Source: Halorutilales archaeon Cl-col2-1 | GTDB taxonomy: Archaea > Halobacteriota > Halobacteria > Halobacteriales > Afararchaeaceae | Assembly: GCA_041891055.1 (NCBI GenBank) | Contig: CP169074.1 | Location: 1,583,863-1,615,862 of the forward strand | Length of the DNA: 32,000 bases | Direction: 5' to 3' | In this document: piece after piece, positions 1 through 32,000 of the stretch | How positions within the stretch are numbered: the stretch's first letter is position 1 | How the letters are laid out: each line of letters opens with the position of its first letter | Program-made: the position numbers and the translations under genes | The notes under the pieces: model-generated | What the model saw: only the letters and a program-made list of their open reading frames with translations | Databases searched by the model: none | What the model was told of the DNA's origin: nothing

Positions 1-159
1 TGTGTTGACGTCAGCGACATCGACGTCGTACGCCGACTCTATCGCCTCGGATATCTCGGGCTTTGCGGCGTCTATGTCGACTATGAACTGCATCTTGTTC
101 TCGAAGTCCATCTGATCCATCGCCTTCTCCGTGATGTGGGGTCTGACTATTACGCTCAT
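1..159 (-). CDS. rpl23: Ribosomal protein uL23 (L23), N-terminal part only; the gene runs off the window start
   Basis: Not in the ORF track because it is truncated. The reverse complement of 1-159 translates to MSVIVRPHITEKAMDQMDFENKMQFIVDIDAAKPEISEAIESAYDVDVADVNT, which is uL23-like. Its ATG (157-159) overlaps the L4 TGA (156-158) as ATGA. Its position after L3-L4 matches the conserved operon order. Confidence 0.85.
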   Translation of the reverse strand, partial: MSVIVRPHITEKAMDQMDFENKMQFIVDIDAAKPEISEAIESAYDVDVADVNT

Positions 160-905
160 CTTTCGTCTAGCACCTCGAGTGCTTTCTCTGTCCAGACCGT
201 GAGTCTTCCTCCGACGCCTCCGGGTGCGAGATCCCTGACGTCGACGTCCTCGGCGGAGACGACGTCGGCACCTGCGAGGTTTCTCGCCGCCTTGTAGTCG
301 TTCATCGCCGTCACGAAGAGTATGCTCTTGGGTCTCCTGTACTTCCTGCCTCTCGTCGTACCCTGTCCCGCACGTACCTTCCTGTCGTCGGCTCTCTCTA
401 TGTCGTCGTAGAGACCGATCTCCTTCAGAACGTCGACAACTTCCTGTGTCTTCACGAGATCCTCGAACCCTGCGTCGACTACTACGGGAAGATCGAGGCT
501 GTCGTCGAATTCGTGTCCCCTCTCGGCGACTACCTCGGAATCAGCCGTCGCGGCTACGGCACTTCTGACAGCCTTCTTCCTCTCCTTGTCGTTGATGTCC
601 TCGCCGATATTCTTCTCAGCCTTCGGGGGATGTGCTCGTCTTCCGCCTACGACGTGGGGTGAACGCGCTGCTGTGTTCGAGTTCTTCACTCTCGGAACCT
701 GTGCGGCTCCTCTTCCCTTACCCCAAGACTCGGCACTCGTCCTCTTCCCTGCGAATGGGTCTGCGCCGTAGGGCTGCTTCGCGTTCGCCTCGGCTGAGTG
801 GAACGCCTTCTTTATGATGTCGGGACGGTACTCCTCCTCGAATGTGTCGGGGAGATCGATCGTCTCGTTCTTTTCTCCGTCTACTGTGTATACGTCTGCT
901 TCCAT
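156..905 (-). CDS. rpl4: Ribosomal protein uL4 (L4)
   Basis: 249-aa ORF. Motifs such as PYGADPFAGKRTSAESWGKGRGAAQVPR and GQGTTRGRKYRRPKS are typical of archaeal L4. It lies between L3 and L23. Confidence 0.95.
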   Translation of the reverse strand: MEADVYTVDGEKNETIDLPDTFEEEYRPDIIKKAFHSAEANAKQPYGADPFAGKRTSAESWGKGRGAAQVPRVKNSNTAARSPHVVGGRRAHPPKAEKNIGEDINDKERKKAVRSAVAATADSEVVAERGHEFDDSLDLPVVVDAGFEDLVKTQEVVDVLKEIGLYDDIERADDRKVRAGQGTTRGRKYRRPKSILFVTAMNDYKAARNLAGADVVSAEDVDVRDLAPGGVGGRLTVWTEKALEVLDER

Positions 906-909
906 TCTA

Positions 910-1902
910 TCACCTGCTTATGTACTCGATCTCGGGGTCGTATCTGTTCTCGCCCTTCGGACGCACGGGCTTGCGCGTCCTCACGAGACGTTTCTTGGGA
1001 CCCGGAACGCTGCCCTTGACGAGCATGTATCCCGACTTGACCTCTCCGTAGTCGGTGATACCGCCCTCGGGTGTGACTTCTTTGCCATCGTCTCCCGTCG
1101 AGAGGAGGCGTTTGTTGACCTCGGTTCTCTGGTGGTATCCCGTCTGTCCCTGCTGAGGAACCGTCGAACGTACACGTGACGGATGCCACGGACCGAGGTT
1201 GCCTATTCTGCGCTTGTATCCCTGTCGGGCGTGCTTGCCCTTTCTTAGCTGGACTCCCCAGCGCTTTACGGGACCCTGTGTACCCTTACCCTTCGTGATC
1301 GAGGAGACGTCGAGGTACTCTCCGTCCCTGTGTATCTCGTCGGGCTCCACCTCGTCACCGAGGAGTTCGAGACCGTGTTCGAGACGGTCTTCGACTGAGC
1401 CGCCTCCGATACGTGTCTCCATCACGTCGGGTGTCCTCCTCGGGACGTTGGCGAGGTTGGGTAAGGTGTAGGTTATCGCTCTTATCTCAGAGACCTCGTC
1501 GATTGAGTCTCTTATCTTTTCCTCGGCACTCTCGGGGTCGTGCCCCTCGGGCACGTTGAGAGCGCGGTCTATTCCGTCGTTTGTGTCGAAGCTGTCCGTC
1601 CATACCTCTGTGAGCGGACGCTTTCCGTACGGTGTGTCTCGGTACGCCCTTACGGCTCCGATCTTTATCGGGGGCGTTTCGAGTATAGTAACCGGCACAC
1701 TCTCCGTCATACCTTCACGGGGTGAGTCGGGCTTGTCGTTGACCATTAGAACGTGGGTCATGCCCGCCTTGTATCCCGCGAAGCCCTGTAGCTCCGTCGT
1801 GTCGGATTCGGGCCACGAGCGGAAGTTCGGAACCTCCGACTCCGCTCTCTTTCTGGGACCGAATCCCTTGGATCCGCGTCTTGGTTTTGATGGAGTAGGC
1901 AT
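910..1902 (-). CDS. rpl3: Ribosomal protein uL3 (L3)
   Basis: 330-aa ORF. FAGYKAGMTHV and KGKGTQGPVKRWGV are archaeal L3 hallmarks. It is the first gene of the L3-L4-L23 operon. Confidence 0.95.
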   Translation of the reverse strand: MPTPSKPRRGSKGFGPRKRAESEVPNFRSWPESDTTELQGFAGYKAGMTHVLMVNDKPDSPREGMTESVPVTILETPPIKIGAVRAYRDTPYGKRPLTEVWTDSFDTNDGIDRALNVPEGHDPESAEEKIRDSIDEVSEIRAITYTLPNLANVPRRTPDVMETRIGGGSVEDRLEHGLELLGDEVEPDEIHRDGEYLDVSSITKGKGTQGPVKRWGVQLRKGKHARQGYKRRIGNLGPWHPSRVRSTVPQQGQTGYHQRTEVNKRLLSTGDDGKEVTPEGGITDYGEVKSGYMLVKGSVPGPKKRLVRTRKPVRPKGENRYDPEIEYISR

Positions 1903-1905
1903 ATC

Positions 1906-2778
1906 TTAAGTCCTCCTTGTCTTCGTCTTGTCTTGCACTCTTGCTATGTTGAGTACGGCGAGTGACGAGAAGACCGCCTCCTCGGTTCTCACCGTACGTG
2001 TACCCTGATCGGGTACTGTGTTAACTGTCAGGTCGAAGCTTTCGGACGGCTGGTCGACGGAGTAGTACTCCCTCAGAATACTGTAGACACCTCGTCCGGG
2101 TGCTCCGAATACGACACCTATCTCGTTCTCGTCACCGTCTCGTTTCCGGGTCTCTTCTGTACTACGGATCTCGTCCAAGTCTACTGTCTCTCCTTTACGA
2201 GACGTGGCTACTACTGTGCCGTCGGTGTCGTCGATCCAGTCGACGAGCGAGGATCTCGTGACCTCGTATCCCCAGTAGTCGGGGACTTCTTCCTCGTCGA
2301 CTATCTCGGCTCTCAGAGGCTCTCTCGAATGTATTCTGAGGGTAACGCGTTCGCCCTCACGTACGTCTTGCGTCGTACGTAGAGCGACCGGGTGTTGCAG
2401 TCCGCAATTGACCCGTACGCGTCCGTCAGAGCCGATCTTACTCACTACGCCCTGTCTGTACTGGCTTACATCACGACTGCGTTCGCTGTCGGAACGCGAG
2501 ACTGTATGCGGCGGTATCTGAAGCGGCGGCATGACGCCCGCGTACCTGAGCTCTTCACGCCTTTCGAAGACGTGTTTCCTCAGATAGGGGGGCGTCACCG
2601 CGTATTCGAGGAGTAGACTGATCTCGTCCGCCTCGTCGGGGTCGTCGTCGAAGACGACCACCTCGTCACACCGAAAGACCGAGGCAGCGCGCGCGATCTC
2701 GCCCACTTTGTAGGCTTTCCTGCGTCCGCTTTCGGTCTCCGATGTCAGAGACGCCGGGATCAGTAACGTAACTCGCAT
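1906..2778 (-). CDS. SPOUT-class putative RNA methyltransferase (DUF171 / C9orf114-SPOUT1-like)
   Basis: 290-aa ORF. The N-terminus TLLIPASLTSETESGRRKAYKVGEIARAASVFRCDEVVVFDDD matches the DUF171 signature as I remember it (LPGSIL..AQS..L+TY..GQIARA.AIF.VDEIVVF). It sits 4 nt upstream of rpl3, a common archaeal arrangement. Confidence 0.65.
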   Translation of the reverse strand: MRVTLLIPASLTSETESGRRKAYKVGEIARAASVFRCDEVVVFDDDPDEADEISLLLEYAVTPPYLRKHVFERREELRYAGVMPPLQIPPHTVSRSDSERSRDVSQYRQGVVSKIGSDGRVRVNCGLQHPVALRTTQDVREGERVTLRIHSREPLRAEIVDEEEVPDYWGYEVTRSSLVDWIDDTDGTVVATSRKGETVDLDEIRSTEETRKRDGDENEIGVVFGAPGRGVYSILREYYSVDQPSESFDLTVNTVPDQGTRTVRTEEAVFSSLAVLNIARVQDKTKTRRT

Positions 2779-2960
2779 ACGCCGGTTAGCCGCTTACCGC
2801 ATTAGTCTCTGTCGGTATGGGGTAAGTTCGCCTTCCTACTTTGATAAGGCTGTCGTTCGAGAGGGTCTTTGGGAGGCTGTGTCAGGCACGTCTCGGGCAA
2901 CCGTCGAAAACCGTAATGGTTTATTAGCGAAAAGGACAGTTTGAGACAGGTGAGTAACTC

Positions 2961-3230
2961 TTGAAACATCAGACCATCCGGGACGACTCGGGCAGACGGA
3001 TCAAGCTCGGGATTCCAGACCACGCCGACGACGAGGAGATGGCGGCTCTCTCGGCTGCTGTGTCGGCTCTGATATCCGCACAGGAGACAGAGGAAGAAGA
3101 GGAAGAAGAAGAGGTAGACTCGTGGAAGATGTCGGGTCGTTACGCCACCGTCGGAGAGAGGGGCAAGAAGACTCCGAAGGGTCTCACGGCTTCCGGATGG
3201 AAACTTTCATCAAGAGCTGACAGGTTCTAA
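2961..3230 (+). CDS. Small acc-operon protein resembling the acyl-CoA carboxylase epsilon subunit, with a poly-Glu tract
   Basis: 89-aa ORF with a TTG start, ending 16 nt before the biotin carboxylase gene. The pattern IKLGIP....EEMAALSAAVSAL ... W...R........GW..S.R resembles the AccE/PccE-type small subunit. Assigned from memory of the family pattern only. Confidence 0.5.
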   Translation: MKHQTIRDDSGRRIKLGIPDHADDEEMAALSAAVSALISAQETEEEEEEEEVDSWKMSGRYATVGERGKKTPKGLTASGWKLSSRADRF

Positions 3231-3246
3231 CTGAGGGATACAAAAA

Positions 3247-5031
3247 ATGACACAGTTTGACAAGGTTCTGGTCGCGAACAGAGGAGAGATCGCAATAAGG
3301 GTTCTGAGAGCATGTAGGGAGCTAGGCATAGACACCGTCGCAGTCTACTCGGAAGTCGACAAGGAGGCGAGACACGTTGACTACGCCGATGAGGCGTACA
3401 ACATAGGACCCGAGGCAGCGAGCGAGTCGTACCTCAATCAGGATAACATCTTCGAGGTCGCACACGAGGCTGACGTCGACGCTATACATCCTGGATACGG
3501 ATTCCTCGCCGAGAACGCTGACTTCGCCGAGAGATGCCGTGACGAGGGCATCGTCTTCATAGGTCCTCCCTCGAATGCGATGGACATAATGGCGTCTAAG
3601 ACGAAGGCGCGCGAGGAGATGAAGGAAGCGGGCGTTCCGCCCGTACCCGGTACGACAGATCCCGCCGAGTCGGTCGAGGAGGTCAAGGAGTTCGGCGACG
3701 AGCACGGCTACCCTATCGCCATAAAGGCTGCGGCGGGAGGAGGAGGAAAGGGTCTCCGTATCGCCCACGACGAGGAGGAGGCGGAGGACGCCTACGAGGG
3801 CGCGAAACGTGAGGGTCGAGCCTACTTCGACGACGAGACAGTCTACCTAGAGAGGTACCTCGAGAACCCGAGACACATAGAGGTACAGGTTCTCTCCGAC
3901 AAACACGGAAACCACCTCCATCTCGGAGAACGTGACTGTTCGATACAGAGGGAGCACCAGAAGATAGTCGAGGAGACACCGTCGCTAGCGATAACCGACG
4001 AGGAGCGCGAGGAGCTCGGACAGACCGCGATAGACGCCGCCGATGCGGTCGACTACACGAGTGCGGGAACCGTCGAGTTCCTGTATGAGGACGGCGACTT
4101 CTACTTCCTCGAGATGAACACGAGGATACAGGTCGAGCATACCGTGACCGAGATGGTGACGGGAATAGACATCGTCAAGTGGCAGATCCGTATCGCCCAG
4201 GGCGAGGAGATCGACTTCGACCAGGACGACGTCGAGATAGACGGAGCCTCGATAGAGTGCAGAATAAACGCTGAAGACCCCTCACGCGACTTCGCTCCGA
4301 CGCCGGGTAAGGTCACTAACTACCACGCACCCGGAGGATACGGTGTACGTATGGACTCGGCTCTCTACAACGGCTACGAGATAGTCGGGTCTTACGACTC
4401 GATGGTCGGAAAGCTAATATCTTGGGGTGAGGACAGGGACGAAGCTATAAAGAGAATGAGACGTGGACTCTGGGAGCTACGTGTCGACGGCGTCACGACT
4501 AACGTTCCGTTCCTAGAGCTCATACTCCACGACTCGACCTTCGTCGCCGGAAACGTCACGACCAACTACTTCGACGAGCACATCGACCAGGAGGACATCG
4601 AGAGAGCGATGGAGGAGCTCGATGTCATAGACGTCGTCCAGGATGAGGAAGAGGGCGTCGTCGTACAGCGCGAGTTCAAGGCTGAGGTCAACGGCAAGCT
4701 CTTTAACATAAACCTCGCCGAGATAGGAGCGGGAGACATAGACGAGCAGAAGGAGAAACAGGAGAAGAAGAAGAAGAAACGTGCCGAGCGCGAGAAGAGG
4801 GAAGCCGAGACCGAGGCGGGCGAGGTCGTCTCCGCCGAGATGCAGGGCACCATCGTCGAGGTCAACGTCGAAGAGGGCGACGAGGTCGAAGAGGGCGACG
4901 TGATCTGTGTCCTCGAAGCCATGAAGATGGAGAACGACATAATCACCAACACCGCCGGAACGGTTCAGGAGATAGCAGTCGAGGAGGATCAGGACATCGA
5001 CATGGACGACCTGATCGCAGTCATCGAATAA
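3247..5031 (+). CDS. Acyl-CoA (acetyl/propionyl-CoA) carboxylase alpha chain: biotin carboxylase fused to a biotin carboxyl carrier domain
   Basis: 594-aa ORF. It has the biotin carboxylase N-terminus KVLVANRGEIAIRVLRAC, an ATP-grasp core (IKAAAGGGGKGLR, EMNTRIQVEH) and a C-terminal biotinyl domain with the EAMKMEN attachment motif. The two parts are joined by a K/E-rich linker. Confidence 0.93.
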   Translation: MTQFDKVLVANRGEIAIRVLRACRELGIDTVAVYSEVDKEARHVDYADEAYNIGPEAASESYLNQDNIFEVAHEADVDAIHPGYGFLAENADFAERCRDEGIVFIGPPSNAMDIMASKTKAREEMKEAGVPPVPGTTDPAESVEEVKEFGDEHGYPIAIKAAAGGGGKGLRIAHDEEEAEDAYEGAKREGRAYFDDETVYLERYLENPRHIEVQVLSDKHGNHLHLGERDCSIQREHQKIVEETPSLAITDEEREELGQTAIDAADAVDYTSAGTVEFLYEDGDFYFLEMNTRIQVEHTVTEMVTGIDIVKWQIRIAQGEEIDFDQDDVEIDGASIECRINAEDPSRDFAPTPGKVTNYHAPGGYGVRMDSALYNGYEIVGSYDSMVGKLISWGEDRDEAIKRMRRGLWELRVDGVTTNVPFLELILHDSTFVAGNVTTNYFDEHIDQEDIERAMEELDVIDVVQDEEEGVVVQREFKAEVNGKLFNINLAEIGAGDIDEQKEKQEKKKKKRAEREKREAETEAGEVVSAEMQGTIVEVNVEEGDEVEEGDVICVLEAMKMENDIITNTAGTVQEIAVEEDQDIDMDDLIAVIE

Positions 5032-5473
5032 CTTCGAGTATCTCCTCGGCGTGTCCCTCAGGCGACACGTCGTCGTATATCTTCTCTACTTTTCCTTCCT
5101 CGTCTATGACGTAGGTCTTCCTGAAGACGCCGTCGAAGCTGTTGCCGAACATCTTCTTCTCACCGTAGGCGTCGTACTCAGAGGCGACCTCGCCCGACTC
5201 GTCGCTCAGGAGGTCGAACGGGAGGTCGTACTTCTCCTCGAACTTCTTGAGGTCGTCGACTGGGTCGTCGCTGACACCTAATACCACGGCGTTCTCGTCT
5301 TCTAGGTCGTCGTATACGTCCCTGAAGCCGCAAGCCTCGGTCGTACAGCCCGGCGTGTCGGCGCGCGGGTAGAAGTAGAGGACGACCCATCTTCCCTCGT
5401 AGTCTGAGAGGCTGACTTCCTCGCCGTCCTGGTTCTCTAAGCTGAAGTCGGGTGGTGTGTCTCCTTCTTGCAT
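5021..5473 (-). CDS. bcp: Peroxiredoxin, Bcp/PrxQ type
   Basis: 150-aa ORF. FYPRADTPGCTTEACGFRD contains the peroxidatic Cys motif of Bcp. Its 3' end overlaps the carboxylase 3' end by 11 nt (convergent). Confidence 0.9.
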   Translation of the reverse strand: MQEGDTPPDFSLENQDGEEVSLSDYEGRWVVLYFYPRADTPGCTTEACGFRDVYDDLEDENAVVLGVSDDPVDDLKKFEEKYDLPFDLLSDESGEVASEYDAYGEKKMFGNSFDGVFRKTYVIDEEGKVEKIYDDVSPEGHAEEILEVIR

Positions 5474-5696
5474 ACGTAGTAGTCGTACACAGATAGGGAT
5501 AAGTCTTAGTCCGGGAGAGGGTATATCTGACTAAAACCGGGAGTCTTCGTATAAAGTGGACGAGATAAACCGAAAACCGGCGGATCTGAACCACAGTCAG
5601 TTCACTAAACAGTATACCTCTGGTTCAGACTCCCGATAAATAAGATGAGGAGCGCTTCGCATGCCTCAACGGTGTCGACTCGCCAAATCAGTGTAG

Positions 5697-5891
5697 TGGG
5701 GTCGGAGGGATTTGAACCCCCGATCGACTGGTCTCCCCGGATACGTCCCTGTTACTCAGTCCTCCAGAGGTTCTTCAACGCCCGGGTTGATCAGACCCAA
5801 GCTCAGTAGACCAGTCTGGAGTTCATCAACGTAACGCGTGAGACGGTATTCCTCTGGAGCCAGTCGCCCTGCCGGACTAGGCCACGACCCC
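5697..5891 (-). tRNA. tRNA-Trp (anticodon CCA) interrupted by a roughly 121-nt intron at the canonical 37/38 position
   Basis: Minus-strand read, 5' part: GGGGTCG-TG-GCCT..GGGC-G-ACTGG-CTCCAGA, then the intron. 3' part: ACCAGT-CGATC-GGGGG-TTCAAAT-CCCTC-CGACCCC-A. The acceptor, D, anticodon and T arms all pair. The mature length is about 74 nt and CCA is not encoded. ORFs 5756..5962 and 5803..6024 overlapping it are spurious. Confidence 0.9.
5751..5835 (-). ncRNA. Box C/D guide RNA embedded in the tRNA-Trp intron
   Basis: Coordinates are given on the plus strand. Box C UGAUGA is at 5823-5828, box D' CUGA at 5803-5806, box C' UGAAGA at 5772-5777 and box D CUGA at 5756-5759. A terminal stem GUUAC/GUAAC closes the C/D pair. 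The 12-nt spacer before box D is complementary to the CUCCAGAG anticodon loop. The spacer before D' is complementary to AGACCAGUC on the 3' side of the anticodon stem. Confidence 0.8.
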
Positions 5892-5916
5892 TCCGTTGGT
5901 TCTTGTCGTAGCTCGG

Positions 5917-5922
5917 CTTTAT
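5917..5922 (-). promoter_or_regulatory. Candidate TATA box for tRNA-Trp
   Basis: The minus strand reads ATAAAG, ending 26 nt upstream of tRNA position 1. This is archaeal TATA-like spacing. It also argues against the ORF-track ATG at 5921 as the start of the next gene. Confidence 0.4.
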
Positions 5923-5971
5923 GGATTTCGGTTTCGCCATGCTCTTGATACTCGACTCCCATACGTCGAAC

Positions 5972-6673
5972 ATGAAACTGGGTCTCCTCAGCGTCTCACA
6001 CAACCCCGAGTACACCCACGACAACTTCGAGAGAGTATTTGTCGAGAACGGAGACGGAGTAGATATCGAGATGGAGATATACGACGTCCGTAGCCTCGAG
6101 TTCCCTGACCACGACGAGATAGATGTCGGAGTCGTGACGGGATCGAAGGCGAGTGTCTACGACGGTGACGACCACGGGTTCGTGGAGCCCCTCGCTGACT
6201 GGATACGCACAGCTGACGACGTCGACCTGCCGTGTCTCGGCGTCTGTTACGGACACCAGGCGATAGCCGACGCCCTCGGAGGAGAGATCGAACCCCTCTC
6301 CTACGACGATGTCTCGGGAGGCGTCGAACTCGGTTACCGCGACGTTGAACACACGGGAGATCCGATGTTCGACGGCGTGCCTCGGGGCTTCGTCTCTTTC
6401 CAGAGCCACGGTGACTACGTCTCCGAACTCCCCGACGGAGTCGAAGCCACCGCGACAAACGACGTCTGTGTCCAAGCACTCAGGTCGGGGTCGCTGTGGT
6501 CGGTACAGTTCCACCCCGAGGTCGATACCGACTACGCTCGGAAGCTCATAACTGAGAAGGAGCTGTCGGAGGAGGTCAGACACGACGCTCTCGACACGGT
6601 CACTCAGGAGAACTATGAGGCTTCACTCGAATCCCGCCGCGTCTTCGAGAACTTCGTCGAGACTTACAGGTAA
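5972..6673 (+). CDS. Class I glutamine amidotransferase (GMP-synthase-like GATase domain protein)
   Basis: Nucleophile elbow LGVCYGHQAIA and the QFHPE His/Glu motif are present. I prefer the ATG at 5972 (MKLGLLSV...) over the track start at 5921, because 5921 overlaps the tRNA-Trp promoter region. Confidence 0.75.
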   Translation: MKLGLLSVSHNPEYTHDNFERVFVENGDGVDIEMEIYDVRSLEFPDHDEIDVGVVTGSKASVYDGDDHGFVEPLADWIRTADDVDLPCLGVCYGHQAIADALGGEIEPLSYDDVSGGVELGYRDVEHTGDPMFDGVPRGFVSFQSHGDYVSELPDGVEATATNDVCVQALRSGSLWSVQFHPEVDTDYARKLITEKELSEEVRHDALDTVTQENYEASLESRRVFENFVETYR

Positions 6674-6709
6674 GCAAAGAGTTTAGACTCTAGAGACTCA
6701 ATCTTGTGT

Positions 6710-7084
6710 ATGTTCGAGGAAAGCATCCGTCACCGTATAGAGGAGGAAGGATCGGAGATAATGAGAGCTCTCGACGAGAAGAAGCCGCTTTCGGCTGACG
6801 TTCTCGAAAGCTCCGACGAGGTGATGGTACTCGTCGACCTGCCGGGCTGTGACAAGGAGACGATAGACCTCAACTTCGAGAGAGGGAGTCTCAAAGTCGA
6901 GGCGGTACGTGAGAAGCCCCTCGAAGAGGGGTTCCGGTACGTGAGAGAGACGAGGAACGATCTCTTCGAGGGTAAGGTTCCGATACCCACGAAGGTCTTA
7001 GCAGAAGAGGCGTCGGCGACCTACGACAACGGTCTCCTTGAGGTCAGGCTCCCGAAGGAGACGAAGGACATAGAGATAGAGTAG
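6710..7084 (+). CDS. Hsp20/alpha-crystallin family small heat-shock protein
   Basis: The C-terminal ATYDNGLLEVRLPK and the VLVDLPG...I.L strand pattern are typical of the alpha-crystallin domain. The ATG at 6710 is two codons inside the track's TTG start. TTTAGA lies about 28 nt upstream. Confidence 0.85.
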   Translation: MFEESIRHRIEEEGSEIMRALDEKKPLSADVLESSDEVMVLVDLPGCDKETIDLNFERGSLKVEAVREKPLEEGFRYVRETRNDLFEGKVPIPTKVLAEEASATYDNGLLEVRLPKETKDIEIE

Positions 7085-7167
7085 CGGAAAGACGAGTGGA
7101 GAGTCCGCGATGGGAATAGAGTACGTATCTGACCTAACTCAACCAATCTAATCTAACACCTCAAACT

Positions 7168-8811
7168 GTGTTACGTTTCTACTGGAGATTCGTCAGGGTC
7201 GTCTTTCAGTTTCTGCCTCTCGCATTCGAGTATCTGCGTGATCGCCGTCGGTACATACTCTTCGGTGGGTCGAGAGAGGTCACTCCCGAGATGCAGAGAC
7301 AGAGGGCGCGGCGTCTCGTCGACTCATTTATCACTCTTGGACCCGCCTACATAAAGGTCGGACAGATCCTCTCGACCCGTCCCGACATAGTCCCGATGGA
7401 GTACATAGATGTACTCACGGATCTCCAGGACACCGTCCCGCCCGCTCCCTACGACGACGTCCGACACGTCGTCGAGGAAGATCTGGGTGATCCCCATGGG
7501 GTCTTCGACGAGTTCGACGAGGAAGCTATCTCGGGAGCCTCGCTCGGACAGGTACATACCGCGGAGTACAATGGCGAGGAGGTCGCCGTCAAGGTCAGAC
7601 GCCCCAACGTAGAGGAGATAGTCAGCACTGATCTCCGCGTAATGGGAACCCTTCTGCCTCTCATAAAGCCGTTCGTCTCGGAGGCACGCGCCTACTCGTT
7701 ACAGAACATGGCTGACGAGTTCTCACGCATTATACACGAGGAGATGGACTACGAGAGGGAAGCAGAGATGCTGACCGAGATTAGGTCGAACTTCTCCGAG
7801 AACTCCGAGGTCGTTATACCCGAGGTCTACGATGAAGTATCGACCGACCGCGTCCTAACCTTGGAGTACGTCGGGGGACCCAAGATCACCGACGTCGACC
7901 AACTCGAAGCGATGGGTGTCGACCCGTCACGTGTCGCGCGTGACTTAGAGAAGACCTACCTCAAGATGGCACTCGTCGACGGTGTCTTCCACGGCGACCC
8001 ACATCCCGGCAACCTCGCGGTCGACGACGACGGACGTATAGTAGTCTATGACTTCGGGATGAGTGGACGTATTGACCCGGCGATGCAGTCGAAGATAGTC
8101 GACTTTTATATCTCAGTCGCCGACAGGGATGCCCCGGGGATAGTCAACTCCCTCATAGCCCTTGGGACACTCGATCCCGACGTCAACAAGGAGACGATGA
8201 TAAACGTCGTCGAACTCGTCATAAAGGATCTCGAAGGTGAGGAGATCGACGAGTGGCGCGTACAGGAGATAATCGGCGAGGTCGAAGGGACGATGTACGA
8301 GTTCCCGTTCCGTCTCCCGCCCGACATGGCACTCCTGATGAGGGTCGCCACGGTCGTTGAGGGTGTCTGTCTTCAGCTAGATCCCGACTTCAACTTCATA
8401 GACGTAGCGAGCGAGTTCCTGACCGAGCAGGGATTCCGGGAGGAGGGAGTGAAACGGTTCGCCGACGAAGTCAGGAACGACCTCGAAGACACCCTCCGTG
8501 CGACCGTCAATACCCCCGTTAAGCTCGAAAACGCGCTCGACAAGATAGAGAGGAACTCCCTCGAAGTACGGACGGATCTGAGGGACTCGGCGGGTCATTT
8601 CGAGAGCCTCGGGAGACGTCTCTCGCTGTCGATACTCACAGGGGCGTCTATAATCGGCGGAGCTATACTCTCGACAGTCGATCTACTCTACGGCGGTCTG
8701 ATGTTCGTCCTGAGCGCGGTCTTCCTGTTCCTTCTCGTGCTGTCTTTCAGAAAGACGAAGGGACTCTCGGCGAAGCCCCAGTTCACGAGACAGGAGATGC
8801 GGAAGAAGTAG
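7168..8811 (+). CDS. ABC1/UbiB (AarF) family atypical kinase with C-terminal transmembrane segments
   Basis: 547-aa ORF with a GTG start. LGPAYIKVGQILSTRPDIVP, ISGASLGQVHTA..GEEVAVKVRRP and HGDPHPGNL are ABC1-family signatures. The C-terminus is hydrophobic. Confidence 0.88.
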   Translation: MLRFYWRFVRVVFQFLPLAFEYLRDRRRYILFGGSREVTPEMQRQRARRLVDSFITLGPAYIKVGQILSTRPDIVPMEYIDVLTDLQDTVPPAPYDDVRHVVEEDLGDPHGVFDEFDEEAISGASLGQVHTAEYNGEEVAVKVRRPNVEEIVSTDLRVMGTLLPLIKPFVSEARAYSLQNMADEFSRIIHEEMDYEREAEMLTEIRSNFSENSEVVIPEVYDEVSTDRVLTLEYVGGPKITDVDQLEAMGVDPSRVARDLEKTYLKMALVDGVFHGDPHPGNLAVDDDGRIVVYDFGMSGRIDPAMQSKIVDFYISVADRDAPGIVNSLIALGTLDPDVNKETMINVVELVIKDLEGEEIDEWRVQEIIGEVEGTMYEFPFRLPPDMALLMRVATVVEGVCLQLDPDFNFIDVASEFLTEQGFREEGVKRFADEVRNDLEDTLRATVNTPVKLENALDKIERNSLEVRTDLRDSAGHFESLGRRLSLSILTGASIIGGAILSTVDLLYGGLMFVLSAVFLFLLVLSFRKTKGLSAKPQFTRQEMRKK

Positions 8812-9531
8812 TTAGTACTCGGTACCTCTCCTCGCGGGTATGCCTGCGTCGAAGGGATGCTTTACCTTCTTGACGTTCGTGACTAAGTCGGCGGTCTCCT
8901 CTATATCTTCGAGACGGTCGTGGCTCCCTGTCAGGACAGCCTCGACTCCCTGAGCGCGTGACTTCACGACGTCTATCACGTCCTTCTCCGATACGAGCCC
9001 CTTCGAGACCGCATACAGCACCTCGTCGAGTATCACCATGTCGTAATTACCTTCACTCAGGTCTTCCTCGACCTCCTCGAGAGCTAGCCTCGCCGCCCTC
9101 TCGTGGCTCTCTTTCTCCGAGGTGTCCGCCCCCGAGACCCAGCCGTACTCCCCTGACCTCTCGACGTCGATCTCGGATATCTGTCTCAGGACGTCTATCT
9201 CTCCAGGCTCGTCGTCGGAGCCGTGTCCTGGAGCCTTACCCTTCATGAACTGGAGAAGTAAGACGTCGTAGCCTTGTCCCGCTGCCCTTACCGCCATTCC
9301 CAGAGCGGCGGTCGTCTTCCCCTTGCCGTCTCCCCACCACATCTCGACTAATCCGAGTCCGTTCTCCTCCTCTATCTGTCTGTACCTCTCGCGTCTCTCC
9401 TCCGAGACTCCGGGCCATCTCTCGTCTTCCTTATCTCCCTCTGCGCTTCTGTCTGTCTGTGTCTCCGTCTCTGTCTGAGAACTCGTATTAGTATTAGTTT
9501 CACTCGTCATCTCTGTCTTCACTCGGGACAC
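8812..9531 (-). CDS. cobA: Cob(I)yrinic acid a,c-diamide / cob(I)alamin adenosyltransferase (CobA/CobO/BtuR type) with an acidic Thr/Glu-rich N-terminal extension
   Basis: WWGDGKGKTTAALGMAVRAAGQGYDVLLLQFMKG (P-loop) and DMVILDE are present. The true start is uncertain: GTG at 9531 or ATG at 9510. Confidence 0.8.
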   Translation of the reverse strand: MSRVKTEMTSETNTNTSSQTETETQTDRSAEGDKEDERWPGVSEERRERYRQIEEENGLGLVEMWWGDGKGKTTAALGMAVRAAGQGYDVLLLQFMKGKAPGHGSDDEPGEIDVLRQISEIDVERSGEYGWVSGADTSEKESHERAARLALEEVEEDLSEGNYDMVILDEVLYAVSKGLVSEKDVIDVVKSRAQGVEAVLTGSHDRLEDIEETADLVTNVKKVKHPFDAGIPARRGTEY

Positions 9532-9589
9532 GGTACGTATCCCGTCTTAATTCACGCTTCGGCTTCGTCTTCAGCTTCAGTTTCGGACG

Positions 9590-10180
9590 TTACCTCTTGA
9601 ACCATCTCTTCTTCCAGACTACGTACGCCGCCGCGGCGATAACACCGAACCCTATGGTCAGGACACCGAAGCTTCCCTCTATGAAGCCGAGTATCTCCTC
9701 GCCGTAGAGACTCAGGAGTACCGCGACTCCTATGAAACGTGCTCCCCTCGAAACCACCGAGACCAAGATGAAGCCTCTGAGATCCATCCTGAATGCCCCC
9801 GACGACAGTGTGAAGACCTTGTAGGGGATTGGCGACAGACCCGCTATTCCGACTGCGGCGACGCCGTACTCGTCGTAGTAGTCCTCGACTAACTCCATCT
9901 TCTCGTCGTCGACTGTGGCTTCCAAGAGAGGTCTGCCACCTTTGTAGCCGGCGTAGTAGCCGAAGACTGCGCCCGCTACGGAGCCGATCGTCGTCACGAC
10001 GCCGTAGAATACCGCAGACTCGGGCGAGGCGACTGCGAGGGGTATGAGGACGACATCGGGAGGAATAGGGAAGAATGACGACTCTATGAACGCGAGGACG
10101 AAGAGACCCAGAGCGCCGAACGAGACGAATATCTCACGCGACGCCTCGACTATCTGTGAGACGGATTCGGGAAGTACCAT
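9590..10180 (-). CDS. DedA/YqaA (SNARE-associated domain) family membrane protein
   Basis: 196-aa polytopic ORF. FVLAFIESSFFPIPPDVVLIPLAV is the family's core motif. It starts 4 nt after the gltX stop. Confidence 0.75.
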   Translation of the reverse strand: MVLPESVSQIVEASREIFVSFGALGLFVLAFIESSFFPIPPDVVLIPLAVASPESAVFYGVVTTIGSVAGAVFGYYAGYKGGRPLLEATVDDEKMELVEDYYDEYGVAAVGIAGLSPIPYKVFTLSSGAFRMDLRGFILVSVVSRGARFIGVAVLLSLYGEEILGFIEGSFGVLTIGFGVIAAAAYVVWKKRWFKR

Positions 10181-10183
10181 TGC

Positions 10184-11923
10184 CTATCTGTGGCTGAAGA
10201 CCGCCGTGACGACGGGCTCTGTCTCCTCTATCCTCGCGAATCCGACGCGTTCGAACTGGACTACCTCGTCCTTCTCCTCAGCCGCTCCTTTCTCGACGAC
10301 TCCCTCTTCCTCTCCGTCTGGTGTCAGAAGACGTCCCTCGCGTCCGGCGTCGGGGGTGAGCCAGTGGACAACGTCGACCCCCTCGTCTCTCACGAGAGAC
10401 AGGTCGTCGCCTATCCCGCGTAGCTTGAGCGGATCTTCGGAGACTACCTCGACGTTGTAAAGATCCTTGAGACGGAGTCTGTCTCCGACTTCGAGATCCT
10501 CGGTGTCGTTAGGCTCTAAGACGACGGTGCCGTCGACGTCTATCTCTCTCACTCCGCGGTCTTCGTCGGGATGGAGCGACGGCGTCGCAGTCGTCGGCTC
10601 TGCGTCCTCGATCTCGACCTCGACGGGGTCACGTACGAAGAAGTACCTGTTGGCGGTGTCGTCTACTATCTTCCTGTTCTCGGAGTAGACGTGATCCATG
10701 CTGAAGTCGATGTCCGACTCGCTCACACCCAGGTCGAGTAGCGACTGTCTCAGAGCCTCGGGCTGTATGCCTCTCCTTCTGAGCGCTCGAACCGTCGGCA
10801 CTCGCGGGTCGTCCCACGAGTCGTACTCTCCCTTCTCGACCGCCTCGACGAGTGACGAGGTCGAGAGTGTACCGTACTCGTCTATAGAGATACGTCCCCA
10901 GTGAACCGTTTCGGGGTACTCCCAGCCGAAGTAGTCGTAGACGAAGCTCTGTCTCCCCTCGGAGCTTCTGAGATCCTTCCCGCGTATGATATGTGTGACA
11001 CCGAGAAGATGGTCATCTATTCCCGACTGGAAGTCGAGCATGGGCCAGACGGCGTAACGGTCGCCCACCACGGGATGCGGAGTCTTGACGACACGGAAGG
11101 CGACCCAGTCTCTCAGAGCGGGGTTCTTGTGTTCTATCTCGGTCTTGACCCTTAGGACAGCTTCGCCCTCGTCGTAGCCGCCGTCGACCATCTTCTCCCA
11201 CTCCTCGATGTTCTCCTCGACCGACCTACCGCGGTGGGGACACGCCTCTCCCGAGTTCTTGAGGTCGCTGAACTTCTCCTGTTCGCAGTGGCAGACGTAA
11301 GCGCCTCCCTTCTCTATTAGTTCTTCGGCGTAGTCGTAGTAGGTACTCACGCGGTCGCTCGCCCTGTAGACCTCGTCGACTTCCATTCCGAGCCAAGAGG
11401 CGTCCTCCTCGTACCAGTCGTAGGCGTCGGTCAGGGGACGTTTGTTGACGGGGTCTGTGTCGTCGAACCTGAGTATGAGCTTTCCTCCGTACTCGTCGAC
11501 GTACTCGTCGTTGACGACCATTCCCCTCGCGCTTCCGAGAGTCGGGGGACCGTTGGGGTTCGGAGCGAACCGCATCACGACCTCGTCGCCCTCGTCGACA
11601 TTCGGCAGGTCGGGCAGACCTTCGTCCTCCTCCGACTCCTCCTCTAACTCGTCTATGAGCTCGGGTGCTATCTCTTCGAGACGTTCGTGTCTCTCGTCGT
11701 CTGAGAGAGAGTTGACCCCGGCGACGACCTTGCCTATCTCTCCTGCTATCTCGTCGCCCTTCTGTCTCAGGTCGGGATGCTCTCCCATCAGCTTCCCCAT
11801 CACGGCACCTGTCTCGGCGTCGCTCTCGTACTTGACGGCGTTCTGGAGAGCGTACTTCCTCGCGAGTTCGTCTACGTCTATGTCTATGTCTACGTCTGCG
11901 TCAGCGTCTCCTTCTTCGGACAT
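10184..11923 (-). CDS. gltX: Glutamyl-tRNA synthetase, archaeal type
   Basis: 579-aa ORF. It shows RFAPNPNGPPTLGSARG (HIGH region), ILRFDDTDP and GTLSTSS (a KMSKS-like loop). Confidence 0.92.
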   Translation of the reverse strand: MSEEGDADADVDIDIDVDELARKYALQNAVKYESDAETGAVMGKLMGEHPDLRQKGDEIAGEIGKVVAGVNSLSDDERHERLEEIAPELIDELEEESEEDEGLPDLPNVDEGDEVVMRFAPNPNGPPTLGSARGMVVNDEYVDEYGGKLILRFDDTDPVNKRPLTDAYDWYEEDASWLGMEVDEVYRASDRVSTYYDYAEELIEKGGAYVCHCEQEKFSDLKNSGEACPHRGRSVEENIEEWEKMVDGGYDEGEAVLRVKTEIEHKNPALRDWVAFRVVKTPHPVVGDRYAVWPMLDFQSGIDDHLLGVTHIIRGKDLRSSEGRQSFVYDYFGWEYPETVHWGRISIDEYGTLSTSSLVEAVEKGEYDSWDDPRVPTVRALRRRGIQPEALRQSLLDLGVSESDIDFSMDHVYSENRKIVDDTANRYFFVRDPVEVEIEDAEPTTATPSLHPDEDRGVREIDVDGTVVLEPNDTEDLEVGDRLRLKDLYNVEVVSEDPLKLRGIGDDLSLVRDEGVDVVHWLTPDAGREGRLLTPDGEEEGVVEKGAAEEKDEVVQFERVGFARIEETEPVVTAVFSHR

Positions 11924-11925
11924 AC

Positions 11926-12912
11926 TTAGTGTTCCCTCTCGACTACGAAGTCGGAGAGACGCAGAAGTATATCCTTCGCCTCCGACTCGGGGAGTCCTTC
12001 GAGACTCTCCTTCGCGTCGTCTATGAGCTCGTCGGCTCTCTGCCTCGCGTACTCTATGCTTCCCGCCCCTTCTATCTCGTCTATCTTGTCACGTATCTCC
12101 TCACGCGTGGCGTCGTCGTCGAGGCTCGTGTCGACCCCGTTCCTCCTCGCGTGTATATTTATGAGGGTCTGTTTGTCCTCGACGAGGTCACTTGCGTGTG
12201 TCTTACCTATCTCGTCGGTCGATCCCGTGATGTCTAAGACATCGTCCTGTATCTGGAACGCCTTCCCCATCTTGATGCCTGCGTCGTACATCGCCTCGAC
12301 AGTCTCGTCGTCGGCGTCTGCGACGACCGCGCCTATTCCCGCCGCCGCTCCGAAGAGGACTGCTGTCTTCTTCTCGACCATCTCCATGTACTCGTCCTCT
12401 CCGACTTCGTCAGACCTCTCGAACTCGATGTCAAGTGCCTGTCCCTCACAGACACCCGTACACGACTCCGCGAGAACCTTCATCATGTAGTTGAGATCCT
12501 CGGGATCGACGTCGGCTTTGAGCATGACCTCGAACGCCTTCGAGTAGAGTGTGTCCCCCGCGAGTATAGCTGTCGGCTCGTCCCACTCGACGTGGACACT
12601 CGGGACGCCCCTCCTGAGGTCGTCGTCGTCCATTATGTCGTCGTGTATGAGTGTGAACGAATGTATCGTCTCTATAGAGACTGCGGCGGGAACAGTCTTC
12701 TCGGGGTTGTCCTCTCCGAGAGCCTCCGCAGTCAGAAGCAGGAGAGCAGGACGGAGACGTTTACCCCCCGCTCTCAGTAGATACAGCGACGCCTCATAGA
12801 GACTCTTGGGCTCATCCTCGGGGAGGTACTCGTCGAACGACTCGTTGACGGTCTCCGCCCTCTTCTGTATCTCCGACCTCACGTCGACAGTGCTCTTCGA
12901 CACCCCGCTCAC
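11926..12912 (-). CDS. idsA: Geranylgeranyl diphosphate synthase (short-chain trans-prenyltransferase)
   Basis: 328-aa ORF. The first Asp-rich motif is [15 protein letters not shown] and the second is FQIQDDVLD. Confidence 0.9.
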
Positions 12913-14258
12913 CTCGTGAGAAGAGTCTGGTCTCCGTTTCTGAGCATATGGGCGTCGCGTCCCATCTCGTAGCCGAGATCCTCGACCATGTCTATGTACT
13001 TGCTCCTCTCCGACATGCTCTGGTGTCCGGGTATGACGTGTTTGGGATCGAGCCAGTCGAGTAGGTCGTAATGTTCCTCACGTCCCATGTGTCCCGAGAC
13101 GTGGATGTCGGTGTATATACGCGCGCCCTGTGACTTGAGTAGCTTCTCCGCCTGGTGTCTCTGTCCCTCGTTGATCGGCGAGGGTATCACTCGTGCACTG
13201 TAGAGAACCCTGTCGCCCTCCTCGATCTCGTACGGCGTCTCGTCTCTCGCCATACGTGTCAGCATAGCGCGGGGCTCTCCCTGGTGTCCCGTGACTATCG
13301 GAAGGTAGTCTCCCTTTCCTTCCTCCATCACGCGTTTCATCGCTCTGTCTATGCTTCTCCTGTGTCCGAACATACCGACGTCCTCGAAGTCGGCTATGTC
13401 CATCCTCTCGGCGATGTTCGAGTACTTCTCCATGCTCCTTCCGAGGAGTATAGGACGTCTTCCTATGTCCTGTGAGAACTCTATGAGGCTCTTGATCCTT
13501 GCTATGTGTGACGCGAAGGTCGTAGCGACTATGCCTCCGTCGTAGTCCTCCATCGAGTACATTATGTCACGGAGCATCTCACGTGCGATCTTCTCGCTCG
13601 GAGTCCTGCCGTTGCCGTCCCCGGATATGTTGGTACAGTCAGGTATTAATCCGAGGACTCCGTTGCCCTCTCTACCTATCTCCTTGAAACGCTCCTTGTC
13701 TATGGGGTCTCCGACGACGGGAGTGTAGTCCATCCTCATGTCGAGACCGTAGACAACAGCACCCTCGGGTGTGTGTACGACGGGGGTCACAGCCTGTGGT
13801 ATCGAGTGCTGTGTGTTGACGAACTCGACAGAGACATTCGGCGAGATCTGGAAGACCTCCCCCGTCTTCATCTCCCTTATCTCGTTCGTGAAGCCGAACT
13901 TCTTCTCTCCCTTGACCTGGTTCTTAACGAGCTGTGCCGTGAACGGAGTCGCCACTATGGGTGCCTCGTATCTGTGAGCGAGCTTGGGTATCGCACCTAT
14001 GTGGTCGAGATGTCCGTGTGTAGGTATTATAGCCTTCACGTCTCCCTCGACGTCGCTCATCACCCTGTCGTCGGGTATCGCACCCAGCTCTATGAGGTCG
14101 AGCGAGTGCATCGTCTCTGTCTCGACGTTGTCGTGCATCACGACCTTGCCGACGTCGAGTCCCATGTCGAACACTATGACGTCGTCACCAACCCTAACGG
14201 CTGTCATCTGACCCTCAACTCCCTCGTATCCTCCGACCGCTGTTATTTCAACTTCCAT
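12909..14258 (-). CDS. rnj: Ribonuclease J (archaeal beta-CASP metallo-beta-lactamase RNase)
   Basis: 449-aa ORF. The N-terminus is [30 protein letters not shown], with the HGHLDHIG metal motif and a late HVSGH motif. Size and layout match archaeal RNase J. Confidence 0.85.
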
Positions 14259-14312
14259 GTATTTTCACCTTTTTAAGTTAAGACTAAAGCAGTTTGGCTC
14301 TGATAGGCTTAG

Positions 14313-15377
14313 TTAAGTATCAAAGCCCATCTGAGTTAAATATTCGTGTGTCTTACCAGTAGTAACTGTTTCTACTCTCCTAAGTTCATCGATATCCTCC
14401 GCCCCCGTCACGAACATAGCAGTCCGTAGCCCCTCCGTAACTTCTTTGACCGCTTTCACCGCCTCTTGCTTGCCTTTTGCGGCGGGTTTCAGGAACGGAC
14501 TCGCGAGCCCTCCTCCGACTCCTCCGAGTGCTACCGCCTTAGCGACATCGAGTCCCGAACGGACGCCTCCGCTCGCGACGACCCTCGGATGCTCTTCGCT
14601 CGCAGCTACCGTACTTACTGCGGTGGGTATTCCCCAGTTCCTGAAGAGGTTTCCGAGCTTCTCACCCATTTCGTCTCCGACCGCCGCCGCTCTGTGGGAC
14701 TCGACTCCTGACCACGTCGTTCCGCCCTTTCCAGCGACGTCTACGACGTCGACTCCCGCGTCTTTGAGGCGTCTCGCTGTCGACCGGGATATACCGTTGC
14801 CCGTCTCCTTGGCTATCACGGGGACGCTGAGTTCGTCACAGATCTTCTCTATCTCACTCAGGCAGCCCTCGGCTTGTGTGTCTCCCTCGGGCTGTACTGC
14901 CTCCTGTAGGAAGTTGAGATGTATCGCCATCGCGTCGGCGTCTATCATATCGACCGCCTCCTCGACGTCCTCAACCCCGTACTCGTGAAGCTGGGGCGCG
15001 CCTATGTTTCCGTAGATGAAGGCGTCGGGAGCGGCGTCCCTCACGACCTCGAACGACTCTCTCTGGCTCTTGTCTTCGAGCCCTGCCCTCTGACTTCCGA
15101 CACCCATCGCGACTCCGGCTTCCTGGGCGGCGTGGGCGAGGGATCTGTTTATCTCCGTCGCGCTCGGATGCCCTCCCGTCATGCTCTCTATGAAGACGGG
15201 CGAGTCGAGGTCGTGTCCTAAGAACTCGACCGACGTGTCTACGTCGCCGAGGTCGACTTCGGGAAGCGCCTCGTGTACGAGGTCGACCTCCCCGAATCCC
15301 GTCCCCGACGTCTCGACGTCCTCCTCGTTTACTATACGTATGTGGTCGTCCTTTCTCTCTGAAGCTCCGGGTGTCAT
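14313..15377 (-). CDS. fni: Isopentenyl-diphosphate delta-isomerase, type 2 (FMN-dependent)
   Basis: 354-aa [21 protein letters not shown] and GGTTW are IDI-2 landmarks. It overlaps the IPK stop by 4 nt. Confidence 0.9.
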
Positions 15378-16102
15378 TCTGATCTCTTTATTAATGTTCC
15401 AACGTCCCCACCGGATAAAAAACCGCGTAGTTCGTCACGTCCGAAGACGTAGCCTCCGGATTTGAGCCGGAGTATCTCCTCGACCTTGTTTCTTATGCCG
15501 CCCGTGACGTCTGTGGCGTCATCGTCGAAGACATCGACCTCGGAGACGTCGGTGACTCTGTCGACTACTTCTCCGTCGGAGTCGAGTACTCCGCCTGCTG
15601 ACGTACACATTCCGAGCCTGCCGTCGAAGACGCGCGATACCTCGACAGAGAGGGCGTCGCCCGAGACGACCGAGACTCCTCTTCCCTTCTCGACGGTACA
15701 GTCGCCGTGTAGGACGGGTGTGAAACCCTCGTCCAAGAGGCTCTCTATCTGGTCGGTCATCATACTCAGACCGTTTTCGTCCCTACGGGTACACGAGAAG
15801 GGATGTACAGAGACGGCGTCGACGCCGCCCTCTATAAGAGACCCGACCAGCTTCGAGTTGAGACGTGAGACAGCCGAGTGGGTCTCGTGTACACCCCGCG
15901 CGTCGTGTGTTCCCTGCTTGAGTCCTCCTCTCTCGGCTTGGGGATGTCCGAAAGACCCCGCGCCGTGGACGAGGATGAGATTATGGGGATCGGAGTCCGC
16001 CTCCGAGACTGCGTCGACGACATCCTCGAACGCCTCGTCGTCGAGGCTCTCCTCTTCCGACTTGTGCGTCAGGACGCTTCCGCCTATCTTTAGAACAGTC
16101 AC
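15374..16102 (-). CDS. Isopentenyl phosphate kinase
   Basis: 242-aa amino-acid-kinase fold. LKIGGSVLT and VHGAGSFGH match IPK. It lies between mvk and IDI-2. Confidence 0.85.
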
Positions 16103-17073
16103 TCGCGTCTCACTCCGTCGCTGACTGTCACCTCGAAGACCCTCTCCGACTCTATCTCGGTGCCTGCAGCCACAGTCTCGGGATCGTCCCCGGGTACTGC
16201 GACTACACAGCCTCCCCCACCCGCACCCGTGATCTTCGCCCCCTCGGCTCCCGAGTCACGTGCCGCCCAGACCATCCTCGAAAGCGACGAGCTTCCGACC
16301 CCGAGTGCCTCTAGGAGACCGTGGTTGAGGTTCATGAGATCGCCCGTCTCTTCGATGTCTCCTCTCTTCACAGCGTCGACACCCTCGCGCGTGAGGTCGC
16401 CTATGCTCTCGACTACTCTCGCGGCGACGTCACTCTCCTCCCTGAGACGTCTGACTCCCTCTACCATCTCCCCTGTCGGCGCGCTGTCTCCGTCATAGCC
16501 CACGACTAGCTCCGTCTCCGAGAACTCCTCTGTGTCGAGGCTTCTGAGCTCGTCGTCGGGCTCGACGTAGGTCACTCCCCCGACCGCACTCGTGAAGGTG
16601 TCGGCGGGGGAAGCCGCACCCTGTACCTCCTTTTCGACCTCGTGTCCTATCTCGGCTATCCTCTCGGGGTCGAGTTCGACACCGAGTTCGCGCGTCACGG
16701 CGTCTACGGTAGCTACGACGACTGCGGCACTCGACCCTAAGCCTGCTCCTATCGGAAGCTCCGACTCTATCTCGATTTCGAGTCTCGCGTCTGACTCGAC
16801 CTCCTCGCGCGCTCTGTCGACTGCTGTCTCTATGTACTCGAAGCCGTCAGTCTCTCCGGTTAGAATAGTCCTTTCGCCGTCGTACTCCGCGCGTATCTCG
16901 GATACCGGTAGCCCGGTGTCGGCGTCGGCGTGTATACTGTCCCTCGTGTTGTCTGTCGTCCCGGCGGCTACGGTAACTCGTCTGTCTATGGCGCACACTA
17001 CAGCGGGCTCGCCGTAGACTACGGCGTGCTCGCCGAACAGGAAGACCTTCCCCGGCGCGCTCGAAGTTTCCAT
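16099..17073 (-). CDS. mvk: Mevalonate kinase
   Basis: 324-aa GHMP kinase. It shows APGKVFLFGEHAVVYG, PIGAGLGSSAA and KITGAGGGGC. Confidence 0.92.
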   Translation of the reverse strand: METSSAPGKVFLFGEHAVVYGEPAVVCAIDRRVTVAAGTTDNTRDSIHADADTGLPVSEIRAEYDGERTILTGETDGFEYIETAVDRAREEVESDARLEIEIESELPIGAGLGSSAAVVVATVDAVTRELGVELDPERIAEIGHEVEKEVQGAASPADTFTSAVGGVTYVEPDDELRSLDTEEFSETELVVGYDGDSAPTGEMVEGVRRLREESDVAARVVESIGDLTREGVDAVKRGDIEETGDLMNLNHGLLEALGVGSSSLSRMVWAARDSGAEGAKITGAGGGGCVVAVPGDDPETVAAGTEIESERVFEVTVSDGVRRE

Positions 17074-17083
17074 CTCCTCTACT

Positions 17084-17863
17084 CTACAGCTCTGTCTCGA
17101 AGTCTTCGAGCGTGTAGTCGGTCTCTGCTCCTCTCATGTCGAGTATCTCGTCAGCGAGTAGCCAGTAGACAGTTGCGAGTGCCTTACGTCCCTTGTTGTT
17201 GGTGGGTATGACGAGGTCGACGTTGTTGGTGGCATTGTTGGTATCACACATCGCTATGACGGGGATACCGACCGTGACAGCCTCCTTGACAGCCTGAGAG
17301 TCGCCAATCGGGTCTGTGACGACGACGACCTCGGGCTCTATGTAGCCCTCGTAGTCGGGGTTCGTGAGCGTGCCGGGTATGAAACGTCCAGCGCGAACCC
17401 TCGCTCCCGTGGCGTCGGCGAAGACCTCGGCGGGATGCTGTCCGTACTCACGTGACGAGGTCACGAGTATGTTACCCGGCTCGTAGTTGTCAAGGAAGCT
17501 CGCCGCGGTTCGTATCCTGTCGTCGGTCTTCTTCGCGTCTATGACATAGAGTCCGTCCTCTCTGACACGGTGGATGAACCTCTCCATGTCGCTCGTCTTC
17601 TGCTGTGTTCCTATGTGGACACCAGCAGCGAGGTAGTCGTCGACGGGTATGAGTAGCTCTCCCTCCTCTATGTCCTCTACCTGTGAGTCGGTGACTCCGC
17701 CAACTTCTTCTTCCTCTGTCTCAGCTTCTGTCTCTGTCTCTGTGTCTGTGTCTGCGTCTACGTCTGCTTCCTCGAAATCCCCTACGTCCTCCACGCCGGT
17801 CTCTTCTGCGTCAACGTCGACTTCTTCGTTCGTTTCGCCGTTGTCTTCCTGTTCTGTCTCCAT
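17084..17863 (-). CDS. rps2: Ribosomal protein uS2 (S2) with a long acidic N-terminal extension
   Basis: [11 protein letters not shown]..., [11 protein letters not shown] and VVVTDP form the uS2 core. I prefer the start at METEQ (17863), because the track start at 17899 would overlap the enolase 3' end. Confidence 0.9.
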
Positions 17864-17876
17864 GGTTGATCTTATC

Positions 17877-19094
17877 TTAGTAGTTGAGCTGTTTCTCAAT
17901 CCTTATGAGTTCGTTTAGCTTAGCTGTGCGTTCTCCTCCGACGGCTCCCGTCTTTATGAACGAGGTTCCCATTCCGACGCTGAGATGTGCTATCGTCGCG
18001 TCCTCTGTCTCGCCGCTTCTGTGGGACATCACCGTCTCGTATCCGTTCCTATGAGCGGTCTCGACTGCGTCGTCCGTGAGACTCAGGCTGCCTATCTGGT
18101 TCGGCTTTATCAGAATCGAGTTCGCCGCGCCCTCGTTGATACCTCTTTCGAGTCTCTCTACGTTCGTCACGAAGAGGTCGTCTCCACAGACGAGTACGTC
18201 GGTGTCGGATACTCGTTGGGTGAGTTCGGCAAATCCATCGAAGTCGTCCTCCTCTAAGGGGTCTTCGACGTAGACGAGGTCGTGGTCACGTATCACAGAC
18301 TCGACGTACTCTATCTGTTCGTCGGGACTCCTCTCGGTGTCTGAGTAGACGTATGTTCCTGCGTCCTCGTCCCAGATCTCGCTCGCCGCCATGTCGAGTC
18401 CTACACGTACCTCGAAGTCGGGGTCTACTCTGTCTATCGACTCTTCGAGTATCTCGAAAGCCTCGGAGTCGTCCACCGAGGGTGCCCACGCTCCCTCGTC
18501 ACCCTTTCCTGCTGGTACTCCCCTCTCTTCGAGGACGTCTCCTATCGCAGAATGTATCTCAGCGTTCGTGAAAGCCGCCTCCTCGAAAGACGGTGCTCCG
18601 ACGGGTGCGACCAAGAACTCCTGTATGTCGGTCGCCTCCTGAGCGTGCTCTCCCCCGCCTATCACATTTCCGAGGGGAGTCGGAAGCGACTGCCTCATGC
18701 TCCCTCCGACGTTGTGGTGAAGGGGTATTCCGACTGAGTTCGCCGCCGCCTTTGCTGTCGCCATCGATATAGCGACTGCGGAGTTGGCTCCAATTCCCGA
18801 GAAGTTGTGGGTTCCGTCGACTTCTTCGAGTACCGAGTCGACCTTTCTCTGGTTCGATGCGTCGACTCCCATAAGCTCGTCTATGGCTTCCTGTGCTTCG
18901 TCTACCGCCTCCTCGACGGGAAGCTCGACTGCCTCGTACTCCCCCGTCGATGCTCCCGAGGGCGCGGCACCTCTTCCGACTCCGTTCCGGGTCGTAACCT
19001 CGGCTTCGACTGTCGGATTTCCGCGTGAGTCGAGTATCTTCGTGAGTTCGACTTCTTCTATGACGGTCTCGGTCTCTGTCGAGGTCAGGCTCAA
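17877..19094 (-). CDS. eno: Enolase (phosphopyruvate hydratase)
   Basis: [34 protein letters not shown] and SHRSGETED are present. The track ORF (to 19469) reads through rpoK and rpoN in another frame. The likely real start is TTG at 19092-19094, overlapping the rpoK TGA and preceded by GGAGGGGG. Confidence 0.9.
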
Positions 19095-19282
19095 GCCGAC
19101 CCCCTCCTGACTGTGATCGGAAGCACACCGTTCTCTAGCTCCCTCTCGGCTATCAGAACAGGGTCGGAAGTCCCCGTATCTATGAGGGGCGGCGCTCCCT
19201 TCGATATCTGGAGGGCTCTCGCTCCGATTATCCTCGCCCTCTCGTATCTCGTGTACTCGTTCTGTGTCTTTATATCCGTCAT
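19091..19282 (-). CDS. rpoK: DNA-directed RNA polymerase subunit K (Rpo6)
   Basis: 63-aa [20 protein letters not shown] is the Rpo6 signature. Confidence 0.9.
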
Positions 19283-19294
19283 GGATTAGATTAC

Positions 19295-19486
19295 TTACTG
19301 GTACGGAGCCACGTCGTCGACGAGGTCTTCGTGGCTTACAAGCATCCTTCTGCAGCAGTACCTGTCGACACCGAGTTCGTCGAGAACCTCCTCGGGGTCT
19401 TCTCCCTCGGACGTCCTCTCCTCGAACTCCTCGTAATGCTCCGACACGGGCTTGCCGCACGTGAAACATCTAACGGGGATCATCAT
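19295..19486 (-). CDS. rpoN: DNA-directed RNA polymerase subunit N (Rpo10)
   Basis: 63-aa [15 protein letters not shown]...YCCRRM is the zinc-binding signature. AGAGGTGAT (Shine-Dalgarno-like) lies upstream. Confidence 0.9.
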
Positions 19487-19500
19487 GGCTTATCACCTCT

Positions 19501-19911
19501 CTATCTGTACGACTTCTGGTAACGTGCTCTCGCTCCGGGTCCTCCGAACTTCTTCGCCTCCTTCTGTCTAGAGTCGTTTATGAGGAGAGACCGGTCGAAC
19601 TCCATGTAGGCGTCTCTGAGTTCGGCGTCTCCGGTCCAGTCTACGAGTCCACGTGCGATAGCTGTCCTGACGGCGTCGGCGTGTGCTGAGACTCCGCCTC
19701 CCTCGACCTGTATGTCTATGTTGACTTTTCCTCTGAGATCCTTCTCGGGGATACGGAAGGGCTCCTCCATCTTGAGACGCGCGCTCTCGGGCTCGAATAG
19801 CTCTATGGGCTCCGAGTTGACTCTCACGCGTCCGTTCCCCTCCTTAACCGTCGCGCGTGCGACAGCCGTCTTCTTCTTACCCGATGTGTTTACTGTGTCT
19901 GAGTCTACCAT
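19501..19911 (-). CDS. rps9: Ribosomal protein uS9 (S9)
   Basis: 136-aa ORF. It shows [10 protein letters not shown], the C-terminus [10 protein letters not shown] and GGG..AQA-like ([11 protein letters not shown]). Confidence 0.93.
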
Positions 19912-20366
19912 GTTACGTTAGCACCAAGCTTCTTGCTTATCTCGCCGAGTCTGATGACCCTCGCCTTACCGAGGTTATCAGCGTCGGCGTCCTCTACGGT
20001 CTCGAACTCGACGTCGTCTCCGGCGTACTCCCTCGGGACGTCTATGTAGAAACGCAGGTTCGACATCGCCTCACGTCCCCTCTTCTTCTTGTGGGGAACC
20101 ATTCCCCTGACCGTCCTCCTCGCTAAGCCGTCGGGTCTCTTGGGATGGTCGGGACCCTGGTCGCTCCTCGCCGATGTCTTCTTCCTGTATCTTTCCACTG
20201 TCTCGTCAGTGTCACCTGAGACGACTATCCCCTCGGCGTTGACGACTGCTACCCTCTCTCCGTCTAGGAGTTTCGACGCGACGGTACTCGCGAGCCTTCC
20301 GAGAACCGCGTTCTTTCCGTCTATGACCGTACACTCGTCTGGACTGAACTCTGCTTCTGCCTTCAT
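19905..20366 (-). CDS. rpl13: Ribosomal protein uL13 (L13)
   Basis: 153-aa [17 protein letters not shown] and [10 protein letters not shown] are present. Confidence 0.93.
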
Positions 20367-20369
20367 GTT

Positions 20370-20726
20370 TCACCTCAGTATCCTTACGTTAGAGCCCTCG
20401 GGATTCTCCTCTATGTACTCATCGAGGAGTACGGTGTCACCGTCGGCTCTGTCTATCTTGTCACGCGCCGACGACGAGAAGTCGAAGGCTGCGACCTTTA
20501 CGCTCTTAGAGAGTACACCGCTTCCGAGAACCTTACCCGGAACTACTACTGCTTCGTCGTCCTCGGCGGCGTACCTCTCTATCTTTCCCAGGTTGACCTC
20601 GGAGTGGCTGCGGCGCGGCTTCTCGAGACGCGACGCTACCTCCTCCCAGACACCTGCGTCCTCTTCTCGTGCGTACCTCCTCAGATCGTCGATGAGGCTT
20701 ACGAGTCTTGGATTCTGTTTTTCCAT
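20370..20726 (-). CDS. rpl18e: Ribosomal protein eL18 (L18e)
   Basis: 118-aa [13 protein letters not shown]....E..GVW..V...L..PRR and VVVPGKVLG are present. It holds the conserved position after tRNA-Leu. Confidence 0.9.
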
Positions 20727-20759
20727 GTTTTCCTCTTTTGTGTTGTGTTTAAGCGTGAA

Positions 20760-20844
20760 TGCGGGGAGCCGGATTTGAACCGGCGAACCCCTACGGGACA
20801 GCGCCCTGAACGCTGCGCCGTTGGCCTAACTTGGCGATCCCCGC
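20760..20844 (-). tRNA. tRNA-Leu (anticodon CAG), class II with a long variable arm
   Basis: Minus strand: GCGGGGATCGCCAAGTTAGGCCAACGGCGCAGCGTTCAGGGCGCTGTCCCGTAGGGGTTCGCCGGTTCAAATCCGGCTCCCCGCA. The cloverleaf pairs, and the anticodon loop is TTCAGGG. Confidence 0.93.
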
Positions 20845-20886
20845 ACTACGTTTATTCAGTTCTACGTCGTTGCGTTGTTGTGTTGT

Positions 20887-21663
20887 CTATGGGGCTATAC
20901 TACTCTGAAGCTCGTCGGCACGGCTCGACAGTGAGTCGGCGGCGTACTCGACTATCTCCTCGACACTGTGTGAGCCGTCTGTCTCAATCTGGAAGACGTA
21001 CGAGTTGGGAACGTCCTCGACTCCGACGCCCTCTCCGAACGCCTCCGTGATGTCGTTGTCGTACTCCTCCATGTCGACGAGCTCCCCGTCGTCAGTCTCG
21101 ACTACTCCGCGGACTATCTTCTCGTCCTGAGGCTCGTCTGTCAGTCTCTTGAGCCTCGTGTATCCCACGGCGGTTCCTCCTTGGTTTTTGGCGTGTTCGG
21201 TTCCCTTTCCGAGCCTCGCTTTACACTCGGCGGTGAACGCCTGACCCGGCTTGAGCTTGATTATGGGAATACCTCCCGTCACGGGCTCAACCTCGGGATC
21301 CTCGGAGTCGAGGTCGGACGAGTAGACTGTGACGTCCTCGTCGTCCGCCTCGATGTCCACGGTGAGGGAAACCTCACACTGAGCACAGCCCTCGCCCTCG
21401 CACGAACATTCGTCGGGGAGGTTGTATGACTCCAGATCCGTCGTCAGAGGAACCAGTCCGAGACGCAGCGATATGATCTCGTCGAACATCACCGACGTAT
21501 TCTCGTACATGTCGACGTCGTCTATCGACATCGTCGGAACGCCCGAGAGTATCGTACGTCTGATACCGTTCGCGAAAGCCGGCGACACGTCTCTCACGAG
21601 AAGACGTGCCTTCTGGTCGGACTTGTCTATGTACTCCGTCTCCATGCTGTTGTTATAGTCCAC
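20887..21663 (-). CDS. rpoD: DNA-directed RNA polymerase subunit D (Rpo3)
   Basis: 258-aa [18 protein letters not shown] and the Cys cluster [12 protein letters not shown] are present. An alternative start at METEY (21645) would avoid the 11-nt overlap with rps11. Confidence 0.9.
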
Positions 21664-22054
21664 GTCTTCCCTTGGGACCCTTACAGCCGTCGTGGGGAAT
21701 CGGGGTGACGTCCTCTATACGTCCTATTTCGAGTCCAGCACGAGCGAGTGCCCTTATAGCCGCCTGCGCTCCGGGTCCGGGGTTGGTGTTCATGTTGCCA
21801 CCAGGGGCACGTATACGGACGTGGACGCCCTCTATCCCCTTCTCCTGTGCGGCGTTTGCGACTTCCTCAGCCATCTGCATCGCGGCGTAGGGTGTCGACT
21901 CGTTGCGGCTCTGCTTCACGACTGAACCTCCGCTACTCTTAGCGAGCGTCTCAGCACCAGTCACGTCTGTGAGTGTGATGATGCTGTTGTTCATGCTCGC
22001 GTGTATATGTGCGACTCCCCATCTCGATCCGTTGTGTTCCTCAGATTCGCTCAT
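21653..22054 (-). CDS. rps11: Ribosomal protein uS11 (S11)
   Basis: 133-aa [21 protein letters not shown] and [14 protein letters not shown] are present. Confidence 0.95.
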
Positions 22055-22587
22055 TCTTGTTCACCTGCTCTTTCGGGATGTAGGTCGTCGGAGAGAGGCG
22101 AGTTGCCGTAGAACTCGATCTCCGACTCCTCGTCCACCTCTACCTTGTAGCTCGGTATTGTGACTCTCTTTCCGTCGACGGCTATGTGTCCGTGGGCGAT
22201 GAACTGTCTCGCCTGGTCTACGGTGTTGGCGAGACCTTTTCTGTGAACCTGTGTCTGGAGACGTCTTTCGAGTATGTCGGTAACATCGAGTCCGAGTATG
22301 TCGTCGACGCCGCCCTCCGACCTCAGGATTCCGAGCCTGCGGAGTCTCTCGACGAGCTGGTCACGCGCGGTCTCGACCTGCTGTGACGCCGTGCCCTCGG
22401 CGGTCTCTCCGAGTATACGTCGTGCCTCACGTCTGTGGTCACGTAGCTCCGACTGGGCGTCCCACAGCTCTCTCTTGTTCTTGAGACCGTACTCGTCGAC
22501 GAGCCTGTGTTCGTCGCTTATCCTCTCGCCCTGGAAGGGATGGTTGGGCGTCTCGTAGTCCTTCGTGTTCTTACCCGGGTATCCCAT
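22051..22587 (-). CDS. rps4: Ribosomal protein uS4 (S4)
   Basis: 178-aa ORF. It has an S4 RNA-binding domain ([37 protein letters not shown]). Confidence 0.95.
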
Positions 22588-23093
22588 TATTCTTCACCTC
22601 CTTCCTCGGCGGCTTCCTCCTGAAGCTCAGAGACCTTGACTTCGACCTCTCCGCCGGTACGTCCCGTCGACTTCGTGCGCTGTCCACGTACCTTCTTGCC
22701 CTTCCTGTGTCGTATTCCCTTGTACGACTCGATCTTCTGCATCCTGCTTATGTCCTCCTCGTGGACTATTTCGAGGTCTCCTCCTATAACGTGTCTGTCC
22801 TCTCCCGTGTAACGATCCTTCTCGCGGTTGAGCATCCAGTCGGGAGCTATCTCGTCGAAGTTCCTAACTGCATCCTTGACCGCCTCTATCTCGTCGTCTT
22901 CTAGCTTACCCAGGATACTCCTCGGGTCGACATCTATCTCGTGCGCTACAGTCTTTGCGGCTCGTCTACCTACTCCGTCCATCTCTAAGAGAGCGGTCTC
23001 GACGCTCTTAGTACCGTCGAGATCGGTTCTCCCGACACGTACGAAGTACTGGATGTCCTCGTCTTCTTGTTCTTGGTCTTCCTCAGCACTCAT
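22587..23093 (-). CDS. rps13: Ribosomal protein uS13 (S13)
   Basis: 168-aa [15 protein letters not shown] and [22 protein letters not shown] are present. Confidence 0.95.
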
Positions 23094-23143
23094 GTTGTGT
23101 TACGTTGCTTTGTTGTTGTCTTGTTTTCTTCAGCGCTTTTCGA

Positions 23144-23226
23144 CGTCGGGAGAGGGATTCGAACCCCCGCGGCGAGAACGCCACAGGATTAGCAATCCTG
23201 CGCCTTAACCACTCGGCCATCCCGAC
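23144..23226 (-). tRNA. tRNA-Ser (anticodon GCU), class II
   Basis: Minus strand: GTCGGGATGGCCGAGTGGTTAAGGCGCAGGATTGCTAATCCTGTGGCGTTCTCGCCGCGGGGGTTCGAATCCCTCTCCCGACG. The anticodon loop is TTGCTAA, and it has a long variable arm. Confidence 0.93.
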
Positions 23227-23332
23227 TCGAAGCTTGGGTTTGTCTTTTGGCTGATTTGCTTTCTATACGTCGCCCATCCGGACTCGGGGCATACACCCCT
23301 ACATTCAAACGTGTTAGTAGAGTACGTTCTCG

Positions 23333-23343
23333 TTAATATAAAG
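23333..23343. promoter_or_regulatory. Strong AT-rich TATA-like element (TTAATATAAAG on plus, CTTTATATTAA on minus) in the SBDS / tRNA-Ser spacer
   Basis: This is the only strongly AT-rich block in the 163-nt spacer. On the minus strand it sits about 110 nt upstream of tRNA-Ser. Its orientation and what it drives are unresolved. Confidence 0.35.
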
Positions 23344-23389
23344 ACAACGGTTCTAACCCCCCTAGACAAAGGTTACCGTGGTCTTCGTC

Positions 23390-24103
23390 TCAGAGATCGC
23401 CCTTCTCGACGACCTCTGTCTCGGCGTTTCCGTCGGTTATCTTGTTGACAAGGTCGTAGAAGTCGTTCTGCATACCAGCGGGGAACTCGACGACTGCTAT
23501 CCAAGAGCCGTCGGAACGCCACTCCTCGTCCTTCAGGTCACCGAACTCCCTGAGCTGACCCTGTGCCGCGCCCGCGTACTCCGCCGGAATCCTAGTCGCC
23601 ACGGTAATCTCCTCGAAACGTATCGGTATCACGGGACGCAGTGCGTCGACCGCCTCGTCGACCTGTGACGACGCGGGCTCCATCGGGTCGACGTCGAAGC
23701 CCGCTTGGTCGAGAGCCCTGTCTATCCTGTCGGGCGGATGAGGTGTGTTCTTCTCCTGAGGATTGATAGCGTTTCTCGCTATCGTGTTGATTATCTGTTT
23801 CCTCTTGTCCTCCTTCATCTGTTCGCGCTGCTCCGCCGTGATCTGTATCTCTCCCTGTCTCACGACCTCAGGAATTATCTCGAGAGGCTGGGTCGTCCCG
23901 AAGACCTCTTCGAGAGCCTCCTCGGGGGGACGGTCGCCGCGTGACGCGTTCTCGAAGACGTCCTCAACGGCTATGACGTCTTCCAGATCGCCGTCGAACT
24001 CGCCTCTCTTTATAGAGAGCGCGGCGTCGGGGTCTACGAGAACCTCGAAACGCTCGCCGTGTGACTCGTAACGTACCGTGACGGCTTCGTCGAGGGAGAT
24101 CAT
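23390..24103 (-). CDS. SBDS/Sdo1 family ribosome maturation protein
   Basis: 237-aa ORF. It has the FYSH-domain N-terminus (VRYESHGERFEVLVDPD.AL..K) and the conserved position after psmA in the archaeal 'exosome superoperon'. Confidence 0.85.
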   Translation of the reverse strand: MISLDEAVTVRYESHGERFEVLVDPDAALSIKRGEFDGDLEDVIAVEDVFENASRGDRPPEEALEEVFGTTQPLEIIPEVVRQGEIQITAEQREQMKEDKRKQIINTIARNAINPQEKNTPHPPDRIDRALDQAGFDVDPMEPASSQVDEAVDALRPVIPIRFEEITVATRIPAEYAGAAQGQLREFGDLKDEEWRSDGSWIAVVEFPAGMQNDFYDLVNKITDGNAETEVVEKGDL

Positions 24104-24105
24104 TC

Positions 24106-24822
24106 TTACAGGTGCTCGCTTATCTCGTCGTTCGAGAGTTCGGTGTAGTTCTCGGTCTCTGTCTCTATCACTGCGACCTCGAAGTTCTCGACCTTGGTCT
24201 CCTCGTCGTCGGGTCTCGACTCAGCGGCGGCGTCGAGTGCTAAGCCTACCGCGTCGTCGAGGCTCATGTCGTCTTCGTAGGTCTCCTCTAGGTAGTCTAT
24301 GATGTCGTTCGAGTCGGAGCCTATCGCTGTCGCCTTCCACTCGTAGAAGCTTCCGCTCGGGTCGGTCTCGAAGACACGCGGCTCGCCGTCCTCTATGCCT
24401 CCGGCTATCAGGGCGACACCGAAGGGACGCACGCCACCGCGCTGTGTGAACTCCTGTATCTCGTCGGAGAGATGACGAACCGCTGTCTCGACACCTATCG
24501 GCTCCTTGTAAGAAGCCCTGTTGACCTGGGACTCCTCACGTAGCTTGTCTATGAGCTTACGCGCGTCGGTGACGTGTCCCGCGCTCGCCGCTCCTATGTG
24601 TGAGTCTATCTTGAAGATCTTCTCTATCGTCTCCGACTCCATCAGAGACGATCCGACGCGTTTGAACGCCGCGAGGACAACACCCTCAGGTACTGCGACT
24701 CCGACGCTCGCGGTTCCTCTCTTGACCGCCTCGCGTGCGTACTCAACCTGGTAGAGACGCCCGTCGGGGCTGAATATAGTTATTCCTCTGTCGTATGCCT
24801 GCTGCTGTGAGTTTGGTTGCAA
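24106..24822 (-). CDS. psmA: Proteasome subunit alpha
   Basis: QQQAYDRGITIFSPDGRLYQVEYA is present. The start is TTG, preceded by GGAAGTGATC (Shine-Dalgarno-like). Confidence 0.95.
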   Translation of the reverse strand: MQPNSQQQAYDRGITIFSPDGRLYQVEYAREAVKRGTASVGVAVPEGVVLAAFKRVGSSLMESETIEKIFKIDSHIGAASAGHVTDARKLIDKLREESQVNRASYKEPIGVETAVRHLSDEIQEFTQRGGVRPFGVALIAGGIEDGEPRVFETDPSGSFYEWKATAIGSDSNDIIDYLEETYEDDMSLDDAVGLALDAAAESRPDDEETKVENFEVAVIETETENYTELSNDEISEHL

Positions 24823-24845
24823 GTTAAGATCACTTCCTGTTTGTC

Positions 24846-25325
24846 TTACTTAAAATCATGTACAGTGGCACCTATAAATACTGTGCCCTCTTCGTCGGTC
24901 TCCTCGGCTTCGAAGTCGAGACGGTCTCGGCTCTTCCACGCGACTCTCGTGACGCCGTCGTCTTCGACTTCGACCCTCTCCCAGTCGGGCTTCGAGAACT
25001 TCTCTCTGCCAGAGTTGAGAGTTCCGCTCACTCCCACGACTCTCACTCCGACGTCCTCTCCTTCGACAGACGTCACACACGCGAGTGCGCTACGGATCTC
25101 GTCGACTCTGTCGTGGGCGCATCTCACGACGCCGACGGGCGGGTCGTACTCGATCAGCTCGGCGCGCGCCTCGCTCGACACTATGTCGCCGAAGAGGTTC
25201 TGTGACTCGAACCAGATCTGTCTCTCAAGACTCTTCTCGTCGACTTTCCCTGAGTTGGGAAGTGTTTCGACCTCGAAGAAGACGTATCTGTGTCTGGGTT
25301 CGAGCGACTTCGGGAGACGTTTCAT
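24846..25325 (-). CDS. RNase P protein component 2 (Pop5/Rpp14 homologue)
   Basis: The N-terminus LPKSLEPRHRYVFFEV is the Pop5 signature. At 159 aa it appears longer than my memory of typical archaeal Pop5, with an acidic C-terminal extension. Confidence 0.8.
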   Translation of the reverse strand: MKRLPKSLEPRHRYVFFEVETLPNSGKVDEKSLERQIWFESQNLFGDIVSSEARAELIEYDPPVGVVRCAHDRVDEIRSALACVTSVEGEDVGVRVVGVSGTLNSGREKFSKPDWERVEVEDDGVTRVAWKSRDRLDFEAEETDEEGTVFIGATVHDFK

Positions 25326-25993
25326 AGAACCTCGACCACCTCGTCGTCTTCGCTCTCGACTATACTACTCGGCGTCTCAACGGTACCCTCGTGTATCTCG
25401 TCGTCGTCGAAGCCCACCATCTCACACAGAGCTTCGACTTCGCGCGCGCCCTTGAGTTCGAGGTGTGAGAAGGGGTCGGCTGAGACGACGAAGGGTGCGG
25501 AGTACTTCCTGACGAGCTTGAGGAGGAGCTTCATGTCCCTGAGTTCGTGGACACGTCTTCCTCCCGACTCTCTCAAGACGTTCCGAAGGCTGAACTCGAG
25601 AGCGACATCATTCTCGGCGGCTTGCTTCACTAAGACGTGGTTGAAACCCCTGTGTCTTCCCTCGTGTGGGTGAGACAGGACGTCTACCCTATCCGAGGAC
25701 ACCGCGGCTCTGTTTATCGCCTCATCGCCGCCGTGGACACAGACACAGTCGTACTCGTCGCCCGCGTAGCCGCCGAGGTAGCCGTGTAGCTCGTCGGGTG
25801 TCTCGGCGCGTATCTCGACTCCTTTATACACGTCTACGTCTACGTCGGAACTCACGTTCGGACTCACGTCGTCGGGGAGGGAGTCGGAGTGGTTCCTCAC
25901 GACTACCGAAGAGTAGCCCGCACAGTCGGCAGTGAGAGCCATCCTTTCGAGAGTCGTGGGAGCCTCGGGAGCGACGTGGACGAACTCGAACAT
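25322..25993 (-). CDS. RNase P protein component 3 (Rpp30 homologue)
   Basis: 223-aa TIM-barrel-like ORF directly upstream of and overlapping Pop5. The pattern GYSSVVV, VDVLSHP and ALEFSL resembles Rpp30. Confidence 0.75.
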   Translation of the reverse strand: MFEFVHVAPEAPTTLERMALTADCAGYSSVVVRNHSDSLPDDVSPNVSSDVDVDVYKGVEIRAETPDELHGYLGGYAGDEYDCVCVHGGDEAINRAAVSSDRVDVLSHPHEGRHRGFNHVLVKQAAENDVALEFSLRNVLRESGGRRVHELRDMKLLLKLVRKYSAPFVVSADPFSHLELKGAREVEALCEMVGFDDDEIHEGTVETPSSIVESEDDEVVEVL

Positions 25994-26081
25994 CTAACCT
26001 TCCTAGGACATCAGACGTGGTTAAGCTTCTCATTCTCACAAATATCGCAGAAGGTTTAGACGCTCTCCCCCAACTCAGAGT

Positions 26082-26642
26082 ATGTACATAGGACGTTTCG
26101 TGATAGTCGCGCCCGAGTTCGGAGCATACCGAGTCTCTTCGAGGTCTTTCCCCGACCGCGTAGTAAGGGAGTCCGAGGACGTCGACGGTCTCTCTGTCGT
26201 CCCCGAGGAACAGTATGACAACCCCTATGTCTCGTACAACTGTCTCAGGAAGACCGAGAACTCGACGGTGATAGGAAACGGGACACACGTCGACCCGATA
26301 GCCGAGAAGATCGGGATGGGATACCCCGCAAGGGACGCCCTCTCGCTCGCTCTCCTGTCTCTCGACTTCGAGAAGGACGACTACGACACACCGCGCGTCG
26401 CGGGTGTAGTGGGTGACGACGCCGACTCTTACATAGGAATAGTAACCAAGGACTCGCTCGTCGTTGAGAAGGTCGAAGAGCCCACACTCGTCGCTACATA
26501 CGAGGAACAGAAGCCGACGACTCTGGAGTTCTCAGCTGACGACGCCGACGACGCCGCCGAGAAGGCATACGGTCTCGACTACGAACATCCCGTCGCGGCG
26601 TGTGCTGTCTACGACGGAGAGACGGCGATCTACAACGGCTGA
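26082..26642 (+). CDS. purO: IMP cyclohydrolase, archaeal type (PurO)
   Basis: 186-aa ORF. The N-terminus MYIGRFVIVA...YRVSSRSFP is characteristic of PurO. Confidence 0.85.
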   Translation: MYIGRFVIVAPEFGAYRVSSRSFPDRVVRESEDVDGLSVVPEEQYDNPYVSYNCLRKTENSTVIGNGTHVDPIAEKIGMGYPARDALSLALLSLDFEKDDYDTPRVAGVVGDDADSYIGIVTKDSLVVEKVEEPTLVATYEEQKPTTLEFSADDADDAAEKAYGLDYEHPVAACAVYDGETAIYNG

Positions 26643-26658
26643 ATAACTAACTCTAACT

Positions 26659-27609
26659 TCACTCTTCTTCCCAGAACTCCGATCCCTTCTTTAGCTTCTC
26701 GACCCAGGTGTCCTCGTCGCGCGCGAGGAGTACGACGTTCGACCTCGGAACCTCCTTGAGTACGTCGTATCCCTCCATTCTCTCCTGAACCTCGCGCGCG
26801 AACTCCTTGACCTCGGAGTGCTCGGGCATAGCCTCCCTGTTGACCCTGTCTCGCGAGTGTCCGACGTGCATGTAGCCTTTGAGTTCGACGTAGTCGGGTG
26901 ACGCCTTCTCGAAGATCTCTGCATACCCCTCAGCGTCGTCGTTGACTCCGCCTATGACCGTGGTACGTATCACAGTCCGTCCGTCCTTCTCCGAGAGTAC
27001 GTCGAGTGTCTCGTGTAGCTTCTCCCACGCGTTGTCTTCGACGGGACGTACTACCTCGTCGAATGTCTCCTCGTCGGCGGCGTCGACGCTGATGTAGGTC
27101 TGTGTCGGCTCACATCTCTCTATCATCTCGGGGTTGGTGCCGTTCGAGACGAGGAAGGTCGTGATACCCCGGTCGTGGAACTCGTCGATGAGCTCAGGGA
27201 GATAGGGGTAGAGTGTAGGCTCGCCGTCGAGCGATATGGCGACGTGTCTCGGGTTCATCGCCTTCTCGAAGGTCTCGTCTGAGACGTCGCCGTTGCCCTT
27301 GTACCCCCCGAGGAGTTTCCTCTGGAGATCGATGCTCGCGTCGACGACTGCCTCGGGGTCGTCCCACTCCGCCTCGACCTCGTACGAGTGTCCCTCGTGG
27401 TCGCGCCAGCAGAAGACGCATCTCTCGTTACACGTCACGACGGGTGTCATCTGTATACACCGGTGGGACTCGATCCCGTAGAAGGCGTGCTTGTAGCACT
27501 TACCCTCGCCCTTTATGGCGTTCTTCGTCCAGCCACACGTCTGGCACGCCGTGTGGTTCTCCATGTGGTAGTCGGGGGTTCCGACCTGTGATGTGTCGTC
27601 TTTGCTCAT
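26659..27609 (-). CDS. taw1: tRNA 4-demethylwyosine synthase (Taw1/TYW1, radical SAM)
   Basis: 316-aa ORF. It has the radical-SAM cluster CNERCVFCWR plus an N-terminal second Cys cluster (CQTCGW...CYKH...HRC), and ISLDGEPTLYP. Confidence 0.85.
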   Translation of the reverse strand: MSKDDTSQVGTPDYHMENHTACQTCGWTKNAIKGEGKCYKHAFYGIESHRCIQMTPVVTCNERCVFCWRDHEGHSYEVEAEWDDPEAVVDASIDLQRKLLGGYKGNGDVSDETFEKAMNPRHVAISLDGEPTLYPYLPELIDEFHDRGITTFLVSNGTNPEMIERCEPTQTYISVDAADEETFDEVVRPVEDNAWEKLHETLDVLSEKDGRTVIRTTVIGGVNDDAEGYAEIFEKASPDYVELKGYMHVGHSRDRVNREAMPEHSEVKEFAREVQERMEGYDVLKEVPRSNVVLLARDEDTWVEKLKKGSEFWEEE

Positions 27610-27658
27610 GTTATTTATCGGCTATACCGGTTCGTGACTAATTACACCGTCGCTCCTA

Positions 27659-28816
27659 CTACGTCGCGTCAGCCTCGGCTTCTGACTCCATCCCCGCGCT
27701 CACGCTCACCAGGAGACTAGACGCCGCGGCTACGAGGCTCACTCCCGATAGGTAGACGAACATCCCCTGTACACCGACGGCGTCGAAGAGAGTCCCCGCG
27801 AAGACCTGTCCGACGCTCGCTCCGAGTCCGAAGACCGACGCCCAGAGGAGTGTCTGTCCGGTCGACTGGAGCGTCTCGGGAGACAGCCTGTCGGCGAGGT
27901 TTACCGCGGCGAGGTAGAACGACGCGAAGCTGAACCCCGAGAGAATCTGTGCGAGAAGCACGGCGGGAACTGCGTCGGTGAAGCCGTAGACTGCGTACTT
28001 CGCGGCGTAGGCGAGAGCACCTATCACGAGGAAGTACCTGTAGGCGAGACCGAACCGGAGAGCGTAGACGAAGACTCCCGCCTCTACGACGGTGGTTATC
28101 AGCCACGAGACCCCCGTTAAGAAGTCGCCCGCGCCTATCGCTCTCATGTAGACGGAGAAGAAGCTGTTTCCCGAGAGGAGTACGACGCCTATCAGGAAAG
28201 AGGTCAGAAGGAGTGCGGCGAAGTCGGTCTTTCTCACGAGACGCAGAGCATCTGAACTTACATCCGCGAGACGGCTTCCGTCGTTCGCTGGGAGACCCTT
28301 TCCGACTACGACAAGAAGAGCCATGCCGACGAAGTAGACGTAGAAGATCACCGACGAGCCGAGACGTGGTATGACGCCTCCGAGTATCAGACTCCCGACT
28401 CCGAACGCCACGCTTCCGTACGCCCTGACCTGTCCGTATTCGAGACCCGAGTCGAGAACTGACGAGTCGGCTATCGGGACTATCGGCGCGCGGAAGAAGG
28501 CGTAGAAAGCCGTGCCGACGCTTATAACGACGAACGCGTTCGGCAGAGAGTCGGCGAGGGGATAGACTAGGACGAACGCCCCCGTCATAGCCGAAGCCAC
28601 CATCAGAATCTCCCTTCTCGCGCCCTTCCAGTCGGCGATTATTCCCCAGAGAGGCTGTGAAACTAAGCCGACTATCGGCGGAAGAGCACCTATTACCCCC
28701 ATCTCGAACCCCGTGAGACCCGTCTCCTCTAGAAAGACGTTCCGGAAGGTAGCAAACCCGCTAAACGAGACGAAGTAGACGAAGTAGAACATCTTGAAAC
28801 GTGTCGAGTCTCTCAT
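27659..28816 (-). CDS. MFS-type transporter (12-TM-like), substrate unknown
   Basis: 385-aa hydrophobic ORF with two six-helix halves and WGIIADWKGARR-type loop motifs. An alternative start lies at 28792. Confidence 0.7.
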   Translation of the reverse strand: MRDSTRFKMFYFVYFVSFSGFATFRNVFLEETGLTGFEMGVIGALPPIVGLVSQPLWGIIADWKGARREILMVASAMTGAFVLVYPLADSLPNAFVVISVGTAFYAFFRAPIVPIADSSVLDSGLEYGQVRAYGSVAFGVGSLILGGVIPRLGSSVIFYVYFVGMALLVVVGKGLPANDGSRLADVSSDALRLVRKTDFAALLLTSFLIGVVLLSGNSFFSVYMRAIGAGDFLTGVSWLITTVVEAGVFVYALRFGLAYRYFLVIGALAYAAKYAVYGFTDAVPAVLLAQILSGFSFASFYLAAVNLADRLSPETLQSTGQTLLWASVFGLGASVGQVFAGTLFDAVGVQGMFVYLSGVSLVAAASSLLVSVSAGMESEAEADAT

Positions 28817-28856
28817 GTGGGTTTTATTTATGAGGTGGCTTCTGCCACAAAAATGC

Positions 28857-28862
28857 TTTATG
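28857..28862 (+). promoter_or_regulatory. Candidate TATA box (TTTATG) for the downstream membrane-protein gene
   Basis: It ends 24 nt before the ATG at 28887. This supports a near-leaderless transcript and the shorter start. Confidence 0.35.
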
Positions 28863-28886
28863 ACTCCTTCTTATATACTGAGGACG

Positions 28887-29984
28887 ATGTCCTGGTACGC
28901 CTTATCCAACCTCGATGACGCCCTTGACGCCGCGGAGGAGTTCCTACTGCCGTTCGACCTCAGGAAGTGGCTCAAGCTCGCGCTCGTAGCCTTCTTCGTC
29001 GGAGGTGGAGGCGGCTTCTCGACACCCAACACGTCGAACATACCCTCCGAAGGCACCTCGCCCGGTGTGGGAACGGGCGGCGGTCTTCCTACGGGAGAGT
29101 TCGCCGACTTAACCCCGATAATAATAGTGGTTGTCGCGCTTATACTCGGGATTGTACTCTTCTTCGGTGTCATAGGCGGAGTGATGGAGTTCGTCTTCTA
29201 CGACTCGGTCGTGAGGCGAGAGGTCAGGCTCAAGGAGTACTTCTCCGACCGTCTCGGCAAGGGTCTCCGTCTCTTCGGCTTCCGTTTCGGTCTCTCGCTG
29301 ATCTTCCTGCTTCCGTTCATAGCCGTAATCGCGTCTTTCTTCTTAGTGGGAGCCGTCGGACTCGCGGGGATATTCCTCCTCATACCTTTCTTCCTCGTCG
29401 GCTCTCTCGTGACGGGAGTGATACGGATACTCCTACGTGACGCCGTCGTCCCCGTGATGATAGCCGACGACGTCGGCGTGATACAGGGATGGCGGAACAT
29501 CTGGTCCACTCTCAAGTCGGAGTGGAAGCAGTACGGCGTCTACGTCGTAGCGAGATGGCTCCTCAGCCTGGGTCTCGGAATAGGGGTGGCTATAATCTTC
29601 CTACTCGCCCTCGCGGTCATACTAATACCCGTCGGGCTACTCGTCCTGCCTGTCTTCCTCCTCGGACTCGATCTCGGGGGGATTGCCCTTGTTATACTCG
29701 TCCCCGTCGGACTACTCGCCTTCCTTGCGTCCCTCGTCGCCTACGGTCTTATACGTGTCCCCGTCGAGACCTACCTGCGTTACTACGCTCTACTCGTCTT
29801 AGGCGACGCCAACCAAGAGTACGACCTGATACCCGATATGAGACACGAAGACGGAGAAGGAGACGGTGGTGACGACGTCGACGGAGACGGCGACAGTAAC
29901 GACGGTGGCGACGCCGATAGCCAGGAGAATGAAGACGATTACGACGAAGACACCGGTACGGGAGTGACCTCCTCCCCGTCGTAA
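28887..29984 (+). CDS. Uncharacterised polytopic membrane protein with a Gly-rich loop and an Asp/Gly-rich acidic C-terminal tail
   Basis: Same frame as track ORF 28794..29984. The MSWYALSNLDDALDAAEEFLLPF start is preferred because the first 31 codons overlap the MFS start and promoter region. It has multiple TM helices. The tail is HEDGEGDGGDDVDGDGDSNDGGDADSQENEDDYDED. Confidence 0.7.
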   Translation: MSWYALSNLDDALDAAEEFLLPFDLRKWLKLALVAFFVGGGGGFSTPNTSNIPSEGTSPGVGTGGGLPTGEFADLTPIIIVVVALILGIVLFFGVIGGVMEFVFYDSVVRREVRLKEYFSDRLGKGLRLFGFRFGLSLIFLLPFIAVIASFFLVGAVGLAGIFLLIPFFLVGSLVTGVIRILLRDAVVPVMIADDVGVIQGWRNIWSTLKSEWKQYGVYVVARWLLSLGLGIGVAIIFLLALAVILIPVGLLVLPVFLLGLDLGGIALVILVPVGLLAFLASLVAYGLIRVPVETYLRYYALLVLGDANQEYDLIPDMRHEDGEGDGGDDVDGDGDSNDGGDADSQENEDDYDEDTGTGVTSSPS

Positions 29985-30038
29985 ACGACGGGGCTTCCCG
30001 AACCGCACCGCAGCGTTGGGATATTTGCCGGTCTACGG

Positions 30039-31289
30039 TCAGATCTGTTCTTGTGGGGCTACTCTCCCCGTCGATGTGTCGAACAGGCGAACCGATGGCT
30101 GGGCCAGACAGCCGTTACTCCTATCCACAGAGGGATTCGGAGTTACCGTCTTTCGCATATTCTCAGCCGCATTACAGTCACTATTCGCAACCAGTTCACA
30201 CTCATCGCAGACGTACAACCCACGTTCAACACGGTTCGAATCGGCTTTCATGCCACACTCACAGCACGTTATCGACGTAGCCAGTTCGTACTCATCGACC
30301 CGCTCAACCTCAATCCCACGTTCTTCAGCTTTGTACTCGATGTGACTGAGCAGAGTTTCAAACGCCCAGTCATGGAGGCGCTTGTTGCCGTGCCTGCCCC
30401 AGTCTTCATCCTCGCGGATGCTTTTCGGATGGCCAACTGCTATCGTGCCAACATCACGGGCAGCACACTGCTCAACAATGTCTTTCGAGAGAGCGTGCAG
30501 GAAATGCTCTTGTCGCCGGGATTTCTTGCGGCGTGCCCATTCAGCATGGTTGCTGGGGCCGTTCTCACCTTCCGTGTCGTACTCTTCCTGCCGGAAGTAG
30601 TGTGCGTCTTCTTTCAATGTGTTGCCCGGATACAACAGCGTGTGGTCACCGACAGAGACAGCCGCCGTATTGCAGATACCGAGGTCAACACCTGCCGTCT
30701 TTTCACCAGCCGAGTCCTCTGCATCAATGCTGACTTTGCAGACGAAGTGCAGTTCCCACTGCTCGCCGTTCCAGACGATGCGGATCTGCTGTACGTCTTC
30801 TACATTGGTGAGGGATACGTCCGAGCCGGTGTCATATTCGCAGAGAACAAAGTCGGCCCACCCGTCTTTCAGGTTCTTGCCTTTCGACAGTCGAACCTGC
30901 TGGTGTTTCGTATCGAGTTTGAAGCCGTCTTCTTTGAACGTGACCGTGCTACGTGGTCGTTCATCGCCGTCTTTGCGGTAGCCCGGTGGGTTAGCGTCTG
31001 GATTGTCTTGTTCGAACCACGACTGGAAAGCGCCAGCCAATTCTTCGACGATTGCCTGACTTGACTGCGAGTTCAAATCTTTCCAGCACTGTTGGTTCTT
31101 CATGTAGGACTTGAGCGGTCCCTCGTCCGGAATTTCTCCGGTGTGATCCCAGATGCGGCCAGCGATCCACCGAGCAACGTTCCAGATTTTGCTGCCGGAA
31201 CGACTGAGTGAATCGAGGTCACGCACGACACCCTCACGGTCGTTGGTGAGTGTTGCCGTAATGGTGCGTGTCGTGACCAGATTCACCAT
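30039..31289 (-). CDS. tnpB: TnpB (IS200/IS605-family OrfB, IS1341-type; candidate RNA-guided endonuclease)
   Basis: 416 aa counted from MVNLVTTRT. It has RuvC-I GVDLGICNTAAV (D202), a zinc ribbon CCEC...CDEC and RuvC-III NSDCNAAENM (D371). The block WGRHGNKRLHDWAFETLLSHIEYKAEERGIEVERVDE is typical of haloarchaeal TnpB. The track's upstream 28 codons look non-coding. Confidence 0.9.
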   Translation of the reverse strand: MVNLVTTRTITATLTNDREGVVRDLDSLSRSGSKIWNVARWIAGRIWDHTGEIPDEGPLKSYMKNQQCWKDLNSQSSQAIVEELAGAFQSWFEQDNPDANPPGYRKDGDERPRSTVTFKEDGFKLDTKHQQVRLSKGKNLKDGWADFVLCEYDTGSDVSLTNVEDVQQIRIVWNGEQWELHFVCKVSIDAEDSAGEKTAGVDLGICNTAAVSVGDHTLLYPGNTLKEDAHYFRQEEYDTEGENGPSNHAEWARRKKSRRQEHFLHALSKDIVEQCAARDVGTIAVGHPKSIREDEDWGRHGNKRLHDWAFETLLSHIEYKAEERGIEVERVDEYELATSITCCECGMKADSNRVERGLYVCDECELVANSDCNAAENMRKTVTPNPSVDRSNGCLAQPSVRLFDTSTGRVAPQEQI

Positions 31290-31400
31290 ACATAGACTAT
31301 GACAGTAGAGTGAGTTAATGGCTGTGACTTGGCGTGGAATATCCAGCCAGTAGAAACAGTGTCGGAATCTCACCGAAGTTGACGCGATCCACTCCCGTCC

Positions 31401-31539
31401 CGAGAACTTACGTTCTCGTGTGCACGCGAATCTTCCGATTCGCGAACGTCCTCAGAAATCGAAGATTTCTGATGTGCGAACGAGAGCTTGCTCTCGTTAA
31501 CGCCCTGTTCGGTTCTCGGTTCCGACTAAGCGTCGGAAC
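31401..31539. other. Array of five different perfect stem-loops (7-9 bp stems, 2-5 nt loops)
   Basis: The five stem-loops, in stem-loop-stem form:
- H1, 31401-31418: CGAGAAC-TTAC-GTTCTCG
- H2, 31425-31444: CGCGAATC-TTCC-GATTCGCG
- H3, 31452-31472: TCAGAAATC-GAA-GATTTCTGA
- H4, 31479-31498: AACGAGAGC-TT-GCTCTCGTT
- H5, 31519-31539: GTTCCGAC-TAAGC-GTCGGAAC. Confidence 0.85.
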
Positions 31540-31594
31540 GCTCGTCCCTCACGGAAAGGGCGGGATTCTCTCGCTGTGTCAAGATAGACGTCGA

Positions 31595-32000
31595 CTAGCC
31601 CACGAATCTCGGGTTGTTCGAGAGTAGCCGCGGCGTGTAGAGGCTCTTTCTCGGCATCTCTCCGATCTTCTCGTCTATCTCGTCTCTGAGTTCCTCGACG
31701 GACATCTCCGTTTCGTCGTCTCCCCTGACGCGGAACTCGATCTCTTCGCCCTCGATCTCTCTGTCTCCGACTACTGCGACGTAAGGTACCCAGTCCTGTT
31801 CGGCGGTTCTTATCCTCTTTCCGACGCTCTCGTCCCTGTCGTCTATGTCGACACGTACCCCGTCGAGTTCGTCGGCGAGGCTCTCACAGTACTCGGTGTG
31901 TTCCTCGCCCACGGGTATGAAACGCACCTGTGTCGGCGAGAGCCAGACGGGCATACGTGGGGTTTCGAGTCCGTCGGCGTTTTCGAGTATGGCACCGAAG
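31595..32000 (-). CDS. thrS: Threonyl-tRNA synthetase, C-terminal (anticodon-binding) part; the gene continues beyond the window end
   Basis: The frame is open to 32000 (FGAILENADGLETPRMPVWLSPTQVRFIPV...). The pattern ERF.G.L.E....P.WLAP.QV, then D.R.E..GKRIR......PY..VVGD.E, matches ThrRS. Confidence 0.8.
   Translation of the reverse strand, partial: FGAILENADGLETPRMPVWLSPTQVRFIPVGEEHTEYCESLADELDGVRVDIDDRDESVGKRIRTAEQDWVPYVAVVGDREIEGEEIEFRVRGDDETEMSVEELRDEIDEKIGEMPRKSLYTPRLLSNNPRFVG

Follow-up and report, generated by a model that had tools for sequence, protein, structure and literature searches.

The window considered here, the 32,000-nt stretch at positions 1583863-1615862 of contig C1 of its 2.06-Mb haloarchaeal source genome (G000 below), has a tnpB gene near one end, lying between two convergent host 3' ends as the first-pass annotation had described: those of a gene for a DUF7544 membrane protein and of a gene for a threonyl-tRNA synthetase-like protein, thrS (Table 1). 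The full thrS ORF is 617 aa long, with 97% identity to its counterpart in G001, the one other genome of the genus in the comparison. No second ORF with a family match was found among the ORFs and Pfam matches between 29963 and 31582, so that tnpB stands there without a tnpA, and the sole Y1_Tnp gene of G000, at C1:979038-979397, is about 635 kb away, in agreement with the earlier remark that the gene has no tnpA partner. The label "solo" is apt in that sense, but it does not make the gene unusual, as G000 contains 28 TnpB-like matches, including 26 full-length ORFs. At the other end of the window, an Rfam L4-Archaeoglobi ribosomal-protein leader is found at 2336-2429 on the minus strand (68.9 bits, well above the gathering score), here in a haloarchaeal setting.

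Table 1. Features at the tnpB locus, in window coordinates.
Feature	Position	Strand	Remarks
DUF7544 membrane-protein gene	28794..29984	+	Pfam DUF7544, E = 9e-93
Predicted guide part of omega-RNA, TCCCGTACCGGTGTCTTCGT	29944..29963	-	Flank beyond right end; first T is element or host
Predicted omega-RNA (sotRNA) scaffold	29964..30148	-	Overlaps last 110 nt of tnpB including stop, then 75 nt to right end
Right-end hairpin CCCCGTCG-TTTA-CGACGGGG, "RE-like tetraloop"	29974..29993	-	Compensatory changes at three pairs; motif described in PMC4615843
tnpB CDS	30039..31289	-	Codons: D202 30684-30686, G286 30432-30434, E333 30291-30293, D371 30177-30179
Zinc-finger cysteines of TnpB	between 30198 and 30266	-	C342, C345, C361, C364
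Left end, inner part, and tnpB 5' region	31290..31397	-	Conserved blocks GTGAATCGCG and GGATATTC, from alignment
Nested 105-nt insertion of four short hairpins	31398..31502	no strand	Window copy only; absent from G001 and G005 copies
Left end, outer part	31503..31582	-	TTGACACAGCGAGAG..., inner hairpin GTTCCGAC/GTCGGAAC, 5' arm of outer stem CCCGCCC; aligned with G001 and G005 copies
Host target motif CTATC, likely TAM	31583..31587	-	Directly 5' of element left end
Threonyl-tRNA synthetase-like gene (thrS), 3' end	31595..32000	-	HGTP_anticodon domain; stop at 31595

The tnpB ORF runs from an ATG through 416 codons to its stop with no internal stop. Using Pfam, both OrfB_IS605 (PF01385, 58 bits) and Cas12f1-like_TNB (PF07282, 60 bits) were detected above their cut-offs, and the NCBIfam model guided_TnpB (NF040570) matches residues 23-380 at 170.8 bits, with a cut-off of 100. 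The closest solved structures by sequence are Cas12f and TnpB. An AlphaFold2 model built from 20 close homologues is mediocre (pLDDT 62, pTM 0.47), and Foldseek searches with it identify the Cas12f/TnpB fold class only, with low TM scores. As judged from its sequence, the gene is thus confirmed as a real, intact TnpB of the RNA-guided nuclease family. The first-pass annotation had read it as a full-length TnpB, without frameshifts or stops, that keeps RuvC-I, the zinc ribbon and RuvC-III; the open frame and all of the corresponding residues are indeed present, and the HMM search that it had proposed bears out the identity. A longer frame, initiated at a GTG and extending up to 31373, was considered and rejected, because the homologues begin with MVNLVTT and the DNA upstream is conserved as the non-coding left end.

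Across 20 homologues of the window protein, D202 (in GVDLG), D371 (in NSDCNAAEN) and the four cysteines of the C4 zinc finger between RuvC-II and RuvC-III -- C342, C345, C361 and C364 -- are invariant. The canonical RuvC-II Glu, which the first-pass annotation had left out of its list, is missing: that of Cas12f (in IQMEDL) aligns with Gly286 (in IAVGHP), a position occupied by Gly or Ser throughout the clade, and both Gly286 and Glu333 are conserved in the 20 homologues. Among the 26 full-length TnpB proteins of G000 the two positions covary completely: all eight whose canonical site holds Gly or Ser carry Glu at position 333, while the 18 that keep the canonical Glu have Pro, Ala or Gly there. 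In the AlphaFold2 model (pLDDT 62), E333 sits at the end of strand beta-5. Clades with Gly for the RuvC-II Glu have been described in which an alternative Glu compensates (RuvX: Glu on beta-5); they are conserved, as mobile as others and predicted to be active, and archaea-specific RIIr branches, RIIr-6 and RIIr-8, are listed among them (PMC10691335). The RuvC-II Glu has thus probably moved from strand beta-4, where Gly286 now stands, to the end of beta-5 as Glu333, giving a site that is rearranged and probably active; nuclease activity by way of E333 in particular appears reasonably likely. The view of Glu333 as an active-site residue rests on the covariation and on the published description, and the covariation within one genome, between the canonical Glu and a Glu on the next strand, in turn backs the proposal, already in print, that RuvC sites can be rearranged and yet active.

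The gene is only part of the mobile unit. The first-pass annotation had placed the insertion at 30039-31289, which is correct as far as an inserted gene goes, but the unit that moved extends from 29963/4 to 31582. The syntenic empty site that it had suggested looking for in relatives is present and clean in G001, where both flanks are joined without a gap between positions 64766 and 64767 of contig C1; identity to G001 is 92% over window 28800-29962 and 96% over 31583-32000. Read in the orientation of tnpB, with a slash at the junctions, the filled site of G000 is ...GTCTATC / TTGACACAGCG ... GGAGGAGGTCAC(T) / CCCGTACCGG... and the empty site of G001 is ...GTCTATC / CCCGTACCGG..., so the insertion comprises window 29963-31582, or 1,620 bp. 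It lies 3' of a fixed target, with no target-site duplication (empty ...CTATC/CCCGT..., filled ...CTATC/TTGAC...GTCAC(T)/CCCGT...). The motif CTATC, found at the window element's own left junction and retained in the G001 empty site, also stands directly before TTGA at 16 of 16 other left-end junctions, from G001, G005 (a genome of another family) and named haloarchaea, with the bases further out varying. At the other end, conservation among 15 aligned copies stops sharply after GGAGGA(G/T)GTCAC; the right end is GGAGGAGGTCAC in every copy, and the bases beyond it are unrelated from copy to copy. The T at 29963 is element DNA by the empty site and flank by the multi-copy boundary, and the right edge is accordingly given as 29963/4. 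The comparison of copies that had been proposed for defining the ends and the TAM thus gave both ends and a likely TAM. Instead of terminal inverted repeats there are subterminal hairpins: the nested stems of the left end and the 8-bp hairpin of the right end beat shuffled sequences with z from -2.2 to -3.3, the left-end DNA folds of uninterrupted copies giving z = -3.3 and -2.7.

Comparison of the G001 empty-site frame with that of G000 places the element within the last five codons of DUF7544 rather than in an intergenic spacer. The protein ends ...DTGTGVTSSPS-stop in G000 and ...DTGTGIDVD-stop in G001, where the TAG stop overlaps that of thrS; the last six codons and the stop of the G000 gene (about 29964-29984) come from the right end of the element, and the new TAA stop lies, on the plus strand, in the loop of the right-end hairpin. 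For annotation, the exact boundaries, the target motif and the guide RNA are hereby fixed, and the C-terminus of DUF7544 in G000 is to be regarded as an insertion artefact.

Ends of this kind occur elsewhere in G000 as well. A 245-bp stretch at C3:7068-7312 has the left end (cctatc/TTGATACAGCGAGAGAATCC) and right end (GGGGAGGATGTCAT) of the window element's family with no tnpB between them, and looks like a PATE/MITE-like deletion derivative. The elements at C1:914854-916941 and C1:~935700-937562 encode TnpB proteins only 25-32% identical to that of the window and have the same left end; the first has a CTATC target and the right end GGAGGATGTCAC, while the second has CTGTC at the target position and no recognised right end. 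One set of transposon ends seems to serve distant TnpB lineages alike.

The 3' part of the element matches the Rfam family sot0042 (RF02656), which models the sense-overlapping transcript (sotRNA) of an IS1341-type tnpB from Halobacterium, at 29973-30148 on the minus strand, over the whole of the model (1-174 of 174), with 86.5 bits and E = 3e-22, a score 1.5 bits short of the gathering score of 88. A consensus fold of 15 copies (RNAalifold) has 48 pairs, of which nine show compensatory changes (three of the nine in the right-end hairpin), while the folding energy of the single sequence is unexceptional (z = -0.84, not significant); the predicted omega-RNA is thus supported by the covariance model and by covariation, not by folding energy. 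In Halobacterium the sotRNAs have a mean length of 218 nt; they begin some 1,100 nt into the gene, and their ends lie on average 74 nt past the stop (PMC4615843). Apart from its own flank, the 20-nt predicted guide finds no near-match beside CTATC anywhere in G000, a pattern to be expected if the element is selfish but not if it is a regulator. We put the probability at about 0.9 that this is an ordinary member of the IS1341 group of the IS200/IS605 family, some 1,620 bp long, with the anatomy given here and comprising only tnpB and an omega-RNA of sot0042 type.

In G000 the element is single-copy, its nearest paralogue being only 60% identical. A full copy is present at another locus in G001, 91% identical in the CDS and 90% over the whole element, at a site that is uninterrupted in G000 (C1:379544), and G005 has several copies. 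These differing loci in the three genomes indicate mobility indirectly; that a Y1 TnpA does the mobilising is what we infer. (In two of the G005 copies, L040 and L042, the start codon reads ATA instead of ATG, and translation may begin at the GTG that follows.) TnpB proteins 86-92% identical to the window's are found in Natronomonas, Halovenus, Halorientalis, Haloarcula halophila, Halobacterium hubeiense, Salinarchaeum and a Halodesulfurarchaeum MAG. Over the same kind of distance between families DUF7544 is only 30-44% identical, which indicates horizontal spread and documents, as far as sequence comparison can, the exchange of one TnpB element family among families of haloarchaea. The dN/dS comparison among copies that had been proposed earlier gave 0.10-0.19 for the window copy against those of G001 and G005, and 0.08-0.13 among other copies.

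The first-pass annotation had gone on to suggest a candidate for an active or domesticated nuclease. Activity is plausible, though the rearranged RuvC-II site and the interrupted left end of the window copy temper it. That TnpB might have been taken over by the host, as an RNA-guided regulator or defence protein, would fit an intact ORF under purifying selection, the missing canonical RuvC-II Glu and the conserved core genes around. The selection, however, spans mobile copies in unrelated hosts and is therefore selection on the element; the Glu has been relocated, not lost, with D202 and D371 kept; and the guide, with its own flank as the only match, lacks a second target in the genome. What lies at the locus, moreover, is a complete element, with target motif, both ends and guide-RNA scaffold, that is present in one congener and absent at the same site from the other, and multi-copy in other genomes. 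Domestication is accordingly very improbable, and an exapted or nuclease-dead TnpB, such as a TldR-like regulator, was rejected on the same grounds of intact ends, a polymorphic locus, retained or relocated acidic residues and no second guide target. The window element is better seen as an ordinary selfish insertion sequence. Its haloarchaeal type, the type of its guide RNA and that of its rearranged active site are all familiar ones.

The codon usage of tnpB differs from that of the host: ATA makes up 2 of 17 Ile codons (0.12, genome 0.59), AAA 15 of 22 Lys codons (in the genome AAG is 0.75) and AGA/AGG 3 of 28 Arg codons (genome 0.45), so that the hand count of the first-pass annotation was right in its numbers. 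Its conclusion of recent horizontal acquisition holds, in that the usage is unlike the host's and the G001 site is empty, with the qualification that the bias is common to all of the full-length tnpB genes. On a crude ORF set the window tnpB is at the 8th percentile of the codon-usage score, and all 26 full-length tnpB genes of G000 fall in the lowest 8-20%, with flanking host genes at 58-95%; the atypical usage is therefore a property of the element class in this genome and not a mark of the window copy. The host usage itself is unusual for a haloarchaeon of 55% G+C (ATA 59% of Ile, AGA plus AGG 45% of Arg, AAG 75% of Lys), and it is absent from the mobile-element genes of G000 and from the 116-kb contig C2 (G+C 49.6%).

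As to age, the orthologous locus in G001 is empty, where the same gene with host-like codons would have spoken for an ancient resident, and this supports, on the sequence comparison, an element that was inserted after the split from G001 or has been polymorphic since. IS200/IS605 elements excise precisely, and the empty site therefore gives no polarity between insertion in G000 and precise excision from G001. The element could thus be older than it looks, having stood at this locus before G000 and G001 diverged and since been lost from the latter. In keeping with this, the 96% identity between a truncated copy in G001 and the window copy is close to that of the host flanks (92-96%). Set against an old resident are a codon usage not host-adapted at all (ATA 0.12 vs 0.59) and the G001 allele of DUF7544, with its intact, plausible C-terminus and overlapping stops; the DUF7544-thrS synteny, for its part, is confined to this genus, the adjacency being absent in the other families searched, so that there is no outgroup. 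We regard so old an insertion as improbable. Because the truncated copy is about as similar as host DNA, the genus probably had this lineage of the element beforehand, with movement to new sites since.

The window copy also bears a later insertion. In uninterrupted copies a 9-bp outer stem (TCCCGCCCT/AGGGCGGGA) surrounds the inner hairpin of the left end; in the window the nested 105 nt (boundaries ambiguous by up to 5 nt, CGGGA being repeated) fall inside the 3' arm of this stem, which they split as AGGG/CGGGA, so that the mobility of this copy may be impaired. The hairpin modules that make up the insertion are dispersed in G000 and G001. Similar mini-elements, with stems of 7-9 bp and loops of 3-5 nt, are nested in the outer stem of the left end in at least three different TnpB elements of G000 (window 31398-31502, C1:914931-915296 and C1:979420-979640), one of these left ends belonging to the only TnpA-bearing IS605 element of the genome; both G000 and G001 also have single modules scattered over dozens of sites. 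The left-end loop of IS200/IS605 elements appears to be a preferred place for such mini-elements. In locus L053 (G001:C16:4603-8895), at about 1700-1760, a 45-nt hairpin module, which shows as an insertion in the alignment, lies inside the 3' coding/omega-RNA region of a related tnpB copy.

With its outer stem split, the window copy might be a stranded relic that transposed in and is now immobile, its intact tnpB reflecting how recent the event was rather than any current function. It is single-copy in G000, and the one TnpA of the genome sits in an IS605-type element with a different right end. The left-end core of that element is, however, homologous to that of the window element (CAGCG.GAG..CCCGCCCTT ... 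GGGCGGG.GTGAA.CGCGTCA), and likewise packed with mini-elements of that kind; the inner hairpin and both termini of the window copy are intact, the outer stem may not be needed, and TnpB and the omega-RNA region are undamaged. A relic of this kind seems unlikely, if well worth keeping in mind, and continued mobility of the window copy is itself somewhat doubtful. A more far-reaching reading would take the window TnpB to represent a haloarchaeal lineage with its RuvC-II Glu relocated to Glu333, a lineage that might be an RNA-guided nuclease active by nature, adapted to salt and using CTATC as its TAM. The present copy would then perhaps be at a first step of immobilisation, its nuclease still working and its guide directed at what was once its own empty site; the chances of this are slim.

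For the ordinary insertion sequence that we favour, the working would be as follows. By analogy with its family, the element would travel as single-stranded DNA by means of a Y1 transposase (TnpA) acting in trans, and would insert just 3' of CTATC without duplicating the target. The omega-RNA would consist of the last ~110 nt of tnpB and the 75 nt after its stop, followed by flank serving as a guide of perhaps 16-20 nt. With this RNA, TnpB -- expected to be an active nuclease with Glu333 in place of the RuvC-II Glu -- would cut the CTATC-flanked empty site that matches the guide, and after excision the element would be restored from the sister copy. In the present case it went into the last five codons of DUF7544, against the thrS stop, turning the tail IDVD-stop into VTSSPS-stop, and a 105-nt hairpin mini-element has since split the left-end stem.

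Nothing here alters existing knowledge of TnpB biology, and each part of the element has a counterpart among known systems. The protein resembles the RIIr-5-type TnpB clades of Altae-Tran et al. 2023 (PMC10691335), which also have Gly for the RuvC-II Glu; RIIr-type clades share with it an alternative conserved Glu on the next strand or loop, a C4 zinc finger that is kept and mobile elements, the likeness being one of shared features and not of position on the published tree. ISDra2 of Deinococcus radiodurans, whose TnpB-omega-RNA complex has been solved (PDB 8EXA, 8H1J), has the protein family and fold class in common with the window TnpB, though the sequence similarity between the two proteins is weak (E = 3e-5). 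In both elements a target motif of 5 nt precedes the left end and doubles as TAM -- TTGAT in ISDra2, CTATC as the likely TAM here -- and the guide, a predicted one here, is taken from the flank past the right end; ISDra2 differs in carrying tnpA and the canonical RuvC-II Glu, while the window element lacks tnpA and has its Glu relocated. The 3' hairpin and GGAGGAGGUCA terminus of the predicted window RNA are nearly identical to the model consensus of the HgcC family of RNAs (RF00062), though the match is weak overall (28 bits, gathering score 50) and only the two model ends align. In element and RNA, the likeness is to the IS1341-type elements with sotRNAs of Halobacterium salinarum NRC-1 (VNG0042G / VNG_sot0042; RF02656; PMC4615843). 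The window element differs from them in its host, in an Rfam score 1.5 bits below gathering and in the mini-element nested in its left end; like them it is TnpB-only, and its predicted RNA likewise begins ~1,140 nt into tnpB and extends to 75 nt beyond the stop codon, with an RE-like tetraloop hairpin and a match to the full length of the covariance model.

Follow-up and report, generated by a model that had tools for sequence, protein, structure and literature searches.

Five perfect hairpins between thrS and tnpB

In the window, the whole 32-kb stretch of DNA analysed here, five perfect hairpins are packed into 139 nt between a thrS and a tnpB gene, which raises the question of what such an array is and how it came to lie there. 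All five are perfect Watson-Crick inverted repeats: hairpin 1 (31401-31418) has a stem of 7 bp and a loop of 4 nt, hairpin 2 (31425-31444) one of 8 bp and 4 nt, hairpin 3 (31452-31472) 9 bp and 3 nt, hairpin 4 (31479-31498) 9 bp and 2 nt, and hairpin 5 (31519-31539) 8 bp and 5 nt. Hairpins 1-4 begin at intervals of 24, 27 and 27 nt, leaving spacers of 6, 7 and 6 nt between them, and 20 nt separate the end of hairpin 4 from the start of hairpin 5. These are the stems, loops and spacers given in a first-pass annotation of the region, which had also correctly described the array as free of T-tracts and its stems as free of G:U pairs.

That annotation had argued that the cluster was not due to chance, and our counts agree. 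Using a perfect stem of at least 7 bp and a loop of 2-5 nt as criteria, the full window contains 15 hairpins, five of them within the 139 nt of the array, against a background of 0.31 per kb. The maximum per 139 nt in 200 first-order Markov 32-kb sequences was one hairpin in 120 sequences, two in 79 and three in one; five were found in 0 of the 200. Compared to dinucleotide shuffles, the array gave folding Z scores of -4.6 as RNA (minus strand) and -3.5 as DNA (plus strand), and the interval 31385-31575 one of -4.8 as DNA (minus strand).

Both neighbours are what they had been taken to be. The upstream gene is the 3' end of thrS (31595..32000, minus strand), which runs off the window; its product carries the Pfam HGTP_anticodon domain, and the best NCBIfam match of its C-terminus is the threonine-tRNA ligase PRK03991 (E 3.9e-45, partial). 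Downstream, tnpB (30039..31292, minus strand) encodes 417 aa from the ATG of MVNLV..., with matches to the Pfam domains OrfB_IS605 (58.2 bits) and Cas12f1-like TNB (60.2 bits) and to the NCBIfam model guided_TnpB (170.8 bits; cut-off 100). The identity of the window TnpB to its relatives is 66-92% in 29 of 33 haloarchaeal loci and 31-58% in the four weakest matches.

The left end of the host insertion sequence

Comparison with these 33 haloarchaeal genome loci revealed that the array lies inside an insertion sequence. The related copies share sequence from CTATCTTGA (31587) to ...GGAGGTCA (~29965), and the flanks diverge past both points. When 14 of the related tnpB loci and the window were aligned (alignment A1), all 15 sequences were alignable exactly from CTATCTTGA, with unrelated flanks upstream. 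With this conserved left terminal oligonucleotide (31579..31587, minus strand), which may include the target/TAM, the IS reaches its left boundary, 8 nt from the thrS stop codon. The element (~29965..31587, minus strand) thus measures ~1.62 kb, including a 105-nt nested insertion described below. It encodes a TnpB (OrfB_IS605/RuvC and zinc-ribbon TNB) and no tnpA, the ORF list containing no second IS200-type ORF within 29965-31587, and each of its ends has a subterminal hairpin, the two being similar in sequence, CCCGCCC/GGGCGGG on the left (left end, LE) and CCCCGTCG-TTTA-CGACGGGG on the right (right end, RE; 29974-29993, minus strand, read from the sequence). It is accordingly a tnpB-only (IS1341-type) member of the IS200/IS605 family. 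Haloarchaeal IS1341 elements have an RE-like 8-bp stem with a UUCA/UUUA tetraloop (PMC4615843). The RE hairpin belongs to a putative right-end/omega-RNA (sotRNA, HgcC-like) region (29973..30148, minus strand), for which the Rfam scores were 86.5 bits with sot0042 (gathering score 88) and 28.4 bits with HgcC (50). The element has no inverted terminal repeats, and no direct repeat, hence no target duplication, was found at the IS flanks (GTCGACGT| and |CTCCCGTA).

The ancestral LE hairpin is a 7-bp stem, CCCGCCG-TTCA-CGGCGGG, which resembles the RE hairpin and persists in its short form in loci L003, L027, L068 and L131. The LE hairpin proper to this family has one stem only, so the earlier remark that five hairpins are abnormal for an IS200/IS605 element was justified. 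A basal stem CCCGCC(C/G)...(G/C)GGCGGG with a matching RE hairpin is a known feature of the family (IS608/ISDra2); whereas the known ends have one hairpin, the window carries in its LE loop and 3' arm 157 nt of extra hairpin DNA, lacking in most or some relatives.

This extra DNA falls into two parts. The basal 5' arm, CCCGCCC (31558..31564, minus strand), which pairs with GGGCGGG in typical copies, sits ~23 nt from the left terminus, and the hairpin loop behind it holds a 52-nt piece (31506..31557, minus strand) bearing hairpin 5. The piece is carried by 12 of the 14 related copies (L003 and L027 are without it), by 30 haloarchaeal plasmids at 80-94% identity, and, in another IS lineage, by the loop of the LE hairpin, as ACCCCCGCC[piece]GGCGGGGGT. 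It is followed by GGGCG (31501..31505, minus strand), the first five bases of the original basal 3' arm, whose last two G's have been split off by the 105-nt insertion (31396-31500, minus strand) at the target GGGCG^GG. This insertion consists of two tandem modules and carries hairpins 1-4. Typical copies have AACAGGGCGGGAGTG at this site, as against AACAGGGCG[105 nt]GGAGTG in the window. The insertion is missing from 12 of the 14 related copies in the alignment, and a BLAST of the tnpB-upstream region against the 33 loci matched 31501-31588 and 31293-31400 as adjacent blocks, skipping 31401-31500. One locus, L005 from Halovenus, has a one-module version at the same site as the insertion in the window.

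The first-pass annotation had proposed to check by BLASTN whether the block travels with every copy of this tnpB. It does not: only the hairpin-5 piece is common to most. Its suggestion of an IS left-end structure was right as to location, the boundary at 31587 lying outside the array, and wrong in treating the block as one structure. The array very probably represents nested insertions stacked in the LE hairpin of a tnpB-only IS, two tandem mobile double-hairpin modules among them. In the minimum-free-energy folds, both RNA and DNA, the whole array is closed by an outer stem of CCCGCCC with GGGaCGGG, containing one bulged A; GGACGGG (31394..31400, minus strand), made up of the end of module 2 and the resumed LE, takes part in this stem.

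A mobile double-hairpin module and rival readings of the array

The first module of the insertion (module 1; 31447..31500, minus strand; 54 nt, TTAACGAGAGCAAGCTCTCGTTCGCACATCAGAAATCTTCGATTTCTGAGGACG) comprises hairpins 4 and 3. It matches covariance model R1 with 75.6 bits (E 4e-18), is identical at 54/54 positions to a copy with unrelated flanks (L101), and differs from two others (L045 and L119) in a 3-nt loop only. Module 2 (31396..31446, minus strand; 51 nt, TTCGCGAATCGGAAGATTCGCGTGCACACGAGAACGTAAGTTCTCGGGACG) comprises hairpins 2 and 1 and abuts module 1. Its match to model R1 is weak (14.5 bits, E 0.043), and no near-identical copy was found among the loci compared. Judged by its architecture (TT right after the GGACG of module 1, the spacer TGCACAC, the end GGGACG, and the LE resuming at GGAGTG), it appears to be a diverged member of the same family; alternatively, its two hairpins could have been rearranged or have arisen locally. 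A plus-strand model match on hairpins 2 and 3 (24.9 bits) was rejected as an artefact of the palindromic hairpin 3, since the module termini are absent. Hairpins 1-4 thus appear as two diverged copies of one module, at variance with the earlier statement that no repeated units of the kind found in a MITE are present, and the two-module layout explains both the regular 24-27-nt spacing and the sequence differences among the four hairpins.

The layout of the family is TT(G/A/C)AC, hairpin A, the spacer YGCACA(Y), hairpin B and GGACG, over a length of 51-57 nt. Metagenome matches to the pattern CAGAAATCNNNGATTTCTGRGGACG numbered at least 120, and among those listed there were ~30 distinct flanking contexts, with modules of 54-57 nt. 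Across these contexts the spacer and the termini are conserved, and the left-flank consensus is c-G-G-C-G^, indicating insertion directly 3' of cGGCG. The junctions share a 2-nt CG, which could be either a 2-bp target duplication, unlike an insertion of the IS200/IS605 style, or the target end plus the element end. Many of the metagenome matches are copies of larger module-bearing repeats and hence are not independent insertions. The commonest context was considered as the ends of a ~110-bp SMR and rejected, its conservation over more than 300 nt identifying a larger repeat that carries the module.

Many haloarchaeal genera have plasmids that carry modules, none of the matches in 31 plasmid records being annotated, and modules are present in Haloferax volcanii, Hfx. 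mediterranei and Natronomonas pharaonis. One of the Haloferax volcanii sites is pHV3 287,624-287,683. In ISHvo18 of Haloferax volcanii the module lies in the RE hairpin (CCCGCG^...CGCGGG) and the LE hairpin is empty. Others lie in the short LE hairpin of L068 and L131, or within the tnpB coding sequence at GVDLG^VN (L073 and L112). They are found in both orientations relative to the neighbouring genes, as tandem dimers (L130 and L131) and head to head, either abutting (L036) or with a 21-nt gap (N. pharaonis PL131). As a mobile element of haloarchaea, the module is non-coding and non-autonomous. Neither left halves lacking the following hairpin B nor split halves flanking a core, as expected of a master element, were seen in the loci searched, and a viral contig scan and phage BLAST gave no module in viruses. 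With the module removed, the folding of 60-nt contexts did not surpass that of random GGCG sites (Mann-Whitney p = 0.94), and in 5 of 30 contexts the junction coincided with the top of a hairpin, compared to 13% of controls (Fisher p = 0.36). Both tests of hairpin preference are crude, and as neither was positive the target that we claim is defined by sequence and not by structure.

In the alignment of modules 97.7% of the cells were paired, falling to 29-51% in slid controls, and two-sided changes occupied 149 cells compared to 46.7 in shuffles. Since the metagenome set had been selected with hairpin B fixed, covariation in that hairpin was measurable only at its outermost pair; further model matches have other hairpin-B sequences with an unchanged architecture. 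The loop triplets occur, among the matches listed, as reverse-complement pairs (TTC 30/GAA 20, TCC 20/GGA 12, TGT 5/ACA 2, and others), and both loop orientations are found even within a single flanking context. The pattern of loop flipping fits the template-switch model for hairpins (PMC8794818). Stem covariation together with two-way loops points, at the level of sequence, to palindrome dynamics acting on DNA and not on RNA.

These observations bear on whether the array or its modules could be a structured ncRNA (a tnpB leader or antisense, a guide scaffold or a spread small RNA) with stems under RNA selection, which we consider very improbable. The strong covariation of hairpin A and the very stable predicted folds would suit it, as would a G-T/G-U wobble at basal pair 16-38 on the given strand, and PATE-derived and RE-derived RNAs are expressed with phenotypes in Halobacterium (PMC4615843). 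However, loops that occur in both orientations within one context would not be tolerated by a selected RNA, while a DNA palindrome produces them. The stems, moreover, are without wobble pairs, the modules lie both ways round with respect to neighbouring genes and also inside coding sequences, and a candidate TATA-like ATTAA box, noted by inspection ~30 nt upstream of the tnpB start, is downstream of the array. An Rfam search over 31374-31594, as the first-pass annotation had recommended, gave no match at gathering score or with E <= 10, and its proposal of a separate ncRNA or guide scaffold finds no support in view of these points and of the location of the block inside the IS.

It is very improbable that the whole five-hairpin block is an integral LE, an extended platform for TnpA binding or regulation that would have evolved on site and be needed by the IS. 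The block does lie entirely within the left end, is closed by the LE stem into one multibranch fold, and has its hairpin-5 piece kept in most copies, but the 12 related copies lacking hairpins 1-4 have an intact tnpB, L003 and L027 do without even hairpin 5, and module 1 recurs with 100% identity in an unrelated context as one of a family found in ~30 contexts, coding sequences included. The pattern of presence and absence largely refutes an integral LE.

Template switching can make perfect hairpins and invert their loops (PMC8794818), the hairpin words CGAGAAC and GAATCGCG are similar to nearby LE sequence, and module 2 has no close copy elsewhere in the loci compared. A de novo origin of hairpins 1-4 by local template switching or duplication within the LE is nonetheless highly improbable in view of module 1, which is identical, non-palindromic ends and spacer included, to copies in unrelated flanks, and of the conservation of spacer and termini over ~30 contexts.

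Two further readings raised by the annotation, a module in the 3'-UTR of thrS for termination or stability and a group of palindromic operators, can be dismissed as extremely improbable: the array does begin ~55 nt downstream of the stop codon of thrS and shares its strand, and operators are typically perfect palindromes, but the IS boundary at 31587 separates the stop (31595) from the array, which thus came either with the IS or into it, T-tracts are absent, one protein would not read four palindromes that differ in sequence, and the same modules sit in dozens of unrelated loci, in coding sequences and both orientations and with flipped loops.

Related elements, mobilisation and consequences

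Beyond the work on SMR-A and PATEs, we found no literature on such double-hairpin elements. The closest known system appears, by analogy, to be the SMR-A elements of Haloquadratum walsbyi (HqIRS42, HqIRS43 and HqIRS55; Dyall-Smith et al. 2011, PMC3119063), which insert into palindromes near the ends of IS605-type transposons and PATEs (PMC3119063). The module shares with them the location in IS-end palindromes (the LE 3' arm in the window, the RE of ISHvo18, the short LE of L068 and L131); both are non-coding and present in many copies, SMR-A has no clear target duplication, and the mobilisation of such elements was called 'enigmatic' in 2011 (PMC3119063). SMR-A, however, are 103-122 bp long with prominent ITRs of 15/25 to 23/31 (PMC3119063), whereas the module, at 51-57 nt, is half that length, only the 105-nt tandem pair falling within the range, and lacks ITRs, its end CGTTGAC... 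sharing only CGT with the reverse complement CGTCCCC.... The ends of the pair in the window show a weak ~10/13 inverted match, caused by the related hairpins 4 and 1. Likewise, SMR-A belong to Haloquadratum and the module to many haloarchaeal genera. SMR-A could be dimers of modules, or unrelated to them, the two families having been compared by description only.

PATEs are similar in being short, non-coding, hairpin-bearing and linked to IS200/IS605 elements, with neither ITR nor target duplication, and the 'terminal-only' forms of ISHwa23 and HqIRS46, at 52 bp, are near the module in size (PMC3119063). An analogy between PATEs and REPINs has been drawn (PMC4615843). Yet PATE palindromes match IS605-type ends, and terminal-only PATEs keep one palindrome, whereas the module has two hairpins (ACGAGAGC... 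and CAGAAATC...) that are unlike the CCCGCC-type and CCCGCG-type hairpins of IS ends; among the loci searched, no full-length parent with module ends was found. A MITE was rejected because the module has no ITRs and at most the 2-nt CG is shared at its junctions. REP/BIME/REPIN sequences are short palindromes in many copies, often as inverted or tandem pairs, thought to be mobilised by RAYT, an IS200-like HUH Y1 transposase, acting on hairpins; each REP unit is one imperfect palindrome whose GTAG-type head is conserved, and the units are bacterial. The module differs from them in that its two hairpins make up a fixed unit, the spacer and ends of which are defined. The cyanobacterial SDR elements are reportedly hairpin repeats of tens of nucleotides that nest in one another and in other repeats. 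They belong to another phylum, have other sequences and no link to IS200/IS605 ends, and the likeness is one of resemblance only.

We propose that the LE hairpin, holding the 52-nt piece in its loop, would have taken into its 3' arm, at GGGCG^GG, the 105 nt of two tandem modules. Because the 3' end of the module, GGACG, resembles its own target, a second copy could land right behind the first, giving tandem or head-to-head dimers. Mobilisation might occur in trans, via single-stranded DNA, through an HUH/Y1 (TnpA-like) enzyme, a route that we put forward tentatively and with some doubt. Against it, the geometry departs from that of IS608-type ends, in that hairpin A starts only 2-5 nt from the left end of the module and hairpins A and B are unalike. 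Within the palindromes, copying from arm to arm by template switching would keep the stems perfect and flip the loops.

At the window locus the array would have no role for thrS or tnpB. It would lengthen the LE hairpin, whose closing stem could re-form with one bulged A, and TnpA recognition of this IS copy may be weakened or abolished. It is conceivable, although rather unlikely, that the modules, and perhaps the 52-nt piece too, belong to one class of miniature elements, pan-haloarchaeal and with its own mobilisation, aimed at cGGCG and preferentially colonising and disabling IS200/IS605 (TnpB) elements. If so, the targets of that class would be the TnpA-recognition hairpins and the RuvC-motif coding region of tnpB, and the modules would act as hyperparasites, or as a device against transposons that the host exploits, an idea once put forward as speculation for SMR-A of Haloquadratum.

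Read as nested insertions, the array would be neither a new RNA nor a battery of operators, which removes a false lead. What takes its place is an abundant and unannotated family of tiny mobile elements with a defined target, present in model haloarchaea where mobilisation is testable, and a clean example from nature of how perfect palindromes evolve, through compensatory changes in the stems and flipping of the loops. For the annotation of haloarchaeal IS200/IS605 ends, the true TnpA hairpin may hide under nested 50-nt modules. These also matter for the prediction of omega-RNA scaffolds, since the module in ISHvo18 sits in the RE hairpin.

Position and layering of the five-hairpin array

The five perfect inverted repeats that the first-pass annotation had described between thrS and tnpB were recovered with the spacing and spacers it had listed: hairpin 1 at 31401-31418 (7-bp stem), hairpin 2 at 31425-31444 (8 bp), hairpin 3 at 31452-31472 (9 bp), hairpin 4 at 31479-31498 (9 bp) and hairpin 5 at 31519-31539 (8 bp). 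Its claim that the array is non-random also held, since 5 hairpins lie within 139 nt and none of 200 Markov-random sequences had more than 3 per 139-nt window; the whole 32-kb window holds 15 perfect hairpins of this kind. As RNA or DNA, and on either strand, the fold was far more stable than shuffles (z -3.5 to -4.8).

Both neighbouring genes lie on the minus strand. A thrS-like gene that continues past the end of the window stops at 31595 (the best match of its C-terminus is a threonine-tRNA ligase), and a 417-aa ORF at 30039-31292 encodes TnpB. Directly beyond the tnpB stop codon, Rfam gave a match to sot0042 near threshold and a weaker one to HgcC, families now seen as the 3' RNA of IS1341-type elements (PMC4615843), and the right-end (RE) hairpin CCCCGTCG-TTTA-CGACGGGG is present just past that codon. 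In a scan that took a single genome for each species, 33 haloarchaeal loci with relatives of this TnpB were found, Natronomonas, Halovenus, Halorientalis and Halorhabdus being among the genera. When the regions upstream of tnpB were aligned, the alignability of all copies began at CTATCTTGA, window position 31587, upstream of which the sequences were unrelated; at the opposite IS end similarity ceased at ~29965. With the left boundary at 31587, all five hairpins therefore lie within the left end (LE) of the IS, and the earlier proposal of a module in the 3'UTR of thrS falls. At the RE, a plus-strand ORF for a DUF7544 protein (28794-29984) terminates within the IS (29965-29984); its last six codons (VTSSPS) and stop codon are IS sequence, so the insertion replaced the original 3' end or stop of that gene.

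The proposal that the array is the IS left end stood as to location and failed as to hairpins 1-4, which are not common to related copies. In BLAST of the window upstream region against those copies, 31501-31588 and 31293-31400 match as directly adjacent blocks, with ~100 nt skipped. The array is a composite, in which the alignment resolves three layers. The first is a simple LE hairpin, CCCGCCG-TTCA-CGGCGGG, which occurs alone in the compared loci L003 and L027 and in several copies from metagenomes (L068, L131); it corresponds to the RE hairpin and to the 'RE-like UUCA tetraloop' reported for these elements (PMC4615843). The second, a 52-nt piece with hairpin 5 (31506-31557), sits in the loop of this basal hairpin in 12 of the 14 related copies and in the window. 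The third consists of 105 extra nt (31396-31500) with hairpins 1-4, set into the stem's 3' arm between AACAGGGCG and GGAGTG and, among the aligned related copies, present in the window only; at exactly the same site, L005 (Halovenus halobia) has a 57-nt, two-hairpin version. After insertion ...GGGGACG+GG can pair with CCCGCCC, one A being bulged, and this stem closes the array in predicted folds. No function need be assumed for the array at this locus.

The 52-nt piece (hairpin 5, TTCCCGTGAGGGACGAGTGTTCCGAC-loop-GTCGGAACCGAGGACCGAACA) was found on 30 plasmids, almost always in its full length and with 80-94% identity; copies lie at L063:151-202 and around 1801-1852 in L156-L160. It was upstream of tnpA or tnpB, on the same strand, in 5/5 inspected cases, and 90-290 nt upstream in four of them; in L158, the fifth, tnpB is ~1.2 kb off and is separated from the piece by an IS630 transposase gene. 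The piece occupies the loop of CCCGCCC...GGGCGGG with window-type flanks and also that of ACCCCCGCC...GGCGGGGGT with ISHvo18-like flanks, and ISHvo18 itself, L003 and L027 are without it. Because it occurs in the LE hairpins of two different IS200/IS605 lineages and is absent from some members of each, it looks like either an older nested insertion, which may make it another type of nested mobile module, or an LE part exchanged between IS ends.

Two tandem modules and their dispersed relatives

In the sense of the IS, the 105-nt block reads GGGCG / TT-AACGAGAGC-AA-GCTCTCGTT-CGCACA-TCAGAAATC-TTC-GATTTCTGA-GGACG / TT-CGCGAATC-GGAA-GATTCGCG-TGCACA-CGAGAAC-GTAA-GTTCTCG-GGACG / GGAGTG. One architecture, a module of hairpin A, spacer and hairpin B, is thus repeated twice (module 1, 31447-31500; module 2, 31396-31446) with different hairpin sequences, which explains both the regular 24-27-nt spacing and the observation that each hairpin is different. 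With R1, a covariance model built from 114 distinct module copies, module 1 scored 75.6 bits and module 2 14.5 bits (E 0.043), and no other part of the 32 kb gave a score. Module 2 is probably a family member, assigned by architecture and not by score. Module 1 is identical (54/54) to a copy in locus L101 with unrelated flanks, and differs from those in L045 and L119 only in the 3-nt loop; such identity in unrelated flanks is the signature of a recently mobile element.

A metagenome scan with hairpin 3 and its 3' flank (CAGAAATCNNNGATTTCTGRGGACG), hence a sample selected on hairpin B, matched at least 120 stretches; those listed came without exception from hypersaline samples. Reading leftwards from the pattern, every full match listed had the spacer, as GTTCGCACAC or in the subtype form GTGCAGCCCAT, then a further perfect hairpin, then (C)GTT(G/A/C)AC. 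The 100 instances parsed among the matches listed gave modules of 54-57 nt in ~30 distinct flanking contexts, which is the relevant count rather than 120, as many matches are copies of larger module-bearing repeats; their left flank was c-G-G-C-G^ and their right flank had no consensus. The contexts included the same LE arm (window, L005, L103, L142), the short LE hairpin (L067, L068, L131), the RE hairpin of ISHvo18-like elements, further repeats that bear palindromes, two separate GGCG sites in the tnpB coding sequence for GVDLGVN (L073:166-236, L112:2651-2721), a motif that we regard as the RuvC one containing the catalytic Asp, and a gene resembling, as judged by eye only, another transposase type (...DPTA^TFLHQLTEKH...; L074:1861-1931, L126). 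Mobile-element coding sequences are interrupted at the L073, L112 and L074 sites and at L034:1600-1670, one of these sites being in the N-terminal region of tnpB; the 56-nt module length breaks the reading frame of the interrupted sequences.

BLAST against plasmids placed the module in 31 records, mostly of different haloarchaeal genera, and in none of them was a feature annotated beneath the match. On Haloferax volcanii pHV3 (record 287,624-287,683; L155:2001-2060) it lies within the ISHvo18 RE hairpin, CCCGCG^module...CGCGGG, and the LE hairpin is empty and uninterrupted. This copy is ~45 nt past the tnpB stop, where the omega-RNA scaffold is expected to form, and could alter the guide RNA of the ISHvo18 TnpB. 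Natronomonas pharaonis PL131 carries forward and inverted copies 21 nt apart.

Across the compared loci, R1 recovered many additional members that have diverged further, in which the layout is kept and the hairpins differ in sequence, as well as tandem and head-to-head dimers. One diverged module (L012:2847-2902, Halorhabdus amylolytica; hairpins GCGAGAGC/GCTCTCGC and CGAAAAGC/GCTTTTCG, end GAGGACG) occurs within the LE region of an element whose TnpB is 73% identical to that of the window, and is another independent colonisation of the left end in this IS lineage. Other small palindrome-bearing repeats recur near modules, for example CTGTATCCCCTCCCTACTGCG...GAGGAAGGGGGCTTAGCGCC (L106:4740-4800, L154:2060-2200 and many metagenome loci); L106 has a copy of this repeat without module, GACGGTA^CTGTATCC, the empty site for that context.

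Insertion, mobilisation and the perfection of the stems

Insertion polymorphism was seen at one site, the 3' arm of the LE. The target motif is cGGCG^, the module 3' end, G(G/A)GGACG^, resembles it, and tandem junctions read GGACG/TT. We propose that the module would insert 3' of GGCG, its own end re-creating the target, and that a second module could then land behind the first, producing the pair in the window and those in loci L130 and L131. The same rule of target and element end accommodates a minor subfamily, whose left flank is GGTG and whose right end is GATG. Two crude tests gave no evidence for insertion sites preferring hairpin tops.

As to the mobilising activity, our best guess, a tentative one, is that an HUH/Y1 TnpA-like enzyme would act on single-stranded DNA in trans, because the modules have hairpin ends, no inverted repeats, a target resembling the element end and a constant association with IS200/IS605 elements. 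Counting against such an enzyme are a possible 2-bp CG duplication at the module junctions, a left hairpin set back no more than 2-5 nt from the end, the unlikeness of hairpins A and B, and a search for a parent element that found none.

The sole comparable description we found in the literature is that of Dyall-Smith et al. 2011 for Haloquadratum walsbyi (PMC3119063). The SMR-A small mobile repeats described there (HqIRS42/43/55) measure 103-122 bp, have inverted terminal repeats, make no target duplication, reach 54 copies and land in palindromes near the ends of PATEs and IS605-type transposons (PMC3119063); 'enigmatic' is the authors' word for their mobilisation, and inactivation of those transposons by SMR-A is put forward there as a speculation (PMC3119063). 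Compared by published description only, the modules behave in the same way, but are half the size and without terminal inverted repeats, and SMR-A may be either unrelated to them or dimers of them. Nor are the modules PATEs as defined, their hairpins not matching the IS-end hairpins; a classification as MITEs was rejected.

The first-pass annotation had left open whether the stems act as DNA or RNA. In the 114 copies hairpin A was 95% paired, with double-sided changes in 6/7 scored pairs (e.g. GC 67/AU 40, AU 68/UA 35), and slid-partner controls fell to 29-51% paired. In hairpin B, on which the metagenome sample was selected, the outermost pair alternates between C-G (78) and U-A (32). The 3-nt loops (columns 55-57 of module alignment A2) form reverse-complement pairs: TTC 30/GAA 20, TCC 20/GGA 12, TTT 6/AAA 3, TGT 5/ACA 2 and TCT 5/AGA 2. 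They do so also inside single flanking contexts, one of which has TGT/ACA only, and this indicates frequent flipping of the palindromes in place. Loop flipping in place, multi-base compensatory changes and stems free of wobble pairs are the expected product of replication template switching in a palindrome (PMC8794818). Since the modules have all three, we infer, from the pattern and not by demonstration, that the stems are probably DNA palindromes kept perfect by arm-to-arm copying rather than RNA under selection. The modules match no Rfam family.

Other features of the window

Three tRNA calls, on which the tools partly disagree, lie on the minus strand: a 195-nt Rfam tRNA match at 5697-5891, probably intron-containing and missed by ARAGORN; a tRNA-Leu(CAG) at 20759-20845, called by ARAGORN and not listed in the Rfam gathering-score scan; and a tRNA-Ser(GCT) at 23144-23226, on which both agree. 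An Rfam L4-Archaeoglobi ribosomal-protein leader (2336-2429, minus strand; 68.9 bits, gathering score 34.5) lies upstream of minus-strand ORFs at 156-2778, which we assume to be part of a ribosomal-protein operon.
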